Virus record (IMG/VR): IMGVR_UViG_3300013830_000006
Span: 31,577-95,576 of that record
From: a virus
Taxonomy: Duplodnaviria > Caudoviricetes
Reading direction: 5' to 3' (one strand)
Length of the DNA stretch: 64,000 nucleotides
In this document: positions 1 through 64,000 of the stretch, in pieces
How the letters are laid out: every line of letters begins with the position of its first letter
How positions within the stretch are numbered: the first letter of the stretch is position 1
Translations under genes and position numbers: made by a program
Notes under the pieces: model-generated
Seen by the model: the letters and a program-made list of their open reading frames with translations, nothing else
Told to the model about the DNA's origin: nothing
The model's database searches: none

Positions 1-10
1 CAAAAAGAAA

Positions 11-30
11 AAGCCCGATTGCTCGGGCTT
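11..30 (-). terminator. Intrinsic terminator hairpin
   Basis: AAGCCCGA/TCGGGCTT inverted repeat, followed on the minus strand by a U-rich tract (plus-strand A-run at 2..12). Confidence 0.7.
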
Positions 31-246
31 AAAGTTAAATGGAGACATGCGTCAACGACCCACATGTCTCCGGTGCTATTACCTACTCGGCCGGGTGCTT
101 AGCAAAGAGCACACCTTTCGGTAATGGAATGTCATCACATAGATGTGATGATGACTATAGTAGTCAGCATTACTACCCCTCCAGTTGATTGCCGATTTTT
201 GTGGCACCAACTTTGGATTGATAGATTACTTTCTACTATCACTATT
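31..246 (-). ncRNA. Candidate structured small RNA (or 11-aa peptide MLTTIVIITSM, 135..170)
   Basis: Lies between an early-type promoter (247..256) and a terminator; several stems (41..49/63..71, 78..83/120..125, 131..140/143..152); no long ORF. Confidence 0.35.
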
Positions 247-256
247 GTGATATATG
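247..256 (-). promoter_or_regulatory. phiKZ-type early promoter-like motif (CATATATCAC)
   Basis: Variant of the TATATATTAY motif repeated upstream of minus-strand units. Confidence 0.5.
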
Positions 257-306
257 TTTTAAAAAATAAGAGCTACACTCTCTATGAATAGAGAGTGTAG
301 CCTTAA

Positions 307-831
307 TTAAATCTTATTAGTTACATCAACGAATTCAATATCGTTATCAGTTACTACCGGAGTATAGATTTTCTGATTACTGCTGCCAGCCCATTTAACA
401 GTACTGGGAGTTTTATCCTGTTCAAATCTTCCAACTTTAATGTAGTTAAACATAGATAAAAACAGCTTAAATCTTTCCTGAGTATGACACTTATGTATCA
501 ACTCATTTAGATCAGCACCTGTGAATAGCATATAATCATATTCACGATTTGCTTCAGTTACTTTCTGCTTAATATAGATTAAAGTATCCAGAAGATCGTT
601 ATATTGATAAACAGGATCACCACCGCTAATAGTAACTCCAGTTTCAATAGGATCCTGCAATATCTCATTAGCTAATTCTTCTGAAGATATATCAACACCA
701 GTACCGAATGCCCAGGTATGTTCAGAATGACAGCCTTTACAATGTCTTTTGCATCCCTGAACAAATACAGTACATCTCAATCCAGGACCATTAGCACCAT
801 CATCATGAATTATTCCCGCTAAGTTGATCAT
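307..831 (-). CDS. nrdG: Anaerobic ribonucleotide reductase activating protein (radical SAM)
   Basis: NGPGLRCTVFVQGCKRHCKGCH (CxxxCxxC), GVTISGGDP and GSSNQ motifs typical of NrdG. Confidence 0.92.
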   Translation of the reverse strand: MINLAGIIHDDGANGPGLRCTVFVQGCKRHCKGCHSEHTWAFGTGVDISSEELANEILQDPIETGVTISGGDPVYQYNDLLDTLIYIKQKVTEANREYDYMLFTGADLNELIHKCHTQERFKLFLSMFNYIKVGRFEQDKTPSTVKWAGSSNQKIYTPVVTDNDIEFVDVTNKI

Positions 832-1579
832 GCTTAATCTCCTTCATCATATTGTCAAGATTATTCATTTCAGTTTCTTTATAAATAGCACGAATAGGAC
901 GTATACCTTTCTTAATGTTAAGATCACCTTTGACTACTTCGGCATCTATAACATCATCACCAGACAATTGTTTCATATTGTTCTGATGTAATAGATAGAT
1001 AGTGCCTCTGATTAAATGCGTCTTACCGTTAACAGAAAATATACCGTCAGGAGATAGCATATATATTTTATTTTTCATACTTGCATAAGTAAGACATCTA
1101 AAATACTTATCAGTTACATCCTTAGGATTAAAATCATAATCAAACTGATCTTTAGTTAGTCCTAATCCTTCTGATTCAATATCTATATTGTTAGACTGAG
1201 CAATATCATTGATGAAAAGATTACCGCCACGAGGCATCAATAGTACTTTCTCAGATACTATAGATGCAGTGTTGTCAACAAAGATCAAAAATTTATTACT
1301 GTCATTAGCTGTTCGCTGTAACTGTGCTTTATAACGCATCAGACGATGAAGATAATCTTTGATCTTGGTGTTGTTATTACCATGCACCATAATCAAATCA
1401 AATTCATTCCATCGGCCATCGTTGTAATTATCTATACCAGCAACTAATACCTGATGAGACTGACAGATAATATTTTTAATACCATTATTAACAGTTAATG
1501 ATTTCTTTTCATCTGGATAAACTATATGCAGTGCTCGGGTGCATTTAGTCTTGAAATAACTACTTGATATGAGTAACAT
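803..1579 (-). CDS. Hypothetical protein
   Basis: 258-aa ORF tightly packed in the operon. Confidence 0.6.
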   Translation of the reverse strand: MLLISSSYFKTKCTRALHIVYPDEKKSLTVNNGIKNIICQSHQVLVAGIDNYNDGRWNEFDLIMVHGNNNTKIKDYLHRLMRYKAQLQRTANDSNKFLIFVDNTASIVSEKVLLMPRGGNLFINDIAQSNNIDIESEGLGLTKDQFDYDFNPKDVTDKYFRCLTYASMKNKIYMLSPDGIFSVNGKTHLIRGTIYLLHQNNMKQLSGDDVIDAEVVKGDLNIKKGIRPIRAIYKETEMNNLDNMMKEIKHDQLSGNNS

Positions 1580-2362
1580 TTATAATCCTTTATAAGTACT
1601 TCTGGTAAGCTGATCCATAATAGGAAGCAAGATAGTATAATTCTTATTATCTATAACAGTAGGAATAGGCATTATGAATAACGGTTTCTCTCTGTCATTG
1701 AGAATCCTACATGCTTTCTGATATCTTCGTACCCAATCTGATTCAATGATCATAAAGAATGGAATTCTTATATCGTATTTATGAATAAACACAAATTTAT
1801 CTACCTGCTGTTTACACTTATTATAAATACGTTCATAATCATTTCCAAACCATTGCTTCATCACGGTAATTGTTTTATCTGCAACACCAGTAACTGAAAC
1901 AGGATGATAATGTTTAAGGCAATCCAGATAACCATAAACGTATAAGTGTTCAGTAGTTGATATACCTATAGTTGATTCAGTATTCTCAGCAGTGAATACA
2001 AACTTAGGTACATTTTTAAGAGTATTTATCCAGAGTTCTTTTTCCTCTTCTAACTTACCACGGGAAAAAAATATAAAAATCGGGCGTTTGAGAAATAACT
2101 GATCAATACCTTTGGTTGTCTTAGCCGTAGAAAGAGTGACAGATGGGATACCATATGCATCGTAATCCCATCCGCACTCAAAACGCCCCTGAAGCCAAGA
2201 ACAGATATGAGCTTCAGGAGAATCGTTGGAATCATTATAAAAAGCGAATGACTCCAACGACTGTATCAGAGTATCTGATAAAGATAATTCTTCTTTATTG
2301 CTAAGATAAATCAAATAGTTATTGGTATCAGCCTTCTCTACTGTGTAGTGAAGGTTTATCAT
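1580..2362 (-). CDS. Hypothetical protein
   Basis: ORF; start moved to the ATG at 2362 behind a GGAGG SD. Confidence 0.6.
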   Translation of the reverse strand: MINLHYTVEKADTNNYLIYLSNKEELSLSDTLIQSLESFAFYNDSNDSPEAHICSWLQGRFECGWDYDAYGIPSVTLSTAKTTKGIDQLFLKRPIFIFFSRGKLEEEKELWINTLKNVPKFVFTAENTESTIGISTTEHLYVYGYLDCLKHYHPVSVTGVADKTITVMKQWFGNDYERIYNKCKQQVDKFVFIHKYDIRIPFFMIIESDWVRRYQKACRILNDREKPLFIMPIPTVIDNKNYTILLPIMDQLTRSTYKGL

Positions 2363-3530
2363 TAGGTTCCTCCTTAGTTGATTTAGCATCAGAAGCATTA
2401 GCGATCTTACGTATAGGCCGTACATTATATTGCCCAATCAATTCAAAATGATTCTGTATATATTTGAGCTGATTGAACTTTGCTTTATCTGAAAAATAAC
2501 TGGCTCTTAAATATAGATCAAACTGCTCTGGTGCAAAGATATTAATTAGCTGTCTGCATATATATTCAGTAATATATGCGTCGTCGGCTAATTCCCAGTC
2601 TACTGCCAAATCATGCAAAGTCAGAACTTTATCACGAAATGTGCATATACATACGCCTATAAATTCGTACATCTGTTCGTATATCGGATTTGATTCTCTA
2701 TTAACGAATATTCCAAACATCGTAACAGATGTGTGATTAAAACGGCGTACTATGTCATCTTGCAGTATAATTGATATATCATTTCTTGACATATGTAAAC
2801 TTTCAAGTCGACGATACGATCTAAACATATCAGTACGTTTTAAAAGTTCAAATAACCTATCAAAATTAGCAATATTACAGTTATTTGCTTTATCGAAATG
2901 CGTTTTATAATTAGTTAAAATATTAGTTAATGCGTATCTTTTTTCTGCTCCTGAAGTAAGATACATGTGCTCTTCTATATCTCTGGTGATACAATCCGCT
3001 TCATTATATCTTAAAATGAGTGGTTCATTAGAACCAAAATACTTAGAACCTAAGCACTGCTGATTGTATAAATTATTGAGATCGCCGTCTACATCTAGTT
3101 TAGAAATTCGATTTAAATATCCTATTTGCTGACATTTTGAAAAATGTTTATCTGCCCATTCTTCCATTATTTCGTAGCACATGTGTCTGCGATTGCTGAG
3201 CACACTTTCATCAAAAGCAAGATTTTCTATATCTGCACGATAGTTAAATAAATCAAGTCTTTTAATCTTAACTGTAAAATAACCAAGTACATTAAGAAGA
3301 CCTTGAGACGGAAGCTGAAAATAATCTACAAAAGCATAAAAATTCTCAGGAGGTTCAACCGGTCCTTTATCTTCGTCAAACATAGCAGTATAGTAGCCGA
3401 TTACTAAAGATTTAGTGATCTTAGGATAAGTTTTACTATTAATGATAGCAATACTAGTTGGTCTACTAAAATCTCTAAGCTGTTCATAAAGAACAACTCC
3501 TTCTTCAGGAGTAAATGTATCTATAATCAT
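2328..3530 (-). CDS. Hypothetical protein (C-terminus weakly GNAT-like)
   Basis: 400-aa ORF with GAGG SD; LTLHDLAVDW segment resembles GNAT beta4 (weak). Confidence 0.55.
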   Translation of the reverse strand: MIIDTFTPEEGVVLYEQLRDFSRPTSIAIINSKTYPKITKSLVIGYYTAMFDEDKGPVEPPENFYAFVDYFQLPSQGLLNVLGYFTVKIKRLDLFNYRADIENLAFDESVLSNRRHMCYEIMEEWADKHFSKCQQIGYLNRISKLDVDGDLNNLYNQQCLGSKYFGSNEPLILRYNEADCITRDIEEHMYLTSGAEKRYALTNILTNYKTHFDKANNCNIANFDRLFELLKRTDMFRSYRRLESLHMSRNDISIILQDDIVRRFNHTSVTMFGIFVNRESNPIYEQMYEFIGVCICTFRDKVLTLHDLAVDWELADDAYITEYICRQLINIFAPEQFDLYLRASYFSDKAKFNQLKYIQNHFELIGQYNVRPIRKIANASDAKSTKEEPNDKPSLHSREG

Positions 3531-3585
3531 AACTTTACCTCAGTTAAAAAGCAAGTAATTTCTCGGATTACTTGCCTGATAATAA

Positions 3586-5259
3586 TTAGCAGTTGTTAAG
3601 CTCAATTGCGCCAAGTGCATTCAATAGTGCAACATGCTTTTCATCTGCGTACCACTCTTTGATATGGTCAATAACTGATTTGGATAACCCATACTGTCTC
3701 ATCTCAGATTCAGACTGAAACAGCCTGTGTATATCAGTTACATGACGCACATCACGTACTACTTTACTTGCAATAACTTTACTGAAACCAGGAATGCTAA
3801 GCATAGTCAATAACTGTATCATCGCTATATTCTTAGCTGCTAAATAAAGTTTGTCAAGTAATTCCTGTGAAACTGATTTAGACTTAGACTCCATCATGCT
3901 GAAGATATCTGTTAACTTAGTTATAGTTCCGCTATTGACAGCTTCGGCTATAAACTTGTCTCCAATACCTTTAACATTAAGAACATCTTTACCGATAATA
4001 AAAGTAAGAAGAGCTATAAGTCTGCCTTTACATTCGTCATTAGTGCATTTTAAATCAGTTGATATCTTTGTTACCTTTTCTCCGCAATAAGGACATACAT
4101 CAGGAAGTCCATGATATCCGTTGCTCTCAATTATCTTTGAGATCTTAGGAATAACATCTGCACTCCGTATGACAGATACTTTAGTACCAACACCTATCTG
4201 ATTACTCTCAACATAAGAAGCATTGTTAAGTGTAACTTTGTTTATGTTAACACCATTAATATTGATAGGCTCAATAACAGCAACCGGTGTTAATCTGCCA
4301 GTCCTGCCTATATTCCATTTGATTGCATCGATAACAGTATCAGAACCAGCCGCCCTAAATTTGTATGCAATACTAAACAACGGTGCATGAGTGTTCCAAC
4401 CAACTACAGAATACAATTCAATGTTGTTCTGCTTGATTACAACACCGTCAATGTCATATGGAAGATCATTTCTTGAAATTCCTATAGCATTGATAGCATT
4501 CATAATCTCTCCAAGTGAATGACATACCTCACCTCCTCTCGGAATATTGAATCCTAATTTCTTAAGTACTTCCATGCACTCATTGTGCTTAAGTTTGGAA
4601 CCTTTAACTTTAACATCCCATGCATAAAACAGCAGATTTCTTTTAGCTGTTACTTCTGGGTCGTCCTGCCTTAAACTACCAGCTGCGTAATTCCTACAGT
4701 TAGAAAACAGGGGCTGCTTGTTAGCTGCTCTGCTTATGTTTGCATCGTAAAATGCTTTCTTAGATACCACTACCTCACCACGTACTACTATTGGTTCAGC
4801 GTATGGAATACGTACAGGCAAGTTACTGATTTTATAAGCATTGGGAGTTACTGATTCGCCGTACATACCGTTACCACGAGTAACGCAACGGATAAGTTCA
4901 CCATGTTCATAAATTAATTCAACTGACAGTCCATCCATCTTGCAGTCGACATAAAACTCATCAGCATCCTTAAGATTCCTAAATCTCTTAAGAAATCTCT
5001 GCATATCGTTTTCATCGAATGCGTTCTCAAGACTATACATCGGATACACATGCTTAGTCTTATGCTCAAAAGCAGCCTCTCCAACTCTCTGAGTAGGTGA
5101 ATTGACAGCAATATCCTTAGTTGAGTCTTCATAATCCTTGACACTCTTATACAGCTGATCGTACTCAGTATCAGGAATAAGAGACTTGTTATTGACATGA
5201 TACTCGTAGCATAACTTATTCAGATAGTCTACTTTCTCAAGATACTCATCATGGGTCAT
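3586..5259 (-). CDS. ligA: NAD-dependent DNA ligase (no BRCT domain)
   Basis: KMDG adenylation motif, TRGNG, VRGEV, DGVVIK, AYKF, GRTGRLTP and a C4 zinc finger. Confidence 0.95.
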   Translation of the reverse strand: MTHDEYLEKVDYLNKLCYEYHVNNKSLIPDTEYDQLYKSVKDYEDSTKDIAVNSPTQRVGEAAFEHKTKHVYPMYSLENAFDENDMQRFLKRFRNLKDADEFYVDCKMDGLSVELIYEHGELIRCVTRGNGMYGESVTPNAYKISNLPVRIPYAEPIVVRGEVVVSKKAFYDANISRAANKQPLFSNCRNYAAGSLRQDDPEVTAKRNLLFYAWDVKVKGSKLKHNECMEVLKKLGFNIPRGGEVCHSLGEIMNAINAIGISRNDLPYDIDGVVIKQNNIELYSVVGWNTHAPLFSIAYKFRAAGSDTVIDAIKWNIGRTGRLTPVAVIEPININGVNINKVTLNNASYVESNQIGVGTKVSVIRSADVIPKISKIIESNGYHGLPDVCPYCGEKVTKISTDLKCTNDECKGRLIALLTFIIGKDVLNVKGIGDKFIAEAVNSGTITKLTDIFSMMESKSKSVSQELLDKLYLAAKNIAMIQLLTMLSIPGFSKVIASKVVRDVRHVTDIHRLFQSESEMRQYGLSKSVIDHIKEWYADEKHVALLNALGAIELNNC

Positions 5260-5372
5260 TTATCACCTTTGATATGAAATACCATACATAGCGTGGCTAT
5301 GCTCCTTAATAAAATATCTAAACTAAACCTGAGACCTTGCGATCTCAGGCTTAGCTGACAGACTTAAACTAT

Positions 5373-6143
5373 TTACTTATTTTCTTCTTCGTCATCATCC
5401 CAGCTATCGTTATCAATCTCAACAGATACCTTTTTGGTAGCTTCCTCTAACTTCTTAGCTAAGTCAGCCATAACTTCATCCTGCTTCCTGGACTGCTCTT
5501 CAGGAGTTACAGCTGCCGTAGGAGTAGAAGGTTCAATATACGGCTGATGATTAATCTCTACTGGAACATCCTTAGATGCCTGAACTGCTGACATTGTTTG
5601 CTGCATAATTGACTTAATCTTATCAGCAGACTTAGCATTGAGCTTCTGAGCAGGAGTATCTTTCTTCTCAGGCTCAGGCTTAGGAGCAACAGGGGTATTC
5701 ATGTAAAGATCATCGAGATTGGTATCCTCTGAATACGGATCTAAATACGGAGTAGGTACATTCTCAGGATTCTCAATCTTCTTAAATGAGATGATAAGAG
5801 AAGACTTTTTGTACTCAACTTTAGTCTGTTCAAAGGCATTATCGAAGTAATCTTCTTTAATGATTTCCCACGCTGCAGGAGTCTCGATAGTCATCTCAAC
5901 AAAGTTGAAAGTAATAACTGCTGCTAATCTAGGCCTAATTACTACTGCGACCTTCTTGGCGTTCTTGATGATGCTGTCCATCATTGAGCAGAAGTCAACC
6001 CACGATAATTCATAACCAAAGGTGTACTTATTATCTCTCCTCTGTTCAACGACATTGTTACCTACATTAATAATAATCTGATCATTAGGACCAGTACCGG
6101 TAAACTTAACTAAATCCTCAAACATACGTACATATGTTGTCAT
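5373..6143 (-). CDS. Hypothetical protein with acidic, disordered C-terminus
   Basis: 256-aa ORF; Pro/Glu-rich tail ending DNDSWDDDEEENK. Confidence 0.65.
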   Translation of the reverse strand: MTTYVRMFEDLVKFTGTGPNDQIIINVGNNVVEQRRDNKYTFGYELSWVDFCSMMDSIIKNAKKVAVVIRPRLAAVITFNFVEMTIETPAAWEIIKEDYFDNAFEQTKVEYKKSSLIISFKKIENPENVPTPYLDPYSEDTNLDDLYMNTPVAPKPEPEKKDTPAQKLNAKSADKIKSIMQQTMSAVQASKDVPVEINHQPYIEPSTPTAAVTPEEQSRKQDEVMADLAKKLEEATKKVSVEIDNDSWDDDEEENK

Positions 6144-6150
6144 ATTACCC

Positions 6151-7656
6151 TCACATTAATTTAAATGATTCAACCAACTTAGCCTTATCCTTGAATATGT
6201 CTAAACGGATACGGGCATGGTTAACCTGAGATGGAACTTCTTCATTACACATATCAATATAGTAAGTATCTTCGTCAGGTAACTCTCTCAATCTGCCTAA
6301 GCACTGAATTGTTTGAGGTACGCTGGCCATACTTACTGTGTTAATACATGTCTTTAATCCTTTAATATCACGTCCAGTTCCACAACTTTTTATAGTTGAA
6401 ACGATGATATTACTCTTTAAAATCTCCTCATTGCCATAAGTTTTATCACCACTTAGAAATACTGAAACAGTTTCGCTCTCATCTACTTTCTTAATCAATG
6501 CATCGGACAATGCCAGAGCAAATTTACGTGTCTGACACAGAATAAGGCAATGCTGTCCTATCTTCCTGACATTGAAGAAATATTGATAAAGCATAGGAGT
6601 TACTACACAGTTAACAAAAAGTTTAAGATACTTTCTTTGCCTTACCAGATAATTTTCATAAAGCATGTGATTGTATCCTTTAGCTGTTTTGAATCTGGAT
6701 AGATGCTCTCTAAAGATATTCAGATGATAGAAAGCAAATTCTACCGTAGTGTATCTTTTAACTAACTGTTCTCCATATTTCAGTTCAGCTGGAAAATACA
6801 TATCAAAGATACGCTTGCCATCACGAGAAGTTCTCTGATATGTAGCCGACAGATAGATGTTGACTTTGATATTAGATCTAAAATCTATCTGACTATTAGT
6901 TCCAAACTTAAGATGACATTCATCTATTACTTTAATACCTATGCCTAATACAGTGCACAGTTCTTCATACGAACGTAATGTGTTATAGCCTTCTGCATTT
7001 TCAACAGTATACAAATCCAGTGTTCTGGTACTGAATAAAATAATAGCTGGCTTATAACCATTATCTATCATAGTCCAGAGATCTTTCAACGAATCAAATC
7101 CTCTGACTATATAAATATCATCTTTTGTTAAAGTTGTAAACTGAAAAATAGAATTAAGCCACTGATCTATCAACTGACCCAAAACAATAATTGCTCTATA
7201 TCCTATCTTAACTATAGAGTTAATTGACAGAAATGTTTTACCAAACCCCGGTCTTAATGCTAATGGCCTAAAACCAATTTTGTTGTTGATTAGAAAATCA
7301 GCTGCTTCTACCTGTTCCTCTCTAGGTTTGATACCATCTCTCAGATGCATCTCTACTGACTGCGGAACTATAGGCTCAACTATGTGCTGTTCTACTTCGA
7401 AATCATAAGCTTCCATATATTCAATAAAACTGTCTAATGAATATCTAGGCATACGTAATTCACCATGAACGATATCGTACCACAGATATTTAGAAACAAT
7501 TTCTACATATTTAAGCTTAGGATTCCATTCCCTCTCATACAAAACTCTACGGATAAAATCAGCTATAGAGAAATGCGTATCAGGTAAGATACCGTTTCTA
7601 TAGACAGATACACTTATCCACGTAGTAGCTACATTCACTACTATGGTTTTAATCAT
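6151..7656 (-). CDS. SF2 helicase (phiKZ gp75-like)
   Basis: RPGFGKT Walker A, DECH, SAT and QCLGRLR motifs; downstream of the nvRNAP genes; SD-supported start at 7656. Confidence 0.85.
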   Translation of the reverse strand: MIKTIVVNVATTWISVSVYRNGILPDTHFSIADFIRRVLYEREWNPKLKYVEIVSKYLWYDIVHGELRMPRYSLDSFIEYMEAYDFEVEQHIVEPIVPQSVEMHLRDGIKPREEQVEAADFLINNKIGFRPLALRPGFGKTFLSINSIVKIGYRAIIVLGQLIDQWLNSIFQFTTLTKDDIYIVRGFDSLKDLWTMIDNGYKPAIILFSTRTLDLYTVENAEGYNTLRSYEELCTVLGIGIKVIDECHLKFGTNSQIDFRSNIKVNIYLSATYQRTSRDGKRIFDMYFPAELKYGEQLVKRYTTVEFAFYHLNIFREHLSRFKTAKGYNHMLYENYLVRQRKYLKLFVNCVVTPMLYQYFFNVRKIGQHCLILCQTRKFALALSDALIKKVDESETVSVFLSGDKTYGNEEILKSNIIVSTIKSCGTGRDIKGLKTCINTVSMASVPQTIQCLGRLRELPDEDTYYIDMCNEEVPSQVNHARIRLDIFKDKAKLVESFKLM

Positions 7657-7687
7657 ACATCCTCCAAGGTTACTCATTACTATAATA

Positions 7688-7697
7688 GTGATATATA
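7688..7697 (-). promoter_or_regulatory. Early promoter motif TATATATCAC
   Basis: Upstream of the helicase gene; TCA 13 nt further upstream. Confidence 0.6.
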
Positions 7698-7807
7698 TCT
7701 ATGGAAAAAATGAAAAAAAAAATAACCCACGCATTTAAATTGCTATGCGTGGGCTTACCTCTCATATGCTAAGCCGCCTGAGGGGGCGGGGGCATGGAGT
7801 TACCGAG

Positions 7808-8080
7808 TTATGCGCGGTCGATAGATACCTCGCTGATGAAGTACTGGGGCTCACCGGAGCTCCAGTAGTCGCCGACATAGCGACGGGGAAGCCCGCCGAT
7901 GAACCGCTCCAGCGCAGCGGTTCTGAGGACGCTGCGCTGTCCGTCCTCGCGCTCGACAAGCCAGCGGCCGCGGCCAAGCGAGAAGACGCGGTACTCGACG
8001 TCCGCAGGGACGTCGTAACTGACGCCCTCCTCGCAACGAGTGGAGACAACAACGTTGTTTGAACGATAGAACTTAGCCAT
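7808..8080 (-). CDS. Small GC-rich early protein (90 aa)
   Basis: ATG at 8080 with GGAGG SD, own promoter (8135..8144) and a downstream hairpin terminator near 7725..7757. Confidence 0.65.
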   Translation of the reverse strand: MAKFYRSNNVVVSTRCEEGVSYDVPADVEYRVFSLGRGRWLVEREDGQRSVLRTAALERFIGGLPRRYVGDYWSSGEPQYFISEVSIDRA

Positions 8081-8134
8081 GATGGCCTCCAAAAAAAGCC
8101 CGCTAGGAAGGCGATATACACTAGCTTCACCTGA

Positions 8135-8144
8135 ATAATATATA
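8135..8144 (-). promoter_or_regulatory. Early promoter motif TATATATTAT
   Basis: Repeated motif; TCA 12 nt upstream. Confidence 0.6.
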
Positions 8145-8224
8145 AGTGTTTTTCTTTGAATTACACAAAAATAAAAAGCACATCTGTATTTCAAGATGTG
8201 CTTACCAACTAATAACAATAGAGA

Positions 8225-8740
8225 CTATTTGTTTTCTTTCAAATATCTCTTAATGAGTTCAATGCGTGCTCCCTCGTCTGTCTTAAACAGGAAGTCTCCG
8301 CACCAATAAAAGACTCTCAGGAAACTCAACAGATCTCTACCCATACCGCATTTGCAGACATATCTGTCTGCTCTTGCTTCTGACAGTACAGGCATCCATC
8401 TGCGATGCTTCTCAACGCCAGCACCCTTATCATCCCATTCGATCTGCTTAAAATCATTGTGAATGATGTGGCACTTCTCATGGAGTAAAACAGCTTCAAT
8501 ACGACGCTTCCACTTTTTGGAAACAGTGTACATACGATACAGCCAAGGTGCAATAAATACATACACCTTGTCTCCTGCCTGATTGTTAGCCGAGCATACA
8601 GGCATTTTAGATCCTGGAAGAATCATGCTGTACACAGTAACGTTGTCGAGACCAATGAACTTAGTAAGTTCATCAGCCTCATCAGTTGCATGAATGATCT
8701 CAAAGAGATCAAGAGTAAAGTCAAACGGTGCTTTATCCAT
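8225..8740 (-). CDS. Putative HExxH zinc metallopeptidase-like early protein
   Basis: AVLLHEKCH plus downstream EARADRY (gluzincin-like); AAGGAG SD before the ATG at 8740. Confidence 0.6.
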   Translation of the reverse strand: MDKAPFDFTLDLFEIIHATDEADELTKFIGLDNVTVYSMILPGSKMPVCSANNQAGDKVYVFIAPWLYRMYTVSKKWKRRIEAVLLHEKCHIIHNDFKQIEWDDKGAGVEKHRRWMPVLSEARADRYVCKCGMGRDLLSFLRVFYWCGDFLFKTDEGARIELIKRYLKENK

Positions 8741-8807
8741 AATACTACTCCTTATGGAAATTAAATAAATGAAGATATAATACTGCATATCTTCTCCTAT
8801 CACGAAA

Positions 8808-8817
8808 ATAATATATA
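8808..8817 (-). promoter_or_regulatory. Early promoter motif TATATATTAT
   Basis: Repeated motif; TCA 13 nt upstream. Confidence 0.6.
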
Positions 8818-8861
8818 TGCGTGTTCTCTCTGATATTTCTATCAGAGAGAACATAACGATG

Positions 8862-10976
8862 TTATCCAAGTATACTACAAATCTTATTTACAAATCCTTT
8901 GATATTATCAAATACATCTTCGTTATTATCAATAGCTCTGTTAAATTTCTTATCTATCTCTTTGGATACTTCTCTGTGTTTTTCGCTATCTTCTACTTTA
9001 ATACCAGATACTATTTCATCGAATTGCTCTTTACTCCATTGTACGATATCTTCGAGATGAGTTGAAAGATTAGGTACACCATCAGTATCAAGCATGACTG
9101 AAATAATATTGACTACTGAAGCATCCTGTCCTATTCGCCATACTCGGTCTTCTGCCTGTGATACCATAGCCTGTCTCCAGGGTTTACCAACGAATATAAC
9201 TGTGTTAGCTTCAATGATGGTATGCCCTGCTCCCATAACCTGTACCGAGCAGACCAATGGATTAAGAGTTTTATCCTTTTTAAACTTATCCAATATCATC
9301 TTGGCATCTCTGGAATTAGAACCATTGATAAGAACCGGATTAAGATTCCAGGATTTGCATTTAGCCATAGCTATATCGAGTACATCATTTTGAGTCGAGA
9401 AGATAATAGTCTTCTTTTCAGCTTCAACTATAATCTGATGTACTTCTTCTCCTATCAGGTTAGAATACATTTCAGCACGTAACCCACTAAGTACAGTGCC
9501 TAATGTTTCACCCATACATTTAAGTAAATAGTATCTATAGACGCTCTTACTTTCTCTGAAAGGTCTACGTAAATGTACTGGAAGATTTGGTATGATAACA
9601 TCATTTTCATATTTGTTAACTGAAATTATCATCTCACCAGTACGTCCGCCCATTACGGCTAACATAGAAGTAATGTTCTTGGATTTAATTTTCTCTACAT
9701 CATTTCTATATCGTTCATAACGATTTTTATCTGTCTTAGAAACTAATGTCTTTTCAAATTCTTTAAGGCAATCTTTATATTGCTTTTCATACTTATCAAA
9801 ATTCTTTTGATAGTAATCTACTCTTTGCTTGAAATAGTTTACACAGGCTAATTTAACTTCATCGTTAGTATACTTTTTACCTTCAGGTATTTTAATCATA
9901 ATGTCTTTATGAACTTTCTCTGGAAGTTCTGGCATGATCTCAGATGCTTCTTTACGATAAGTTACTGTACCTAAGCGGTGATGCACTAACTCATTCATGA
10001 CATTAGGAAAACGGCCTAATGATTTTAAAATATCTTCTACAACAGGTGTATAAAAATCATCTAATAAACTAAAAATAGGCATAGCCTCAAGAGTAGTAGC
10101 AAATACTGGAGTACCACTCATTAACAGAATATCATTGCATTTGAATAATGAAGTAAATTTAATCAGTTCCTGAGTACGCTTGGATTTAATGTCTTTATAG
10201 TTATGACATTCATCTACTATAATGATAGTGTCTTCAGGCTTAAATTTACTTATAATGATTTCTTCCAATTTAGCTACACTTTCATAGTTAGTTATAACTA
10301 CATCAGTATCTGCTTTAATCTTGGAATAATCATCTTTAGCACCTACTACTTTTTTCTTTTTGACAAAAGTATTTTCTATCTCCTGAGGCCAGGAATTTAA
10401 TGCTACTGATAATGGCGCTATGATAAGAATATGTTTCTTCTTAAGACAACCAGCTAAACTTAACGATGTAAAACTCTTACCCGCTCCTTGTGGCAATGCG
10501 AGGAGATATCCTTTTAAATGATACTGAGTTTTCTTTTGGCAATACACATTCTGAATAAAATCTAACTGATAAGGTCTTGGATTACGTTTGATTTCTTTGC
10601 CAAATATTTTAACATCGCAAATTGTTGGTACAATATCTTTGGTAGATGCATACCAGGTATTAGCATATAATCCGTCTAATACCTGATTATATTGTTTAGC
10701 TGAAATATAATAATTACGTACACACTGATTTAAAATAAACACTATTTCAGGTATAAAGAATTGCGGTATATTAATTGTACCAAACATAGACATAGCAAAA
10801 AATCTATTAGCGAATCCAGGTGACTGATACAAATCCTTGAACATGTTAATAAGACGATTAACATTAATTCCTTTAATACTTACAATATCTTTCTTAGAGT
10901 CATATGTTACTCCAACCACTCCTAAGGCTGACCATAAGCTTTCTACATATGGATTGCCCAATACTGATTCAGTCAT
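8862..10976 (-). CDS. SNF2-type (SF2) helicase
   Basis: QGAGKS, VDECH, MSGTP and QAEDRVWRIGQ motifs. Confidence 0.88.
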   Translation of the reverse strand: MTESVLGNPYVESLWSALGVVGVTYDSKKDIVSIKGINVNRLINMFKDLYQSPGFANRFFAMSMFGTINIPQFFIPEIVFILNQCVRNYYISAKQYNQVLDGLYANTWYASTKDIVPTICDVKIFGKEIKRNPRPYQLDFIQNVYCQKKTQYHLKGYLLALPQGAGKSFTSLSLAGCLKKKHILIIAPLSVALNSWPQEIENTFVKKKKVVGAKDDYSKIKADTDVVITNYESVAKLEEIIISKFKPEDTIIIVDECHNYKDIKSKRTQELIKFTSLFKCNDILLMSGTPVFATTLEAMPIFSLLDDFYTPVVEDILKSLGRFPNVMNELVHHRLGTVTYRKEASEIMPELPEKVHKDIMIKIPEGKKYTNDEVKLACVNYFKQRVDYYQKNFDKYEKQYKDCLKEFEKTLVSKTDKNRYERYRNDVEKIKSKNITSMLAVMGGRTGEMIISVNKYENDVIIPNLPVHLRRPFRESKSVYRYYLLKCMGETLGTVLSGLRAEMYSNLIGEEVHQIIVEAEKKTIIFSTQNDVLDIAMAKCKSWNLNPVLINGSNSRDAKMILDKFKKDKTLNPLVCSVQVMGAGHTIIEANTVIFVGKPWRQAMVSQAEDRVWRIGQDASVVNIISVMLDTDGVPNLSTHLEDIVQWSKEQFDEIVSGIKVEDSEKHREVSKEIDKKFNRAIDNNEDVFDNIKGFVNKICSILG

Positions 10977-11083
10977 CTTTGATTTCCTACAAAAAATAAG
11001 GTATCTATAGCATGTTAAATAAAAGGCCTCTGCATATTCTGCAGAAGCCTCCACTTCAATAATAGTTAAATTAATGATTTAAC

Positions 11084-11428
11084 TTATTCTCCAGGAAAAG
11101 GACCACCGCTAAATACGTGGTTCTTCCCAGCAGGATCGGTAATCACAATCTCACGATTATCATACGCACTGGCAACAGTGTACTCTCCCTCAGTAAGACG
11201 TGACATAATCCGTGCACAACGCTTAAGATACTTAAGCCACATATTACTTTCACGCCATTTCTGACGACATCCAACAAAAGCGCTAAGACTGGCGTCAAAG
11301 TCTTTAAGACCACCAAAATCAAGATAATGCATGTATCCAGTATCTGCCGAATCTGCGGCATTGACAGAACGCATAGCAGACTGCCACATAGCCTCTTTAA
11401 TCAGCGGTACCCACTTAGAATGTCTCAT
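11084..11428 (-). CDS. Hypothetical protein
   Basis: 114-aa ORF with GGAGG SD. Confidence 0.6.
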   Translation of the reverse strand: MRHSKWVPLIKEAMWQSAMRSVNAADSADTGYMHYLDFGGLKDFDASLSAFVGCRQKWRESNMWLKYLKRCARIMSRLTEGEYTVASAYDNREIVITDPAGKNHVFSGGPFPGE

Positions 11429-11440
11429 TATTGGTTCCTC

Positions 11441-11776
11441 CTATTTGACTTTGGGTTTTCTATATTCTCCGGATGCGTTAGCTATGATCCTATCCATCGC
11501 ATCCTTAAACTCAGGATCATATTTGCATAATGTATGATACACTAAGTCTGAACACGAAGAAGGTATTTCTCGTATCTTCTTATTTATGAATCGTTCCCTA
11601 GCAATTTTTATAGCTCTTCTTGCATCCTCCTTATCTCTAGGTGGTTTGATAAATGCATACGATTGACCATCAAATACGCATTTCCCACGACCATATACTT
11701 CCAGAAAGTAATACGTAGCAAATATTGTTGCTACAATTGCTACCAGCATAACTAATATGCATGCTAAAATGCTCAT
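11441..11776 (-). CDS. Hypothetical membrane-anchored protein
   Basis: N-terminal hydrophobic helix; GAGG SD. Confidence 0.6.
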   Translation of the reverse strand: MSILACILVMLVAIVATIFATYYFLEVYGRGKCVFDGQSYAFIKPPRDKEDARRAIKIARERFINKKIREIPSSCSDLVYHTLCKYDPEFKDAMDRIIANASGEYRKPKVK

Positions 11777-11862
11777 GATTACCTCATAATAAAGAGACGC
11801 TACATATTGCGGTAGCGTCTCCCGTATTTACTGCTCAGATTTAAATCCACATTTTCAATACG

Positions 11863-13203
11863 TTAAATACAACCATTATTATTGTTATTGTACCAGGTTA
11901 CGTATGCATTACGATGCGTATCAAAAATATGATACATTGCATCGTTCATTAGTCTACCTAATTCCATTGATACAAGAAGTACATCCGTTTCATACATCTT
12001 GGATGAACATGTCTTCTCAATCTTTCGAATTAAGTTATACCGTTCATCAGGTGTCATCTGAGTTTCAAAACTCAAAGCTTTATCAAACTGCTTTAGTGCA
12101 CGTGCTCGCAGATAATCGATATTAGCAGTATCAATAAATTCATCGAGAGGTTTACATCTGCCTCTAAAGAATGCACCGCCAAAAGACAAATATCCTGAAT
12201 TGCAACCACCAGGAAGCACACAGGATGCACCGCATTTATCGAGCATATCATTTAACGTATCTACATAATTGTTACCATTTGCTACATCAAAACTCAGTTT
12301 GTCAATACCAACTAATCCGGCACGATTAGGAGTAACATCTAACGCAACTATCGGATTAAGAAGATACTCGGCAATAAATTTGCGAACATCATCATCGGTA
12401 TCGCAATATTCTCTAGCTTCTGAAGTTACTAAATTCTTTAAAGAATATGCTTTATCTATAATCCAAGGAGTATACCAATTACCCATAGTAACAAACCATC
12501 TGATCGCTGCTGCGATGTAGAAGATAAGTGCACTGAGCGATGGATACAATGCAGTAATCTCAGAAATATGAATAACCGGAATAAACCGCAATACAGGATT
12601 TGCTACTGGAACAAAATCAGTATAAGCACCAATCAATACAACAGGAATATCTGCTTCTTTACCGTGATCATCTTTACTCTTATCATAAAGAACCAGAGTA
12701 GAATCATGCCTAAGAGCTAACTTATGAGGATTGTATGTATCATACAGTCTTTCATAAGTATCGTGGTCCCCGTTAAATATCAGATTCATACTGTTGATGT
12801 TGTATCTAACATGGTCAGGTTCATTGACTACTCTGAAAAGTGCAGCCAGATATCTGGCCATTGCTTCATACTTAGAAAAATCTTCCGGAAAGATTCTAAT
12901 AGCTTTTATCAAAGTACCAATCTTAACAGGAGAATCTTCTTTGGTTAATTTGTTCGCAACGTTATCGGCAAAACCAGCATTGTCAATATCATCCATGCAA
13001 ACCAGTACAACAGAATGATTGTTCTCATCACTGACAATAATGTCATCATCAGTAAATGAAATTGAATGTATGGTTGTTACAGTAAGCTTATCGTTGAATC
13101 TGTGAAGATTACCGGTAAGATTAGCAACATAAGTCGGAAAATTCGGATCATAGCTTACCTCATTATCAGCTATGATAAGCTCAGAAAAGCTTTTAACATT
13201 CAT
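11863..13203 (-). CDS. Chimallin-like paralog (second ChmA-family protein)
   Basis: Collinear motif matches to 33986..35590: PHKLALRHDSTLVLY/PHAVPLRHDISLVMY, FIPVIHISEI/FVPFVHISEI, PIVALDVTPNRAGLVGID/PVFVLDVTEGRASINGIE, YETDVLLV/YRTDVVVL. Confidence 0.8.
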   Translation of the reverse strand: MNVKSFSELIIADNEVSYDPNFPTYVANLTGNLHRFNDKLTVTTIHSISFTDDDIIVSDENNHSVVLVCMDDIDNAGFADNVANKLTKEDSPVKIGTLIKAIRIFPEDFSKYEAMARYLAALFRVVNEPDHVRYNINSMNLIFNGDHDTYERLYDTYNPHKLALRHDSTLVLYDKSKDDHGKEADIPVVLIGAYTDFVPVANPVLRFIPVIHISEITALYPSLSALIFYIAAAIRWFVTMGNWYTPWIIDKAYSLKNLVTSEAREYCDTDDDVRKFIAEYLLNPIVALDVTPNRAGLVGIDKLSFDVANGNNYVDTLNDMLDKCGASCVLPGGCNSGYLSFGGAFFRGRCKPLDEFIDTANIDYLRARALKQFDKALSFETQMTPDERYNLIRKIEKTCSSKMYETDVLLVSMELGRLMNDAMYHIFDTHRNAYVTWYNNNNNGCI

Positions 13204-13265
13204 GATTTAGTCTCCTAGAAAAGGTACTATAATTTCATATAGTACCCTGATTAAATTAATATAGT

Positions 13266-15248
13266 TTACTGCTCAGATTTAAATCCTACAAATACATCAA
13301 AAGGTGATCTCTGCTTTGGACTGGTATAAGTATTGGGATCTCTGATGTAACTTGTAAGGTTCTCAAATGCCAGTTTGGTTCCTACATGTCTGTGATTCAG
13401 AATCTCGTTCATGGTTCCAAATTCAACATGATTAGGATCTTCGACCATAGGTATCTGATACTGATCATTTGCCCTGCTTGTAATTTCATACGCTTTAAGC
13501 AATGTCTCGAGATGCACAATATTCACACTGCACTTACTGTACACTATATCGGAAAATGCCTTAAGCGCTTCAGTACAAGTCTTCATGTTGCGAATACTTT
13601 TCTTTGACTTTTTATCCTCCTTATCTCCACCTCCTAAGAACGATGATACTGATGATACATAATCAATCATGTTATCGTTGACAACAATGGTCTTAAGAAT
13701 AGGGATATCTTTAGTACCGATAATAGGTATCCAGATAATTCCATTCTTGGTTTCGATATCATCCATGTGATCACGAATGTAAATAAGTAACTCTTTACTT
13801 AAGAACGGAGTCTGCTTATTCTGCACCAGATCATATTTACCTTTGACTGTATTGCCTTCTCTAAGGAATACTGAACTAAGACAAGACATCTCCTGTTCAG
13901 ATATATCCTGTCCATCTCTAATAAGTCTGACATCGCCAAGACCAGAAAAATCCTGAGCTAATATTCCAAAATACCAAGGCTTGATACGTTTGAATACATC
14001 TGGTTTCCAATGATATTCAACAGTATCGATACAATCAAAATACTGTAGTAACTCAGGGTTCATATTGTATAAAATTGAAAGTGTCTTAATCAGATGCTTA
14101 GCTGACAAGATCTTCTGAGTTACCGGTTCAACAGTAGTTATTGCTGATAATATACCGATAAGTATCTTACGGTTGATATTTGCTAATACCGAGCCTCCGC
14201 AAACTTCGCATACTCCATTTCTGAATCTGCAAGTCATAGGACTGCGCATTTCAACATTCTTGTTCAGATAGTTGACGATATTCTTTTCAGTCAGTAATAC
14301 TAACTTACCATTATCAACAATGAACTTACCGATAAAGTTCCTATAATTTCCTTCAACTCCTCTTTTCTTATCATCCCCTGTTATCAGGAAAGTTACATAC
14401 GCAGTAGAACCACAATCTCCTTTATACAAATGCGCTACACTTGATGAAAGAAGATGCTGTTTTCTGCCGAAATACTGAGAGCTCCTTACTGCGTTTCTAT
14501 TGTAGAACGCCGACTTCTTAGCCGACAATGCCTCAATAGCAAATTCCTGAATATCTCTGGTTCCATCAATCGCACTTCCTATTACCGGTTTGCGAATAAT
14601 AGAATCATCAACATCGGTACGTACGCCGAACGCATATACAGTTTGCGGTACCTGGAATTTGTTCAGCTGTCCAATTAACTGATAAGGCAGTAATGCTTCA
14701 TTCTTCAATGCGCCAGGAGTACCCATGATATTCATGATTTTCTTGCGTTCATCTTCAATGAAGTCTTCTACTTTATCAGTAGGCCAGGAATCAGTTATCG
14801 CATATTTGGTATCTAACTCTTTCTTCATAACCGGATCAGTAGCTATTTCAGCCATGTCGATTATATCGATAGTACCTACATACGAAAGCAGATTATTGAA
14901 ACACATGTTGTACAACTTCTGATACGAATTCATAATGATGTGCTTCAATCTCTTGGCGTAGTTAAAGTTGATTCCCATAATCTCGGTATAATACCGATCA
15001 AGAACCTTTACCAGCATTCCTTTATTAAGAGGGACTCGCTTGATAAAATGATCTTTCCTGATAGGAATATCAAACTCTGTCAGAATAGGAAAGCAAAATA
15101 AGTTGAAGAACGCCTGACGCTTTCCAACTTTAATCTTACCATCCGAAAGTTCCAAGATAACCTTACCAGTTAATGCATCCGGATCTTTGGCAAGGCTATC
15201 AAGGAAGTTCGGATCAAGTATTTGTTGCATGGTCCAAACTTCGTCCAT
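13266..15248 (-). CDS. Non-virion RNA polymerase beta'-like C-terminal subunit (phiKZ gp74-like)
   Basis: SQYFGRK bridge-helix region, DCGS, RSPMTC...VCEVCGG zinc site, EPVTQKILSAKH trigger-loop region. Confidence 0.88.
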   Translation of the reverse strand: MDEVWTMQQILDPNFLDSLAKDPDALTGKVILELSDGKIKVGKRQAFFNLFCFPILTEFDIPIRKDHFIKRVPLNKGMLVKVLDRYYTEIMGINFNYAKRLKHIIMNSYQKLYNMCFNNLLSYVGTIDIIDMAEIATDPVMKKELDTKYAITDSWPTDKVEDFIEDERKKIMNIMGTPGALKNEALLPYQLIGQLNKFQVPQTVYAFGVRTDVDDSIIRKPVIGSAIDGTRDIQEFAIEALSAKKSAFYNRNAVRSSQYFGRKQHLLSSSVAHLYKGDCGSTAYVTFLITGDDKKRGVEGNYRNFIGKFIVDNGKLVLLTEKNIVNYLNKNVEMRSPMTCRFRNGVCEVCGGSVLANINRKILIGILSAITTVEPVTQKILSAKHLIKTLSILYNMNPELLQYFDCIDTVEYHWKPDVFKRIKPWYFGILAQDFSGLGDVRLIRDGQDISEQEMSCLSSVFLREGNTVKGKYDLVQNKQTPFLSKELLIYIRDHMDDIETKNGIIWIPIIGTKDIPILKTIVVNDNMIDYVSSVSSFLGGGDKEDKKSKKSIRNMKTCTEALKAFSDIVYSKCSVNIVHLETLLKAYEITSRANDQYQIPMVEDPNHVEFGTMNEILNHRHVGTKLAFENLTSYIRDPNTYTSPKQRSPFDVFVGFKSEQ

Positions 15249-15250
15249 TT

Positions 15251-17365
15251 TTACTCCTCATCTTCTGGACTAACATCAACACCAAACGTACTGAAGATAT
15301 GTTTGGCAACTCCGACGATACCATTACTCTTAATCATCTCATCAACAGTCATGTTGTCAATTCTCTTAAGAGTACCTGGTTTATCATCATTGAGCAAATG
15401 CCCAGCTAAATCATTCACAGCTTCAGGACTATTCGCATATTCGCAAAGTATCTTAGCTGCCGTATTAGCTCCTGCTACCATAACCAAATTCCTAACTTCA
15501 TCTTCACCTAATCTGAATGGTGTCTGATTAATCGGATATTGTTCCATGGCAGTCTTACTACCCTTCACCGGCGTACGATACTGATTGACGTGAGAAATAC
15601 CTGAGCCATGAGCATGAGGCATTTTATACAGCATCATCCAGTATTCATACCCAATCATTACCGGCTTTTTGGTCGTTACCCATTTTACTTCTCCGTTCTC
15701 ATCATACACTCCAAAGGTAACATTAGATTTATAGATGTTATATTTCTTGATAAGTTCCATCACTTTATTCTGATCAATACCTTTCTGGAATGGTACTATA
15801 TTCAGATAAATACCATCGTTAAGACAATCGTCAATAAACTCTCGTTGCTTCTCTGGAGTATCAGTCATATGCCTGATCTTATTACCATAATTCTCATTAA
15901 CATCAGTACAATAAGAAACGATCAGATCATAAGCTTGCTGATAATCATGCGTAGTTGCAATGATATCCTTAACTCTCTGGATGATTAATTCTGATCCTCT
16001 ATTGAAGAACTGTTCATACCACTGAGCAGGATTCATTCGGTTGAATACTGAAATAGGGTCAACAACTATATCGGCTCTCAGACCGTTTTCATCAACCGGC
16101 ATCATCTCATCAGGCATAACTATAGAAACCACTCCCTTATTTCCATAGCGTCCTGCAAGCTTATAACCGCACTGCAACTCCCTATCGTACATATAAGTTA
16201 TGGTCAGACTTATATACTCAACTACTTCCTTTTTAATTCTCGGCTTTACCTTTCTCCTACCTCCACCAGGAACATCTTCCAGAGGCTGATTATCAACTCT
16301 CAACCGATTATACGCTGCAGCTATCAAACCATTAAAATCAAACGTTAATGCCTTAGCACCAAAATGATGTTTAATGTCCTGATAAGTGTCATATATCTGT
16401 CTATAATACTTATCAAGCTGATCTCTGTACTTTTCGCACTGCGCGAATATAGCCTGAGACTGATAAACTGCTGAGTTAATAACTACATCAACATCTACTA
16501 TCTTAGCTCCTCTTGGCGCATAATACACTGCGTCATGCAAAGGCTGAACTATAGATAAGTTTTCAGCTGCCGTATCATAAATAAACGATTCAGCAGTAGG
16601 TCTTCTTAATGCACAGATGATACCATCGTCATTAACATATTCTCCTACATCAGGGAAGAATTTATATTCACCTTCTTCATTTCCATACAGATTAACTGGA
16701 ATCTGATCAATTTTGATATTGATAGTTACCTGTTCAATACCAGTTGTCCTGCATTTATTCGCTGCTGTCCTTGAGATGAGAAAAGCATCTTCTGTCACAT
16801 GCGGAAGTGACATATATGCTACTCTCAGATTAGTTCCGTAACAATACTTATTACCTTTATGACAAGGTGATGTTACCAATTTTTCTTCTTTGGGAATAAA
16901 TGTATTCTGATCGATATTACTATAGTTGATCTTTACATTAGGATACCCATATCCATCAGATCTGGCAGTAAAGTTATTTATATTGAAATAACCAAACTTC
17001 ACTTCGTTATTAGCATCTACGGTCTGATAAATTACTGTTGTCGTCGGATAATAGGTTAGAGGGTTAACACCATTATCGACATTGAACTTCAGAATGTTTC
17101 GTACAATAGTAACATCGGTATCTCTGTCAGTTGTAGATACCTCATACGAACCAATTTGTTTCTCATATCCAGTAAAGACATAAGGAAACTCACATCCTTT
17201 CAGTACCTGCCACTGAGAGATGTGATCGGAAAACATCTTGCCTCTCTGTGCTGATACATGATCAGGCATAGGATTGAGCAGCGTAGTTACACCTAACAGT
17301 CTTGGATCTGCCTTAACATTATTAAGATAAGACGACAAACTGCTGGCTGCTGATAATGTTGCCAT
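15251..17365 (-). CDS. Non-virion RNA polymerase beta-like C-terminal subunit (phiKZ gp71-73-like), uninterrupted
   Basis: EDAFLIS, GYKLAGRYGNKGVVS, NRMN and RLGEDE beta-subunit motifs. Confidence 0.92.
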   Translation of the reverse strand: MATLSAASSLSSYLNNVKADPRLLGVTTLLNPMPDHVSAQRGKMFSDHISQWQVLKGCEFPYVFTGYEKQIGSYEVSTTDRDTDVTIVRNILKFNVDNGVNPLTYYPTTTVIYQTVDANNEVKFGYFNINNFTARSDGYGYPNVKINYSNIDQNTFIPKEEKLVTSPCHKGNKYCYGTNLRVAYMSLPHVTEDAFLISRTAANKCRTTGIEQVTINIKIDQIPVNLYGNEEGEYKFFPDVGEYVNDDGIICALRRPTAESFIYDTAAENLSIVQPLHDAVYYAPRGAKIVDVDVVINSAVYQSQAIFAQCEKYRDQLDKYYRQIYDTYQDIKHHFGAKALTFDFNGLIAAAYNRLRVDNQPLEDVPGGGRRKVKPRIKKEVVEYISLTITYMYDRELQCGYKLAGRYGNKGVVSIVMPDEMMPVDENGLRADIVVDPISVFNRMNPAQWYEQFFNRGSELIIQRVKDIIATTHDYQQAYDLIVSYCTDVNENYGNKIRHMTDTPEKQREFIDDCLNDGIYLNIVPFQKGIDQNKVMELIKKYNIYKSNVTFGVYDENGEVKWVTTKKPVMIGYEYWMMLYKMPHAHGSGISHVNQYRTPVKGSKTAMEQYPINQTPFRLGEDEVRNLVMVAGANTAAKILCEYANSPEAVNDLAGHLLNDDKPGTLKRIDNMTVDEMIKSNGIVGVAKHIFSTFGVDVSPEDEE

Positions 17366-17401
17366 AGTTTGAGAACACCTCCTATTAAAGTACGCATATA
17401 A

Positions 17402-17411
17402 GTAATATATA
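17402..17411 (-). promoter_or_regulatory. Early promoter motif TATATATTAC
   Basis: Contains the phiKZ early consensus TATATTAC, upstream of the nvRNAP beta gene. Confidence 0.7.
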
Positions 17412-17452
17412 CTTATATGTTAAATGAGTTATTAAGTTAAGGAAGAAAATAA

Positions 17453-17833
17453 ATGAGTGAATTACTTATAAGCAATTCTGATTCAAATACAGGTTATGGT
17501 TCGCATGTAGCGTATAAATTAAATCAGGAGATACTGAACGATAGTACTGAATCGTGGATTCAGTATCTCAGAGATCACAGATCTTTAATCAAAGAGCATT
17601 CTGACCATATTGACATTGATGGCGAAACTATTCATAAATTCAAATACCGTATTCGCAAATATCTTTATAACATCAACATGTCATACGAAGAGTTAGAATT
17701 AGCTTTCAGAATAGTAAACAGATTAAACAACGATCGTGATTTTAATGAAGAAATAACAGAAGTGTATTTACCACGTTACAACTATATAGTTGAATTAAGA
17801 AAAATGTATGTTACTGTGCAGAGCCAGATTTAA
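17453..17833 (+). CDS. Hypothetical protein
   Basis: 126-aa ORF with AAGGA SD. Confidence 0.6.
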   Translation: MSELLISNSDSNTGYGSHVAYKLNQEILNDSTESWIQYLRDHRSLIKEHSDHIDIDGETIHKFKYRIRKYLYNINMSYEELELAFRIVNRLNNDRDFNEEITEVYLPRYNYIVELRKMYVTVQSQI

Positions 17834-18401
17834 CGATAGTTGGTTCTATATTTGTAATCTTAGTAGTGGCTCCATCAATCTCGCCATCAAGTACTGTTTG
17901 AACTAACTGTAAAAATGGAGCCCATGGTACCTGAGCTAACAGATTAGTCCAGTCTTCTTTAGTTGGAATAGGTTGATCATTAATAGTTTTAGGTAATCCA
18001 TAAATCATTCCATATAAAAATTTGCCAATAAAAGTTCTGATAACTTCAGTTGGTACTTCTATATAAATATTAGCAATAGTATCAAAAAATCTACTGCCCG
18101 AATGACTGAATTCGGTGTCCTTCATAGTCTGAAGAAGAATATCCCAATATGAAGGAAATGGCAAAAATTTAACATCAATATTTCTTAGAGAGTAAGATAA
18201 AGAACTCTCTATAGGTCTTCCCACATCAGTTATAAGCTTAAGATCCTGAAGTATCCATCTGGCGATGAGATTCTTCATGGTTTCAAGACCTTTCTCATAC
18301 ACTTCGTTGTTCTCAATAACAACAGGATACATCACACCATCTTCCAGCATAACACCTGTCATTACCGAATCAATTAATCCTGATTTTCTAAAAGGCCACA
18401 T
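17811..18401 (-). CDS. Hypothetical protein
   Basis: Start placed at MWPFRK (GAGG SD), downstream of the terminator hairpin at about 18461..18491. Confidence 0.55.
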   Translation of the reverse strand: MWPFRKSGLIDSVMTGVMLEDGVMYPVVIENNEVYEKGLETMKNLIARWILQDLKLITDVGRPIESSLSYSLRNIDVKFLPFPSYWDILLQTMKDTEFSHSGSRFFDTIANIYIEVPTEVIRTFIGKFLYGMIYGLPKTINDQPIPTKEDWTNLLAQVPWAPFLQLVQTVLDGEIDGATTKITNIEPTIVKSGSAQ

Positions 18402-18651
18402 ATAAAATCCTCTATCAGTGAAATACAAATTATTATTTTGATGTATAAAAACAAAAATAAACCCACACACATAACTGGCAATGTGTGGGTTCAGGAGATG
18501 ATTGACCTTTTCATTCAAACGTTTAACTGTATCGAAAAAATCATCTCCCAAAGATAAGTCCATGTATGGCAAACACGGACTTGTGGGTGTGTAAACCGTC
18601 ATATGCTATTCAGGTCTACATCTTGATAATATAGATTTGAAAATCTATTGG

Positions 18652-18960
18652 TTATTCTTCAATTTGACAAGTATCACATCCGGTTACAATAACGTGACTG
18701 CCACTATTGCAATTACCGGATACTTTACTTCCCACCATAGCTACTGCTATTCCATTTATTTTAATAAATGAACTTCCTTCGGTAATATAAGGAGTATGTG
18801 TACCATGCTTAGGTTTGCTATGCGGTTTACATTTAGATCCTACTACCGCAACTGGTATACCGTTGCATGTTACAAAGTCACTTCCTTCGATTACCGGCAC
18901 TGCTGGAAATCCATCATGACCACTGGTCATACTTCCGACAACTGCTATACTTCTTCCCAT
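18652..18960 (-). CDS. PAAR-domain spike tip protein
   Basis: Repeated NGIPVAVVGS/NGIAVAMVGS units, GSSFIKING, His/Cys metal ligands. Confidence 0.88.
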   Translation of the reverse strand: MGRSIAVVGSMTSGHDGFPAVPVIEGSDFVTCNGIPVAVVGSKCKPHSKPKHGTHTPYITEGSSFIKINGIAVAMVGSKVSGNCNSGSHVIVTGCDTCQIEE

Positions 18961-18962
18961 GA

Positions 18963-19838
18963 TCAGATACCTTTAGCAAAAGAAATACTGCTAGCACCCA
19001 AGGTAAGACTACTGCCACCGCCATGCTTGCCAGTACCCTTAAATTTAAGTGTCATATCGCCATCTGCACTGGCATTAAAATTACTCTTAGTCTGCTGCGT
19101 AATATCAGATTTAGCTGCCATAACTATCTCGTTATTAGTTGATCTGATAGTTAACTTACCTTTACAGATGATATTAATATCTTCTCCATCCAACTGAATA
19201 AGTGAACCTTTTTCATTGGCCATGGTAATACATTGCTTATTAGTATCGATGATAAACATATTCTGTTTTTCATCAGCTAGCATTATCTGACTGGTTTCTG
19301 GAGATATCTTAAATTTATATTGATGTTCTTCTCCATCAGACTGAGATGTGGATAAAAGAATATGCTTATGTTTTCTGGTATCCATCTCAAGGAAATAAGT
19401 ATTATCATCAGTAAGATTACAATCATTCTCTAAAGTATCATTAACCTGCCATCTTACTCTCTCAGTTTTTCTTAATGATTGAGATCTATCACAGCCTATC
19501 CAATACCACTGATCGCTATCGCCATATTGAAATATCTTAACTATTTCACCTTTACGCACATCAGGAGGATAAGCTCTATTACTACATGCAAAATCACCGC
19601 CATAAGTGCAATCAATGTAATTCTTGCAGGTTGCACTGGATGTAGTAGCTACTCCATTTTTATCTACTGATTTGGAAATACTATCTACATTCTTAGCCTG
19701 TAATTCACCTTGCATCAAAAATAAAAGATCCTTACAATATACTTTAAGATCTCTGCTGTTATCAGCTTTATCGCAAACAGCTATACCTTCGTATTCTCTT
19801 CTTGAATTGTTCTGACCGGCGTCAATACTTCCTTGCAT
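18963..19838 (-). CDS. Baseplate central spike protein (gpV/gp5/VgrG-like)
   Basis: OB-fold-like PPDVRKGEIV...QWYW followed by beta-helix-like repeats; directly upstream of PAAR. Confidence 0.7.
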   Translation of the reverse strand: MQGSIDAGQNNSRREYEGIAVCDKADNSRDLKVYCKDLLFLMQGELQAKNVDSISKSVDKNGVATTSSATCKNYIDCTYGGDFACSNRAYPPDVRKGEIVKIFQYGDSDQWYWIGCDRSQSLRKTERVRWQVNDTLENDCNLTDDNTYFLEMDTRKHKHILLSTSQSDGEEHQYKFKISPETSQIMLADEKQNMFIIDTNKQCITMANEKGSLIQLDGEDINIICKGKLTIRSTNNEIVMAAKSDITQQTKSNFNASADGDMTLKFKGTGKHGGGSSLTLGASSISFAKGI

Positions 19839-19928
19839 ATACGTTCCTTTATGAAAAAAAAATCTCCCCATGCGTGCATGAGGAGATCCAAATTATATTC
19901 GAATATAGTTCGTTAGTTTATTATTCTT

Positions 19929-20963
19929 TTACATGAACGGATTGCCTGATTTCCCGCCATTGTCCGAAACATGTATGGGATCAAACATTCCGCCAGAACC
20001 CATCTGTGCATATGGATTAACGGGCATCTGCATCATCATATAAGGTTGCGGTATCTGTACTGCAGGTGGAACAAACGATACTGGCGCAACAGGTATCGCT
20101 ACTGGTGTAACGGGCTGACCCCAAGGAGTAGTCGATGCAGGTACTGCCGGTTTAACAATCTGTCCGTTAGTGCAGGAAGTACACCACTTAGCCTTGTTAT
20201 AATACAGCTCAAGGTTAGGCAGATGCGCTCTGATTGCTGCAGTATCTACGTAAATCTCAATCAGCTTTAAAGGTTCTTTCAGTGCATCGAATACATTAAG
20301 GAATACTTTTACATATGCCTCAAATGTAGGAATAGCTGCTGATGAAGGGCCTTCACTGAGAGTCTTCAGATCATTCGTTTTGAATAACTTCAAAACTATT
20401 TGCTGAAGTGGTTCCCAGGTTGATTTACGAATTCCCGGATACACTTTCTTTGATGAATCATTGAACAAAGCGCACTTTACTTCGCACACTTTCTTCTGCT
20501 TGTTGTAATACAGCTTAATGAAATCCTCCATCTTGGAAGATATCTTATTAAACTCAGTAAGCATTTTGTTATCAATCATGTTAGCATACTTGCCGACATA
20601 CTTGATAAGTTCACTGCCATCAGTAGCAGTTTCATCCTCTTTCTTATCAACTGATGCATTCTCAAGAATATACTTCATCAGTGCAATTACCAAGCCACTG
20701 ACCAGAGTATTTCTTGTACGATAGAACCAGTTGTCCTGATTGCCCAGATCGCCATCCGCAAACGGATTAACAATTACAACATCTCTTGCCTGAGTGCCGT
20801 AAATAGCAAGCTTCTTAGACTTACTTCCCTGAGAAATCTCTTCTACCTCGTTAGTCGCAACGTTTCTGATAAACTTTTCAGAATTACGATCGACTTCGTT
20901 ACTCCCACCTAACTCGAGAAGCTCGGTAAGAAAATTCGAAATGTCCTCATCACTAAATGTCAT
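19929..20963 (-). CDS. Conserved jumbo-phage protein (phiKZ gp70-like)
   Basis: Synteny after the PicA-like gene; Pro-rich disordered tail. Confidence 0.55.
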   Translation of the reverse strand: MTFSDEDISNFLTELLELGGSNEVDRNSEKFIRNVATNEVEEISQGSKSKKLAIYGTQARDVVIVNPFADGDLGNQDNWFYRTRNTLVSGLVIALMKYILENASVDKKEDETATDGSELIKYVGKYANMIDNKMLTEFNKISSKMEDFIKLYYNKQKKVCEVKCALFNDSSKKVYPGIRKSTWEPLQQIVLKLFKTNDLKTLSEGPSSAAIPTFEAYVKVFLNVFDALKEPLKLIEIYVDTAAIRAHLPNLELYYNKAKWCTSCTNGQIVKPAVPASTTPWGQPVTPVAIPVAPVSFVPPAVQIPQPYMMMQMPVNPYAQMGSGGMFDPIHVSDNGGKSGNPFM

Positions 20964-20972
20964 GATTCACTC

Positions 20973-22532
20973 CTAATACATTGTTGGATTGGAAGTTAAA
21001 GCGCTTCCAAGTATTCTTAACTGACCAGCATTATGTTCGCACTGATCACTATTCCCCATTAATCCACTTCCTACTCCTCCCAGACTATTATTGGTCACAG
21101 AAACACCCTTATCATTATAGTCGTCCATTAGCATTAAATTGACAACAGTGTCTCCACCTACAGAACAGAACACATCACACCTTACTTCACCAAAATTAGC
21201 AACAATCGGTTGCATAACATCATCAATGATATCACGCTTCAGATTAAGTGCTGTTGTTTTATAATTATAATCATCCATAGGTATCAGTGTCATCATGTAT
21301 TTAATCGCACAGAGACCTTTATAATTATGCATATCGCCACCGGTGCTATAAGAACTATACGAAAATACAGCATCAGTTACCAATCTATTAATTAAAGTAG
21401 TTGGCATTGCCGATGTGATAATCGCGGTCGCAATATTCTGTCTGGTAGGACCACCGGTATCTCTTACATTAAGATTACCAAATGAATAGTTCATAGGGGC
21501 CTCAATCTTATGAACTCTCAGTGATGATCCCGGCCACATCTGATTGATATCTTCAAACGAATACGATCTATCGATCTGCAGCTCTTTTCTGTGAGCAGTA
21601 CAGTTAACTGTTTCGCTATAATCCTCAATTTGCTGACCCCAATCAGACAGCATATTCTCACTGCCATACAACTTATTGTTTGAACCGGCACGGTAGCCAT
21701 TGTCAACTCTTACATAAGTTGATAATCCAGTCATCAGTCTACTAAGATGTTCAGTAGGAGAATTGAATCCTGCATCTGTTGGTTTAGCAGTTGTAAATGA
21801 TTTGATAGGAATCGGGCTGAATCCTGATGAATCAAACTCACTTGGATTATAAGATCCAACACAACTTCTTTCCAAAATATCCTTAGGAGTATTCAGAAAC
21901 AAATCGTCTCCGCCAGATAATTGTTGCGTTAACTGACTCGGAATAATATCACTGTCCCAGATGGATTTATCAATTGTTGGAATACTACTGCCGAAATCTC
22001 CAATAGACGACACTGCTTCATGATACTTAGTTACATGTGTTATCCAAAACATCGCATGTGGATTATATCGCTGAGATGCTGTTATACCAGATACTATCCC
22101 AAGTTCTATAGGATCATCCTGTACATATCCAGTATAAACAACACGATCATTACCAATGAGTTTGGAATACGGGTTATTAATATCAAGAACTAATACAAAA
22201 GTCCATGATCCCGCAAGTACATTGGTATTGATAGGTTCTGCATCAGCTGATGGCAGAACGCATTCAGCACAAGTACCACCGAGTTTGGAATCCTTGGGAG
22301 TAATACCGCCTAGTGTATTCGCTTTATCGAGATAATTCTCAATTCTGCGAATGTCATTGCTACCAAAACGATAATTAATCGACCTCCTGTACTGAGGGAT
22401 AACTTCCTTTGGCGGAATTAAATACAGAATAGCCTTAGTACCTGTCATATCAGGTAACTTGAACTGCTCCGACTGGTTTATCTGAGCGGATACATCGGTA
22501 GAGAACATACCGCCATTATCAGGAAACTCCAT
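20973..22532 (-). CDS. picA: PicA/Imp1-like nuclear protein import factor (phiKZ gp69-like)
   Basis: Size (519 aa) and position between the gp68-like and gp70-like genes; mainly synteny. Confidence 0.6.
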   Translation of the reverse strand: MEFPDNGGMFSTDVSAQINQSEQFKLPDMTGTKAILYLIPPKEVIPQYRRSINYRFGSNDIRRIENYLDKANTLGGITPKDSKLGGTCAECVLPSADAEPINTNVLAGSWTFVLVLDINNPYSKLIGNDRVVYTGYVQDDPIELGIVSGITASQRYNPHAMFWITHVTKYHEAVSSIGDFGSSIPTIDKSIWDSDIIPSQLTQQLSGGDDLFLNTPKDILERSCVGSYNPSEFDSSGFSPIPIKSFTTAKPTDAGFNSPTEHLSRLMTGLSTYVRVDNGYRAGSNNKLYGSENMLSDWGQQIEDYSETVNCTAHRKELQIDRSYSFEDINQMWPGSSLRVHKIEAPMNYSFGNLNVRDTGGPTRQNIATAIITSAMPTTLINRLVTDAVFSYSSYSTGGDMHNYKGLCAIKYMMTLIPMDDYNYKTTALNLKRDIIDDVMQPIVANFGEVRCDVFCSVGGDTVVNLMLMDDYNDKGVSVTNNSLGGVGSGLMGNSDQCEHNAGQLRILGSALTSNPTMY

Positions 22533-23722
22533 TATAACCTCCTGTATGAATAATCAAGCCTAATAAATCCATCATCAAGAGCTGATGCTATGATCAGGTC
22601 AACAACAAGCATATAGCTATTGTCTCCCAATGCTCTGATAATCAGCATATCATTAGGCGTCTTATCTATTACCACATCAGTAAACTTCCCTGAGGGTAAT
22701 ACCCTTTTGATTATGTTTGATCCACGCTGTATCACATCAGTAAACAGATCATCAAACTGCTTCTGATTACTGGTATCAGTGTAAATTAATTCATAATCCC
22801 ATTTAGGTAATATATACCTAAAACACATTTGAACAGCTGGTAGCTGCAACAGCCGTCTTATCCAGTCTAATAGTTCAGGACTAAACGTTGTTATCTGTCT
22901 GACCTGACTATGATTTATTGCTCTTATTGAGCCATCTCTATATGCTCTAAGATCACTTTTATCTAAAATGTCATATGCACATTTTAACGTAAAATTATCC
23001 AGCGAAAGATCATATGGCAATATAGGTTTACTCCAACGATACAGAAATTCATCTACATTTTTGTTCTCCTTAAACATATTCAGACAATAATCAAATGCGC
23101 AATTGAATAGTCCATACATTGACCCATCATTATACGCATTAAAATCCTTGCTAAAGCTCACGTTGCTAAACACCGGCAAATACGTATCACAGCAACTATC
23201 AAGATTTATGTATCCAGGCGCATCATTATCAGTAAAACTAATAAAACTGTTCCGCATACGTGAACCTTGATTATCAAGGCAACTCATGCATGTTTCACCT
23301 TGCGTTATCATGTCGTATCTGTCGCTGATATCATAGAACGCATCATCATTATCACGCCAAAAACATCTAATAGCCTCTTTTAATGCTTCATCTCTTGCGA
23401 ATACCACCTCCTTATCAGGTTCAGATATCTTAGAAAGTTCATTAACTCCCGCAACATGAGTCAAAACGATTACGTCACTCGGATGAAATATTCTTGTACG
23501 TATGGGATAAATAAATGCTCCATACCTTAAAAATACTCTTTCAATTAAGTAATCATTTTGCTCCCGAATGATGATACGCGTTGCATCTTTAGGTATTACG
23601 AATTTATTACCAAATACAATGTCACAGAATCCATTGTACAGGCAAGACATCGATGCGCCAGAAGAAGCATACTGCGTATCATCCTGATTCAGACATTTAG
23701 TTTCGCTATAATAAACTAGCAT
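22532..23722 (-). CDS. Hypothetical protein
   Basis: 396-aa ORF overlapping both neighbours. Confidence 0.6.
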   Translation of the reverse strand: MLVYYSETKCLNQDDTQYASSGASMSCLYNGFCDIVFGNKFVIPKDATRIIIREQNDYLIERVFLRYGAFIYPIRTRIFHPSDVIVLTHVAGVNELSKISEPDKEVVFARDEALKEAIRCFWRDNDDAFYDISDRYDMITQGETCMSCLDNQGSRMRNSFISFTDNDAPGYINLDSCCDTYLPVFSNVSFSKDFNAYNDGSMYGLFNCAFDYCLNMFKENKNVDEFLYRWSKPILPYDLSLDNFTLKCAYDILDKSDLRAYRDGSIRAINHSQVRQITTFSPELLDWIRRLLQLPAVQMCFRYILPKWDYELIYTDTSNQKQFDDLFTDVIQRGSNIIKRVLPSGKFTDVVIDKTPNDMLIIRALGDNSYMLVVDLIIASALDDGFIRLDYSYRRL

Positions 23723-25443
23723 TCATCCTGCCTACTAAACAAATCATTAATAAAATCACAGATTGTTGTGGCTAGTGTGATTGGTGGAGTATAGATTTTG
23801 TTAGTCTGGGTAACTTCTTCTCCCATCATCTCACAGATTGTTGTGGCTAGTGTGATTGGTGGAGTATAGATTTTGTTAGTCTGGGTAACTTCTTCTCCCA
23901 TCATCTCACAGATTGCTGGAGCAGTATTATACAGATAAGTTCTTGATGTGACATCATTGATTAACTTCTCCAATGCAGTATCCCATCTAAGAGCTCGTGC
24001 AGTTTCAAAATTAAACCGTTCGTCACAGTTTCTGTATGAGTTGCTGCTTTTCCAAGATTCTCTCAGCCGCATTTCATTACTGTTCTGCATTAATTTAAGA
24101 TTATTGGTAGGAAGCAGAGATAACAAGTGAACCATATCTCTAAAATTCTTACGATAACAATAAATCTGTGCTAACGGTAATAATGCTGCCAAATCATTAA
24201 GAGTCAAAGACTCTATTGACTTAGCACCGCAAAGATCTCTTCCAAATAACGTTGATAAAATAAATTCATTGTTATTCCCTAATGTCGGATGACTCATTTC
24301 TGAATAGTATACATATGCTGCGTCATATACCTCTCTATCAATACTGAATTCATTCAGATAGTGTTTAATCGTCTCCTGCACAGCAAACGAAATTATCAAA
24401 TTGAAATCAGCTGTTTCTTTAGAAGCAGATGATTCAGCCTCAAGCACTGAACTATTGCCATCATCATAAGACTCCTCAAATTCATCCGGGAGTTTACGTT
24501 CAGCAACAGTTATCTTACCTCCATCTTTCTTAGAACCTGACGACTTAGTAGATACTATACCTTTAGCACAGGTATTAACATAAGTCATTAGGTTACTTTC
24601 AGTGTTAGACAAATCCACAGTTATGAACTTTCTGGTATACATCGAAGCAGTAACTGCCATCTTCGACATATCTGTTGAAAATCCATTATACAGATTAGTC
24701 AGTTTATTTTTAGACATAGCCTTTTCATTACTGTCAATAGTATTTGCCAGATAATTCTCCAGCTTATCTGCAATAGCCTGACACTTATTAGCTATGATAT
24801 CTCTGAAAATATTAGCCGCATGAATCTCTTTAAAGTTCTGCGAGATATCCATGTTACTGCATTCACGAATAAACACACCAACTATCGGCGTCATCAGCTT
24901 ACACAATACTGCTACAGCTGTGAGATCAACCAAGTCAGGAGTCTTGAATGTCATCTCATCTGAATCCTGAGCACGAGATCCGATATTATCAGCTACCTTA
25001 ATCGGAATATTCTTTTCAACGTACTCATGTATCTTATGATACAAATCAATCTTGAGATCAAGACTTGCTACTGTATCAGACAACTTAGTTTCAAGTTCAT
25101 GAACCAGATTAGCATTGTGATTCTTGATGTGATTGATTTCAGCATCGTTCATTCCCAGACTAATATGCTTCTGATGAGATGTTGTTAACTGAATGTCCTG
25201 ATGACACGCACAATAACAGCCTGCCAGATAAATCTGCTCTTCACCCGACAGAGTATTAACAAAAGCTTCCGGAATACTAAATACTTTATCCCACTCCTCC
25301 TGAGACTGATTAGCACCCAACGCCTTATAAGTACTGATACTGAAAACAAGCAGACTCTTTAAATCTTCAGGAATCTCTAATCCTTCGGTATCAATAACTA
25401 CCAATGCTTTACCAGCATCATCATACTTTTTAACGAATTTCAT
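23716..25443 (-). CDS. nvRNAP promoter-specificity subunit (phiKZ gp68-like)
   Basis: Synteny, size, own early promoter; AGGAG SD before the ATG at 25443. Confidence 0.65.
   Translation of the reverse strand: MKFVKKYDDAGKALVVIDTEGLEIPEDLKSLLVFSISTYKALGANQSQEEWDKVFSIPEAFVNTLSGEEQIYLAGCYCACHQDIQLTTSHQKHISLGMNDAEINHIKNHNANLVHELETKLSDTVASLDLKIDLYHKIHEYVEKNIPIKVADNIGSRAQDSDEMTFKTPDLVDLTAVAVLCKLMTPIVGVFIRECSNMDISQNFKEIHAANIFRDIIANKCQAIADKLENYLANTIDSNEKAMSKNKLTNLYNGFSTDMSKMAVTASMYTRKFITVDLSNTESNLMTYVNTCAKGIVSTKSSGSKKDGGKITVAERKLPDEFEESYDDGNSSVLEAESSASKETADFNLIISFAVQETIKHYLNEFSIDREVYDAAYVYYSEMSHPTLGNNNEFILSTLFGRDLCGAKSIESLTLNDLAALLPLAQIYCYRKNFRDMVHLLSLLPTNNLKLMQNSNEMRLRESWKSSNSYRNCDERFNFETARALRWDTALEKLINDVTSRTYLYNTAPAICEMMGEEVTQTNKIYTPPITLATTICEMMGEEVTQTNKIYTPPITLATTICDFINDLFSRQDEC
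23756..23915. repeat. Perfect 75-bp tandem duplication (two units plus a 10-bp third start)
   Basis: Units begin at 23756 and 23831; TCACAGATTG recurs at 23906; duplicates EMMGEEVTQTNKIYTPPITLATTIC. Confidence 0.95.
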
Positions 25444-25480
25444 AATACTCCTTTTAATTAACACAAAGTACTGCAATATA

Positions 25481-25490
25481 GTAATATATA
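25481..25490 (-). promoter_or_regulatory. Early promoter motif TATATATTAC
   Basis: Consensus match; TCA 13 nt upstream. Confidence 0.7.
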
Positions 25491-25607
25491 TTTTCAAGTA
25501 CTTTGATTAATAATCAAATTATGCATATGTTATTTAACTATTGATTTGAAGAATAAAAATAAGTACCACCCTACTTAAAGGGTGGTACCTATTCTATCAA
25601 TTAAACC

Positions 25608-26228
25608 TTAAAGTAAATTATCTAAATCGTCATCTCCGCCTTTAAACGGGTCGGCTGAGTTAGATTGCTTTCTATATCCTTCAGATGTCAGATGCTGCTT
25701 ATTAGGTCCAGTGTTGCCAGTTCTACTAGGGAATTTAGTAAGGTTCCATCTGGTAAGTTCCATAGCTGTATAAATCATCTTATCGAGAACATCATAAAAT
25801 TCCTGAAGTCCCAATACGCTCTTTCTCTCTTCACTAAGACTATCATCACCGTTAGAGAACGTACCTCTTCCTCTCATTCTAAATGTCATAGGAGCAGTAG
25901 TAGGTGTGCTAACCTCAATACTCAAAAGTCTCTTGTCATCTTTAATAAAAGTAACATTAATACCTGTTTTATAGCTCTTGGTGTCAGCATCATAGACTAA
26001 CTGAATAAAAGGAAGTCTGGTACCAGGATTAGCAGTAGTAGCTTCCTTGGCTAATCTCTTAAGTTCCCTGATGAAAGAAAGATTGAGACTAAGCTTAACA
26101 ACCGGCTTGTTAATTCCTTTCTTAAAAACTGCGAGACTTGCGTTACCAGCATAAGCTCCAATCTGAAGGTTATCGCCATCACGATTAGTAGTTCCCCATA
26201 ACTTCTGTAAATCAAAATTGTTTTCCAT
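25608..26228 (-). CDS. ChmC-like nucleus-associated nucleic-acid-binding protein (phiKZ gp67-like)
   Basis: Immediately upstream of the gp68-like gene; duplicated beta-beta-alpha pattern and disordered acidic tail (GGDDDLDNLL). Confidence 0.5.
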   Translation of the reverse strand: MENNFDLQKLWGTTNRDGDNLQIGAYAGNASLAVFKKGINKPVVKLSLNLSFIRELKRLAKEATTANPGTRLPFIQLVYDADTKSYKTGINVTFIKDDKRLLSIEVSTPTTAPMTFRMRGRGTFSNGDDSLSEERKSVLGLQEFYDVLDKMIYTAMELTRWNLTKFPSRTGNTGPNKQHLTSEGYRKQSNSADPFKGGDDDLDNLL

Positions 26229-26236
26229 AATTCTCC

Positions 26237-27124
26237 TCAAATATCAGGTCTAATAAATTGAGCGTATGAAGCAATGTTCATACTGATTAATGATTTTAGT
26301 ATTTCCTTATCAGGTAATACATTCCATGATTCCTTTTCAGCTCGATCGCTAATAAGCTTTTTAGTCTTATTATCAACCAGTTGCTTAATATACCATTTAT
26401 CGCCAAGAAGTAAATGAGTATATTTATTAAAAGGAACTGAATCTAACTGAAATACTTTCTTGCCAAAATCCTTTTTAGTTTTGAAAGCACCAGTATAAGA
26501 TTCCAATAGAGTAAATTCATCAAACACTTTATATAAATGAAAATCTAATGGCACATGACTTATCATTAAAGTCTTTCTATACTGAAGCCCTTCATATTGA
26601 TGCATTAGTTCTTTTGCTAACTCTTTATGAGGATATCCAATCTTGTCATTAGATTCAAAAAATAAAATATCTGTATCTTCATAGGAAGCAGTAAATTCTC
26701 TGCTTTTTAATTTCTCTGCAACCAGGTTTCTTATTTTCCATCTATCTTCTGTACCTTTGGGTAATTTATCACGTATATGCTCATGCGGAAGATTCTCATA
26801 CTTATTCATATAGAAGCATACCATTGCTCTGATTTTAGAACCTCTGGGTAGCACCATTGAATTATAGCTTGCTATATACTGTGCCATAACAGTTATATCG
26901 GTTATAACATTTTCTATCATCTGAGTATTGGTAACTTCTTCTTTAGTTTTCCTATCTCTGATAATCGTTTCAACATTAACCAAATACAGTGTCCAAGGTA
27001 TTCTGTTTCTGGACTTCGACAATCCAGCCAGTGCATTCAATATAGGTATGATGCCATAACTGACAACCATACCGTTATATAACTGTGGCTGATCTGGCGT
27101 CAAAAATTTTACACCATCACCCAT
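26237..27124 (-). CDS. Conserved jumbo-phage protein (phiKZ gp66-like)
   Basis: Synteny; SHVPLDF and LLESYTG segments. Confidence 0.55.
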   Translation of the reverse strand: MGDGVKFLTPDQPQLYNGMVVSYGIIPILNALAGLSKSRNRIPWTLYLVNVETIIRDRKTKEEVTNTQMIENVITDITVMAQYIASYNSMVLPRGSKIRAMVCFYMNKYENLPHEHIRDKLPKGTEDRWKIRNLVAEKLKSREFTASYEDTDILFFESNDKIGYPHKELAKELMHQYEGLQYRKTLMISHVPLDFHLYKVFDEFTLLESYTGAFKTKKDFGKKVFQLDSVPFNKYTHLLLGDKWYIKQLVDNKTKKLISDRAEKESWNVLPDKEILKSLISMNIASYAQFIRPDI

Positions 27125-27140
27125 TTTAATTTATCCTGTT

Positions 27141-28268
27141 TTAAACTTCTACAATATAAGTAAGATACTTATTTATGGTTTCTTTATCGAAAACACCTAA
27201 GTTGTTTTCCAATAAGAATTGACAAATTAAATTAGGAAGATTTTCTCTGCTTGGTTTAATATTGTCAAAAGTATCCAACTCTATATTATCCAGTTTAATT
27301 TCTGTTTTTTCTGTATCAGATATTGGTTTGGAAGTATATCTTAAAGATGGATATTCCTGTAAACAAATTTTATTTAACAATAATCTTATTTCAGGATCGT
27401 TATGTGCTACTCTTACATTACCTGTCTTATTAGGAAAGATATTAGCTATCTGAGAGTTGAAATCTGCTATAATTTCAGCTGTAGTATTCCCCTGGGGGTA
27501 AATAGTCACAAATAATGACGCCTGATCATTCTTGACGAAGGTAGCTTTCCATTTTCCAGATGAATTGTCAAAAGTATAGAAACCTTTAGGTTGTTCCTCA
27601 CCATGAGACATTCTTTCGAATGAACCACAGTAATAAACATTCTTCTTATGGCTGGAAATATGAATATGACCCATGATAATCAAACTATCTTCAGTAGTTA
27701 TCTTATCAAATTGCTCTATAGTGTATGTACAGGGTGGAAGATGATTAGTTGATACTGGAAGAGCATGAGAAAATGTTCCATGACCTAAAACAATATCAAC
27801 AGTTTTCCACCCCATAACAGTAAGCACTTTATCTATATGTTCCATAACTTCTTCACTTCTTTTATAAGAAAGATTATCTGGAATGTATAAAACTTTAAAG
27901 TGCTTGCCTTTGACGACTAAATCTTCACAGGATATCTCATTAATTATTTTCGCATCAGTATCTTTAAGCTTAAGCTCATTAAGAACATTCAATTGATTTC
28001 TATCATGAGAATAAGTACCATGAAGTATTCTTATAGGTACATGAGATTTAGCTGAGAATACAAACAATTCTCTGATGAATTTAGAGATGAAACAATTAGC
28101 ATCACTATTAACTGTAACTAACTGATCAAATAAATCACCTGTTAATAAAACTAAATCAGATGTATCTACCTCAGGATAAAATGATGCTCTTAATTCGTTG
28201 TACAATAAACTGCAGTTGATTCTCGGATTACCAAAATGAAAATCACCTGCTGCTGCTATTTTAGTCAT
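27141..28268 (-). CDS. sbcD: SbcD/Mre11-like metallophosphoesterase nuclease
   Basis: GDFHFG, GDLFD, HGTYSHD, GHIH and GSFER motifs. Confidence 0.88.
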   Translation of the reverse strand: MTKIAAAGDFHFGNPRINCSLLYNELRASFYPEVDTSDLVLLTGDLFDQLVTVNSDANCFISKFIRELFVFSAKSHVPIRILHGTYSHDRNQLNVLNELKLKDTDAKIINEISCEDLVVKGKHFKVLYIPDNLSYKRSEEVMEHIDKVLTVMGWKTVDIVLGHGTFSHALPVSTNHLPPCTYTIEQFDKITTEDSLIIMGHIHISSHKKNVYYCGSFERMSHGEEQPKGFYTFDNSSGKWKATFVKNDQASLFVTIYPQGNTTAEIIADFNSQIANIFPNKTGNVRVAHNDPEIRLLLNKICLQEYPSLRYTSKPISDTEKTEIKLDNIELDTFDNIKPSRENLPNLICQFLLENNLGVFDKETINKYLTYIVEV

Positions 28269-28945
28269 TCTTCAAATACCAATACGTCTTCGTCATCGAC
28301 TTCCGAAGCAGCTGCTTTTTTCTCTTGTACATTCTCCTGTTTTTGGTCATTTACTTCCTCCTTGGGACCATTGTACCAATAATTATTACTGAATGATTTT
28401 GCTAATTTAGCATATTGATTCTGATCAGCTTTAAGTTGATCATTGTCTTGAACACGTAAGATATTACGATACAGATTATCTGTAGCTATTTGTTTTCTTA
28501 CATAAGCAGATGGATTACTTATATCAGATTCTTCAAACGTGCTGGCAAGTATCTGAGTAGCTTCTGCCTGTTCAGCAGTTGTCAAAGTATTTAATCGTCT
28601 GAATAAAGGAGGAAGAACAAAAATCTCTTCTCCACTATAATCATCAACTATATGAATAGGTCGCTGAGTATTGACACTATGATAAAATTCTTCTGATAAC
28701 TCAGCGATATGTTCACGTTCTTCTCTGGTAGCTTCAGTCGAAGCTAAACGATCTCTGGTAGACTTCAGATAAAGAACAGCAAACTTTTCAAAATCAGAAT
28801 GCTTCATATAAGTATCATGTTCAGCATTAGTCACAAAATCCTTATACATCGCATCAATATTACGTTCACGCAATGTTGCTGGATTAGTATCAACAGTGAC
28901 ATTTCGTAATTGCTGATCAAGAGATTCTATGTTTTGATTACTCAT
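28265..28945 (-). CDS. Hypothetical protein
   Basis: 226-aa ORF in the operon. Confidence 0.65.
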   Translation of the reverse strand: MSNQNIESLDQQLRNVTVDTNPATLRERNIDAMYKDFVTNAEHDTYMKHSDFEKFAVLYLKSTRDRLASTEATREEREHIAELSEEFYHSVNTQRPIHIVDDYSGEEIFVLPPLFRRLNTLTTAEQAEATQILASTFEESDISNPSAYVRKQIATDNLYRNILRVQDNDQLKADQNQYAKLAKSFSNNYWYNGPKEEVNDQKQENVQEKKAAASEVDDEDVLVFEE

Positions 28946-28948
28946 ATC

Positions 28949-29398
28949 TTACTCCAAACTTGCTGTATCTGTAGTATTACTAAACTTTAATTTTATTTCA
29001 TTAGTCTTTTTATCTGTAGTTATATCACCGGTAATGAAAGCCGATTCAAAACCTGTAGATGACATAGGTTCTATAGCTATTTTAAAAGCTATAGTGTATA
29101 ATCCATTCTTTACATCTTTTTGATAATCAGATACTGAAAATTCACAATCAAAATTATAATCCCTAAATTTATTAGACAAAAAATTTTTTACAGTACTTTC
29201 TAACGTACTGGCAAATAAATCTCTGTCGCTATCATACTTGGAAGATAAGTATCTGAAACTATATAATCGATCTTCCCAGAGATCAGAAGTTCCGCCTGGA
29301 TTCATGATAAAAAATTTAACGAAATGCATAACCTGATCTCTAACATCAGTCAGATATCCAGCTGATGAAGATAAAGTAGGTGTTATACTTATGGCCAT
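28949..29398 (-). CDS. Conserved jumbo-phage protein (possibly gp25-like baseplate)
   Basis: 149-aa ORF; PTLS...GY N-terminus recalled from phiKZ-like core genes. Confidence 0.5.
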   Translation of the reverse strand: MAISITPTLSSSAGYLTDVRDQVMHFVKFFIMNPGGTSDLWEDRLYSFRYLSSKYDSDRDLFASTLESTVKNFLSNKFRDYNFDCEFSVSDYQKDVKNGLYTIAFKIAIEPMSSTGFESAFITGDITTDKKTNEIKLKFSNTTDTASLE

Positions 29399-29505
29399 AG
29401 ATATTATCCTTGATTTTACTGTACTATCTTATAATCAGCTGTAAACAAAAAATAAAAGCAGCAGTCTTTCGACTGCTGCCCATTATTACTACAACCTATC
29501 AGAAA

Positions 29506-30234
29506 TTACTTAGGTCTCCTACCCCTGAGATTGATCTTCTGATATTTAGTCGACGAGAAGATCTTTGCCAATTCTGCAAGAGTCGTCTGCTTGTTAATTT
29601 CATCGAAGCCATATACTTTAAGTACTGACTTGATGGATCTCGAAACATACTTGATGTACTCATGAAACGCAGGGTACACTTCATCAAAAAGATGAACAAT
29701 GTTGTATTCAACAAATACAGCTCTTGCCTTATTTTTCTGTGCCAAAAATTCCTTAGTGACTAACTTCAAATCAAGAAGCTGTGCAAACTTACATTCTCCG
29801 TACGCATGGTACGTAGGAGAATTGTAAATCTGCTTTGTGGATTCTACTCCAATTGACAGAAATGCATCAACCAATTCAGCCCATGCAAATTCGGCATTTT
29901 CAGGAATCTTCTCTGCAAACGGTGTATCCAGATCATACACCTGCTTAGATTCTTCCTGCTCTTCCGCCTTATTGTCAGCCTTACTGCCAGTTACTGCAAA
30001 GCTAATAGACTTATTTGCAGTATTCTTCTGAAGAGCATCCAAAAGAAGTTTACTAGCCTCGTCCTTGGTGAACTCACTAATTGCAATACTAGCACTCTCA
30101 CCTTCCTTACTGCAAACATTAATGTTCACGGTAAGCCCCTTTTCAAAACCAGATAAAACAGCTACAACCATAGCCGTAATTCTAGAATCAACCATATTAT
30201 CATTCTCCAAAAACACGCGTGTTATTGAAGCCAA
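29506..30234 (-). CDS. Hypothetical early protein
   Basis: TTG start with GAGG SD; own promoter at 30261. Confidence 0.6.
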   Translation of the reverse strand: MASITRVFLENDNMVDSRITAMVVAVLSGFEKGLTVNINVCSKEGESASIAISEFTKDEASKLLLDALQKNTANKSISFAVTGSKADNKAEEQEESKQVYDLDTPFAEKIPENAEFAWAELVDAFLSIGVESTKQIYNSPTYHAYGECKFAQLLDLKLVTKEFLAQKNKARAVFVEYNIVHLFDEVYPAFHEYIKYVSRSIKSVLKVYGFDEINKQTTLAELAKIFSSTKYQKINLRGRRPK

Positions 30235-30260
30235 AACAGTTTTAGCCTCAAATCGTTAAA

Positions 30261-30270
30261 GTAATATATA
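30261..30270 (-). promoter_or_regulatory. Early promoter motif TATATATTAC
   Basis: Consensus match; TCA 13 nt upstream. Confidence 0.7.
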
Positions 30271-30513
30271 ATCAAAAAACTGATGAACTAAAAAAAAAAA
30301 TAAAACTGCAATTAGCAGTTCGTATAAGACCGGTGAGCTTCTCCTAATTTCTCTAGGATAACTCACCGGCTGTTCTGTTGCCTATATCAGTAGACTTCAC
30401 AGGGCAACCACAATTTCCCTGCTTATACTACTTAGTTCAGCTTCTGGTCCAGGATGCAGAACGCACCCTCCATTTATTTTTCGACGTTGGGATCTACGTC
30501 GGGAACCACCGGA

Positions 30514-30837
30514 CTAGTGGGTCAACGCCTTAGCGCCGACTACCTGTCCGGCTTCGTTCCTCACGTACTCGGATACGCCGAGCACATCGGAACGGGAGCC
30601 GTGGAGGGCAGTCAACACCATTGCGCTTACCACGTAGTAGGTTCCCTCAACGGGATCAGGTAAACCCTGCACCTCGCCGAACGAGGTGGTGTTTACCTTC
30701 ACACCGTCAAGGAGACCCACCTGCGTGGTATTTACAGCGCAGCGGGCGACGACACCGCTAGCCTCGATGGTTACTGACTCCCCAGTCACCTTAAACAAGG
30801 TGATGGCATGGGGAGTCAAGTTAACCAACGTTGCCAT
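30514..30837 (-). CDS. Small GC-rich phage protein (NLTPH-motif family)
   Basis: GGAGG SD; NLTPHAITL and GLPDPVEGTYYVVS pattern seen in phage hypothetical proteins. Confidence 0.75.
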   Translation of the reverse strand: MATLVNLTPHAITLFKVTGESVTIEASGVVARCAVNTTQVGLLDGVKVNTTSFGEVQGLPDPVEGTYYVVSAMVLTALHGSRSDVLGVSEYVRNEAGQVVGAKALTH

Positions 30838-30946
30838 TGGTATCCTCCAGCACTTGTGGGAGTGCTGTCCCTTGCATAGTCAAGTCGCGTGCTATGCCAC
30901 GGAATTAAACACGTGAGCTTTTATGGCTCATATTTAATTCATAAAA

Positions 30947-30956
30947 ATAATATATA
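30947..30956 (-). promoter_or_regulatory. Early promoter motif TATATATTAT
   Basis: Repeated motif upstream of 30837. Confidence 0.55.
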
Positions 30957-31028
30957 GACAAAAAAAAGACACCTACATATTTCTATGTAGGTGCCCATAA
31001 CTCAATTATACGTATAACTAGTTAACTA

Positions 31029-31649
31029 TTAACCATGCAGCGATGTAGGATCCGTGAAATCCAAATGACGGGTTTTAGGATTATCCATAAACTCATCAAT
31101 GTAATCACGAGTGCTGCTGAGAGCCAGAGCCTGTTCCGGAGTAAGCTCACGGTCATCAGAATCACTCTTATATTCTACATCAATCTTATTGTCCTTGATA
31201 TCGTCTGCAGTATACCTTATCTTACCAGATTCACATGCGTTCTCAAAAGGATCGTTGATAGGCAACTCTTCAGGTTTAAACCCAAAGCCATCAATTCTCC
31301 CTTCGTTGAACATATCTCTGAGAGGTTCATAAGTAACGATTCCCATCCTCATACAAGGCGGAACACCTCTCATGAGTTCATCCATTGATGAAATCTCACG
31401 ATATTCATCGAAACACTCATAGCCAACAGCAATAGCTTTGAGTTCCTCAGCACTCTGACGAATAGGTTCAACTATATGCGTCATGTACGTCTGGTACCCT
31501 TCTCGCATAGGATCTGCTTCTGATCCAAAGTAACTACGACCACCTGTAGTACTCTCCAGATTATTAAGCAGCATTTGCTGAGAATTGCCACCCAACAAAC
31601 TTCCTAACGAGAATAGATTACTGTTGACACGTAACGTGTCAATTATCAT
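31029..31649 (-). CDS. Conserved jumbo-phage protein (phiKZ gp59-like position)
   Basis: ATG overlaps the TGA of nvRNAP exon 2 (ATGA); GGAGG SD; synteny. Confidence 0.6.
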   Translation of the reverse strand: MIIDTLRVNSNLFSLGSLLGGNSQQMLLNNLESTTGGRSYFGSEADPMREGYQTYMTHIVEPIRQSAEELKAIAVGYECFDEYREISSMDELMRGVPPCMRMGIVTYEPLRDMFNEGRIDGFGFKPEELPINDPFENACESGKIRYTADDIKDNKIDVEYKSDSDDRELTPEQALALSSTRDYIDEFMDNPKTRHLDFTDPTSLHG

Positions 31650-31854
31650 TTTACCTCCTCATAATAATCACTATCTTTGTCATACTCCATATAGTTCTCA
31701 AGCATGACATACATTTGATTGAGCAATGTTACACTATCACTCAATCCTGGATTTCTCACATTGAATAAGAATTGCGACGGATGCGCAGCAGATAATGCTT
31801 CCGCTAACTCATCTTCAAATATGAAAAAGCCATATAACTCGTCACCATCGAAAT
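31646..31854 (-). CDS. nvRNAP beta'-like N-terminal subunit, exon 2 (DFDGDELYGFFIFEDELAEAL...EEVK*)
   Basis: Absent from the ORF track; begins AT TTC GAT GGT GAC and stays open to the TGA at 31646..31648. Confidence 0.9.
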
Positions 31855-32313
31855 GTCGGGATAGATTGTTTATTCAATATTCTAATATTGAACAAACTAC
31901 CCCCCGCCAAACCGTACGTACGACTTTCGCCGTATACGGCTTTCACCGAGTATTTCTACTCGCTAGAATCCTTCTCTCCACTGTTTATTATCACAGTTTC
32001 ACAGATACTATGATTCCTCCGATTTCTCTCAAAAGAGAGACGTCCCTTACGAAATTTCGATCTTCAGTATATGAGTTCTTTTAGGTACTGCATATCCTTC
32101 AGAGCGCATCCAGATTTTTAATCCGTACTCATTTGGTAACATAGACTTATTTTAATCAAATGAGCTAGCCCCTGATGACTAATCCAGTTCGTGTTCCTTA
32201 CCATAAGAACTTCCGCATCTGAGGTCTTTCCACAAAATACATCGCTATATTCTGCTGTCCTCTTCAAATGCTTTGCATTTTTCAGCAAATCGATCGAACT
32301 CAATAAGGCATAC
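31855..32313 (-). mobile_element. ORF-less group II intron, 459 nt
   Basis: 34-nt domain V AAGCCGTATACGGCGAAAGTCGTACGTACGGTTT (31909..31942); domain VI ending CTATCCCGAC; 5' GTATG; EBS1 CTATGTT (32138..32144) complementary to the exon end AACATAG; removal restores NIDFDGD. Confidence 0.92.
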
Positions 32314-33613
32314 CTATGTTTGCCGGTGTAACTATACTTGCATTAATCTCAAGAGTTTCATCTGCTGGATTAGTCTTGAAATTTCTAACATATAGCAACA
32401 TCATTGATCCATAATTTAACGTAGGGTTACGCCCCAGCATTATGGGTATTTTACCTTTAGGTGTTTCATTAATATAATCTCTAAGACACTTCTCAACCAA
32501 TGGATCATATTTCGTTAATGCACTATAGAAAATATTAACTGCTTCATCAACTGTCTTTCCATATCTTTTAACCAGAAAATTCAGGATAATTAACTTAAGA
32601 CAATTTACAATTATACACCATGGGAGCACTATCTCATCCATAGGCATAGCTGAGGTATGTGGGCGAACAACAGTTCTGAATCCATAATGAATTCTTGAAC
32701 CGAATACATGTTTTCTTAATATACCTTTCTTGCCATTAAGTTTAACCTTAACCAAATTATCGTAATAATTCAATATTGTCTGATAAATCTTAAACAAAGC
32801 CTTATCTACGTGAAGATTTCTCTTTCCGCTTTTAACCTGAAATGCTATCGCAGATAAATTAATTACCGCTTCAAGTACTGCTGAAGCAGTTCTATCACTA
32901 TACTTTAACGTTGCTCCATTATCAGTCATCGGATGCAGTGAATTGTGCAATATCGGTAACTTACTGCAAAACATACATTGCCGATATTTCTGACAAAATT
33001 TCACTACATCATCAACTGCTGCTTTAGTAGCTGTAGGCGTATACTTATTAAGCCACACATCCAGATAATAATCAGCATTTTCATAAAACGCTTTAAATCC
33101 TCTGCCTACTATGTATCGCATGAAATCTTCTGGAAGACCTACCTTATAATCCTTATCTTTTTCAAGTTCAGGATTAAGAACGAAATCCAGTAACGATACT
33201 TCTTTCTTGAGAATTCTTATCGTTGTAAATTTCTTCAGTATTGTATACCAGATAGGATGAAGAACTGGTCCCATTTCATCCGGTATGGAGATCCATGCTA
33301 CATGTTCCAACCTCTCAATAAACAGTGATGAGCACTTCGTTCCGCAATCAGGACATACTGCTCCCATTTTGGATACGCCGTGTGTCTTACCGCACTCACA
33401 GGTAGGTACAAAACCCAAGTCACCATCAGTATTACTGATAATAGCTTTATTTGTATCCTCGGTTAAGTTCTTCCCTACTAACGAGCCGTTGTTAATCACC
33501 TTGGCCGTAGCCGAATTTGAATACAACGAATCCAGATCAATCAACTTAGGATTATGTACTAAATCCACATTTTCTTGTTCTGGAGTTATATTCAAAATGT
33601 TTTTAGGATCCAT
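32314..33613 (-). CDS. nvRNAP beta'-like N-terminal subunit (phiKZ gp55-like), exon 1; spliced product 502 aa
   Basis: CECG...CPDC zinc ribbon, GKKGILRKHVFGSR, LGRNPTL; ends AAC ATA G just before the catalytic motif. Confidence 0.9.
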
Positions 33614-33625
33614 ACTTACTCCTTA

Positions 33626-33865
33626 TTATAGATCTATTTCAACTTCCTCTATTGCAACAAATGCATCTCTAGACTTGCCCAATAAACTCAATTTCCTCCT
33701 CGTGTTAACAATAACATCAATCTTAGACATCGCCCTGACTCTGACGAACCTAATATTATTCGTATCAAAGTTTGCATTACCTGAATAACTATACAGCTTT
33801 TCAGATAATTGCGGAGCATATATCTTTGGTCCATCAACATTAACGATGGCTACAAATATTTTCAT
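33626..33865 (-). CDS. Small hypothetical protein
   Basis: ORF with GGAG SD between chmA and the gp55-like gene. Confidence 0.5.
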   Translation of the reverse strand: MKIFVAIVNVDGPKIYAPQLSEKLYSYSGNANFDTNNIRFVRVRAMSKIDVIVNTRRKLSLLGKSRDAFVAIEEVEIDL

Positions 33866-33985
33866 AATAACTCCAATCATTAATACATTTTATATGTCGT
33901 GTAAATAACAAAAAATATACCCCGCAACCTATTACAGTTGCAGGGTACTTTTAACAATCAGATTATCTTATTGTTGTTATTTTGA

Positions 33986-35590
33986 TTAATGGAAGAATGC
34001 AGTAAACGGTGTGTAGTCATTACCGTATACAGCACCACCATTAACCCTTGCAGAATACTGTCCATAATCTGCAAGATCGTCAAACGTAACGAATTCGCTG
34101 AAGGATTTGTTAAAGTTGAGATCCGTAAGATTCTGAGCAATAGCTACAAGCAGATGTGCAGGAAGAACCACAACATCAGTTCTATACAGCATCTTAGTGG
34201 TAGACTCAACAGCCTTGAGCTCATTCATTCTATCCCTAAGGCTCTCCTTCTTGAACAGAAGTCCCTCGAGCTCAGCTGCCCTAGCAGGAGTCTTGGAATA
34301 CTCCATCAGGAAGTCAATAAGTGCGGTATCATAGGACTGATTACCGTGCTTAAATGTACCACGATAGAACGGCAGAGTCAGCGAGAACCTATCTGCTGTA
34401 CCGTTTATTGCATATGACACATTTGCAAACTTACTGAACGCATCATAGATTGCACTTATAGTACCATTCCTTGCATCGGTGGCGTAATACTCAATGCCAT
34501 TGATCGATGCTCGACCCTCAGTCACGTCAAGGACGAATACCGGTTTAGTAATGTAACTGATTCTGAACTGATCAAGTTCAGCCTGATTCTTGCAGAACCA
34601 ACGATTGCCTATCTTGCCCTGATTCTGCTGAGAATTATCAGGTATCAGATTACCAATGTTCTGTTTGCCATCATACCTGGCGTATTGATTCCACCAAGCA
34701 CCGCTGGCAATAAACTGACGATTAGCAAGCGCCAGGAACATCGGCATCAGAGATGCTGACGGAACAGTGGCGATGATCTCAGAAATATGAACGAACGGCA
34801 CGAACAGCGTCTCGCTCGGATTCTTACGAACAAAATCTACATACCCAGAAATTGCAACAAACGGAGTTTTCGGCTGGTAGATGTTGCTATAGTAACCCTC
34901 ATCGATCGCGTTATTATTGTTGCCGTGCTTATTCTCGCCAATGTACATGACAAGACTGATGTCATGACGCAGAGGTACAGCGTGCGGACTATACTGATTA
35001 AACACAGTCATAAAATCATCCGGATTATCGCTATAACTGAACTGTGTATTGGACAGATCAGCGGCAGTAATACCGTTTACGTCCTCAGTATTGTTCACGA
35101 CATTGAACAGTCTAATCAGATACTGGTACATCTGACTAACCAGTTCATAGTCCTCCTCCGCAACCACAATAAACTTAATTAACGTGGCCTCAGGATGAGT
35201 TCTGAGAAGTTCATTGTAAGCCGGCTTGTCGTAACGGCTGCAGGGCATTCCGTCTTCAGAAGAACTGCCATTCTCAAAAACAAGAATAACTGCATTCTTA
35301 CCACTAAGGATAGCAACACCGTACTTGGGAACAGTAAGTCTTACAAAAGTGAACTTATCCCCAAAGTCCCTGGCAAAGAACTGCTTAAGCTGCTCCGTAT
35401 ACTTCATCGGTGCAGCGGAGTCGTCAGAAATTGACGCATATCTGCCGACGATCTTAGACAGATTAGGAGCATTCTTCCCATCGTCACGACCAGCCTGGAA
35501 AGTATTGCCCTGAGGAGAGAACTGCTGCTGCTCATCAGTGAATGAAGGTCCAGTAGCTGGATCGTTCTGATCTACTCTTATTTTGGTCAT
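33986..35590 (-). CDS. chmA: Chimallin, major phage-nucleus shell protein (phiKZ gp54-like)
   Basis: Just upstream of the gp55-like gene, early promoter, Gln-rich flexible N-terminus; PLRHDI, QNIGNL and PVFVLDV resemble recalled ChmA segments; aromatic C-terminus. Confidence 0.8.
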   Translation of the reverse strand: MTKIRVDQNDPATGPSFTDEQQQFSPQGNTFQAGRDDGKNAPNLSKIVGRYASISDDSAAPMKYTEQLKQFFARDFGDKFTFVRLTVPKYGVAILSGKNAVILVFENGSSSEDGMPCSRYDKPAYNELLRTHPEATLIKFIVVAEEDYELVSQMYQYLIRLFNVVNNTEDVNGITAADLSNTQFSYSDNPDDFMTVFNQYSPHAVPLRHDISLVMYIGENKHGNNNNAIDEGYYSNIYQPKTPFVAISGYVDFVRKNPSETLFVPFVHISEIIATVPSASLMPMFLALANRQFIASGAWWNQYARYDGKQNIGNLIPDNSQQNQGKIGNRWFCKNQAELDQFRISYITKPVFVLDVTEGRASINGIEYYATDARNGTISAIYDAFSKFANVSYAINGTADRFSLTLPFYRGTFKHGNQSYDTALIDFLMEYSKTPARAAELEGLLFKKESLRDRMNELKAVESTTKMLYRTDVVVLPAHLLVAIAQNLTDLNFNKSFSEFVTFDDLADYGQYSARVNGGAVYGNDYTPFTAFFH

Positions 35591-35709
35591 TATTTTTCTC
35601 CTTATAATAACCTTGATTAACGTTAATCATCGAAGTAAATGCTTCGATAACTCCTATGTGTACACATTTAGTAATTCATATCGAATAATCAATACAAATT
35701 ACCAAATAA

Positions 35710-35719
35710 ATAATATATA
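35710..35719 (-). promoter_or_regulatory. Early promoter motif TATATATTAT upstream of chmA
   Basis: Repeated motif; TCA 13 nt upstream. Confidence 0.65.
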
Positions 35720-35897
35720 TCTAAAATGGTAATGAACTTTAGACAAACAATTGTAGGGTTTTGCTAAATCCCTTTTCGAGATTTAGACTTTCTATATTAT
35801 GTATATAGTCTAATACAAAAATATCATTTTTAGCATTCTTATACTCCCAGCATTCAATAGATAGTACTAACTAATAAATTATAGGACTCGTATTAAT

Positions 35898-37064
35898 ATG
35901 ATTAGTATGCTTATCCCATATTTAAGAGATGATGCTCCAAAAGCATTACCACCTTATCAGACCTTTTTGAAACAGCAATCTATCTTTATCAGAGAAAGAT
36001 TCAAACGGCTATATAAGTCAGAAGGTTATGAAAGTCATGCCGTAAGACTTCTGCGTTATATTATTAATAATGCAGATTTTGATCTATTGGAAAGGCAAGG
36101 TAATAATTTTGACCGATACATGTATCATCTGAGATTTATTAAAGCTTCTCTTGATAATATCTTTGATAGAATTTCCAGAGGAAGAGGATACCGAAATATT
36201 TTCTTCAAATCAGAAAGAAAGACAGAGGAATTTATTCTTCCAGTTGAAGACCTCAATACACTTGTCCATCTTCCTTTAGATACAGAAGATTGGGAAACCT
36301 GGAAAAAAGTAAGACCAGTAAGATTATGGGATCATAACTCTGATGAATTCACAGTGAACTTACTTAATGACCGATTTACTTTTACCAGAGGATTAGAACC
36401 AACCAATGCTATAATCCTAATTGATGTAGTAGCTCTTATTCTCAAATACTTTATTTGGAAAAAACATCAGAGAGATTTGGAGCCAAATAAAGAATTAGCT
36501 ATAACTACTCCTCAGCAATTATTTTTGCACAAATATGTCATGTGCGATTTAATCTGGGATAATGCTAATATCTGGCTACTTAATCAGATGAATAAAGCAT
36601 TAACCTCTGATATCTCCATGACTCATATGTTATTTAACCAAAATACTTTATGTGTTAATGATCAATGGGGCTGGATTAACTCTGAATGTGAAAGAGCTTT
36701 TTCTTATTTAATGAAGTTAATCAGAGATACTTCTAAAACTTTCAGACCAGAAGGATTTCTTAATTGCAAATTATTATTCGGCGGTAATATAAGCAATAGA
36801 TGCAGATTTACCGATGATGATTTAAATTTGCCACTGTATCACAAATATGATTATTTACGGTTTTTAAGAGATAGAAAATTATTCAATATTGTAATAAATG
36901 TATTCAAGTTACGTCCTGATCTTCCTGCTACCAGAAATCTGATTCTCAATGTCAGAAAAGATTTCAAACGAATGCTGGTAAGAAAGCCGTGGACTGTCTG
37001 CAATACTACTTCATTGAAAAATGAAATAGAAGACGAAATGAATATGATGTATGAACTATTATAA
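35898..37064 (+). CDS. Conserved jumbo-phage hypothetical protein
   Basis: 388-aa ORF with AGGA SD. Confidence 0.65.
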   Translation: MISMLIPYLRDDAPKALPPYQTFLKQQSIFIRERFKRLYKSEGYESHAVRLLRYIINNADFDLLERQGNNFDRYMYHLRFIKASLDNIFDRISRGRGYRNIFFKSERKTEEFILPVEDLNTLVHLPLDTEDWETWKKVRPVRLWDHNSDEFTVNLLNDRFTFTRGLEPTNAIILIDVVALILKYFIWKKHQRDLEPNKELAITTPQQLFLHKYVMCDLIWDNANIWLLNQMNKALTSDISMTHMLFNQNTLCVNDQWGWINSECERAFSYLMKLIRDTSKTFRPEGFLNCKLLFGGNISNRCRFTDDDLNLPLYHKYDYLRFLRDRKLFNIVINVFKLRPDLPATRNLILNVRKDFKRMLVRKPWTVCNTTSLKNEIEDEMNMMYELL

Positions 37065-37105
37065 ATGATACAACTCAGAGGTTTTATTCCTCTGAGCTGT
37101 ATTTA

Positions 37106-38464
37106 TTATTCATCCAAATCCTTTTCTGGATCCATAAACAGTGCAATTTCCGAAGTAAAGTTAAAGCATTTCTGACCTGCTATTCTAAATTCAAGTTCGT
37201 GTGATGAATACATAGTCGACAATACTCTGCCTTTCTTAGAAGAGAAAATATCTCCATTATCATCATAACAATATCTTACTGTTTGACCAGGTAAAATAGC
37301 TCTTGGTATAGCATTCTTCCACCCAACCTTCATTACGGATCCATTGTACATAGCCATCTCAGAAGTTGACACATAGATATTAGATCTGGTACCATCAAAT
37401 TTAACATTCTGAGATTTACTATTCATACTTCCTTTCTTATTCGCCATCTGTACAACAGTAGCTTTTTCATTAGATACAGTAACAGTACCATCTGTTTTCA
37501 TAGAAGAAAAACCATCAGTCATATTGTCACTGTTGAGAGACATTCTGCAACTTCCAGCGTTTTCTTCGCCAACAGTATTAAGTGATTTCATATCCTTATT
37601 TGAATTAGATACTATCCATAAATCATCATCTACAAAGCAATGATAATGATTCACTCCAGCATAAGCGTCATTAGGCACATTGATGATACGCAATATACCA
37701 TCAGCAGTGTTATTCTCAAGATTGGTATCATACATCGGATAAACAAACATAGTATCATCTGTAAAATACCAGCCTATTCCAGTTGAATATACACCATATC
37801 TATTCTGAATATATGAGAATACATCAGTCATTCCTTTAACTGGTGGAATAACAAAATTGCTATAAATCTGAGGATTTTTTGGAGGAACAATTTTAACTTT
37901 TTCGACATCAAACTGATAACATACAAACCTAAGCATATCTTCTACTGTTACACCTGTAGTCATACAGTTAATTTGCTTATGTCTTAAATCATAAGCAGTA
38001 TGCTCAATAAGATGTATAGTATACGATATCATCTTAAGTGCCTGTTCTGGTGTATCCGGTTTATTAGCTGGTGCGTTAATTAAATTCGGATTTTGCAATT
38101 TGGCTATATCTGGCTGATCATCGAGAATAGCCCGTGTCTTGATAATGATAGGAGCCAGATTATACAGTTCTCTTCCTTTCTCATCATCTACAAAATACAG
38201 AGTTATAGTACATTCCAAATCCTGCATATTGGCTGTTATAGCAGCATAATCAGTATACTGTACTGGAAATGTTACCTGAATAGCATCCATATAACTTCCA
38301 AGAAAGTTCTGATTGATATCCAGATTATCTATCCATAACGGCGAAAACTTAAAACCTGTTTCAGGATTATGCAAGATAATTGTAGGCTTAAATACACAGG
38401 CAGGATTTACTGAAAAAACTGTATTTGCTTGTCTGGTTAATCTTTCGCTTAATTTGTGATACAT
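37106..38464 (-). CDS. Putative virion protein (baseplate hub-like)
   Basis: 452 aa, beta-rich; YIQNRYGVYSTG and ILPGQTVRY pattern; structural-gene context. Confidence 0.5.
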   Translation of the reverse strand: MYHKLSERLTRQANTVFSVNPACVFKPTIILHNPETGFKFSPLWIDNLDINQNFLGSYMDAIQVTFPVQYTDYAAITANMQDLECTITLYFVDDEKGRELYNLAPIIIKTRAILDDQPDIAKLQNPNLINAPANKPDTPEQALKMISYTIHLIEHTAYDLRHKQINCMTTGVTVEDMLRFVCYQFDVEKVKIVPPKNPQIYSNFVIPPVKGMTDVFSYIQNRYGVYSTGIGWYFTDDTMFVYPMYDTNLENNTADGILRIINVPNDAYAGVNHYHCFVDDDLWIVSNSNKDMKSLNTVGEENAGSCRMSLNSDNMTDGFSSMKTDGTVTVSNEKATVVQMANKKGSMNSKSQNVKFDGTRSNIYVSTSEMAMYNGSVMKVGWKNAIPRAILPGQTVRYCYDDNGDIFSSKKGRVLSTMYSSHELEFRIAGQKCFNFTSEIALFMDPEKDLDE

Positions 38465-38467
38465 AGA

Positions 38468-39073
38468 TTATTTTCCTACAAATTTCTTAAGTATACTGAG
38501 AATACGTGGAGTAGTATCTTTAGGAGAATATTTATGAATGGTTCTCTTATTAGCTTTTCGCATAACATTTAAGAACTTCTCCACCTTGGTTTTATAAGCT
38601 TTCACAGCAATATCATCTGCTACACCAGGTTGCTGCATTTGTTCATAGTACTGTTCCACTATTTCAATTATTACCGGTATATCCTGTTCTCTGGATAATT
38701 GCCAAGGCTGATTGTTAAACGTAAGTTCAATCATATTGGCAATAGTAAATGCTCCTCTGGCATAATCGGTAAAATCTTCCGGATCGTAATAGGGAGAAAT
38801 GCCATACTTCTTAAAATATTCGGGCACAGGAGTAAACGATTGCGGATAACTGCCTTTGAAAGATTTATTATTGATAACATCAGTTATTGTTTCAAATCTA
38901 TCAGGAGTATGTGGAGGTTCGTATGGACTCATCGGATCATAAGCAGTCATGCCTTTAAGATTCATATTTCTTGGGGGCTGTCTAGTATCCGGCTGCTTAT
39001 AAACTTCTTTAACTCTGGCAACTTCTTTTTCATATTTCTGTAACAGATCTAAATCCTGAAATGATGATTCCAT
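38468..39073 (-). CDS. Hypothetical protein
   Basis: 201-aa ORF in the operon. Confidence 0.6.
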   Translation of the reverse strand: MESSFQDLDLLQKYEKEVARVKEVYKQPDTRQPPRNMNLKGMTAYDPMSPYEPPHTPDRFETITDVINNKSFKGSYPQSFTPVPEYFKKYGISPYYDPEDFTDYARGAFTIANMIELTFNNQPWQLSREQDIPVIIEIVEQYYEQMQQPGVADDIAVKAYKTKVEKFLNVMRKANKRTIHKYSPKDTTPRILSILKKFVGK

Positions 39074-39085
39074 AATAAACCTCTA

Positions 39086-40603
39086 TCAATGATACATTAA
39101 CCAATATAAAGTTTTATCAATAATGTATAACGCAAACATTTCACGGTAGAATGCGTCTTCATCGCTCCATTCCTGATATCTGGATACCGCTTCTATTGCC
39201 TTGGATGGGTCTACTTCTTTATTAGTGATAAGATCATAGACTATGTGCTCAAATGGATCCATTGCACTGGAACCATTATAGAAATTCAAAGACAAGGCGT
39301 AATGAGCTTTCTCTCCAGTAATTTCATTAGTCTTTGCTTCTTTTTGAAAAGGAAACTTATGCGGTTTCTTTTCAATAGGCTTCATTCTTCCATGTCTTGC
39401 TTCTGGGAATTTCCAATAGAACTCTTTAACAGCTCTATGAAAATCTCTGTTAATATGTCTGTCTATAACTTCTTCAGGAAGTTTCTTATGAAACATAGGA
39501 AGAGGATCAAGCAGTATAGGTTCACCCTTATGATTGATAGAATAATTATTATTGGAATCAGCTTCATCACCAACAGTAATAAATTTTCTACCTAATAATG
39601 AGGTTATATTAACTCCCCAGAAAGTGCTATGATAAGTTTCAATATTCCAGGTACGTTCTACATTATTAAGATTTTTAATTGGGTTATTAGTCAATACTGC
39701 CCAGATAGTTTTTCTATAATTAGAAACACTTATGAGAATCTGAGTAGGACGTATATGAGGAGTAGTATCCTGAATAGATACTTTCTTATTCCAATATTCT
39801 ACGATATACGGATCATAAATCTTATCTGGTCTTATAAAAGTTGAATACTCAGTATCATAAAAACGTTCTACATAATTCTCAATAATCTCCAACCGTATAT
39901 GTTCAAGTTCCTTTTTCTGTTGAAAACCATCAGTAGTAAGCATTGACGTATTTCCAACCAGGAACTTTTGCTTATCAAAGTACGCTATTCTGGTAGATTG
40001 CTTTTGTAACAAATCTCTGGTAGGGGCAGTAAGGAACTCCTGCATAGTAAAATTGATACTATGGTAGGTATCCTGACCCAAGGCTAACCTACGGACAGCA
40101 GTTACTCTGAATACACCTATTTTTCCATTACGTAATTCATATAAGAATATGTCAGATACCCTTGGAGTAAATCCGGGAAATACTACAGCTTCGCCTTTGA
40201 TACTGGATTTATTAGAATCTTCATCATATTCAAAAGACATATCGTTACTGCAGCGAAGTTCAAAATTCCTAATCTGAGTCCAGGCTATGTGAACATCATC
40301 TTTGGCAGTTGACGTCATATCAACTACTGCTGACATCATATCAGTAATGGGTTTATTTTGAGAAAAATAAGTTACAATTATTATTCTGCCTTCAGGAAAT
40401 CCGGCTACTAAGTTCATACGTTCCCTGAAAGCATCTTCATTAACTGCTGTCTGGTTAATAAAAGTATTTTCTACAACTCTATCATCAGTTATTGCGTGAC
40501 CATCAAGAACAGGAAGCTTATCCTGAACTTCAGGTCTAAGAGTTTGTGGTTTTTCTCGTGATGATTGTTGAGCCAAAGACCCTTGCATCTGGATTATAGG
40601 CAT
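39086..40603 (-). CDS. Putative virion structural protein
   Basis: 505 aa; VFPGFTPRVSDIF and IYDPYIV segments recalled from phiKZ-like structural proteins. Confidence 0.55.
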   Translation of the reverse strand: MPIIQMQGSLAQQSSREKPQTLRPEVQDKLPVLDGHAITDDRVVENTFINQTAVNEDAFRERMNLVAGFPEGRIIIVTYFSQNKPITDMMSAVVDMTSTAKDDVHIAWTQIRNFELRCSNDMSFEYDEDSNKSSIKGEAVVFPGFTPRVSDIFLYELRNGKIGVFRVTAVRRLALGQDTYHSINFTMQEFLTAPTRDLLQKQSTRIAYFDKQKFLVGNTSMLTTDGFQQKKELEHIRLEIIENYVERFYDTEYSTFIRPDKIYDPYIVEYWNKKVSIQDTTPHIRPTQILISVSNYRKTIWAVLTNNPIKNLNNVERTWNIETYHSTFWGVNITSLLGRKFITVGDEADSNNNYSINHKGEPILLDPLPMFHKKLPEEVIDRHINRDFHRAVKEFYWKFPEARHGRMKPIEKKPHKFPFQKEAKTNEITGEKAHYALSLNFYNGSSAMDPFEHIVYDLITNKEVDPSKAIEAVSRYQEWSDEDAFYREMFALYIIDKTLYWLMYH

Positions 40604-42488
40604 TTGCTGTTACTCCTCTGTCTTCATAGGGTGTTGAAATACGACCGATATTTCCTTTATTAGGAGATTCATTCGAATCCTTATTCTCATCAGATCCACC
40701 ATAATCATTGATGTCTTTATAAACGCTTGGAATCTGACTCGGTCCAGTCCTATCTTTATCTTCTATGTTCCATTTATCGTAATCATCATCGGTGATAGTA
40801 TAAATTTCATCATCAAAATACTTATTGAAATCAGTATTCGATAAAACAGATTCAGGCTTGGGATAAGCTTTATTATAATCTCCATTGTGAATTTCAATAG
40901 GATCATAATTGTTTATATTGATGATAAATTTCTTATTAGCATCATAGATGTTTCCGTTTTCATCTATGAAAAATGGTTTGTGTATACCTCTTCCGCCATA
41001 TTTTTCATAGTCGTCTATGAGCTTTTTACCAATAGGAGAGTTCTTAATAATCTCTTCAATATCTTTAGTTAAATCTCCATAAAGAATTCTGGTTCTTATA
41101 GAATCTTTAATCAGAGGACCAAGATAAGGATAATACTTGAATAATAAAGGTAGCCAAATAGGATTGACATATCTGACATCAGACATAATAGTCAGAATAA
41201 TCCTGTATCTACTGACTTTATCAATTGCTTTAAACCTGAGAATTAAACTATCATCAAAATAAAAATCTTTAACTGGCGTAAGTTCCTTACCATCTCTGAA
41301 CATTGTTATGTGATAAGGTGAATGCGTATCTAAAGCATACACACCTTCCTGATATAAAAATTCTTTGGTAAGTGGAGTTAATGCATATGAAGGATCGGTA
41401 TCCTCTTTGAGATCAATAATGTTTAATTCTTTATCTTCTTCTACTAAAAGATCAAGTACCAAAAATGGAGTATGACTGGTTCTTACATATCTGGCCTTAG
41501 GTATAATCCAATCGTCATACCAAGGAACTTGGGTATATGAAGGATAAGGTCGTTGCTTTTTCATTTTATCATAATCTTCATCCTGTTTGCCATGATGATA
41601 TTCAGGCATACGATTATGTCTTACTGTCTGATCAACCGGTATACAGGTTTCAGGAAGAAGCTGATTATTGATAATACAAGGATACTTCAAAATATTCAAA
41701 GTTGGCATACTGAATTGTACAGTGAATACAAAAGGTATGCTCCAGGCTACTGGAAGTTTACCTTCCATAACGCCCTGAGGTCTGTCTTCAGAATACTCTA
41801 ATGTACACAAAGCTTTTAAATCATATACTGGTATGACAATTTCGTATTCATCAAGTTCTCTATGTTTCATCACGTTCCAGCCATTATTAGAACGTTGCTT
41901 AATATACTTGATAAAATCTACACCAGCTTGCTTACCGTATACTCTATCCTGTTTCCATATCTGAAGAAGCACAGACAGAATAGGTTTAGGTACAGGATAA
42001 TCGAAAAACAAATCATTGTAATGCCATACAGCACCATTTTCATGAGCATTGAAAATCTGTTGCGGTGCCTGAAACGCTAATACTGAAGATTGTACGGTAA
42101 GATTACAGTTCATCACTATAGATACTGGTGAAACAATCTCTAGCATTCTGACTTGATTAGGTTTGTCATAATAAATAGGCTCATTGTAATCTATTCGGGC
42201 ATCTATTCCGTATGCCGTGGTATGATGAAATGTATACATATCCCATTTCTGAGATGTTGGATTTAACTGTATATTTACATCAACCTGAAAAAAATTCTGA
42301 GCTACATCAGCATTGCCAGTACTATCCGAGGTTATTGAATGAGTTGACCAATCTGTGTTTATATAGATCTGATCACCGATTACATCCTCAAATTCTAACG
42401 ACTGTAATATGCGATGTGATAACTGAGATATAACTGGCATAAATATATGATCTGGTTGCTCATTTATCGCTCGTGATAAAACAGGCAT
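40536..42488 (-). CDS. Putative virion structural protein
   Basis: 650 aa; KYPCIINNQ and VPWYDDW segments; operon context. Confidence 0.55.
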   Translation of the reverse strand: MPVLSRAINEQPDHIFMPVISQLSHRILQSLEFEDVIGDQIYINTDWSTHSITSDSTGNADVAQNFFQVDVNIQLNPTSQKWDMYTFHHTTAYGIDARIDYNEPIYYDKPNQVRMLEIVSPVSIVMNCNLTVQSSVLAFQAPQQIFNAHENGAVWHYNDLFFDYPVPKPILSVLLQIWKQDRVYGKQAGVDFIKYIKQRSNNGWNVMKHRELDEYEIVIPVYDLKALCTLEYSEDRPQGVMEGKLPVAWSIPFVFTVQFSMPTLNILKYPCIINNQLLPETCIPVDQTVRHNRMPEYHHGKQDEDYDKMKKQRPYPSYTQVPWYDDWIIPKARYVRTSHTPFLVLDLLVEEDKELNIIDLKEDTDPSYALTPLTKEFLYQEGVYALDTHSPYHITMFRDGKELTPVKDFYFDDSLILRFKAIDKVSRYRIILTIMSDVRYVNPIWLPLLFKYYPYLGPLIKDSIRTRILYGDLTKDIEEIIKNSPIGKKLIDDYEKYGGRGIHKPFFIDENGNIYDANKKFIININNYDPIEIHNGDYNKAYPKPESVLSNTDFNKYFDDEIYTITDDDYDKWNIEDKDRTGPSQIPSVYKDINDYGGSDENKDSNESPNKGNIGRISTPYEDRGVTANAYNPDARVFGSTIITRKTTNS

Positions 42489-42520
42489 ATTTACCTCACA
42501 TATTAATAGGAGAATGACTT

Positions 42521-43231
42521 ATGTCATCGAATGTCGGCGCTATAAAGGGTAAGAAAGATCTGATTGATGTTATCGAAGATAATATTATTCCTTTAACTGC
42601 TATTGCGCTTATTCACAGAATTGGTCTTAAAAAATATAAGATGTTTTCGTGGTACAACGACCCCTATCAAACAGATGGTTCTGTCAGACATAATCTTAAT
42701 GCTATCCTCAGACATTTCTCAGCACATAGAAGCGGCTGTACTATTGACCCTGAATCAGGATTACCGCATATCTTTCATATGGCTTGTAGATGTGGTATGG
42801 CAGTAACTGTTTATTATAAAGAGCATCTTCAACCAAAAAATAAAATCAATCCAGATAGGTTGTTTATTACTCCTTGGTCTCTCGGAATGCTGCTTACTGG
42901 AGAAGAATTAATTTCTTTATCCAAATTCAATCCAGTTGTACCAGAGAACAGAGTAACAATTGATGAATTAGCTGTTAATATAAACAATATTTTATATTCT
43001 ATTATATTAGACGGCGATATCACTTCAGCCGGTGATGACCTTTTAAATGATGTGAATAGCTTAGATTCATTGTTCAGTAATATCTGCGACTATGTTAAAA
43101 AAGTATGGACAACTACTAATCTAAAAGAATCTGTTAATATCGATGTCATTCCTAAACATTACTACTCTATCCTTGGTTTAGACCATGAAATGAATCAAAC
43201 TCTCTATAGGAGATTTATGCATGTCAACTGA
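42521..43231 (+). CDS. dATP/dGTP diphosphohydrolase-like (DUF5664) domain protein
   Basis: GLKKY...SW...AILRHF...DPESGLPHIFHMAC signature. Confidence 0.7.
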   Translation: MSSNVGAIKGKKDLIDVIEDNIIPLTAIALIHRIGLKKYKMFSWYNDPYQTDGSVRHNLNAILRHFSAHRSGCTIDPESGLPHIFHMACRCGMAVTVYYKEHLQPKNKINPDRLFITPWSLGMLLTGEELISLSKFNPVVPENRVTIDELAVNINNILYSIILDGDITSAGDDLLNDVNSLDSLFSNICDYVKKVWTTTNLKESVNIDVIPKHYYSILGLDHEMNQTLYRRFMHVN

Positions 43232-43763
43232 GAATTTAATTGCTGCTACTGGTATCCTTCAGGATGCTCAGAAAGAATTAGAGCAGGCTCATAAGGATCT
43301 TATCAACCACAATATCGACCTTCATGCTCATCAGGATCTCAGAGATCTTATCGATGAAAAGTTTGGTGGAGATGCTATCTATACCCGTGCTCAGATTGAA
43401 CAAATCCTTACTGACGGATTACAGGAACACAAAAATACTGTATTCTCTGAAGCTCATCCGGGTTGGGATGATTACAACACCAACCTTACTAATCGTTTGG
43501 CTACCATTGAAAATGATATTCAGGATATCAAAGATTGGATAGCTGGTAAGACCAAAGCTACTACTACTCTGCAACAGAGACTCCAAGCTGTTGAAGATAA
43601 GTATGCTCCTATCTTTGCTAATTTACAATCTGGTCTTGAAGCTGCTACCGCTGCTGGCAATACTACTCTTGCTGATACCTACAAGGAGACTATTGCCAAG
43701 ACCCTCGATCAGAAGACTGCTGAACTTATGCAGGTAGTCAATGATTGGGAAGCTGAGCAGTAA
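43221..43763 (+). CDS. Coiled-coil fibre-associated protein with H-x5-H motifs
   Basis: HNIDLHAHQDLR motif and heptad repeats. Confidence 0.55.
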   Translation: MSTENLIAATGILQDAQKELEQAHKDLINHNIDLHAHQDLRDLIDEKFGGDAIYTRAQIEQILTDGLQEHKNTVFSEAHPGWDDYNTNLTNRLATIENDIQDIKDWIAGKTKATTTLQQRLQAVEDKYAPIFANLQSGLEAATAAGNTTLADTYKETIAKTLDQKTAELMQVVNDWEAEQ

Positions 43764-43772
43764 GATTTTGCT

Positions 43773-44228
43773 ATGATGAAATTAGCCGTAGAGGTTAATG
43801 CCAGACGTGGAAATCTTATAGCTAATATTATTCAAATCTGCACTCGGGCTAAAGCTTTCCACGTTGAACCTGTTTTCAGTGACGGAACTGCATTTGTTGC
43901 AACTCCGTCATTTGTAGGATTAACCAGTCACACTAACGATTATGATGGGTATCATTGGGTATTAATCGATTGTCCGTGGATGACAGATGCAGAAGAGCAG
44001 AAGCAACGTACATGGGCAGAAGGTATAAATATCCATAATCTGAAATATGACTATCTTGGAGCTATAAGTGGATTCTTTGGAGTGCATAAAGAGGATTCAG
44101 AGAAATGGTATTGCGGTGAGATATGTGCTAAAGTATTTGGTGATGTTATTCCGGAATTAAAAAAATTAAAATGGTGCACTCCTGATAAAATCTGGAAAAT
44201 CATTGCTGAGCGAACTCACAAAAAATAA
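43773..44228 (+). CDS. Permuted papain-like (NlpC/P60) protein
   Basis: Order HVE ... KYDYLG ... WYCGE ... TPD matches the permuted family. Confidence 0.65.
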   Translation: MMKLAVEVNARRGNLIANIIQICTRAKAFHVEPVFSDGTAFVATPSFVGLTSHTNDYDGYHWVLIDCPWMTDAEEQKQRTWAEGINIHNLKYDYLGAISGFFGVHKEDSEKWYCGEICAKVFGDVIPELKKLKWCTPDKIWKIIAERTHKK

Positions 44229-44234
44229 AAAAAA

Positions 44235-44260
44235 TTACAACAGTTTTTCAACTGTTGTAA
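44235..44260 (-). terminator. Intrinsic terminator
   Basis: TTACAACAGTT/AACTGTTGTAA 11-bp stem followed by a U-tract on the minus strand. Confidence 0.7.
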
Positions 44261-44487
44261 CTTCCGAGGAATCCTTCTGCCTCTGCCACTCCCAAGCGTG
44301 ACCATCGGGCATTCCTCTACCACGATCCATAGACTCTAGCCAGTCCATGCGTGGTTGGGCTGAGTTGGTGCATCTCAGTCCTGGGAGTATACATTTTCAA
44401 CGTGGCTAGACGAAGCTTCATTGGCCCATGCACAGACCAAGAAGGAAAGCAGTGACGCACATTTGAGTGCGTTTACTTATCACTATA
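44261..44487 (-). ncRNA. Candidate structured non-coding RNA
   Basis: GC-richer segment between a promoter (44488..44497) and a terminator; long-range complementary pairs; no SD-led ORF. Confidence 0.45.
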
Positions 44488-44497
44488 GTTATATATA
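44488..44497 (-). promoter_or_regulatory. Early promoter-like motif TATATATAAC
   Basis: Variant of the repeated motif. Confidence 0.5.
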
Positions 44498-44567
44498 TTC
44501 GAAAATATTCAACCTACACCCAGTACCTATATTTGGTACTGGGTGTAGTATTCTACAGATTATCTAT

Positions 44568-45080
44568 TTAGAAAGGTATACGATAATATTTAGTCTGGCC
44601 ATCCCCGTAGATTGTTTCGTAGAACGAAGCAAACGTGTTAGTCTCATTGAACTCAAAATTACTTATAGCTTCAAGTATTTCATTAACTGCATCAAGTAAC
44701 TCTAACTTCTTCTTAAAATAAGCTTCGACAATAGAAAGACCAATCTTATGCTGAGCCCTAAGAAGATTAGGTTTACCATCTCTCTTACAAGGAATCATAA
44801 CGCATTTAGCAGCTATTCCAAGAAAATGAGGGGTAATAAAATCAGTCCTGTTCCTCTGATCAGGAGTAGGATACTGAAGAAGATCAAGATGCCTTAAATC
44901 ATTCATATCAAACAGATACTCAGTATTAGCAAAAACTAATTTGAACGTAGTATCAAAATGAATAGAAGGTAAACCTCTCCTAATAATATCTCGGCAATAA
45001 TATTCCTTAAGAACATCTCCATTCTGCTGAAGCTGTTCAAGAGTCCAATCCTCGCCGTAGCGGGTAGTAGTCTTAGTCAT
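44568..45080 (-). CDS. Hypothetical protein
   Basis: 170-aa ORF with AAGGA SD, flanked by hairpins. Confidence 0.6.
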   Translation of the reverse strand: MTKTTTRYGEDWTLEQLQQNGDVLKEYYCRDIIRRGLPSIHFDTTFKLVFANTEYLFDMNDLRHLDLLQYPTPDQRNRTDFITPHFLGIAAKCVMIPCKRDGKPNLLRAQHKIGLSIVEAYFKKKLELLDAVNEILEAISNFEFNETNTFASFYETIYGDGQTKYYRIPF

Positions 45081-45165
45081 TTAAAATATCCTTTAAATTT
45101 AGATTATCAAGGATAACAACCAAGAGGTTGTTATCCTCTTTATATTATAAAGATCGTTAATAATT

Positions 45166-45450
45166 TTAATCTTCTGTCCATGCCTTTTCACAAATGCTCA
45201 CAATATTATCTTCAGGTATAGGAGCAAGTTTACCAGTTAAAAGTTCAGCAAGATAATCCTGAATACCTGATACACTTTTTCTTATATCTGCATGAGCTGT
45301 GTCAGATTCGTTATGAACAGTAACAGTACCTGTTTCATATTGCATCTGAAGATCATCCATACGATCAATCTGCTTGCGAATTAACTGCATAAGCAGGTTA
45401 TGATCTTCTAATTCCTGATATCCTAATTGAACTGTATTTTCATCAGACAT
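45166..45450 (-). CDS. Short paralog of the tail-fibre N-terminal module
   Basis: MSDENTVQLGYQELEDHN matches MSDETTVQLGHQELQDHN of 52644..53654. Confidence 0.7.
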   Translation of the reverse strand: MSDENTVQLGYQELEDHNLLMQLIRKQIDRMDDLQMQYETGTVTVHNESDTAHADIRKSVSGIQDYLAELLTGKLAPIPEDNIVSICEKAWTED

Positions 45451-45477
45451 CTACATTCTCCTTGATAATTTCTCATT

Positions 45478-46389
45478 TCATGAGGAATACTTCCTTACAT
45501 AATAGCTGGTTATAAAAGGACCGGCTTTAGCACCATAGATATTATATAATTTATTTTGCATAGAAAATGGATCAAACATTCTAAACGATCTATCGCATAT
45601 CTTTTGTTTAACAGCCTCTACTTGCTGATTGAAAGTATCAGACAGATATTGCTTAATGGTATCATAATGTTCATACCACCAGTGATATTGATTATTATTA
45701 TACACTATCACTGGGCTATCTGTTTCTTTGATCTCAAATGGTTTTTTATTTCCAACATAATGAACCATTATTGGATTATCAATAAAAGTATCGCTCTTAG
45801 CATTAAATTTATTATCCAGATAAGTTATATGCTCATGATAAAGATCCTCTAAAAACGCTTCATCCAGATTTAAATATTTCTTATAATTCTTAGAACAATA
45901 ATTCTGAAATAACCTGAAATAATCTAAATGATTATTTTTCATCAGAATCAATCCGCAATTACATTCCGGACAATAAGAATTATATCTTACTCCGCCATAA
46001 ATAAAATCGTTATCGATATACTCTTTAATTGAAGATATTGAATTCATAAATACAGTATCAATATCAAAATAAAGAAAATACTGATTAGATTGTTCTGACA
46101 TTACTTTAAACTTAGCAGCTATTAATTTGAATATTGGATTATAAAAAATATTCCAGCTGTGCTCAGAAGTATCAAACATCTCAAAATTATATTGCTTAAA
46201 ATAATAATCTGTGAGATGAAGATCTTCTATAGCTACATTGATATAATCTATAAACTGCTGTTGAGTAAAGTTCATACAGTATACATGAACAGATACATCT
46301 CTATTGAATTTCTTAAAAGAACTCAGAGACACCAAGGATGCCTCTGAGTAATGCGCATCAACTATTACAAATGCATAAACATCTAGCAT
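45478..46389 (-). CDS. GT8-like glycosyltransferase
   Basis: LYFDID (DxD), NCGLIL, DEAFL and HYVGNKKPF motifs. Confidence 0.85.
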   Translation of the reverse strand: MLDVYAFVIVDAHYSEASLVSLSSFKKFNRDVSVHVYCMNFTQQQFIDYINVAIEDLHLTDYYFKQYNFEMFDTSEHSWNIFYNPIFKLIAAKFKVMSEQSNQYFLYFDIDTVFMNSISSIKEYIDNDFIYGGVRYNSYCPECNCGLILMKNNHLDYFRLFQNYCSKNYKKYLNLDEAFLEDLYHEHITYLDNKFNAKSDTFIDNPIMVHYVGNKKPFEIKETDSPVIVYNNNQYHWWYEHYDTIKQYLSDTFNQQVEAVKQKICDRSFRMFDPFSMQNKLYNIYGAKAGPFITSYYVRKYSS

Positions 46390-47306
46390 GACTTAAACCA
46401 AGATATTGTATATTTCAATCCAGTATCCAAATCAACAGTTGGTTCCCAATTGAGAAACTGCTTAGCTTTAGAAATATCGGGTCTACGATCTCTTGGATCA
46501 TCAGAATCTCCTCTGACATAAGAAATTTCACTTGATGAACCGGTTACCTTAATAACTTTCTCAGCCAACTGATGAACCGACATGTATTCATTAGGATTAC
46601 CTATATTGATAGGTGTAGGAACATTCTCATTAAGAGAAAGTAATCCTCTTACCGTATCAGCTATATAACAGAATGATCGTTTCTGTTCTCCGGTATTATG
46701 AACAATAAGATCATCATTATTAAGAGCTCTTACTACAAACTCACTGATAACTCTGCCATCATTCTTCTGCATACCCGGGCCATAGGTATTAAATAAACGA
46801 GCTATCGCATATTTAACTTTACTGTTAACTATAATAGCTTCAGCGCATCGTTTACCTTCATCATAGCAGGCACGTGTTCCAATAGGATTGACGTTGCCTT
46901 TATATGTTTCTTTCTGAGGGCAGACTAATGGATCGCCATATACCTCTGATGTTGATGTATGAATGAATACTGCATCATTCTTACGACACTCATAAATCAT
47001 GTTCAGCACACCTTCTGTACAGGTTTTCAGTGTGTCTATCGGGTGCTCTTTATATTTGATAGGAGAGGCTATACATGCCAAATTGTACATCTTATCAAAT
47101 TTAAAATCAAAATGAACATCACAAATATCTTCATAGATAAAATGAAATTCATGATTATTCTCTTTAGCATACTGTTTGAGTAGCTCAATAGAATTACCGG
47201 AAGATGAAATCAGATTATCTACAACTACTACATCAGAGGTTTTTAACAGTTCTTTACATAAATGAGTGCCGATAAAACCAGCACCTCCAGTAACTACTGT
47301 TAGCAT
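46383..47306 (-). CDS. UDP-glucuronate decarboxylase (UDP-xylose synthase)-like SDR
   Basis: TGGAGFIG, NLACIASPIKY, STSEVYGDP, GNVNPIGTRACYDEGKR, FNTYGP and DDPRDRRPDI, characteristic of the UXS subfamily. Confidence 0.85.
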   Translation of the reverse strand: MLTVVTGGAGFIGTHLCKELLKTSDVVVVDNLISSSGNSIELLKQYAKENNHEFHFIYEDICDVHFDFKFDKMYNLACIASPIKYKEHPIDTLKTCTEGVLNMIYECRKNDAVFIHTSTSEVYGDPLVCPQKETYKGNVNPIGTRACYDEGKRCAEAIIVNSKVKYAIARLFNTYGPGMQKNDGRVISEFVVRALNNDDLIVHNTGEQKRSFCYIADTVRGLLSLNENVPTPINIGNPNEYMSVHQLAEKVIKVTGSSSEISYVRGDSDDPRDRRPDISKAKQFLNWEPTVDLDTGLKYTISWFKSC

Positions 47307-48239
47307 TTACCACTCCTTAATTCTCTCAATAAGATTATCAGTTAGATTAACAAAATTACGTTCTGTTTCAGAATGTAAATTGCTTAATCTATATTTGGTA
47401 TATAACTGATTAAGTTTAACTGTCTTAATAAATAGATTATATCTGATACTGAACTCACTGAATAATTTTACACCACAGCAAAAGATAAAATTACTCTTAA
47501 AAATTTTATCATAAGTATAATTAACCCAAGGTTTAGTATATGTACCATTAAAATGAAAAGCTAATACATTCTTAGAATAATCAATCTTAGTGATATCCAT
47601 ATACTGAGCAATAATTGTCTGATCGGTATAAGCCCTTTTATCAACAGCAAGCTCGTTCAAAATATCCTGTTCAGGAACAAGATAATGAATAGAATCATGT
47701 TTAAGACGTTCTGACATCTCTTCAACAAACGTCTTCTTAAGATTAAACTTGCTTTTATTAAATTTGCATATACCAACATTGATCTGTTGTTTTGGTGTAT
47801 GATTAAGTGGATCAGTACTATCTGCTCTTCTTTTACAATCATCTGATTCTTCTGCACCGCACATTGAACAGTCTCTAATATTCTCCAGAGGTTTGATACT
47901 ATCAAAATAAATAACATCAAGATCGACTCTGATTAAATCATCATCTTTGATTTTATCCAGGATATAAAAAGACCACAATGTCATCAATGCTACATTGGTT
48001 GCAAAGAATACAGAATTGTGCTTAATAGAATAAATGTAATTGCTTGTTTTTTCATCATAAACATTTACAATATTCAATTTATCTCTATAAGGTTTATCTT
48101 TAAAGAAGTCTACAACTTTATCGTAACCTTCATCGCATACATAGAGATTAAGCACTACATCATTAAACTTAAAAAATGAAATCAATCCTATCTGTGCTAC
48201 TTCGCAATAGTCTGATGTCATCAACGCAAAATAGTGCAT
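47307..48239 (-). CDS. GT8-like glycosyltransferase
   Basis: RVDLDV, INVG, PEQDILN and HFNGTYTKPW motifs. Confidence 0.85.
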   Translation of the reverse strand: MHYFALMTSDYCEVAQIGLISFFKFNDVVLNLYVCDEGYDKVVDFFKDKPYRDKLNIVNVYDEKTSNYIYSIKHNSVFFATNVALMTLWSFYILDKIKDDDLIRVDLDVIYFDSIKPLENIRDCSMCGAEESDDCKRRADSTDPLNHTPKQQINVGICKFNKSKFNLKKTFVEEMSERLKHDSIHYLVPEQDILNELAVDKRAYTDQTIIAQYMDITKIDYSKNVLAFHFNGTYTKPWVNYTYDKIFKSNFIFCCGVKLFSEFSIRYNLFIKTVKLNQLYTKYRLSNLHSETERNFVNLTDNLIERIKEW

Positions 48240-49211
48240 TTAAGCGAGGCCCCATTTCTTGAATTTCTGATACATTAAAGCACCGTAATATGCAGCACCA
48301 TTGTTTACAAAAGAATAATGATTGCTTGTATCGGTTATTACCTGATCAATAGCAGCAATAAAATCATTATCACAACGATATTTAACTGCCTGATCTCTGT
48401 ACCATTTATAAGTAGATTTAAAGCAAGGATAAATCAAATTCTCTTTACGGATGAACGGTTTATCAAGACCTGCATAGTGAATAAACACAGGTTTTTCTAC
48501 ATTAAAATAATCATTAATGTCAGCCATTGAAATAAGCCAGCCATCAATGTTCATATTGTAATGATTATAATTCTTATAGATAAGATTGATTGCATCCTGA
48601 TCAGGAAAATATAATCTATTCAAGCCATAAGTATCATATATCAGAAGAGAACGTTTGAAATGATCAGTAATAGTGTTCTTATTAATTCTAAGAATAAAAT
48701 TACCCATATTCATATAGTTCTCAATCACTGATATCGAATCAGGTATTACTCCATTACACCACATAGGTCTCATAACAGAGTTTTCAATAGAACTACCTAC
48801 AATACAATCTGAATTCAGAAAGTTATTAACACTATTATCGATAGATGAAGTAAATGCAACGTCAAGATCTAATCTAAGAATAGATTTAGTATCTTTTTTA
48901 TATTTCTCAATAGTTCTGTCTAATAACTCATTAGCTACAAATATGTCAAACAAATGATCATTATCAAATACATAACAAGACTTAGCAAAGTTACTTCTAT
49001 TTTTATCGAAATATTCTTTTGACTTGGTTTCACCAATATTGACAAATTCTACATTATCATAATGAAATTCCTGATTAAAATAATCAGCAGAATTATCAGT
49101 AAGATAAACAATTAACTTGCTATGGTTATAAGCACAAAAAGATCCTATGCTTATTCGCATAGGATTCACATAGTTCTTAGTACCAATAGCAAAACAAATA
49201 ACGTTTTGCAT
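48240..49211 (-). CDS. GT8-like glycosyltransferase
   Basis: RLDLDV, YMNMG, PDQDAIN and HYAGLDKPF motifs. Confidence 0.85.
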   Translation of the reverse strand: MQNVICFAIGTKNYVNPMRISIGSFCAYNHSKLIVYLTDNSADYFNQEFHYDNVEFVNIGETKSKEYFDKNRSNFAKSCYVFDNDHLFDIFVANELLDRTIEKYKKDTKSILRLDLDVAFTSSIDNSVNNFLNSDCIVGSSIENSVMRPMWCNGVIPDSISVIENYMNMGNFILRINKNTITDHFKRSLLIYDTYGLNRLYFPDQDAINLIYKNYNHYNMNIDGWLISMADINDYFNVEKPVFIHYAGLDKPFIRKENLIYPCFKSTYKWYRDQAVKYRCDNDFIAAIDQVITDTSNHYSFVNNGAAYYGALMYQKFKKWGLA

Positions 49212-49220
49212 ATTGACTCC

Positions 49221-49712
49221 TTAATCCCAATTTATCTTAGGAAACTGCTTGATAACATCATCAGGAGTCGGTAAAGGTATCTCACGTTTCTCATACTTGG
49301 ATAAAGTATCAAAACAAATCTTCCAGCACTCATCCCTATATGCAATAAACTTCTTAGCCTCAGTTGCAAAAGTAGTATTAGTTGAATTAGCATAAGATAC
49401 TAACGCAAAAGAATCATTATATCTCTTTTCTTTGGCAACAGAATCAAGATAGTTCTGAACAGCATCGGTTACCGCTTTGGAAATCATATCGTCATTAGTA
49501 TCTTCATGCTGAACAGGCTGGTTATTCAGATCAAGCACTTGAATGTCAACCTTCTTCTCATTGAGATAATCGAGAACTTGTTTAGCGAAAACATTGGTCT
49601 CAATATCCATAATGACAGTACCGTAATTGATATAATCAATCTGTAAATTATTAACGTACAAATGATTCTTATCCTTGCCGTACCACTTCACATCATCATA
49701 AAACACTTCCAT
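49221..49712 (-). CDS. Tail-fibre assembly/chaperone-like protein
   Basis: VQNYLDSVAKEKRYN...SYANS...FATEAKKFIAYRDECW...PKINW pattern of phage fibre-adjacent proteins. Confidence 0.65.
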   Translation of the reverse strand: MEVFYDDVKWYGKDKNHLYVNNLQIDYINYGTVIMDIETNVFAKQVLDYLNEKKVDIQVLDLNNQPVQHEDTNDDMISKAVTDAVQNYLDSVAKEKRYNDSFALVSYANSTNTTFATEAKKFIAYRDECWKICFDTLSKYEKREIPLPTPDDVIKQFPKINWD

Positions 49713-50586
49713 AGAGTTTATTTCTCCTATCTGTTATTTTGGCTTTCATAGCTAATAGGTTATTGATATAAGATCGTTTCGCATCAACTATTTTACAGAA
49801 ACGATCTGAAAGAATGTTTAACGATTTAACTCTATCGTATAGAGTATACCATTCGTTTGCACTTATTAAAAATTTTGTTCCAAAAATATTCTGTACCAGA
49901 TTTTTAGTACAGGAATCCCATAATTTCACGTCTTCTGGATAAAAATGCGAAATCACTGTTCTATCCGAATCGAATATATTAGCTTGTGGAACAATATGCA
50001 GATAATCAATAAATTCTCCGCGTGTATAATTAGTAAGATTATCTAAAAGATATTCTTCCGGATACGAGATTTTTTCTTTGCTTTGTGATAACAAATGATT
50101 GTATGTATTAAGCAGTATCGAACTATCAGTTTGATTAAGTACAATCACACCGGCATTATATCCATATCCTTTTTCTCGATGATGTCTGGAACCTATTATA
50201 TTTGTAGTCGTGTCTGTCAGAAATACTGAGAGATTACCACGTATAAGTATATCAATATCCAGATATAAAATATGTTTTTCACCTGATGCCCAAAATTTAA
50301 TCTTATGTTCAAGTACCTCAGTATGAGCAGCATAGGCAGTTTGCTCTCTATCATCGAGTGTGACATATTTGTCATTACCTGACTGAGTATACGCTTCTAC
50401 TATTACATTAGGAAAATATTTAGATACTGTATATTTGTATACTGTGAATTTTTCTTCAGGAAAATTTACGCAATGCGCGTGAAGAATCTTATCTGAATTA
50501 TACTGATTAAACGATGCAAAAAATACATAACTCAAATCAGCATACCATTCATCAAAAGCACAGAAAATATAAAAGTCAGTTTTCAT
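49696..50586 (-). CDS. GT8-like glycosyltransferase
   Basis: LYLDIDIL, YNAGVIVLN, YPEEYLL and SHFY motifs. Confidence 0.8.
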   Translation of the reverse strand: MKTDFYIFCAFDEWYADLSYVFFASFNQYNSDKILHAHCVNFPEEKFTVYKYTVSKYFPNVIVEAYTQSGNDKYVTLDDREQTAYAAHTEVLEHKIKFWASGEKHILYLDIDILIRGNLSVFLTDTTTNIIGSRHHREKGYGYNAGVIVLNQTDSSILLNTYNHLLSQSKEKISYPEEYLLDNLTNYTRGEFIDYLHIVPQANIFDSDRTVISHFYPEDVKLWDSCTKNLVQNIFGTKFLISANEWYTLYDRVKSLNILSDRFCKIVDAKRSYINNLLAMKAKITDRRNKLYGSVL

Positions 50587-51424
50587 GTAATTCTAACTTA
50601 TCATATTTATTATAGAGATATTGTTTTTGAATCAGTCGATTATATATAATCTGTTTTAAAAAATTCATATGTGGTGTTTTTACCAAACATTTCTTAATAG
50701 CTTTGAGAAGTTCTTTATCTTCTGCTATCAGATAATATTCATTTAAGAATATGAATGTTTCATCAAAAGTATCTTCATCATGATCGGTATCAGTTCTATA
50801 GATATCAAACAATACAACTTTATAATCAAACCTGTATGTATTAAACAGATTATCGCAAAGTAAATTGTTTAATACTATTTTCTGATCACAGATTACATTT
50901 AAAGCAATTCTATCGGTATAAAGTTGAGCATCGGGGGGCAAAACAACTGTTGCTAATTCAGTTAAATTATTAGGAATATTCTTTTTATTTAAAATCAAAA
51001 ATGCACCATCCAAATAAATGAATTCCGTTCTGATAATATCATAAGAATCATTCACCAGATTTATATCAAACATCGGATCAACCGCTGATCCGCACATTTG
51101 CCAGTTAGGTTTTTTATTTAAGTCAAGTAAATTCCGATCAATCGATTCTCTGCAGAAGCATCTATCATCCGCAATGATAATATAATCAGTATCAGTTAAC
51201 AGCAAATCGTCTATCTTTTTAAGAAATGATAATCTATAATTTCCATTATACGGTAAAAGTTCTTCACAAATGCAACCTTCAATGTCATCCGGTTTAGTTG
51301 ATGCAGCTACAATTACAAACTTATAGCAGATATCTTTACTGTTATTAACTTTCTTAAAGCTTTTTAAAAACGTTTTAAGCTGATTTCTAAATCGCTCATA
51401 GATCAATACAGTAACATTAATCAT
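50576..51424 (-). CDS. Divergent GT8-like glycosyltransferase
   Basis: IIADDR, YLDGAFLILN and TDRIALN appear in GT8 motif order. Confidence 0.6.
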   Translation of the reverse strand: MINVTVLIYERFRNQLKTFLKSFKKVNNSKDICYKFVIVAASTKPDDIEGCICEELLPYNGNYRLSFLKKIDDLLLTDTDYIIIADDRCFCRESIDRNLLDLNKKPNWQMCGSAVDPMFDINLVNDSYDIIRTEFIYLDGAFLILNKKNIPNNLTELATVVLPPDAQLYTDRIALNVICDQKIVLNNLLCDNLFNTYRFDYKVVLFDIYRTDTDHDEDTFDETFIFLNEYYLIAEDKELLKAIKKCLVKTPHMNFLKQIIYNRLIQKQYLYNKYDKLELHEN

Positions 51425-52582
51425 TTAAATAAATCCTCCGGTAACTTGGACACCGTGCGAGAAATATACACCTTTTGAAGCATCTACTGCAATATCCCAA
51501 ACAATAACACATTTGTCCACATCGGCGTATGTATATTTATATGTACCACCACTCGATGATGTCTGTACATATGTCGAACTTACTACAGTTCTATAGCTAT
51601 ATCGTTCCTGATGTTCTCCTACTTTATATACGCCATAAACCGTTCCATTGCCGTCATTACCTTCTTCTTCTCCGCCCCTAGTAGTAACTCCACACCAAAA
51701 CACTTTACCATTCATACGTGCTGGCCACTGAAACATTTCCGCTTTTCTATAATGATAATAATCATAACTGCTTGTAGAACCAGTAGATACTCGAGTACGA
51801 GTATCATACACCCAATATCTGGCATTCCAACCAGTATCTTTGCTTACATATCTGTCAGCATAATCAGTCGCATTGGATGTATCCCACACCTGTACCCGAA
51901 TATTATAGCCACCAGTATCCTGTAATTGCACAGTTACACTACGAGTCTGACCGTTAACAGTATTATAAATATATCCATCTTTGACAACAACATTTCGATT
52001 ACTACCTGTTTTTACTTGATAGTATAATCTATCATTATCAGAATCGCTGCACCAAAAAGTTATTGTAACTCTCCCATCGAAAGACGGACTGGGAGTATAA
52101 TTCGTTATAGTAACATAAGGTGCTCTGTTAGGATTATACCAGGTTACACCAACAGTATTGGAAGTAGCTCTTCCGCCATAAGGATCAGATACTGTACAAT
52201 TATAATAATTAGTAGTATTAGAAGCTGATACTGTTATAGTTCTTGAAGTAGCACCAGTATTCCATCTATAAGATAAACTGTCTCCATCTGGATCAGAAGC
52301 ATATGCTGTGATTGTTACCCAAGAACCATTAGCTATTCTATTCGAACTTGCTCCAACGGTTACAGAAGGATTGTGATTAATAAACGTTCTTGAAACTGCT
52401 GCTCTATAATCTCCTACTTTTAATGCACCAAGTGTATAACGCCATCTGTTATAATCTACTGTTGAATTTATATTTCCTCTAAAAAGAGGTACATAACCAG
52501 CACCATGAATAATTAAACTTGGCGTAGTCACCTTATCTCCGAGTAACAAATAAGGCGAATTATTTGTTCGTATTGTAGCCAT
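51425..52582 (-). CDS. Ig-like (PKD-type) domain virion/fibre protein, Ser/Thr-rich
   Basis: Two NxxPxV...SDPDGDSLSYRW / SDSDNDRLYY Ig-like modules. Confidence 0.65.
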   Translation of the reverse strand: MATIRTNNSPYLLLGDKVTTPSLIIHGAGYVPLFRGNINSTVDYNRWRYTLGALKVGDYRAAVSRTFINHNPSVTVGASSNRIANGSWVTITAYASDPDGDSLSYRWNTGATSRTITVSASNTTNYYNCTVSDPYGGRATSNTVGVTWYNPNRAPYVTITNYTPSPSFDGRVTITFWCSDSDNDRLYYQVKTGSNRNVVVKDGYIYNTVNGQTRSVTVQLQDTGGYNIRVQVWDTSNATDYADRYVSKDTGWNARYWVYDTRTRVSTGSTSSYDYYHYRKAEMFQWPARMNGKVFWCGVTTRGGEEEGNDGNGTVYGVYKVGEHQERYSYRTVVSSTYVQTSSSGGTYKYTYADVDKCVIVWDIAVDASKGVYFSHGVQVTGGFI

Positions 52583-52643
52583 TTAAAACCTCATTAAAAC
52601 TTTAGCAGTTACTAGAGTATGACAACTCTAGTAACTTACTTAT

Positions 52644-53654
52644 TCAACCAACAGTAACATAATAATTTGAAATATAAAATCCAGCATTATTGGTAGATCT
52701 TTGAGCGTAAGTTGATACATCAGCAAAATTAGCATGATTAGCATTGGTAGCTGTATCAGCATTACCATTCAAATTAGCTTTAATTACTGCTGGAAGTTTA
52801 ATCATAGCGTTAGTTGTACCATCAAAAGTGGCAGCAATACCAGTATTGGTACCATATGCATCCTGAACGTTAATAGTTCTCGGCGTATTTAATTTAGTAG
52901 CAGATGATGCTACACCAGTTGTATTGACATCAATAGTATCAGGAAGTTTAATGGTAATAGGTTTAGAACCATCGAATTTAACGTTATCACCAGTGTGAGC
53001 TCCGGTACTATCCTTAATATTAATAACAACAGGATTAATTAATTTTGTAGCCGTATCTGAATTGCCTGTAACATTTCCCTTAACATTACCGGTTACATTA
53101 CCTTTAAGATCTGCAGTTATTGTAGAAGGTAATACAAAGTTAGTATTGCCACCAGTTATTCTGATACTATTACCTGTATGTTCATTAGTTGCATCGCTAA
53201 TGGTAATATTAGGCCTATTAAGAATATCATCAAACTGTCCAGTATGACCAACAGCTGAAACATCTTTGTCGTATATCTTCAGTGCTACATCAGCTTCTAA
53301 TGCAGTTAATCTATCATTCTGAACATTGTTAACTTCAACAGCATTTCTTAATCTTAAATCAAAATCATTCAAGTTATCAGTAATTCTTTTATCAGTAGCA
53401 TCCGTTTTCTTGGTTATATCATCTTTAAATGAATCTAATTGATTCTGAAGTTCATTATTTCCTTCAGCAAGCAATATACGAAGATCCGGATGCGATGATT
53501 CAGATTCATTATGCTCAGTAAGAGCAGTTAAATTCTGATCATATAAATCTGTCAATAATTTAATCTTTTCAAGGAGTTTTCTGATATACTCCACTAATTC
53601 GTTGTGGTCTTGTAATTCTTGGTGACCTAATTGTACGGTAGTCTCATCGGACAT
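52644..53654 (-). CDS. Tail fibre protein
   Basis: LKGNVTGNVKGNVTGNSDTATKL, ASSATKLNTPRTIN, FDGS/FDGT and GNADTAT fibre repeats. Confidence 0.8.
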   Translation of the reverse strand: MSDETTVQLGHQELQDHNELVEYIRKLLEKIKLLTDLYDQNLTALTEHNESESSHPDLRILLAEGNNELQNQLDSFKDDITKKTDATDKRITDNLNDFDLRLRNAVEVNNVQNDRLTALEADVALKIYDKDVSAVGHTGQFDDILNRPNITISDATNEHTGNSIRITGGNTNFVLPSTITADLKGNVTGNVKGNVTGNSDTATKLINPVVINIKDSTGAHTGDNVKFDGSKPITIKLPDTIDVNTTGVASSATKLNTPRTINVQDAYGTNTGIAATFDGTTNAMIKLPAVIKANLNGNADTATNANHANFADVSTYAQRSTNNAGFYISNYYVTVG

Positions 53655-53766
53655 AATGCATCTCCTTTTAACTATACAATCGGTTATATAAGTCACTTCA
53701 TGCCTAATTCATAATTTCAGAAATACCGTCGAATATGTTTTGGATTGTTACTACTAGGAGAACTTT

Positions 53767-55119
53767 ATGCTTCTTGACAAAATGAGAGGTGAAACCAGTT
53801 TTTGTCCTTATGTCAATACTGGTACTTTATTTGATTTAGCAACTGGTGCATTTAAACCAGGTGTCAACGATAGCTGGATACTTAATGGCGGATTATCTCA
53901 GTGCACTGGTATAAGTGGAAGAGCAAGTACTTACAAATCAGGATTAGCCGGAAGTTTATTAGCTCGTGCTCTTAACGTTTATCCTGATGCTGAAGCAATA
54001 GTTTACGAAACCGAAGGAACTATTGCTGATAGTTCCCGCTACGATAATTTTGTCCCTATTGATCAACATGTATCTGACAGAATAGTATTCAGGAACACTA
54101 CCGACTATAGTCTTACTGATTTTTATGATGATTTTGTTAAATTGGTTAATGACAAGATAAGTCATAAGAAGGATTACTATGTCGAATCGCCATTCAAAGA
54201 TCCAAAAACAAACAAACCGCTCAAATGTTGGATGCCTACTTTCATACTTATTGACAGTTTTAGCAGAGCAAAGTCCAATAAATCTGATGATCAGATCGCT
54301 AACAATAATATTGATGCTAGTAGTGTAAACAGCTATTATCTGTACGATGGTAATATTAAGACCAGAATCATGGAAGATTTACCTGCAAGAGCAAGTAAAG
54401 CAGGTATTTATGTTATCATGACTGCACATGTAGGAGACAAAATGGATCTCGATCCATATAGACCATCTCCTAAGCAATTGCAGTATATGAAGAATAACGA
54501 TGTCATGAAAAATGTAGGTAGTAAGTTTGAATTTCTTACTACCTGTCTTATTCAGACATTAAAAGCTACTTCTATGCAAACCAATGATAAGAAATGTTTG
54601 TATCCTTTAGGTAACAAATCTTCTGATGTAGAAGTCAACTGTGTTGACACTATGATGGTACGATGCAAGAACAATGCTGGAGGATATCTGGTTCCTTTTG
54701 TTCTTAGTCAGTATCAAGGTTTACTCGATACTGTAACTAACTTCCAGTTCTTAAGAGATCATAAAAATTACGGCATGAATGTTCAAGGCAACAATCAGAA
54801 GTTTAATCCTTACATACTTCATGATACTACTATTACCAGAACAAATATTCGTGAAATAAGTGATGATTATAAATTAAGAAGAGCTTTGGAACTTACTGCA
54901 CAATTGTGCTTTATTCAAAATCTCTGGGGTACATTCTTTTTACCTGATTTTATCAATGTTCCTCCTGAGAAATTTGCAGAAGCATTAAGTAAAAGTGAAA
55001 AATGCTCTGTTGATAGAGTACTTAACAGTACTGGTACTTGGACATTTGGTAAACAGGAACGTGAACGTTTAACTATTCTTGATGTACTTTTTCTTCTTAA
55101 TAAAGAAAAACTAATATAA
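53767..55119 (+). CDS. RecA/UvsX-like recombinase (phiKZ gp152-like)
   Basis: NTGTLFD, GISGRASTYKS P-loop, YETE and ILIDSFS Walker B. Confidence 0.75.
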   Translation: MLLDKMRGETSFCPYVNTGTLFDLATGAFKPGVNDSWILNGGLSQCTGISGRASTYKSGLAGSLLARALNVYPDAEAIVYETEGTIADSSRYDNFVPIDQHVSDRIVFRNTTDYSLTDFYDDFVKLVNDKISHKKDYYVESPFKDPKTNKPLKCWMPTFILIDSFSRAKSNKSDDQIANNNIDASSVNSYYLYDGNIKTRIMEDLPARASKAGIYVIMTAHVGDKMDLDPYRPSPKQLQYMKNNDVMKNVGSKFEFLTTCLIQTLKATSMQTNDKKCLYPLGNKSSDVEVNCVDTMMVRCKNNAGGYLVPFVLSQYQGLLDTVTNFQFLRDHKNYGMNVQGNNQKFNPYILHDTTITRTNIREISDDYKLRRALELTAQLCFIQNLWGTFFLPDFINVPPEKFAEALSKSEKCSVDRVLNSTGTWTFGKQERERLTILDVLFLLNKEKLI

Positions 55120-55479
55120 TAATATGTTAGTATTATACAAGTTATTCTGACTCTTTTAGCTTGTATATAAGTTAAGCCTGCCCCTTAACTTCTTACTAAC
55201 TGCTCCTTATAAATTCATTCATAATTTACTCCTCGATTTTGGGCCAGACTGTAAAAGGTCTGACCCTTTTTAAGATTTTTTATGCCATAATTGATTAAAT
55301 ACTATATAGTATATAATGGAACAATAAATCAGGCTATCTATTACTTTAGCTGGGCAATAGGAATTCAGACCGGTCACCTGAATTCAACCTGGTTTATTGG
55401 TCTGAAGCATTTTAATCCTGAAACTGTAACAAAATCTACTCTACTCCCTTAAACAAGGAGTAGAGTAGACCTGTTATTT

Positions 55480-55683
55480 TTATTTGGTTACTAATGTCTT
55501 AGCTAAATACTCAGGAATCGTATAACGTTTCTCATGGCACATATACACTTTCTTGAAATCTTTAGCATTAGCATTATCAGCTACATTACGAATCTCTTTA
55601 AACTCTGATCTCTCATACACATAATCAGTATCGAATACTGTCTTAGACGTATTCGTAGTCTGAACAATACCATTATCTGTCAT
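55480..55683 (-). CDS. Small hypothetical protein
   Basis: 67-aa ORF with GGAG SD, followed by a terminator hairpin (about 55435..55469). Confidence 0.55.
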   Translation of the reverse strand: MTDNGIVQTTNTSKTVFDTDYVYERSEFKEIRNVADNANAKDFKKVYMCHEKRYTIPEYLAKTLVTK

Positions 55684-55696
55684 CTTGTACTCTCCA

Positions 55697-56878
55697 TTAA
55701 CGAGCTAAGTATATCAGACGTGAACCACAGGTCTGAGGAGAAGCAGTAGTAGTAATGCTGCTATTACGATAGAATACGCCAGAATATAAAGCACTTGCGT
55801 AGTATCCACCAAATGCAGTGATTACTCCATTTCTATTCTCAAACGAACCATAATCAGAATAATACGAAGCTGAAGATCCTTCTACTACAGTAGGAACAAA
55901 AATAGCGCCATTAGCTAACAGCATCTTGCTTACAAATCCATTATAGTTAGTAGTAGGGCCAACAGCAACTACTTCATATTTATCAAAAGTATCATTACAA
56001 GCTGAAACAGTAGGAGCTAACTTAATGTTACCCATAGAGTCAATACCGATACCATCTTCAAGGGTCTGAGTATTACCCCAGAAAGACTCTAATCCGCAGA
56101 ACTTAACATGATGATTAGCATCAGTCTGTACAGAACCAGTGCACAGTTCTGAATTCATACCGTATGCATCTGAACCACCCGAAATAAGAGGGGCAGTATG
56201 CGAAGCAACAGTATAACCAGAACCAACTACTGACTGGGAATTGGTATGTCTGAAGATTAAGCAGTAAATGCACTGTAACAGAGTATCAATAGAATAGGTC
56301 ACAATGCTATATCCAATACCTCTGGCTTTAGCATATTTTCTATAAGTTCCCAGAGCAGCACCAGTAGTAGGTACTTTACCAGATACTGAATATAACTTGT
56401 TATCTTTGGCATAAGCTTCGTAAGCACCTACATATAACTTAGATGAATCATTGTAAGTATCGCAGGAGAATGCTCTGTAATCAAATCCGGTAGCATGAGA
56501 TTTCTTGGTAATAGTAACACAGGCTCTGGTATCAGATAACTTAACACATCTGATTCCCATACGGGGAATCTCAATCATGACATCATTACCTGGAGTAACA
56601 ATATCGGCATTGATACCATCAGCAGTGTATCTGAAATTGTTAGGATTGAGATAGTACAGTACTGTTCCTTCATGTACTACACAAGGCTTAATACCAAGTG
56701 CGGTCATCCACTCAGCAGGAGTAGAAGGCTCGTATACCTCATTAAGAGTTATGATGCTGACAGGATCTGACTTAGACTGATCAATGATAAATGAATACTC
56801 TTTACCTACCTTCTCATTGATACGCTTATTGATCTCAGCCATCAGAATAGGTAAGTCTTCTTCATAAAGAACTGCCAT
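55697..56878 (-). CDS. Putative receptor-binding/virion protein with Mtd/FGE-like C-type lectin C-terminus
   Basis: MIEIP, YVGAYEA, GLESFWGN and C-terminal GGYY...SGVF...GSRL pattern. Confidence 0.6.
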   Translation of the reverse strand: MAVLYEEDLPILMAEINKRINEKVGKEYSFIIDQSKSDPVSIITLNEVYEPSTPAEWMTALGIKPCVVHEGTVLYYLNPNNFRYTADGINADIVTPGNDVMIEIPRMGIRCVKLSDTRACVTITKKSHATGFDYRAFSCDTYNDSSKLYVGAYEAYAKDNKLYSVSGKVPTTGAALGTYRKYAKARGIGYSIVTYSIDTLLQCIYCLIFRHTNSQSVVGSGYTVASHTAPLISGGSDAYGMNSELCTGSVQTDANHHVKFCGLESFWGNTQTLEDGIGIDSMGNIKLAPTVSACNDTFDKYEVVAVGPTTNYNGFVSKMLLANGAIFVPTVVEGSSASYYSDYGSFENRNGVITAFGGYYASALYSGVFYRNSSITTTASPQTCGSRLIYLAR

Positions 56879-56907
56879 TGTGTAAATCTCCAATAAAATT
56901 GAATCAT

Positions 56908-57225
56908 TTAATTACTGTTCTTTTGTTCATTAAGATGGTCTATCGATGTTTCGTAGTAGGTAATAGTCTGTCTTAATGATTCAATATAGTTGTTTAATAA
57001 CGAGAAATTAATTTGTAAATTTTTAAAATTGGTTTTATCTTCCAATGATTTATTAGGATTGAGTTTCATCAAGGTAGGAGGAGTAGGAGCTTCTATTTTT
57101 TCAGGAGTCATGACTACATATTCTATCTTGGGTACTTCCTGTACAGTAGAACAGCTACTTAATACTACTGAGAGAATTGTTGATGAAATCAATACCTTTA
57201 GAATAGGTAGTTTTTGACACCTCAT
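56908..57225 (-). CDS. o-spanin (Rz1-like lipoprotein)
   Basis: Lipobox LSSC, Pro-rich segment, overlaps the 3' end of the i-spanin gene. Confidence 0.75.
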   Translation of the reverse strand: MRCQKLPILKVLISSTILSVVLSSCSTVQEVPKIEYVVMTPEKIEAPTPPTLMKLNPNKSLEDKTNFKNLQINFSLLNNYIESLRQTITYYETSIDHLNEQKNSN

Positions 57226-57580
57226 TCGATCCCTCCTTAGTTACTTTTTCCGTAGATGATTGGTCATCCATAATCGAACTTATTTCCAACAATTCTTTAA
57301 CCTGTTTGGTACTTGTTTCTCTGCAATTACTATACATAGCGTTAACATCATCTATTACAACATCTTTAGCTTTAAGCTCTCTATCTAAAGATCTGATGTT
57401 GCTGCTTAAAGTACCATTGATTTGCTGTAATGTCCTAATTGCGTATTCCTTGGATTCTACTTCGTTTTTGAGATATGTTATCCTAAGTTGTATAGCACAA
57501 ACTGCAACAACAATTAAGACTATGTACAGATATTTACTCTTAAAAAATTTAAGAATATAAGGTAATATAGTTGTCCACAT
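57155..57580 (-). CDS. i-spanin (Rz-like)
   Basis: N-terminal transmembrane helix followed by a coiled coil. Confidence 0.75.
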   Translation of the reverse strand: MWTTILPYILKFFKSKYLYIVLIVVAVCAIQLRITYLKNEVESKEYAIRTLQQINGTLSSNIRSLDRELKAKDVVIDDVNAMYSNCRETSTKQVKELLEISSIMDDQSSTEKVTKEGSNEVSKTTYSKGIDFINNSLSSIK

Positions 57581-57690
57581 ACCTCAATAGTCTCCCTATT
57601 TATCTGCTTAGATACTCATAAAATGAGGCTGATGAAGTAGTTCTGTCGTTAAGACAGAACTACTTCTTAGCCGAGCATGATTTGAATGAC

Positions 57691-58176
57691 TTAATATTGG
57701 GAAACAGCATTCTTTCTTACGACATGGATATATTCACCGTGAGATAATGGCAGAAAATCAGCATACTCCTGAAGCAAGGCAGTAGCGAAATCGTCGTTAT
57801 AATTTCCTTTCCAGACTATTTCTTTAACACCACAGCCTATGAGAAGTTTAGTACAGGTTGTACAAGGTTTAGTAGTACAGAATACTGTACAATCTTTTAA
57901 CTTCTCACCAAGATGGATAACCAGATTCTGTTCTGCATGAATAGCTCTGCAGATATCAGTCATCTGTCCGGAAGGAATATGCTTAATGCATCTGATACAA
58001 GTCTCTTTAGTGCAGTGAGTAAAACCAACAGGTGCTCCATTGTATCCAGTACCTACGATTCTATGCTGCTCATCTACTGCAACTGCTCCTACCTTGCGTC
58101 TGACGCAGGTTGATCTGGTTGCTACCATCTCAGCAATGTCCATGAAATACTTTTCCCAGGAAACTCTTTCTTCCAT
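57691..58176 (-). CDS. dCMP deaminase
   Basis: RSTCVRRKVGAV, TGYNG, HAEQN and PCTTC motifs. Confidence 0.92.
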   Translation of the reverse strand: MEERVSWEKYFMDIAEMVATRSTCVRRKVGAVAVDEQHRIVGTGYNGAPVGFTHCTKETCIRCIKHIPSGQMTDICRAIHAEQNLVIHLGEKLKDCTVFCTTKPCTTCTKLLIGCGVKEIVWKGNYNDDFATALLQEYADFLPLSHGEYIHVVRKNAVSQY

Positions 58177-58252
58177 AATTCAATTCCTTATGTAGTAATA
58201 ACTATCTTATTATTACATTTAATTTTTAGTTAAATTATTGTTGAGGTAAAAT

Positions 58253-59203
58253 ATGAATAACCTCAGTACCGACTATATATCAGGATTCAATGATTATAGT
58301 TCATACAGATTTGAAGGTTTTACCGACAGAAACATGACAGACATTCTGAGTATCTTGAATACTATCAGTAAAGATGACAGATATCAGAAAATGTCTACAT
58401 TATTAGATACTCTCAGACAGCACCTACTTGCTACAGATAATGCTCATGATTTCGATTTAACAGATATGAGTGCTGAAGTTATATCTACTCTATATAAATT
58501 GTATAGAAAACACGGATATAAAGGATCAGTCAAGGATATGCTCAATGCTGTCAATAAAGAAGTTAAACTTGGGGATCCTGCTGATGTAGCAGCAGGTATA
58601 AATGATACTAAAACCGAAACAGCCGTTGATTTTCATAAAACTATTTCTGATCACTATTGCAAAGAATATGCTCATCGCAATATATCAGATACTATAACAC
58701 CTGCTATTTGTGTTACTCGTTATCCGTATATCAATATAGACAGATATAGTAATCAATCTATTAAATTATACAATATTGATAATTTGATGATTTATGGTTC
58801 TATACTATTTGAGTATTGGTATAACCGTATCAAAAATCAGGGTGAACTCTTTAGAGTAGGATTCAAAGAAGCTACTATTATTTTTAAGGCTACTAATACC
58901 GGAATTGATGTGATACGCTCCACGGTATTAGATGATTCAATAGTTCTTCATCTTGATTATCCTAAAGATTCATCTATCAACCGATATGTATTCTCGTTTA
59001 ATGAGAAAGGGATAACATTAAGAGATGAAATCAACACTGTTAATTCAGAAAATTATACACTTTCCTATGGCAGTAGTTTATCTCTGCCTGATACTATTCT
59101 TCCTATTGGTAATGGGAGTTTGTACAGGCGTGATGGCATCAATAGGATTGCTGTATATGATTACGATTTATCCGATGAAGAGAAAACTTACCTCTTAAAT
59201 TAG
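58253..59203 (+). CDS. Putative virion/fibre-associated protein
   Basis: N-terminus paralogous to 59214..60971; His-pair motifs. Confidence 0.55.
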   Translation: MNNLSTDYISGFNDYSSYRFEGFTDRNMTDILSILNTISKDDRYQKMSTLLDTLRQHLLATDNAHDFDLTDMSAEVISTLYKLYRKHGYKGSVKDMLNAVNKEVKLGDPADVAAGINDTKTETAVDFHKTISDHYCKEYAHRNISDTITPAICVTRYPYINIDRYSNQSIKLYNIDNLMIYGSILFEYWYNRIKNQGELFRVGFKEATIIFKATNTGIDVIRSTVLDDSIVLHLDYPKDSSINRYVFSFNEKGITLRDEINTVNSENYTLSYGSSLSLPDTILPIGNGSLYRRDGINRIAVYDYDLSDEEKTYLLN

Positions 59204-59213
59204 GAGATCTTTA

Positions 59214-60971
59214 ATGTCCAATGCGAATCACTCATGGGATGGGAAACAACTCACAGGTACTGTGAGTGGTTTCAGCGAGTATTCAACAGGCGTAAGTGAT
59301 AGTGCAGTTAAGACAGAAGTTCTTACTCCTACTTTACTGTTGAATAAAATCAAGGAGATGCAGCATTTCTTAACATTGCCTGATCTCGATCATGCCTTAA
59401 AAGTAATCTATGATCATATTCAGAAAAAAGGCAATCCTCATAGAACATCATTAAACGAATTTGTTAATTCTATTATAGACGTTCTATATACAGAATATGT
59501 CAAAAATGGCGGCGATAAAACATTAGCTCAATATACCCACAATTTATTTAAAGTACTTCACGTAGCATCAGTAGATGAGTTAGAAAAAGGAACTGATTCA
59601 ACTGCATTAGTCAGTATAGCAGGAATACGCAATATTATTCATGCTCATGAAATCGATCCTAATGCTCATCAGGAACTTATTGAAAAAATGTTTCCAGGTT
59701 CTCCTCTGAACACAGATCCAGTTTTATCTCTGATTCCAGCCATGCATATTCCTAAGGCATACATGATCAAGACTGACTCTAGTGATACGAAATATCCGTA
59801 CACTTATGTCGGTAAAGATCGGTATATTCATATAGCTAAGTATGGAGTACTGCCTACTGATTATGCATACAGAGAACCTATGGTTGCATGTTTCGGTGAA
59901 CGTACTAATGAGATAACTGATTGCTGCAATTTTGATAACAGAATTACCTATCATATTACTGCAACTGACCACACTACAGACCCTATGAATACTCTGTTTG
60001 CAACTCAGATTCGCAGTAAGGCAAGTTCAGCTGAAATTGATCATGGTTTTGCTCTTAAGAAAATAGAGTTAGAAAAAAATAAAAGTAAAACATTCAGTTT
60101 ATATGCAAGAGCTGGTACATGTAAATACCTTATTATTCAGTTCTACGATCTGACATATAAGATGAATATCAATGCTATCTTTGACATCAAAGATGGTTCA
60201 TTCATTATTCAGAATCATCACGATTGCTATAGAGCTGATATGGTCAATATCGGTCATGGTTGGTACAGATGCGAATTCACTCTGTTATCCAAGCTTGAGC
60301 AGGAAAGTACTTTAACTGTATTACTGTTCAAAGAAAAAGATCCTAAAGTACAAAACTTTAGGTTCCTTGGCGAAGAAGGTGAACATCTGGCTGATTTATT
60401 CGGTATGCAGCTTGAAGATGGTCCAAGTGCATCTCCGTTTATCTTCAGTAAGACTACTCCTGCTACCAGACATCCAGTATATCTCAAAGCAATCATTGAT
60501 ACTTCAGAATGGATAGATAAATCATTTACTCTGAATGTAGGACTTCGCAGAATAGCATCTGATCCTTATATCACAGATCGTCCTATTTGCACTGTCTATA
60601 ATGAAAATGATTTGGTCAGTGAAATAGTCTGGCGTTCTAACTCTATGGTAGAAGTAGATCACTGGTGTAAGTTAACTATGCAGGATACTACTATTACCAC
60701 TCTTATAGATCAGATAATGTTTGATAAGCAAACCAATAAATATGGTCAGATAACTGTTTCTATTGATTCAAAGAATATGCGTTGCGCATATAACAAAGTT
60801 ACTGAAGACAGAGTAACTCCTAAAAACTATTCAATAGGAAACACCATACTTGTTGGAACTGATACTGTTAATTATTTCGAAGGATATATCAATAAAGTAA
60901 TTGTTTATCCTTGCGGATGTAATACCAAGCAACTCGTGTATCTGAATGGAGATGAAATAGATGGCGATTAA
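59214..60971 (+). CDS. Putative virion fibre/spike protein with a carbohydrate-binding-like domain
   Basis: TFSLYARAG, GHGWYRC and FGMQLEDGPSASPFI...PATR pattern of phage fibre domains. Confidence 0.65.
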   Translation: MSNANHSWDGKQLTGTVSGFSEYSTGVSDSAVKTEVLTPTLLLNKIKEMQHFLTLPDLDHALKVIYDHIQKKGNPHRTSLNEFVNSIIDVLYTEYVKNGGDKTLAQYTHNLFKVLHVASVDELEKGTDSTALVSIAGIRNIIHAHEIDPNAHQELIEKMFPGSPLNTDPVLSLIPAMHIPKAYMIKTDSSDTKYPYTYVGKDRYIHIAKYGVLPTDYAYREPMVACFGERTNEITDCCNFDNRITYHITATDHTTDPMNTLFATQIRSKASSAEIDHGFALKKIELEKNKSKTFSLYARAGTCKYLIIQFYDLTYKMNINAIFDIKDGSFIIQNHHDCYRADMVNIGHGWYRCEFTLLSKLEQESTLTVLLFKEKDPKVQNFRFLGEEGEHLADLFGMQLEDGPSASPFIFSKTTPATRHPVYLKAIIDTSEWIDKSFTLNVGLRRIASDPYITDRPICTVYNENDLVSEIVWRSNSMVEVDHWCKLTMQDTTITTLIDQIMFDKQTNKYGQITVSIDSKNMRCAYNKVTEDRVTPKNYSIGNTILVGTDTVNYFEGYINKVIVYPCGCNTKQLVYLNGDEIDGD

Positions 60972-62310
60972 AAAGAATTTCCTTAGGATCACAAGTACAT
61001 GGAGTGAATTATTCACTCCCGGTGAATATGATCACTATGTTTCTGATTTATCAGGAACACCAGCATTATTTTATATTTCAGATACTCAGTTAGATCCTAC
61101 TACTATTGCCAAAGGTTGGTTTACTTTGGGTGGTAATATAGGTCAGATGAGATTATTATCTGATAAATATATTTATGCTAAAGCTGACATTGATGATCCT
61201 GCTGGATTTATAACTATAATAACTGCTCATGAACATTTACCGGTTAATGATGTTGATGATGTCAGAGATCAGGTTAATGATGTTATTGAGCAGATCATGG
61301 GATTAACTGAGCGTGTTACTACTAATACTATCAGTATAGAAGACCACGCTGTCGAATATGAACTGTTATTAAGACGGATAGCTAAACAGGATAAAGCTAA
61401 TGCTGCTAAATTCAAAGAGCATGATGAAAACTTACAGGGTATTCATGATACTCTTGATAAGCACAGAATAGAATATCTTAACTTCTTTGATGCATTTGCT
61501 CATACTACTGCTGTTATTGAGCACCACTTAACTACTGCTGACTATAACGTAGTTGATTTGTGGAATAAGCTTCATGCAGCTGAAACATTAGTTATGAAGT
61601 ACAGAGCTGACTACAAGATGTTAAGTGTAGCTATCAAGAACCTTGAAATCGGTAAAGTAACCGGTGCTGATACAAGCCAGATGACTCTCATTCAATCTGA
61701 GTTAGCTTCGCTGACTAATCAATTAGGTGAAGTATCACACGATATGGATACTATGAACTTAAGAGTCAACGTGCTTGAAAAGAATGCCGATACTGGTGAT
61801 AAATACGATTTCACAAATGATATAGCTGAAATCAATAATAAGTTTGCTTCTGTAAATAATGCATTAGCCAAATTATCAGCTCTTGATGAGAATGATGCAG
61901 TTGAAGCTACTTTCAAAGAACTCGAACCTAACTTACCTAATGATCTCAAAGAAGCAACTGCTGCTATTAAAGACCTGATTGTGAAGACTAATGATTCCAA
62001 TGATCTTGTTTCTAACCTCGATACCAAGATCGCCAATACTACTACAGTTAGCAAGCTTAATAGCAATGTTGATGCTGCTAACAGCACTCTCAAGGCACTT
62101 GTTCCGCTTACCGATACAGATGATATTGAGGCTGCATTCAACAAGCTCATTGCAACCATACCTGATGATATGAAGGCTTCTATGACTTCTCTCAAAGATA
62201 TTATTGTCAGAACCAGTAAGTCTGAGAACTTCATTAAGAATGCCAACTATCTTAAGGCTGATGATCAGTACATCGTTGATCCTGATAAAGTTAATAAAGA
62301 TAATTTATAA
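60961..62310 (+). CDS. Coiled-coil protein, putative virion component
   Basis: Long heptad region; internal repeat (FKELEPNLPNDLK/FNKLIATIPDDMK). Confidence 0.55.
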   Translation: MAIKKNFLRITSTWSELFTPGEYDHYVSDLSGTPALFYISDTQLDPTTIAKGWFTLGGNIGQMRLLSDKYIYAKADIDDPAGFITIITAHEHLPVNDVDDVRDQVNDVIEQIMGLTERVTTNTISIEDHAVEYELLLRRIAKQDKANAAKFKEHDENLQGIHDTLDKHRIEYLNFFDAFAHTTAVIEHHLTTADYNVVDLWNKLHAAETLVMKYRADYKMLSVAIKNLEIGKVTGADTSQMTLIQSELASLTNQLGEVSHDMDTMNLRVNVLEKNADTGDKYDFTNDIAEINNKFASVNNALAKLSALDENDAVEATFKELEPNLPNDLKEATAAIKDLIVKTNDSNDLVSNLDTKIANTTTVSKLNSNVDAANSTLKALVPLTDTDDIEAAFNKLIATIPDDMKASMTSLKDIIVRTSKSENFIKNANYLKADDQYIVDPDKVNKDNL

Positions 62311-62360
62311 AAATAAAAACTATCTCAGGACACTTATAGTGCCTGAGATAGTTATATGTT

Positions 62361-63431
62361 TTACATTCCAGCTGTCTTTCTGATATCCTGTAAATTCAGC
62401 ATTACATTGTGATTTACACGATATACATCATTCATAATAATTGAATACTTCTCAAATAAAAATGCCCAGGCTCTTACTATTTTAGCAAGATTATCAATAG
62501 CAGGTCTTGACATATCGCCTACATTTGGATGATCTGAGATAGTGTTGATAGTATCTTCAAGATCCTGAAGTCTGTCATGCACAGATGCTACAGCCTGCAT
62601 ATCGCTTTCAGCATCAAGCACCATATCAAGTACTTCACTTAACTCAGGTACAGATACATAGCACTTCTCAAAAGGTACTTTGGTAATAGAAGTATTGGTG
62701 GTGAAATAATGCTCAGTTTCACCAAATAATCTTTCAATATTCCTTTGATCAGAGTAATCTTTATTAGCTGCATTAACTGCCGATGCAAATGCCGAATTAC
62801 CATCTCTGATAGAATCTAATACTCGTTCAGCTGACTTTAACAAAGTCTTGGAACGTGTAGTCATATCCATCTCTTTTAAGCAGTCAGTTAATGAAGTAAA
62901 AGCGTCCTTATAAGAACCTTTCATTCCATTAGGAACATCCAGCATAAATCCATCTAACACGCCCTGATCAATATGACGGATTCGCATAATGGTCATAACG
63001 TTAGAATCGCAATACTCTTTTAACTCTGAGCGTTTAAAATCTCTCCATCCGTCGAATAATGCAGTCTTGAATAAGTTAAGAATATGTCCTAAAGTGTTGA
63101 TGATGCTTGAGAAAGTGTTCTTAATAAAACCGCCAATACTCTCTTGACCAGCGAAAAAATAATCATTAGGGTCAATCGTTAACCAGCGGCTGGGAAGATA
63201 CTGATTGATATAGTAATGCATCCCAGCTATGCGATCTTCATCTCTGTTCTTATAAACTACATTGATATCACCCTTCTGGCCATGAGTGGTATCAATGTTA
63301 ATATTAACATCAGTATCCTTAGGATAATCAGTGTTATCACGGTAGATAGTCTGAGGAACCCGATCACCGTCTTCGATAGTCGGGTTAGCTATACCCGTAT
63401 CTTCTTCGGTTGCCAAAAAATTAGAATACAT
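62361..63431 (-). CDS. Putative internal head protein with acidic propeptide
   Basis: Acidic N-terminus then AGQE-S, fitting the S/A/G-X-E prohead-protease site of phiKZ-like phages. Confidence 0.5.
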   Translation of the reverse strand: MYSNFLATEEDTGIANPTIEDGDRVPQTIYRDNTDYPKDTDVNINIDTTHGQKGDINVVYKNRDEDRIAGMHYYINQYLPSRWLTIDPNDYFFAGQESIGGFIKNTFSSIINTLGHILNLFKTALFDGWRDFKRSELKEYCDSNVMTIMRIRHIDQGVLDGFMLDVPNGMKGSYKDAFTSLTDCLKEMDMTTRSKTLLKSAERVLDSIRDGNSAFASAVNAANKDYSDQRNIERLFGETEHYFTTNTSITKVPFEKCYVSVPELSEVLDMVLDAESDMQAVASVHDRLQDLEDTINTISDHPNVGDMSRPAIDNLAKIVRAWAFLFEKYSIIMNDVYRVNHNVMLNLQDIRKTAGM

Positions 63432-63532
63432 GTATTTTACATCTCCAGTTATAGGTGCGCACCTATAGCATTACAAAAAAAAATAAATCCCCGATTTCTC
63501 GGGGATTGCTCTCTTACACTCAACTGAGCTGG

Positions 63533-63718
63533 TTATTCACCAGTCCAGTCAGTGTAGAATTTGTTATTGCGGTAAGTGCCATGGAGGACACGAACTTCAC
63601 CGCGTCCTTTAAGGACAATCAACCCAGTTTTCGGGTCTCCATCGACCCAATAAAACTGGGTCGATACATCCCAGTCGCCGAGATAAACTCGGCCCGACTT
63701 AGAGATCCTAATAAACAT
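63533..63718 (-). CDS. Small early protein (61 aa)
   Basis: AAGGAGG SD, promoter at 63813..63822, terminator hairpin ATCCCCGA/TCGGGGAT near 63487..63506. Confidence 0.7.
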   Translation of the reverse strand: MFIRISKSGRVYLGDWDVSTQFYWVDGDPKTGLIVLKGRGEVRVLHGTYRNNKFYTDWTGE

Positions 63719-63812
63719 AACGCCCTCCTTAGAGCATTACCATGCATCGGTTGATAACACAGGAACTGCAGAACACGCGCATGGTACATGTTCATCCCAA
63801 CTCTTCACCTCT

Positions 63813-63822
63813 GTTATATATA
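63813..63822 (-). promoter_or_regulatory. Early promoter-like motif TATATATAAC
   Basis: Variant of the repeated motif. Confidence 0.5.
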
Positions 63823-63857
63823 GTTGTTTTTTTTTAGCCTACACTAATAAAGTTACT

Positions 63858-64000
63858 TTAAAAAGCCGGATAGTATTCTACGCCTCTAAAATCATCATCA
63901 GACATACCTAATGAAATAGCGATAGCTGCGGCTTCAAAACTCCAATACCCACAATAGATATTCTCGTCGCTGTTAAGTGAATCAAACCACGCGTCATTAG
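63858..64000 (-). CDS. 3' end of a PoNi/DUF1911-like immunity protein (cut by the window edge)
   Basis: Manual translation NDAWFDSLNSDENIYCGYWSFEAAAIAISLGMSDDDFRGVEYYPAF* matches the GYWSFEAAA...DD...YYP signature. Confidence 0.7.
   Translation of the reverse strand, partial: NDAWFDSLNSDENIYCGYWSFEAAAIAISLGMSDDDFRGVEYYPAF

Follow-up and report, generated by a model that had tools for sequence, protein, structure and literature searches.

The phage nucleus has been described as being built of one self-assembling protein, chimallin, and to our knowledge the known minor shell components ChmB, ChmC and PicA/Imp1 are unrelated to it. Structures of chimallin (ChmA/PhuN) are available for 201phi2-1 gp105 (7SQQ-7SQS, 8IGG), Goslar gp189 (7SQT-7SQV) and PhiPA3 gp53 (8FNE), and phiKZ gp54 also belongs to this group. 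In the 201phi2-1 protein, the N tail is dispensable, the CTS1 and CTS2 arms link tetramers, and the C-terminal part has a previously described GNAT-like fold (PMC9365700). Deletion of the CTS abolishes self-assembly in vitro (Laughlin 2022, PMC9365700), while in vivo the wild-type shell takes up a 201phi2-1 construct without CTS1+2 at a level that does not differ from that of the full-length protein (P = 0.19; PMC9365700). A question in the field is how the lattice of the shell is opened and edged, and how it is remodelled or attacked. In 102 records of cultured chimalliviruses we found 102 chimallin places, that is, one detectable copy each, which agrees with the statement of an earlier first-pass annotation of our locus that characterised phages build the shell from a single ChmA.

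The window analysed here is a stretch of 64,000 nucleotides from an uncultured cattle-rumen jumbo phage, which is phiKZ-like and carries split multisubunit RNAPs. Two of its genes, together with a neighbour of the second, are central to the comparison:

11863..13203, (-) strand: P0001, trimmed chimallin paralog of 446 aa (BLASTP, AF2, Foldseek, VIA)
33986..35590, (-) strand: P0002, full-length ChmA candidate of 534 aa and parent-type paralog, comprising N arm, core and C tail, the latter of some 40-45 residues (BLASTP, family, synteny)
32300..33613, (-) strand: gp55-like nvRNAP subunit gene, directly downstream of the ChmA candidate (PHROG 2987, E 1.5e-81)

The first-pass annotation had proposed that the two proteins are paralogs on the basis of six pairs of short motifs. 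All six pairs lie inside one collinear BLASTP alignment (101/355 residues identical, 28%; 128 bits; E 1e-36), and the paralogy is thus borne out. P0002 occupies the canonical chmA position, with the gp55-like nvRNAP gene directly downstream of it; the same order, gp54 then gp55, is found in phiKZ and in the relatives L004, L012 and L022. P0001, however, lies out of this position, in an inserted cassette at a distance of 20.8 kb. The ribosome-binding sites of both genes are good (AGGAG for P0001 and AAGGAG for P0002). P0002 shows the highest GC and GC3 among the 50 ORFs of the window; its GC3 of 0.464 is the top outlier, whereas that of P0001 (0.275) equals the genome average, which points to P0001 being a minor rather than a bulk component.

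Sequence searches gave no match for P0001 or P0002 in PHROG, Pfam or the PDB sequences; a Pfam NHL match (E 0.014, short of the cut-off) and PDB sequence matches to sHIP, YscD and others (E > 0.2) were dismissed as chance. With tblastn, P0001, P0002, P0007 and P0059 had no match in 50,697 phage records. No relatives were found in the viral contig set with P0001, alignment A3 or RNAP-660 as the query, and a word-index homolog search from P0001 returned its own cluster alone. P0002 belongs to a family of 314 representatives at 50% identity, mostly 500-600 aa in length. Only phrog_4795 was matched by any of its members (2 of 68), and no PDB match was found for the family profile. The profile check proposed earlier was thus answered in part: the family profile aligned weakly with phiKZ gp54 (hhalign E 1.2e-3, 274 collinear columns), and neither protein matched PHROG, Pfam or PDB models itself. 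These data document a large uncultured rumen and gut chimallin clade that is missed by the current PHROG and Pfam models. Within the family, the sequences nearest to P0001 are P0004 (32% identity) and P0002 (28%), and the tree places P0001 inside the P0002-type clade (SH-aLRT 98) on a branch of 2.59, about five times longer than those of its siblings (about 0.5). Its score against the family HMM is 171-175 bits, compared with 436-470 for canonical members.

The AF2 model of P0001 built with family alignment A2 reached a pLDDT of 82.8 and a pTM of 0.86, a confidence that stems largely from the family alignment, and the prediction from the single sequence was useless (pLDDT 38). The following segments were distinguished in P0001:

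Residues 1-14: NTS-like segment (alignment register and invariance)
Residues ~15-135: N-terminal domain (model)
Residues ~136-430: GNAT-like C-terminal domain (model)
Residues 431-446: disordered Asn-rich tail of 16 residues (model)

In a Foldseek search the best nine matches of this model were all chimallins, with E values from 2.5e-12 to 4e-9, followed after a gap by a match at 0.018; within the PDB, which was the comparison set, chimallins were the only strong structural matches. VIA comparison with the chimallins gave Z scores of 24-26 over 396-414 aligned residues and superposed residues 1-430 of the model on residues 48-579 of the 201phi2-1 protein. P0001 is therefore predicted to possess the complete two-domain chimallin fold, although its identity to the solved chimallins is only 10-12%. 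Taken with the E value of 1e-36 that links it to P0002, this supports the earlier assignment of both proteins to the chimallin family, and P0001 is almost certainly an intact, genuine chimallin-fold paralog of the phage's own nuclear-shell protein.

The trimming of P0001 is not quite as had been described. Residues 2-10 of P0001 match residues 43-51 of P0002, and hence the Gln-rich arm of about 40 N-terminal residues is indeed missing. However, residue 1 of the model corresponds to residue 48 of 201phi2-1 chimallin, the first residue of the NTS, so that only the dispensable N tail is absent and a functional NTS equivalent appears to be kept. Residues 1-14 were invariant in 15 variants (0/14 variable, about 2 expected), with a pLDDT there of only 63-69; by the alignment register and this invariance they are a putative NTS. 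The real loss is at the other end, where the C-tail had been correctly called shorter: past the last core helix (413-430) there are 16 residues in P0001 and roughly 40-45 in P0002. Residue 430, which corresponds to residue 579-581 of 201phi2-1, is the last of the core, and where that protein continues for about 50 residues through linker-CTS1-linker-CTS2, P0001 has only its disordered tail; the CTS1 and CTS2 arms and their linkers are absent. In addition, loop deletions make its core about 25-40 residues shorter than that of P0002 and the shortest among 115 family members. Compared with the ChmA candidate and its family, P0001 retains 28 rather than 40 of 46 family-conserved columns; the 18 lost residues include the sole invariant glycine (G359 -> N293), and its acceptor grooves may thus no longer suit the arms of ChmA.

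In summary of the comparison with the described systems, P0001 resembles chimallin in its two-domain fold over about 400 residues, its NTS-equivalent start and its phiKZ-like phage, and differs from it in the missing N tail, C-terminal segments and trimmed loops, as well as in being a second copy off the canonical site, lineage-specific rather than core, with a pN/pS above 1. It has the same make-up as the arm-less chimallin of PMC9365700, namely NTS and core with no C-terminal arms, but the arm-less forms in that study were laboratory constructs or processing products of a single ChmA, while P0001 is a separate, diverged and naturally maintained gene. The reading that we prefer, tentatively and with a probability of about 0.38, is that P0001 is a non-polymerising minor subunit taken into the ChmA lattice. 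It would retain the core with the grooves that receive the arms of neighbours, and an NTS-like N terminus; having lost the tetramer-linking CTS1/CTS2 arms, it would be unable to build a lattice alone. Made at a modest level, it would enter the P0002 lattice, where it would accept arms and donate none, so that each incorporated copy would locally remove inter-tetramer cross-links. At such sites the shell could be loosened, edged or marked, and hosts or rival phages would apparently exert diversifying pressure on their exposed surface. As a natural arm-less chimallin that can be co-expressed with its ChmA partner, P0001 is a reagent for testing the tuning of lattice connectivity.

The surroundings of the P0001 gene were then compared with those in strains and relatives. 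As stated in the first-pass annotation, the gene lies right behind two nvRNAP genes (15251-17365 and 13266-15248; PHROGs 3295 and 3015), and the distance of about 21 kb to chmA given there is also correct. The elements of this region are:

13266..15248, (-) strand: nvRNAP subunit gene RNAP-660 (660 aa), its 3' end duplicated by the cassette insertion (PHROG 3015, E 1.7e-103)
13265..13286, (-) strand: direct repeat copy 1, the 22 nt that close RNAP-660, stop included, GGATTTAAATCTGAGCAGTAAA on the gene strand (perfect repeat)
13204..13265, (-) strand: 62-nt spacer from the RNAP-660 stop to the P0001 ATG (hairpin and RBS)
~13221-13248, (-) strand: 11-bp hairpin followed by TTTTCT within the spacer (folding)
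~13212-13216, (-) strand: AGGAG ribosome-binding site of P0001 (sequence)
11827..11848, (-) strand: direct repeat copy 2, left over from the 3' end of RNAP-660, at the far edge of the cassette (14 nt past the P0001 stop)
11793..11822, (-) strand: strong GC-rich hairpin (GGGAGACGCTAC...GTAGCGTCTC) followed by TTTATTA, terminator-like, after the cassette (folding)
11441..11776, (-) strand: ORF of 111 aa, hydrophobic at its N terminus and hypervariable among strains (strain comparison)
11084..11428, (-) strand: 114-aa ORF, ancestral occupant of the RNAP-to-helicase interval (L015 comparison)

The two copies of the 22-nt repeat are perfect and spaced by 1438 nt. They bracket a cassette of 1,438 bp that holds P0001 as its single gene and that has been inserted right where the nvRNAP gene ends. 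The remnant repeat spans 36 nt in strain L009, whose functional RNAP end has meanwhile acquired synonymous differences. The upstream spacer hairpin, which was not called by a consensus terminator scanner, has a folding energy of -14.2 kcal/mol in the window; in L009 the value is -16.1, a compensatory change having turned an A-T pair of the stem into G-C. The 86-nt spacer downstream (11777-11862) contains two hairpins and as a whole folds at -25.4 kcal/mol (ViennaRNA). In the promoter search, CTATATTAA-like motifs occurred at chance frequency and sigma-70-like sites were fewer than in shuffles. The position of P0001 is kept in four strain contigs. At this locus, to which the examination of the three nearest relatives (L015, L016 and L017) was confined, no chimallin-family ORF was present. 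In L015 a lone 123-aa ORF occupies the same position as the 114-aa ORF of the window and is 65% identical to it.

Another explanation is that P0001 acts off the lattice as an assembly chaperone that may transiently bind the free arms of new ChmA and guard against early polymerisation, or that the scaffold has been reused for an unrelated task. A core kept without arms would be monomeric or capped by design, and in uninfected cells ChmA shows no spontaneous assembly, other phage factors being thought necessary (review PMC13282480). The long branch is consistent with a change of function. The C-terminal domain resembles the GNAT toxins AtaT and TacT and phage Mu Mom (VIA Z 5.5-6.5), a likeness that is weak and limited to one domain. 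However, P0001 matched no acetyltransferase or other enzyme family in Pfam. Were it an essential chaperone, close relatives such as the three that have no paralog at the locus should carry it, and it should be under purifying selection, unlike what was observed between strains. We therefore consider this explanation quite unlikely.

Comparison among strains revealed that P0001 evolves far faster than its neighbours. Its pN/pS between strains was 1.6-2.0, while that of neighbouring genes was 0-0.17 (Fisher p 6e-8); for RNAP-660, the value was 0.00-0.04 in comparisons of the window with strains L009 and L030, and 0.26 for L009 vs. L030, the latter based on 2 vs. 2 changes. The ChmA candidate was also raised, at 0.43-0.72 (p 5e-4), with a C tail invariant in 14 variants. 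The pN/pS of P0001 was not significantly above 1 (p ~0.2) and may thus reflect relaxed constraint. P0001 might be a functionless recent duplicate, tolerated and drifting towards loss, for which the loss of family-invariant residues and the absence at the locus in the nearest relatives could also be cited. Substitutions were spread across the whole core, with a weak tendency to spare beta-strands (7% vs. 14-15%, p 0.08); depletion in strands or high-pLDDT blocks was a trend only.

Several observations argue against such drift. About 4% of random single-base changes in the P0001 ORF would yield a stop, yet none was present in five DNA alleles, and the 15 members listed from the 90%-identity cluster of P0001 (212 variants, 40 read) were all full length, at 444-447 aa. 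The sole indel placed in the ORF was an in-frame +CAT, protein variants differed by whole residues only, and the C-terminal tail was nearly invariant among the 15 variants. The ribosome-binding site and the flanking hairpins, including the one with the compensatory change, were retained. In addition, P0001 has diverged to about 28% identity with the parent type while its predicted fold is still complete, and similar short paralogs have arisen independently in another lineage. Full-length alleles, in-frame indels, a good ribosome-binding site, a conserved position and the invariance of residues 1-14 illustrate that the gene has been maintained, and we regard a functionless duplicate as very unlikely.

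The high pN/pS of P0001, together with the raised value of ChmA, may alternatively reflect conflict in trans, in which P0001 poisons or caps the shells of co-infecting chimalliviruses while its own ChmA is tolerant, or acts as a decoy that soaks up a chimallin-recognising host factor. The cassette-like insertion and lineage-specific presence fit this scenario, and so does the hypervariable ORF next door, which is 44% identical to its L009 counterpart whereas flanking genes are 95-100% identical. Furthermore, three different chimallin-family phages (L018, L019 and L021) were found in one rumen sample, which makes co-infection plausible. However, truncated chimallins expressed in 201phi2-1 did not strongly affect phage propagation (PMC9365700), binding of P0001 to a heterologous ChmA is an assumption, and raised pN/pS would be seen just as well in a structural protein that is exposed, or where constraint is relaxed. 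Conflict in trans appears rather unlikely.

Bacterial chromosomes also contain chimallin homologs that lack the C tail, paired with a Sel1-repeat gene and adjoining AbiD or near AbiEii; one of them stands out clearly as foreign, with a GC content of 38.7% against 53% for its locus. In the family- and order-level genome searches, such a homolog was seen only in G001 (1 of 98 and 1 of 401 genomes, respectively). These genes would favour a conflict role, but the module matches no PADLOC model and its part in defence is putative: when P0001, P0002, the bacterial homologs, their Sel1 partners and the neighbouring AbiD gene were compared with PADLOC, AbiD alone had a match. Fast evolution, cassette insertion and the bacterial tail-less homologs shift weight towards a conflict-linked role, and the lattice-terminator, decoy and dominant-negative roles put forward in the first-pass annotation might each apply to P0001, alongside the minor lattice subunit that we prefer.

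A check of related genomes for two copies of chmA had been proposed earlier; beside the relatives L015-L017, which have no paralog at the locus, one further case was found. Phages of the L022 type, from rumen or gut, carry a tandem short paralog of 495 aa (P0026/P0189) next to the canonical copy, 43% identical to its own partner and in a clade separate from P0001, which marks it as the product of an independent duplication. Like P0001, it is a second, shorter and faster-evolving copy beside a canonical chimallin; unlike P0001, it has its site at the chmA locus, where the two copies form a tandem, and not in a cassette at the RNAP end, and it is less trimmed. With this tandem copy and the captured copies near abortive-infection genes in bacterial chromosomes, fast evolution, cassette-like arrival and independent recurrence suggest that the shell is a battlefield and not merely a passive shield. 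A broader scenario, which we hold to be improbable in its full extent, is that arm-less chimallins are a recurrent weapon of nucleus conflict, diversified by phages against rivals or recognition and captured by bacteria, beside Abi genes, as a Sel1 plus tail-less chimallin defence that poisons or senses the shell.

Our literature search found no published description of tail-less or hypervariable second chimallins. The cassette with its RNAP-end repeat, the absence in the nearest relatives, the pN/pS pattern, the short paralog of L022 and the Sel1-paired bacterial homologs are new observations. Full-length P0001 was also present in metatranscriptome assemblies from two studies, although these RNA-library contigs may be DNA carry-over. 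No joint that skips the cassette was seen in the RNA-library contigs. Separately, breaks at the cassette edges were observed in these contigs.

The window belongs to an IMG/VR viral record of 95.6 kb (completeness approximately 36%, as estimated by CheckV), and its phage is a phiKZ-like jumbo phage. It carries split multisubunit RNAP genes matching PHROGs 3295, 3015 and 2987, together with phiKZ-type SbcD-like, helicase, NAD-ligase and virion genes. Two ORFs were compared with each other and with known chimallins:

11863-13203, minus strand: P0001, ORF of 446 aa
33986-35590, minus strand: P0002, ORF of 534 aa

BLASTP aligned the two proteins collinearly over 355 residues with 28% identity (E 1e-36), and all six of the motif pairs on which the first-pass annotation had based their relationship lie inside this alignment. 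Neither protein had a sequence match in Pfam, PHROGs or among PDB chains. An exhaustive search revealed 314 representatives of the P0002 family at 50% identity, nearly all of 500-600 aa; the 50,697 cultured-phage records contained none. At the profile level, the link of this family to characterised chimallins appears faint but specific: the family profile matched phiKZ gp54 over 274 collinear columns (E 1.2e-3), and phrog_4795 ("nuclear shell protein") was the sole PHROG reached by single-member scans (2 of 68 members, best E 1.3e-3). A structural model of P0001 was folded with the family alignment (pLDDT 82.8, pTM 0.86). Its nine best PDB matches in Foldseek were all chimallins, of Goslar, 201phi2-1 and PhiPA3 (E 2.5e-12 to 4e-9, TM 0.61-0.67), and the next match had an E of 0.018. 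VIA-align gave Z scores of 24-26 to chimallins over 396-414 aligned residues, followed by GNAT-fold toxins and Mom at a Z of approximately 6, a likeness already published for the chimallin C-terminal domain. The structural link between P0001 and chimallin is decisive. In addition, P0002 is closely followed downstream by a small ORF and a gp55-like nvRNAP gene, a position like that of phiKZ gp54 by gp55; this gene order was also found in relatives, and a preprint reports 631 of 650 metagenomic chimallins to adjoin an RNAP beta gene (10.1101/2025.02.27.640493). Because the faint profile links, the structural match of P0001 and the synteny of P0002 agree, P0002 is the ChmA of this phage and P0001 is a chimallin-fold paralog, as the family assignment made from sequence had proposed. 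The P0002 family itself is a large uncultured chimallin clade, unseen by Pfam and nearly unseen by PHROGs, with many representatives from rumen and animal-gut assemblies; none of the papers searched mentions chimallin and rumen together.

The chimallin of 201phi2-1 starts with an N tail (residues 1-47) that is dispensable. [quoted passage not shown] 2022, PMC9365700). Residues 1-430 of the P0001 model aligned with chimallin 48-579 in VIA-align, and P0001 residues 2-10 aligned with P0002 43-51, which indicates that P0001 probably begins at the NTS start and lacks only the N tail at this end. The N-tail equivalent in P0002 is the Gln-rich arm. The trimming described earlier holds for the absent Gln-rich arm and the shorter C tail; the NTS-equivalent start appears to be retained (model residue 1 corresponding to chimallin 48). 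After its last helix (413-430), P0001 has 16 disordered, Asn-rich residues, whereas the stretch following the core measures 50 residues in 201phi2-1 and approximately 40-45 in P0002. Several loops are also shortened. Of 115 family members compared, none has a shorter core than P0001 (416 versus a median of 456), one has a shorter N arm and two have a shorter C tail. It keeps 28 of 46 family-conserved columns, compared with 40 of 46 in P0002; the sole invariant family glycine is replaced (G359 to N293), as is the near-invariant G313 (to K256).

To evaluate selective constraints, P0001 (five natural DNA alleles) and P0002 (three) were compared with neighbouring genes. The pN/pS of P0001 was 0.8-2.0 overall and 1.6-2.0 in the seven pairs with approximately 20 or more nonsynonymous changes, and its Nd/Sd was 20/3 versus 9/38 for the pooled neighbours (Fisher p 6e-8). 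The neighbouring RNAP-660, RNAP-704, orf519 and orf344 showed values of 0-0.17, and the neighbours of P0002 values of 0.04-0.14 (comparisons with the window; L009-L030 strain pairs are based on <=4 changes). P0002 had a pN/pS of 0.43-0.72 (Nd/Sd 20/8 versus 10/27 for pooled neighbours; Fisher p 5e-4), and is itself unusually fast-evolving between strains relative to its neighbours, its Gln-rich N arm being the most variable part and variable by indels. The excess of the P0001 pN/pS over 1 was not significant (p ~0.2), and the sparing of beta-strands by its substitutions (7% versus 14-15%) was only a trend (p 0.08); neutral drift is a possible explanation of this pattern. Decay is argued against by four observations. 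First, the 90%-identity cluster of P0001 contains 212 variants, and all 15 of the members listed (40 read) are 444-447 aa long. Second, no stop codon was found in the alleles, though approximately 4% of random single-base changes would make one. Third, the indels seen were in-frame (one +CAT in contigs, and whole-residue differences among protein variants). Fourth, residues 1-14 are invariant among variants, and the short tail hardly varies. P0002 shows the mirror image, with an invariant C tail (491-534; 0 of 44 positions variable in 14 variants, approximately 4 changes expected). P0001 is a genuine, maintained, arm-less and fast-evolving chimallin paralog.

The P0001 gene is bracketed by a perfect 22-nt direct repeat, the copies of which are 1,438 nt apart:

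13265-13286: repeat copy 1, final 22 nt of RNAP-660, stop codon included
11827-11848: repeat copy 2, 14 nt past the P0001 stop

In strain L009, 36 nt of the RNAP gene end are still present in the downstream copy, and synonymous changes have since arisen in the functional RNAP end. The cassette also holds an upstream hairpin, a T-run and an RBS, has a strong hairpin and T-run behind it, and occupies the same place in all four strain-level contigs that span the interval. Relatives were sought through the RNAP gene, and the three nearest (L015, L016 and L017; 79%, 63% and 51% identical) lacked any chimallin-family ORF up to 10 kb away from it; in L015, the RNAP gene has directly behind it the ortholog of the 114-aa window ORF, with the helicase next. 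These results illustrated that the P0001 gene arrived as a cassette. In the maximum-likelihood tree, P0001 fell within the clade {P0005, (P0002, P0004)} with an SH-aLRT of 98 and a terminal branch of 2.59, versus approximately 0.5 for its siblings, and it appears to be a lineage-specific, very rapidly diverged copy of its own clade's ChmA.

Several minor features of these loci were noted. The stem of the hairpin after RNAP-660 (13221-13248) is preserved in L009 through a compensatory A-T to G-C change, and because the hairpin and T-run found at this position in L015 are different ones, a signal for termination or processing seems to be conserved in function, not sequence. A 111-aa ORF by the cassette (11441-11776), with a hydrophobic N terminus, shares 44% identity with its L009 counterpart, versus 95-100% for flanking genes, and is N-terminally shortened to 90 aa in L011; it is a hypervariable small gene. 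In L017 (7556-10032), the counterpart of the 704-aa RNAP gene was called as two pieces (442 + 247 aa) approximately 400 nt apart, which could reflect an intron or a split, and in strain L013 (7011-8176) the 388-aa gene upstream of chmA was called as 117 + 270 aa, possibly a frameshift.

In cultured chimalliviruses, a single copy was detectable per phage (102 records, 102 places), and a paralog is not mentioned by Prichard 2023. In L022, an uncultured 120-kb contig syntenic with the window, the chmA slot (8181-11488) holds two tandem chimallin-family genes sharing 43% identity: a canonical gene (553 aa, 466 bits, full HMM coverage) and a short copy of 495 aa (HMM 36-483), which has no N arm and only a small part of the C tail. 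The branch of the short copy is approximately four times longer than its partner's, and it falls in a different clade from P0001; it represents a second, independent origin. Arm-less or short second copies of chimallin do recur. No description of an arm-less paralog was found in the literature searched.

In 201phi2-1, chimallin with a CTS deletion no longer assembles in vitro (Laughlin et al. 2022, PMC9365700), and a construct without CTS1+2 still enters the wild-type shell in vivo (PMC9365700); the phiKZ prohead protease naturally yields an arm-less form, which has been suggested to relax the lattice so that capsids can dock (PMC9365700). By analogy, P0001 would be unable to polymerise without CTS arms. 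Given its arm loss, the deletion data and the phiKZ form, the simplest mechanism is that P0001 may enter the ChmA lattice as a minor subunit, accepting its neighbours' arms and donating none, which would leave spots in the lattice where cross-linking is locally reduced and the surface variable. A role as a chaperone or another soluble function is possible. A two-component shell is a reasonable inference, but unproven.

Nearly as well supported is a role in conflict, in which P0001 would act against rival phages or host factors as a poison or a decoy; its selection pattern and cassette behaviour favour this, although truncated chimallins did no strong harm to 201phi2-1 (PMC9365700). Also in favour, one rumen metagenome (JGI sample Ga0326514) contained three different chimallin-family phages (L018, L019 and L021: the window's phage at 98% identity, a P0004-type phage at 50% and a third at 28%), which makes co-infection and competition between nucleus-forming phages in the rumen plausible. 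The same role is favoured by C-tail-less family members located outside phages, in bacterial chromosomes (P0011, 502 aa; P0020, 504 aa). Both are flanked by housekeeping genes (PHO4, PhoU, YbeY, PhoH, a MiaB-like gene and CorC), and each has directly upstream a Sel1-repeat protein of approximately 400 aa (49% identity between loci, E 4e-138):

L025:8164-10960: Sel1-repeat + chimallin-homolog module (P0020)
L023:1135-3937: Sel1-repeat + chimallin-homolog module (P0011)
L026, L027 and L028: also with this module

Of the P0020 and P0011 modules, one adjoins AbiD and the other lies near DUF6088 and AbiEii. P0020 is identical to a gene of a Gammaproteobacteria MAG (UBA2810), has 38.7% GC versus 53% for its locus, and is rare, its homolog occurring in 1 of 98 and 1 of 401 related genomes searched (the 401 sampled in its order). 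The module had no PADLOC match and we found no paper on it; it is a candidate defence against chimalliviruses that would have been built from the phage's own shell protein.

The P0001 gene was found in bovine gut and rumen metagenomes of several studies and in six metatranscriptome runs from three studies. RNA-library assemblies from two studies contained it at full length, and one RNA-library contig of 1,474 nt comprised the P0001 ORF and its spacer only; DNA carry-over is possible in both cases. Of the 50 window ORFs, P0002 stands out most in both GC and GC3 (GC3 0.464, z 2.9), a composition that fits a very highly expressed gene, and the GC3 of P0001 (0.275) is average for the window, which suggests modest expression.

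Follow-up and report, generated by a model that had tools for sequence, protein, structure and literature searches.

We find that 459 nt on the minus strand of the stretch of DNA analysed here (64 kb, hereafter the window) very probably constitute a group II intron that is complete and able to splice, contains no ORF, is unusually small and has a core that appears closest to the IIB-type introns of AR9-like phages, and we put the probability of this reading at about 0.88. The DNA comes from an uncultured jumbo phage of the cattle rumen. The intron (32313..31855, minus strand) begins with GUAUG and ends with ..CCCGAC, and its insertion point is the first Asp codon of the catalytic NxDFDGD motif in the gene for the N-terminal part of the beta' subunit of the non-virion RNA polymerase (nvRNAP). 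An earlier note, made from the letters of the sequence, had proposed such an intron, and all of its statements about the sequence hold. The gene is organized as follows.

32314..33613, minus strand: exon 1 of the nvRNAP beta' N-terminal gene, codons 1–433 plus the first base (G) of Asp434, from the ORF and PHROG 2987.
31855..32313, minus strand: ORF-less group II intron, from the RF00029 match, covariation in 7–9 homologues and a 459-nt skip in RNA libraries.
31646..31854, minus strand: exon 2, AT plus 68 codons and a stop (FDGDELYGFF...YYEEVK); the stop overlaps the start of the next gene.

The annotated ORF (33613..32300, minus strand) ends in ...TPANIGMPY and a stop, and the part of it that belongs to exon 1 is 33613..32314. 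Exon 2 begins with AT TTC GAT GGT GAC at 31854. When 32314 is joined to 31854, a coding sequence of 1506 nt (502 aa) results that reads ...PANIDFDGDELYGFF; the predicted ligated junction is AACAUAG/AUUUCGAUGG, where the slash marks the joint. The restored codons are AAC AUA G/AU UUC GAU GGU GAC, and the predicted mature product contains the catalytic NxDFDGD loop as PANIDFDGDE. The exon boundaries, the NIDFDGD junction and the 502-aa product given in the earlier note were thereby reproduced position for position.

The reading frame is supported by comparison with related proteins. PHROG 2987 (RNAP beta subunit) matches exon 1 with an E-value of 1.5e-81, its positions 5–416 reaching N432, and positions 419–475 match exon 2 from the F onward; the profile positions are thus continuous between the exons, and the junction needs exactly two residues, I-D. 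Furthermore, in the comparison with intronless orthologues that had been suggested as a check, five uninterrupted homologues (P0006, P0013, P0017, P0024 and P0027; 45–66% identity) could be aligned with the spliced protein with no gap at the junction. In the ORF listing, no ATG, GTG or TTG ORF of at least 40 aa covers exon 2. Translation of exon 2 as a separate protein, which the earlier note had named as an outcome that would speak against the intron, was rejected, because this exon lacks a start codon and a separate product would divide the Mg-binding loop. Accordingly, the gene model is corrected: the nvRNAP beta' N-terminal subunit is the 502-aa spliced product, compared with the 437 aa without an active site of the annotated ORF.

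In the phiKZ proteome, the only match to the product of the host gene was gp55 (E 7.5e-22), and in AR9 the only match was BI022_gp269, annotated as 'non-virion RNAP ... beta' subunit, N-terminus' (E 1.6e-19). By these matches, the host gene is the orthologue of phiKZ gp55 and AR9 gp269, the N-terminal beta' subunit of the non-virion RNAP, and not the virion paralogue. Two genes upstream of it lies a gene for a protein that would form the shell of a phage nucleus.

33989..35590, minus strand: chimallin-fold protein (phage nuclear-shell protein), 534 aa; the gene order is as in phiKZ gp54-gp55.

The AF2 model of this protein (pLDDT 74.7, pTM 0.77) was compared with the PDB using Foldseek, and the top nine matches were all chimallins (201phi2-1 gp105, Goslar and PhiPA3; E 4e-15 to 6e-12), whereas the tenth match had an E-value of 0.01. 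Sequence searches for the same protein (BLASTP against phiKZ gp54, phmmer against PDB sequences, Pfam, PHROGs and the ESM Atlas) gave nothing. Fold comparison of the model is what identifies the 534-aa protein as a predicted chimallin.

Several lines of evidence point to a group II ribozyme. The Rfam model Intron_gpII (RF00029) matches 31944..31855 on the minus strand with 66.7 bits against a gathering score of 40 (E 6e-11), which bears out the domain V covariance test proposed beforehand; the match ends exactly on the predicted 3' splice site and is the sole gathering-level Rfam match in the 64-kb window. The minimum free energy of the intron has a z-score of −6.4 relative to shuffled sequences. 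In an alignment of the homologous introns, we counted 118 pairs in 20 helices, of which 17 are secondary-structure helices and three are the EBS1-IBS1, gamma-gamma' and AAGU/exon-2 pairings; this structure spans domains I and III–VI and leaves the domain II region unpaired. The paired cells amounted to 96.2%, compared with 76.0% in shuffled and 35–42% in slid alignments. Compensatory changes on both sides were observed in 75 of the 118 pairs, and none of 500 shuffles did as well. The six-domain group II fold is backed by this covariation, with domain II coming from a separate alifold prediction. The elements of the ribozyme, in 5' to 3' order of domains, are listed below.

32045..32308, minus strand: domain I, intron nt 6–269, closed by CCUU/AAGG; helices 2–11, with compensatory changes in most pairs.
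32201..32205, minus strand: UAUGG half of a putative 11-nt-type GAAA tetraloop receptor (zeta); the partner CCUAAA lies at 32080–32085.
32145..32148, minus strand: AAGU, candidate delta-type pairing with the first 4 nt of exon 2; adjoins EBS1, 96% of cells paired.
32138..32144, minus strand: EBS1 (CUAUGUU), located in the loop that caps a domain I stem; 7 bp with IBS1, 100% of cells paired.
32021..32044, minus strand: domain II, a simple hairpin predicted by alifold (alignment columns 309–317 with 355–363); 3 of 7 pairs compensatory, 4 of 7 never vary.
32018..32020, minus strand: J2/3 (GGA); its first base is gamma, and the partner gamma' is the last intron base, C at 31855.
31965..32017, minus strand: domain III, helices 14–16; its sequence resembles AR9 domain III.
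31947..31962, minus strand: domain IV, a 16-nt hairpin CGAGUA GAAA UACUCG; helix 17, with 6 of 7 pairs compensatory.
31909..31942, minus strand: domain V, 34 nt, with the AGC catalytic triad, AC bulge and GAAA loop; helix 18, 100% paired, with 3 pairs compensatory.
31857..31906, minus strand: domain VI, helices 19–20 and the RF00029 alignment; bulged A at 31862.

The contacts that define the splice sites vary together with their partners. IBS1 is AACAUAG, the last 7 nt of exon 1, and at exon position −2 the bases A, G and U occur with U, C and A in EBS1, consistent in 9 of 9 introns. Similarly, gamma-gamma' is G-C in four introns and A-U in three, and is consistent in 8 of 8 when the intron of the relative L026 is added. 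The first 4 nt of exon 2 are AUUU in the window and ACUU in relatives; the pairing of AAGU with them is almost invariant, and covariation therefore lends it little support. If real, AAGU beside EBS1 would fit 3'-exon recognition of the IIA type. The UAUGG and CCUAAA segments flank a conserved helix and are invariant in 9 of 9 homologues and also present in the introns of AR9 and of a further phage locus, L058; a conserved GGAACACGAAC (32187–32197) comes after the UAUGG half. By analogy with the known motif, these segments would be the receptor of domain V, on which its GAAA loop would dock. The A at 31862 is the eighth nucleotide from the 3' end, forms part of a bulged UA in the RF00029 alignment and is kept in all complete homologues; it is the presumed branch point. 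The domain V features, the small domain IV hairpin and the A at −8 in domain VI had all been read correctly from the sequence. On its own strand, the intron has no ORF beyond an unsupported 61-aa TTG frame.

The 5' half of the intron is atypical. None of the Rfam D1-D4 models matched it significantly (the best was group-II-D1D4-3, with 14.1 bits and E 2.8), and none matched its relatives L022 and L032 at E ≤ 0.01. When domain I columns were compared with exon positions −8 to −25 in search of EBS2-IBS2, no 5-bp complement was present in at least n−1 sequences. The 5' end is GUAUG, compared with the canonical GUGYG, and relatives have GUAAG, GGAAG or UUAGG; GTATG is the splice start in six published phage group II introns (PMC12350094). 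From the epsilon'/lambda region through domain V, the core aligns with the introns of AR9 (IIB) and L058, the latter of which matches D1D4-5 with 89 bits, and in that alignment the 5' side of domain I is reduced relative to AR9-type IIB introns, ~100 nt being absent. Judged by sequence, the core appears most similar to the IIB-type introns of AR9-like jumbo phages.

Is the intron removed from RNA? The joint 31854 to 32314, skipping exactly 459 nt, was observed in contigs of two metatranscriptomes of bovine gut, each from a different study (X15 and X16), as the earlier note had predicted for RNA of infected cells, with the reservation that DNA carry-over is possible. These contigs (from Logan) are 59–60 nt long with a depth of 5.7–7.1 and have 29–30 nt on each side of the joint. 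RNA libraries may contain DNA, and an identical junction would arise from an intron-less DNA allele that shares the flanks; the joined sequence was absent from IMG/VR and from 202 fetched DNA loci. Within the same RNA libraries, intron-containing contigs were at least as deep as the junction contigs, so the unspliced form is common. In runs X18 and X20, the joined form of the window's allele was not found. A variant junction in X20 and X15 differs by eight letters and corresponds to the L011-type allele, which lacks the group II intron in DNA. Exact excision and exon ligation were thus seen in RNA libraries, in short contigs that may include DNA carry-over or an intron-less allele. The intron-bearing allele occurred in runs from 12 bovine-gut studies.

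Could the intron instead be a dead relic that no longer splices, the subunit being made in two pieces or the gene being a pseudogene? Abundant intron-containing contigs in the RNA libraries, the non-canonical 5' end and the reduced domain I would agree with this, but it is very improbable, as all catalytic and recognition elements are intact and covarying, exon 2 has no start codon and a split would fall within the Mg-binding loop, the exact junction occurs in two RNA libraries, and the allele is widespread (12 studies).

For a splicing intron, we propose the following sequence of events. The gene would be transcribed as a single pre-mRNA, in which the intron would fold into its six domains. 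EBS1 (CUAUGUU) would grip the last 7 nt of exon 1, while the adjacent AAGU may hold the start of exon 2. Domain V, with its AGC triad and AC bulge, would form the active site, held in place by its GAAA loop, which would dock on the UAUGG/CCUAAA receptor. Attack on the 5' splice site would then come from the bulged A of domain VI, so that splicing probably proceeds by branching, and ligation of the exons would restore AAC AUA G/AU UUC GAU GGU GAC, from which the 502-aa subunit with an intact Mg-binding loop could be translated. Because the intron encodes no protein, splicing would take place without an intron-encoded one, either autonomously or aided by a factor encoded elsewhere.

Bacterial ORF-less group II introns often rely on maturases supplied in trans. 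Could this be a genuine group II ribozyme that is unable to splice alone and depends on such a protein, which could also mobilise the intron by retrohoming? We consider this possible, at odds well short of even. Merk et al. propose the same for Listeria phage LPJP1 (PMC12350094), and the contig in hand (95.6 kb) covers only ~36% of the phage genome. On the other hand, no RVT_1 or GIIM gene was found in these 95.6 kb, nor an HNH_3 gene, and no RT or maturase was found in domain IV or elsewhere on the contig; a second group II intron, or any group I intron, was likewise not found there. Moreover, PALS_2 and Internexus have ORF-less introns yet no RT-bearing intron in Table S1 of the same study (PMC12350094), and the sole ORF in the present intron family encodes an HNH endonuclease, not an RT.

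Eight homologous introns were found at the identical codon position in contigs of related phages (L003, L032, L014, L018, L022, L028, L026 and L031), and the family ranges from 441 to 510 nt in length. The sole ORF in the family is the HNH endonuclease gene that the L026 intron carries in domain VI. The catalytic motif has two intron sites 10 nt apart: the group II site (site A) and, downstream at DFDG, a site of group I-type introns (site B). Of the near-identical phages, that of the window has the group II intron and others (L011; P0002 contig) have the downstream one, either with an HNH_3 gene or without it; the L011 phage, 99% identical, has no group II intron, its differences clustering at 3 of the 10 nt beside the site. 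Both introns are present together in L022, L032 and a contig of run X18, and relatives free of introns also exist (P0006, L015, L016 and L023). On the host-gene tree, the intron states are scattered, and site A requires at least 11 changes for 14 rows, similar to shuffled labels. No RT was seen, the closest relatives differ in intron state, and one member carries an HNH gene; from this we infer that the intron is maintained and transmitted as DNA, through recombination or homing when phages co-infect a cell, and not by retrohoming.

A blastn search with 31600–32600 against 50,697 phage records gave no match, and in IMG/VR the exact domain V string and exon 1 peptide patterns gave nothing; an alignment-based scan of IMG/VR reached only distant loci (26–36% identity) with group I introns or none. 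The 17-mer ATGGTRAGGWACACGAA occurred at 43 loci in IMG/VR and at least 120 in genome_contigs, approximately the chance number estimated from collection size, and among these loci only L058 proved to be a real group II intron.

Does the intron benefit the phage? By delaying nvRNAP synthesis it might set the timing of middle and late transcription, and it might alternatively split the target of the HNH endonuclease that homes the group I-type intron to site B; a timing checkpoint and protection from homing endonucleases had both been suggested in the earlier note. We regard such an adaptive role as unlikely. The two sites lie only 10 nt apart, near-identical phages bear one intron or the other with or without HNH_3, and an intron endonuclease mediates competition between phiKZ and PhiPA3, according to the account of Birkholz et al. 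2024 in PMC12908238, all of which speaks for such a role. However, we saw no experimental or comparative sign of regulation, and alleles with both introns (L022, L032, X18 contig) exist alongside intron-free relatives; the phages can therefore do without the group II intron, and it does not keep the other one out. The data are explained equally well by a selfish intron that persists because its imprecise loss from this site would be lethal.

Beyond the individual intron, the intron of the window may, tentatively, represent a miniaturised lineage of group II introns (441–510 nt, with reduced domain I and without EBS2 or RT) that has come to live like group I introns in rumen jumbo phages of the chimallin-encoding, nucleus-forming type. 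In such a lineage, splicing without an intron-encoded protein would be aided by the separation of transcription and translation by the phage nucleus, and co-infection would allow the introns to spread as DNA, some of them via the domain VI HNH. These introns would compete with group I introns 3–10 nt apart in the codons of the catalytic loop of the essential nvRNAP, up to double occupancy with an 11-nt micro-exon. On the evidence assembled here, this picture is doubtful.

The earlier note had held that group II introns are rarely reported in phages, a view superseded by Merk, Jones and Eddy (NAR 2025; PMC12350094), whose curated set of 20 group II introns from phages includes many in the RNAP genes of jumbo phages and six that are ORF-less, and who obtained hits in ~9,200 IMG/VR contigs. 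Group II introns in the polymerase genes of jumbo phages were therefore already published in 2025. Their ORF-less IIB examples (Table S1) are in vB_BspM_Internexus (594 nt; RNAP beta'), PALS_2 (580 nt) and LPJP1 (625–690 nt). Like these, the window's intron is an ORF-less group II intron in a conserved region of a phage multisubunit RNAP gene, has a GTATG 5' end and an AGC triad, and was found by RF00029 and an intron-less homologue. It differs from them in size (459 nt versus 580–690 nt), in the lack of any Rfam D1-D4 match (most of that set hits D1D4-5), in its position inside the DFDGD codons of the non-virion beta' N-terminal gene, and in its host, a chimallin-encoding rumen phage compared with AR9-like or Firmicutes phages. 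Merk et al. state that splicing of their introns lacked experimental confirmation, whereas for the window's intron the spliced junction occurs in RNA libraries.

The AR9/PBS1 intron (NC_031039, 121998..120447) is likewise a group II intron in a jumbo-phage beta' N-terminal gene; its core can be aligned with the window family from the epsilon'/lambda region as far as domain III, and both it and the window's intron contain UAUGGUGAGGAACACGAAC. In contrast, it is 1551 nt long, with an endonuclease ORF in domain IV and ~100 nt more on the 5' side of domain I than the window family, and it lies after ...RYPIEQYR in the virion paralogue and not in the DFDGD codons. The same AR9 virion gene also has a group I intron in its catalytic DYD motif.

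In position, the closest parallels are group I introns in the orthologous gene. In phiKZ gp55/gp56, the intron is inserted after AAU G of N-A-DFDGD, which is 3 nt upstream of the window's site, and the AR9 gp269/gp270 intron follows SGDYDG, which is site B, 10 nt downstream; in both phages, as in the window, the annotated ORFs stop just before or inside the motif. These introns are group I ribozymes with an HNH homing endonuclease (phiKZ, RF00028, 75.6 bits), whereas that of the window is a group II intron without an ORF. Because phiKZ gp55 and AR9 gp269 have group I introns at or near the motif, it is nothing unusual in these phages that nvRNAP synthesis relies on splicing. A further parallel is PhiPA3 gp210. 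As Birkholz et al. (Science 2024) are presented in PMC12908238, an intron endonuclease mediates the competition of phiKZ and PhiPA3; the gp210 intron, too, is mobile and interrupts an RNAP gene of a phage that forms a nucleus, with intron-plus and intron-minus alleles competing in co-infection. That source describes it as a group I intron that resides in a virion RNAP gene and has an active endonuclease, whereas the window's intron is a group II intron without an endonuclease.

What is new here is the very small size of the intron, its presence in a chimallin-encoding phage, the group I introns 10 nt away and the relative with an HNH gene in domain VI. Compared with the 2025 report, our analysis adds a natural junction at the RNA level and a case in a chimallin-encoding phage, in which transcription and translation are presumably separated. 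The intron is among the smallest natural bacterial-type group II ribozymes with all domains, which makes it a handy candidate for structural and self-splicing work, and if the ribozyme splices without protein, it would be of interest for compact ribozyme tools. Finally, near-identical phages with different self-splicing introns a few nucleotides apart in one catalytic motif would be useful for studies of competition and homing.

We observed that the exon-1 ORF (33613..32300, minus strand), which ends in ...IVTPANIGMPY*, runs into an intron with GUAUG at its 5' end and CCCGAC at its 3' end, and that AT TTC GAT GGT GAC, the start of exon 2, follows directly after the intron.

33613..32314, minus strand: exon 1 of the gene for the non-virion RNA polymerase (nvRNAP) beta' N-terminal subunit
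32313..31855, minus strand: ORF-less group II intron, 459 nt
31854..31646, minus strand: exon 2

Joining 32314 to 31854 yields a 1506-nt CDS for a protein that reads PANIDFDGDELYGFF and has the 502 aa that the earlier note had predicted. Exons 1 and 2 cover positions 5–416 and 419–475 of the PHROG 2987 profile (RNAP beta subunit), respectively, so that the junction is gapless; a start codon that could open exon 2 was sought and none was found. The proposed group II intron was likewise recovered by the Rfam Intron_gpII model (domains V and VI), which matched 31944..31855 with 66.7 bits (E 6e-11; gathering score 40) and stopped on the exact base predicted as the 3' splice site. This was the sole gathering-level Rfam match both in the window and in the 95.6-kb contig. 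The predicted fold of the intron is also much more stable than that of shuffled sequences (z = -6.4).

Is the junction present in RNA? This check had been set beforehand, and it was positive. The stretch occurs in six metatranscriptomic runs, and the Logan contigs of four were mapped on 31300–32900. Two RNA-library runs from different studies, X15 and X16, contain the joint 31854->32314 with exactly 459 nt skipped, in a 59-nt contig (depth 5.7) and a 60-nt contig (depth 7.1) that match 29–30 nt on each side; these are short contigs rather than raw reads, RNA libraries may contain DNA, and an intron-less DNA allele with identical flanks would yield the same joint. Depths along the intron-containing path were 29.5 (X15) and 14.5 (X16). 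Neither IMG/VR nor any of the 202 fetched loci contains the joined 23-mer. A second junction, different in eight letters, belongs to the allele type of the related locus L011, whose DNA lacks the group II intron.

A protein search returned 50 homologues of the host-gene product, a few of which are ~500 aa long and uninterrupted through ANIDFDGDELYGFF (e.g., P0006, 65% identical), and many of which end at one of three places. Rfam group II matches in seven metagenome DNA loci, together with the truncated L031, gave eight homologous introns at the identical position, following the first base of the Asp codon.

Homologous introns (locus, length)
L003, 449 nt
L032, 473 nt
L014, 510 nt
L018, 456 nt
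L022, 445 nt
L028, 441 nt
L026, 1075 nt, with ORF
L031, length not known, the contig end cutting the intron

The 5' ends in L022:4307, L028:4639 and L018:3062 are GGAAG or GUAAG, not GUGYG, with the remaining core elements all present. In L014:1113-1622, ~38 additional nt separate the Rfam domain VI match from the true 3' splice site; the best reading is that the domain VI loop is enlarged, and the gamma' base and branch A at -8 are retained.

Alignment of the homologous introns gave a six-domain consensus with compensatory changes in 66 of 100 predicted pairs. In a formal count over the seven complete ORF-less members, which included three tertiary pairings, 96.2% of cells were paired compared with 76.0% in shuffles and 35–42% with slid partners, both sides had changed in 75 of 118 pairs, and none of 500 shuffles matched the observed values. 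EBS1 (CUAUGUU, 32144..32138) is complementary to the 3'-terminal 7 nt of exon 1 and covaries with them, exons AACAUGG and AACAUUG facing loops CCAUGUU and CAAUGUU (consistent in 9/9 introns). The gamma-gamma' pair, to which J2/3 contributes its first base and the intron its last, is G-C or A-U in 8/8, and an 11-nt-type GAAA tetraloop receptor (UAUGG / CCUAAA) is invariant. Every detail of the earlier sequence observation was borne out, including the ORF-less anatomy with a small domain IV (a 16-nt hairpin, compensatory in 6 of 7 pairs), a domain V with GAAA loop, AC bulge and AGC triad, and a domain VI with a bulged A at the eighth position from the 3' end. In 96% of cells, the AAGU adjoining EBS1 is paired with the four bases that open exon 2; this pairing hardly varies and gives a weak hint that AAGU could pair with the 3' exon. 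An EBS2-IBS2 pairing was sought and not found, and the Rfam D1-D4 models did not match the intron. The AR9 intron (IIB according to Merk et al., PMC12350094) and a 546-nt intron at L058 have in common with this family a core that extends from the epsilon'/lambda region to domain V, but in the family the 5' part of domain I is shorter by ~100 nt. The L058 intron (3551-4096, minus strand, of IMGVR_UViG_3300020048_000043, an unrelated 122-kb viral contig) is an ORF-less group II intron (D1D4-5 89 bits, RF00029 62 bits, 5' GUGCG) inside a beta' motif, between ...MQTF and HTGG.

The intron is most likely a functional ribozyme. Its excision from the pre-mRNA of the nvRNAP beta' N-terminal subunit, most likely via branching at A31862, would restore the codons of the Mg-binding loop. 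Because the intron encodes no protein, and RVT_1, GIIM, HNH_3 and other introns were not found in the 95.6-kb contig (about a third of the genome), splicing would be autonomous or aided by a factor encoded elsewhere.

How did the intron come to its site? On the host-gene tree, the first interruption sites are scattered, and 14 rows require no fewer than 11 changes at the group II site, about as many as with shuffled labels. P0005, with an intron, and P0006, without one, are sisters. L011, with an exon 1 99% identical to that of the window, lacks the group II intron and carries a 269-nt group-I-type intron following DFDG, 10 nt downstream of the group II site; a Logan contig whose exon-1 protein (P0002) matches 99% of the query at 100% identity has a larger insert with an HNH_3 gene at the DFDG site. 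Of the 10 nt that separate the two intron sites, 3 differ between the window and L011, compared with 1 of the next 884 nt and 27 of the 2866 nt upstream, a pattern that resembles co-conversion. The homologous intron L026:4247-5321 has an unusual 5' end (UUAGG) and encodes a 114-aa HNH_3 endonuclease (4717-5058; PF13392, 30.5 bits) in its domain VI loop, downstream of domain V; the usual location of group II intron ORFs is domain IV. Taken together, the scattered states, the sister pair, L011, the clustered differences and the L026 endonuclease point to intron spread and loss at the DNA level rather than to retrohoming.

Across the clade, the same 130-nt gene stretch holds at least three further intron sites: after GRNP, near N|A (as in phiKZ) and after DFDG.

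Introns after DFDG: L011:4313-4580, L012, L013, L017, L024
Introns after GRNP: L019, L021, L025, L027, L028:4246-4530, L026
Further intron inserts: L020:1277-1514 and 1649-1874

Inserts at these three sites measure 240–290 nt, or ~930–970 nt with an ORF, with U as the last base of the 5' exon and G as that of the insert; among these loci, L020 alone reached the Rfam group I threshold. Could the group II intron shield its target from homing endonucleases? The two intron sites 10 nt apart are compatible with this idea. On the other hand, L022:4307-5060 and L032:3486-4099 are doubly occupied, with the group II intron, an 11-nt micro-exon (ACTTTGACGGT) and a group-I-type intron after DFDG, and a 2436-nt RNA contig of run X18 carries the window's own intron plus a 304-nt insert between 31843 and 31844. 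This double occupancy and the intron-free relatives show that the group II intron is not required and does not exclude the other intron.

The source of the window is a 95,576-base IMG/VR viral contig with an estimated completeness of 36%. Exon 1 matched only gp55 in phiKZ; in AR9 its sole match was BI022_gp269, whose annotation is non-virion RNAP beta' N-terminal subunit, and the virion RNAP paralogues gave no match.

33989-35590, minus strand: chimallin-fold ORF, 534 aa, two genes upstream of the nvRNAP subunit, assigned from an AlphaFold model and structure matches

No sequence relatives of this ORF were detected in PDB, Pfam or PHROGs. Its AlphaFold (AF2) model (pLDDT 74.7, pTM 0.77) retrieved chimallin as all of the best nine structure matches (E 4e-15 to 6e-12, TM about 0.6), the tenth having E 0.01. 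The fold and the gene order, shell protein and then nvRNAP beta' N-terminal subunit as in phiKZ, argue for a chimallin-encoding jumbo phage, and the modeled fold suggests that it is probably nucleus-forming. Public runs with the intron-bearing stretch come from 12 studies and are labeled gut metagenome, bovine gut metagenome or metagenome. A GC-rich island (30300-30990, minus strand; 55–60% GC vs. 32–43% in the flanks) bordered by hairpin-rich DNA and T-runs holds a 107-aa ORF (30514-30837; PHROG 30542, unknown function), and sharp divergence between the window and L011 starts about there.

Merk et al. (PMC12350094) curated 20 phage group II introns, most of them in jumbo-phage RNAP subunit genes and none in phiKZ-like phages; six are ORF-less (580–690 nt), four have homing endonucleases, and GTATG is a frequent 5' end. 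They reported Rfam matches in about 9,200 IMG/VR contigs and stated that splicing of their introns was not confirmed experimentally. The orthologous gene is already a known intron target: phiKZ gp55 has a group I intron with the HNH gene gp56, 3 nt upstream of the group II site, and AR9 gp269 has one with the HNH gene gp270, following SGDYDG; the AR9 virion paralogue carries a group I intron in its DYD motif and, at another position, a group II intron. The timing checkpoint suggested in the earlier note is speculative; phiKZ and AR9, like the phage studied here, depend on splicing to make their nvRNAP. The intron is well supported, its anatomy was correctly read, and its kind is ordinary since 2025. 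What distinguishes it is its small size, its atypical 5' half and its chimallin-encoding host phage, together with the RNA-level junction evidence and its co-existence with competing group I introns.

Follow-up and report, generated by a model that had tools for sequence, protein, structure and literature searches.

The uncultured nucleus-forming jumbo phage analysed here encodes, in one compact run of minus-strand genes, a fibre-like protein, an Ig-like protein, a predicted UDP-xylose synthase (UXS) and a set of paralogous glycosyltransferases (GTs) related to family GT8, and the phage probably adds sugars either to its virion or to the surface of the host. The DNA examined (the window) is a 64,000-nt stretch of IMGVR_UViG_3300013830_000006, positions 31,577 to 95,576; the full record is 95.6 kb in length and ~36% complete. 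All nine ORFs of the run that an earlier note had described, from 53654 down to 45478, were found, in the order and at the coordinates it claimed. Coordinates given here are those of the window, and the GT-like ORFs of 323, 310, 303, 296 and 282 aa are referred to as GT323, GT310, GT303, GT296 and GT282. The features of the region are:

52644..53654, minus strand: fibre-like protein, 336 aa; coiled-coil region at the N-terminus, followed by repeats
52607..52636, strand '.': hairpin, 12-bp palindrome, in the 61 nt that separate the fibre-like gene from the Ig-like gene
51425..52582, minus strand: all-beta Ig-like protein, 385 aa (Pfam PKD, AF2, structure comparison)
50576..51424, minus strand: GT282, GT-A-like protein, 282 aa, uncertain glycosyltransferase (predicted fold only)
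49696..50586, minus strand: GT296, GT8-like glycosyltransferase, 296 aa; YLDID 108-112, HF....K.W at 214
49221..49712, minus strand: 163-aa protein, function not assigned; conserved within the cassette
48240..49211, minus strand: GT323, GT8-like glycosyltransferase, 323 aa; LDLD 114-117, DQDAIN 204, HYAGLDKPF 245
47307..48239, minus strand: GT310, GT8-like glycosyltransferase, 310 aa; VDLD, PEQDILN 189, HFNGTYTKPW 229
46383..47306, minus strand: predicted UDP-glucuronate decarboxylase (UDP-xylose synthase, UXS), 307 aa, from similarity to human UXS1 and motifs
45478..46389, minus strand: GT303, GT8-like glycosyltransferase, 303 aa; YFDID 107-111, HYVGNKKPF 210
45166..45450, minus strand: 94-aa protein; residues 1-59 resemble the fibre-like protein's N-terminus (49% identity, BLASTP E 2e-15)
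45110..45137, strand '.': hairpin, 12-bp palindrome, 3' of the 94-aa gene
44568..45080, minus strand: 170-aa protein, no function assigned; closes the minus-strand run, with a hairpin after it

The fibre-like gene truly begins with the ATG at 53654, preceded 8 nt upstream by a Shine-Dalgarno AGGAG. Between 52582 and 45478 the genes are separated by gaps of 0 to 9 nt or overlap by 7 to 17 nt, leaving no space for internal promoters, and they therefore form one operon; the same packing implies that the genes from the Ig-like gene to the last GT are co-transcribed and probably translationally coupled. The hairpin at 52607..52636 is a possible attenuator or processing site. On the opposite strand, the operon is flanked by a UvsX-like gene and a gene for a protein with a dATP/dGTP-diphosphohydrolase N-domain.

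The whole nine-gene cassette recurs in identical order on an independent metagenome contig (L006), at 52–93% identity and with fibre-like genes on both flanks. Comparison of the cassette with its L006 counterpart gives dN/dS values of 0.05–0.18 for the enzymes. Because L006 keeps the gene order under purifying selection, the gene run is not a chance arrangement. Homologues of GT323 and homologues of the Ig-like protein also come from contigs of matching lengths (217,916, 36,298 and 5,929 nt), which suggests that the two are linked at 37–59% identity.

The SDR encoded at 46383..47306 aligns over its full length with human UXS1 (4gll, 2b69) at 263 bits (E 3e-77), as against 104 bits for a UDP-GlcA epimerase-like protein (6zlj), 72 for ArnA and UAXS and 66 for RmlB. 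This score margin, together with the retained catalytic motifs, bears out its earlier description as UXS-like and places it in the UXS clade. The NAD-binding GxxGxxG Rossmann motif is present (GGAGFIG, residues 7–13), and the catalytic blocks STSEVYG at 118 and YDEGKR at 148 match 4gll residue for residue, with the catalytic positions falling in STSE (118–121) and YDEGK (148–152). Against the NCBIfam model for bifunctional UDP-4-keto-pentose/UDP-xylose synthase the score is 102 bits, under the 294-bit cut-off. The orthologue on L006 is 92.5% identical (dN/dS 0.05), and the nearest cellular matches found are only 45–47% identical. The enzyme shares the Rossmann motif, STSE, YxxxK and other signature blocks with human UXS1 and bacterial UXS (4gll, 2b69), but it is phage-encoded, has no membrane anchor and has a predicted activity. 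That the phage would supply its own sugar donor, as had been proposed, is well supported by this homology. No UDP-glucose dehydrogenase (UGD) was found in the 95.6-kb record, so the pathway would rely on host UDP-GlcA.

The claim of five GT8-like transferases holds at the sequence level for four of them (GT323, GT310, GT303 and GT296), whereas GT282 has a fold match only. On their own sequences, none of the five reaches the gathering score (24.3 bits) of Pfam PF01501 (Glyco_transf_8); the best scores are 16.7 and 16.1 bits, and the other three ORFs give no match. By profile, motifs and predicted fold, GT323, GT310 and GT303 are distant members of GT8, a family of retaining transferases with a GT-A fold. 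The GT323 family profile (A2) matches the GT8 structure 3tzt (E 5.9e-6) and LgtC (E 2e-3), a 44% identical homologue of GT323 passes Pfam GT8 (best E 1.3e-8), and the AF2 model of GT323 has LgtC, GlyE, XXYLT1, LARGE1, glycogenin and 3tzt as its predicted fold neighbours in Foldseek (E 4e-9 to 7e-8). Using hhalign, the A2 profile aligns with GT310 (probability 90%, E 1.6e-6) and with GT303 (96.8%, E 2.5e-10), the latter also matching the C-terminal motif of Pfam GT8 (E 0.0085). GT296 is a paralogue of these three. Its N-terminal half gives a Pfam GT8 match under the cut-off (E 0.0056 / 7.7e-4), BLAST connects it to GT303 via the L006 orthologues (E 1e-6 and 3e-10), and its predicted structure in the Atlas has a TM of 0.76 to a GT8 cluster.

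A DxD motif is present in the four transferases (LDLD in GT323, VDLD in GT310, FDID in GT303 and LDID in GT296) and is retained in all of the L006 orthologues. The C-terminal His motif, H-x-x-G-x-x-K-P-W/F, reads HYAGLDKPF in GT323, HFNGTYTKPW in GT310, HYVGNKKPF in GT303 and HF....KLW in GT296, and a D/EQDxLN block is found in GT323 (DQDAIN) and GT310 (EQDILN). GT282 has no C-terminal His motif and carries IIADD at the expected DxD site, which varies among its relatives, of which there are 8 among 1.84 billion representatives. Its family profile has no match in PDB or Pfam, its ESM-Atlas predicted fold gives a TM of 0.62–0.66 to GT8 clusters and its dN/dS relative to L006 is 0.14. Sequenced phages have no GT8 that is close to any of the five paralogues, which would therefore add new sequence space to the family. 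Neither the UXS nor any of the GT-like enzymes contains a hydrophobic segment; all are soluble.

The tail-fibre call for the first gene of the run has moderate support from three sources: (i) PHROG 6722, tail fibre (E 8e-5); (ii) tblastn matches at E about 1e-4 in T4-like Acinetobacter phages, to their long distal tail fibre subunits; and (iii) similarity of the repeats to PDB 8h2i chain cU 'P22' (E 7e-21). The repeats are of two types, ...TADLKGNVTGN... and ...SATKL.TPRTI...FDG.... The second product had been described as a Ser/Thr-rich Ig-like protein. Its Ig-like character stands: a conserved N-terminal domain (1–67) is followed by two PKD/Ig domains (68–150 and 151–250; Pfam PKD, E 1.3e-5) and a variable C-terminal beta domain, and structure comparison of the AF2 model (pLDDT 83) gives Z scores of 10–11 to PKD domains and 9.4 to Hoc. 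The Ser/Thr description holds in part, in that S+T content (21%) is the highest in the window but is diffuse and without tracts. Among 57 relatives the N-half is conserved and the C-half variable, and dN/dS relative to L006 is 0.45. We counted this modular, fast-evolving build toward an exposed protein and, with the Ser/Thr content, toward the virion reading below, and the Ig-like protein is our candidate for an exposed virion protein and glycan acceptor. Poly-Ser/Thr tracts are absent from the window, where the maximum across all ORFs is 8 Ser/Thr per 15-residue stretch, and neither the fibre-like nor the Ig-like protein has a Ser/Thr C-terminal tail. For the 163-aa protein, the label 'fibre chaperone-like' is unsupported by any Pfam, PHROG or PDB match; the relatives found are all close, and the L006 orthologue is 69% identical (dN/dS 0.10).

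Cytoplasmic glycosylation of a virion surface protein is our best reading of the cassette, at somewhat under an even chance. A putative late-type accessory operon would couple the fibre-like protein and the exposed Ig-like (PKD) protein to a soluble glycan-building kit, in which UXS would convert host UDP-glucuronate to UDP-xylose and the transferases would work in sequence in the cytoplasm, the compartment outside the phage nucleus in which tails and fibres are put together. The product would be a short xylose-containing oligosaccharide, made before assembly, on a phage surface protein; the likeliest acceptor would be the fibre, the 385-aa Ig-like protein transcribed with the enzymes, or the two together. 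In the gut, a particle carrying such a glycan may differ in how it adheres, withstands proteases or is recognised. With four or five GT-A/GT8-like paralogues kept by purifying selection, synthesis of the glycan in several steps is plausible. The operon structure and the absence of lipid-linked-glycan machinery are both in keeping with fibres or virion proteins as targets; the 95.6-kb record contains no GT2, and no phosphoglycosyl transferase, flippase or polymerase is seen among the window ORFs.

The virion is also favoured because fold neighbours of GT323 extend protein O-glycans or prime protein: GlyE (on a pneumococcal serine-rich adhesin), XXYLT1 and LARGE1 (both of which use UDP-xylose) and glycogenin. 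However, GT323 is only 13–17% identical to its top fold matches GlyE (5gvv, S. pneumoniae), XXYLT1 (4wlm, mouse) and the LARGE1 xylosyltransferase domain (7ui6), and the fold does not reveal donor or acceptor. The lack of Ser/Thr tracts or tails, unlike proven or proposed phage cases, counts against a virion acceptor, as does the lack of a recognisable initiating protein-O-glycosyltransferase. A more specific scheme, in which the GT8-like array, with one member priming protein in a glycogenin-like manner, puts a xylose-containing O-glycan on the fibre-associated Ig-like protein using its own UDP-xylose, is advanced tentatively and is rather doubtful. If true, it would be without precedent both as a xylosylation pathway in a phage and as virion glycosylation beyond the actinobacteriophages.

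Several known systems resemble a virion-directed pathway in part. GlyE belongs to a multi-GT island beside the gene for its serine-rich substrate, whereas the present cassette has no serine-rich-repeat substrate or GtfA/B-type initiator. Chlorovirus PBCV-1 encodes a cytoplasmic multi-GT pathway that places xylose-containing glycans on its capsid protein. The proposed phage pathway is similar in being virus-encoded, cytoplasmic and directed at a virion protein, but PBCV-1 has a eukaryotic host, N-linked glycans on the major capsid protein and other GT families. In mycobacteriophages Che8, Corndog and Myrna, phage GTs adjoin structural genes and particle decoration is proposed, as here; there, capsid and tail-tube subunits have reportedly been shown by measurement to carry the glycans at their C-termini. 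The present, predicted system differs in lacking Ser/Thr tails, in its candidate acceptors (fibre and Ig-like protein) and in having its own predicted UDP-xylose supply. For mycobacteriophages, virion glycosylation by phage GTs adjoining structural genes is experimental (Freeman et al. 2023, as relayed in PMC12619734). If the glycan is on the particle, virion sugar-coating, known from mycobacteriophages, would also occur in gut jumbo phages, with a bearing on sticking to mucus or host surfaces, protease resistance and immune recognition, and with relevance to phage therapy and to the annotation of many metagenomic 'GT among fibre genes' cassettes.

The soluble GT8-like enzymes could instead work at the cytoplasmic face, adding xylose and other sugars to LPS core, O-chain precursor, teichoic acid or another host glycolipid or wall polymer that host transporters export, masking receptors and thereby blocking superinfection or keeping progeny off debris; we regard this as possible but on the unlikely side. 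Among bacterial GT8 enzymes, whose usual target is LPS, those characterised, such as LgtC, are LPS/LOS glycosyltransferases, LgtC is among the top sequence and fold matches of GT323, the predicted-structure neighbours of GT282 in the Atlas include 'lipopolysaccharide 1,2-glucosyltransferase' clusters and the phage proteins lack acceptor tracts. GTs among fibre genes have been described before, in other groups of phages, and the GT8 and sugar-nucleotide genes in a pelagimyophage fibre cluster have been read as host O-chain modifiers (PMC7029224). That host recognition cluster, found in large lytic pelagimyophages and cyanomyophages, resembles the present operon in having several GTs and sugar-nucleotide enzymes among tail-fibre genes, with GT8 the commonest GT family (Zaragoza-Solas et al. 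2020, PMC7029224). Those phages, however, are T4-like marine phages with a 34–45 kb hypervariable island (PMC7029224), whereas the operon of this nucleus-forming jumbo phage is compact (8 kb), syntenic in a relative and equipped with five paralogous, highly divergent GT8-like genes and UXS, without UGD or heptose genes. The tight coupling of its enzyme genes is with a structural fibre gene and an Ig-like gene and not with genes of early expression or host takeover, which argues against envelope remodelling, and five new transferases are many for receptor masking; the cassette has no membrane-associated component, and modification late in the lytic cycle has scant time to reach the surface. The small self-contained cassette (one donor enzyme, four or five transferases and two candidate acceptors) suits heterologous reconstitution, which could decide the virion-versus-host-surface question dating from the pelagimyophage report.

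It is quite improbable that the enzymes glycosylate host proteins in a toxin-like takeover or make a free or storage oligosaccharide, or that some paralogues, above all GT282, are non-catalytic and have a sugar-binding or scaffold role. The GT8-like fold is common to protein-modifying enzymes (glycogenin, UGGT), the GT282 family lacks a conserved DxD and the 163-aa protein in mid-cassette is unexplained, but there is no sequence-level similarity to toxin GT families, and the conserved linkage to fibre and Ig-like genes would be left without explanation.

Least probable, and in our estimate very unlikely, is that the transferases put xylose-containing glycans on a modified base of the phage DNA for restriction evasion. 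In nucleus-forming phages (Chimalliviridae) the DNA is already shielded and DNA-modifying enzymes would need nuclear import, and the operon partners are structural. In favour are the flanking UvsX-like and diphosphohydrolase N-domain genes and the UXS-like gene of Pseudomonas phage QdP_Psa3 (38% identical), whose neighbours are thymidylate-synthase-like, UDP-glucose dehydrogenase and helicase genes. Neither a thymidylate-synthase/hydroxymethylase (PF00303) nor a TET/JBP (PF12851) match turned up in the 95.6-kb record, which is weak evidence given its ~36% completeness and a TET search that matched no control genome either. The earlier view that DNA modification is less likely is weakly borne out, tempered by the incompleteness of the record and the QdP_Psa3 context. 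Phage GT-A and GT-B enzymes do glycosylate 5hmC with diverse glycans, but the known DNA GT-A enzymes are JGT/TarP-like rather than GT8-like and adjoin MT/5mYOX or ThyS genes (bioRxiv 10.1101/2023.12.21.572611).

The cassette comprises nine minus-strand ORFs running from 53654 down to 45478, and ORF calls bear out the gene order that the earlier note had proposed. Five of the products are GT-like and are named here by their length in amino acids (GT282, GT296, GT323, GT310 and GT303). The run contains the following features:

53654–45478, minus strand, cassette ORFs 1–2: fibre-like protein, 336 aa; Ig-like protein, 385 aa
Same interval, minus strand, cassette ORFs 3–5: GT-like proteins of 282 and 296 aa, then the 163-aa ORF
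Same interval, minus strand, cassette ORFs 6–9: GT-like proteins of 323 and 310 aa, SDR of 307 aa, GT-like protein of 303 aa
45166–45450, minus strand: 94-aa ORF, downstream of the cassette in the same run
44568–45080, minus strand: 170-aa ORF with no assigned function, continuing the run after the 94-aa ORF

The fibre gene starts with an ATG at 53654, preceded by AGGAG. From the Ig-like gene through the last GT, the junctions are gaps of 0–9 nt or overlaps of 7–17 nt, indicating that these genes share one transcript, and they are probably translationally coupled as well. The fibre and Ig-like genes are separated by 61 nt that contain a 12-bp perfect palindromic hairpin (52607–52636), and a second such hairpin (45110–45137) lies just past the 94-aa gene. 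On the coding strand, no clear T-run comes after either one; the two may work as attenuators or as sites of RNA processing, adjusting how much structural protein is made relative to the enzymes. Over its first 59 residues, the 94-aa ORF has 49% identity with the N-terminus of the fibre-like protein (53478–53654; E 2e-15). Genes with the same N-terminal module thus stand at both ends of the cassette, which may mark a fibre-module swap point or reflect a docking domain common to both proteins. Sigma-70-type sites are rarer than in shuffled sequence, the TATATAAC motif that precedes the fibre gene shows no enrichment, and visual inspection of upstream regions yielded no firm promoter class. The GC content of GT282 and the four sequence-supported GT genes discussed below is 28–31%, below the ~35% of the whole window and the 36% of the UDP-xylose synthase (UXS) gene, which suggests that the five GT-like genes (45478–51424) have an origin or mutational history unlike that of the UXS gene or the window.

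By homology, the 307-aa SDR is predicted to be a genuine UXS. It aligns over its full length with the human UDP-glucuronate decarboxylase UXS1 (263 bits, E 3e-77); the runner-up, a UDP-GlcA epimerase-like protein, scores 104 bits, while ArnA, UDP-apiose/xylose synthase and RmlB score ~65–72 bits. The SDR retains the Rossmann GGAGFIG motif (7–13) as well as the STSEVYG (118) and YDEGKR (148) blocks. No UDP-glucose dehydrogenase was found in the 95.6-kb, ~36% complete record, and the UXS substrate would therefore be supplied by the host. The best cellular UXS matches found, in cyanobacterial and alphaproteobacterial MAGs, are no more than 45–47% identical, and we rejected UXS similarity as a guide to host or origin for this reason. 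Two GenBank records also carry UXS or UXS-like genes. In Pseudomonas phage QdP_Psa3 (PV055685.1, 2691–11540), a UXS-like SDR 38% identical to that of the cassette has as neighbours a thymidylate-synthase-like gene, a helicase, a UDP-glucose dehydrogenase and a nucleotidyltransferase, a region that looks like a pentose-type DNA hypermodification cluster. In 'Aphanizomenon phage Yong-DA' (ON073792.1), the UXS gene is surrounded by Wzy, Wzc, a polysaccharide export protein, UGD and GDP-mannose dehydrogenase, and this stretch resembles a bacterial surface-polysaccharide locus more than a phage genome.

The earlier note had described all five transferases as GT8-like. Individually, all five fall below the Pfam GT8 cut-off of 24.3 bits, the best scoring 16–17 bits, but four can be placed by profile, BLAST and motif evidence. 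GT323 has six homologues in a collection of 5.8 billion proteins, one of which (44% identical) passes Pfam GT8; its family profile matches the GT8 structure 3tzt (E 5.9e-6) and LgtC, and its AlphaFold model (pLDDT 71) resembles LgtC, GlyE, XXYLT1, LARGE1, glycogenin and 3tzt (E 4e-9 to 7e-8). GT303 and GT310 match the GT323 profile with probabilities of 96.8% and 90%, respectively. GT296 is linked to GT303 orthologues by BLAST (E 1e-6 and 3e-10), and its ESM-Atlas model matches GT8 clusters with TM scores of 0.68–0.76. A DxD and the GT8 C-terminal His motif are found in all four and a DQDxLN block in two, each retained in orthologues. For GT282, the assignment extends to predicted fold only. 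It has eight relatives among 1.84 billion representatives; the DxD position in this family reads ADD, ADE, ADG, AYD or VEN; the family profile (nine sequences) matches nothing in the PDB or Pfam; and hhalign against the GT323 profile gives a probability of 7.6%. Its one likeness to GT8 is a mediocre ESM-Atlas model with TM scores of 0.62–0.66 to GT8 clusters, and GT282 is, with some uncertainty, a predicted GT-A-like protein of doubtful catalysis. All of the cassette enzymes lack hydrophobic segments and are thus expected to be soluble and cytoplasmic.

The fibre-like protein (52644–53654, minus strand) matches a PHROG tail-fibre family (E 8e-5) and, in T4-like Acinetobacter phages, the long distal fibre subunits (E ~1e-4). 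Its repeat (...PSTITADLKGNVTGN..., residues 143–207) also matches 13 consecutive repeats in chain cU ('P22', 1343 aa) of PDB 8h2i (E 7e-21), which we take to be a chlorovirus capsid; the alignment points to a repeat type common to the fibre-like protein and this giant-virus surface protein. The Ig-like protein has an all-beta model (pLDDT 83) with two PKD/Ig domains (68–150 and 151–250) that reach Z scores of 10–11 against PKD domains and 9.4 against phage Hoc. Among 57 relatives, the N-terminal 75 residues are near-invariant, the PKD domains are shared and the C-terminal half varies freely. This variability, together with a dN/dS of 0.45 against an orthologue on an independent metagenome contig, is the pattern of an exposed module facing the host or environment. 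Its description as Ser/Thr-rich agrees with a Ser+Thr content of 21.3%, the maximum in the window (mean 12.8%, SD 2.5), but the residues are distributed across beta strands and poly-Ser/Thr acceptor tracts are absent from the window ORFs (maximum 8 Ser/Thr per 15 residues). The 163-aa ORF (49221–49712, minus strand) has close relatives only. Its reading as a fibre chaperone was rejected for want of support: searches against Pfam, PHROGs and PDB sequences, and for homologues, produced no family, fold-by-sequence or PHROG match. A 100%-identical copy of the protein occurs on 54 contigs (longest 132,288 nt), and the phage or near-identical strains therefore recur across many samples.

The same independent contig (JGI contig Ga0256404_1018007, 7,952 nt) carries the entire cassette in identical order: fibre C-terminus, Ig-like, 282, 296-type, 163-type, 323-type, 310, UXS and 303. 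A different fibre-like gene follows at the position of the 94-aa ORF. Identities are 52% for the Ig-like protein, 65–79% for the GTs and 92.5% for UXS, the most conserved gene of the cassette (dN/dS 0.05). With synonymous sites near saturation, dN/dS is 0.05–0.18 for every enzyme and the 163-aa ORF, indicating that selection maintains all of them, the doubtful GT282 included. A second fragment repeats the 296/163/323 order. Homologues of cassette proteins were found on contigs of 217,916, 169,382, 132,288 and 36,298 nt; the longest contigs of GT323 homologues and Ig-like homologues are equal in size in three cases (217,916, 36,298 and 5,929 nt), and these equal sizes alone suggest a GT323/Ig-like linkage persisting down to 37–45% identity.

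The window occupies bases 31577–95576 of the 95.6-kb IMG/VR record, judged ~36% complete. The best GenBank matches of the UvsX-like gene adjoining the cassette are ~30% identical, in jumbo phages of Klebsiella, Erwinia, Pseudomonas and Bacillus. Searched against GenBank phages, the 9-kb region had no megablast match, and so no close cultured relative, and no tblastn match was returned for GT323, GT296, GT303 or the Ig-like protein. IMG/VR scans with GT323, a GT323 alignment, the UvsX-like neighbour and an Ig-like alignment returned no relative except one distant PKD match. A 236-aa protein (42521–43231, plus strand), encoded 2.2 kb away from the cassette and in the opposite orientation, carries at its N-terminus a dATP/dGTP diphosphohydrolase-type domain (PF18909, E 1e-13) that occurs in phages replacing a DNA base; the remainder has no match.

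What would such a cassette do? By homology, it provides a source of UDP-xylose and four, perhaps five, soluble retaining-type GTs, on one transcript with the genes for an exposed Ig-like protein and a fibre. We tentatively favor glycosylation of a virion surface protein, which would take place in the cytoplasm before assembly, the acceptor being the part that we infer. This reading is favored by the tight operon coupling and conserved flanking fibre genes, by the absence of lipid-linked polymer machinery from the window (and of any GT2 family member from the 95.6-kb record), and because the fold neighbors of GT323 include enzymes that extend or prime protein glycans, two of them using UDP-xylose. 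Against it stand the lack of acceptor tracts and of a recognisable initiating enzyme, as well as the fact that bacterial GT8 enzymes usually act on LPS. Remodelling of the host envelope by the cassette GTs is a less probable alternative, and is the published reading of GT8 genes in a pelagimyophage fibre cluster (PMC7029224). A further point for virion glycosylation is that it is reported from experiments on mycobacteriophages (Freeman et al. 2023, as cited in PMC12619734). Other acceptors, or non-catalytic roles, have a small chance of being correct. Glycosylation of DNA, which the earlier note also considered less likely, is weakly disfavored and seems very improbable: the UXS-like gene of QdP_Psa3 does sit in a DNA-metabolism context, but the partners here are structural, no hydroxymethylase (ThyS) or TET genes were found in the incomplete (~36%) record, and known DNA GT-A enzymes are JGT/TarP-like and lie beside hydroxymethylase/TET genes (bioRxiv 10.1101/2023.12.21.572611).

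The general pattern is the same as in T4-like marine phages, large lytic phages in which GT8-type transferases and sugar-nucleotide enzymes lie among fibre genes (PMC7029224). Three aspects are new. The lineage is that of a nucleus-forming jumbo phage, and we found no paper joining Chimalliviridae to such a cassette. The predicted donor is UDP-xylose; no paper was found that combines phage, UDP-xylose, glycosyltransferase and tail fibre. Finally, the paralogues, highly divergent and without a relative among sequenced phages, form a compact syntenic array. The cassette is of moderate interest overall and is a good candidate for reconstitution.
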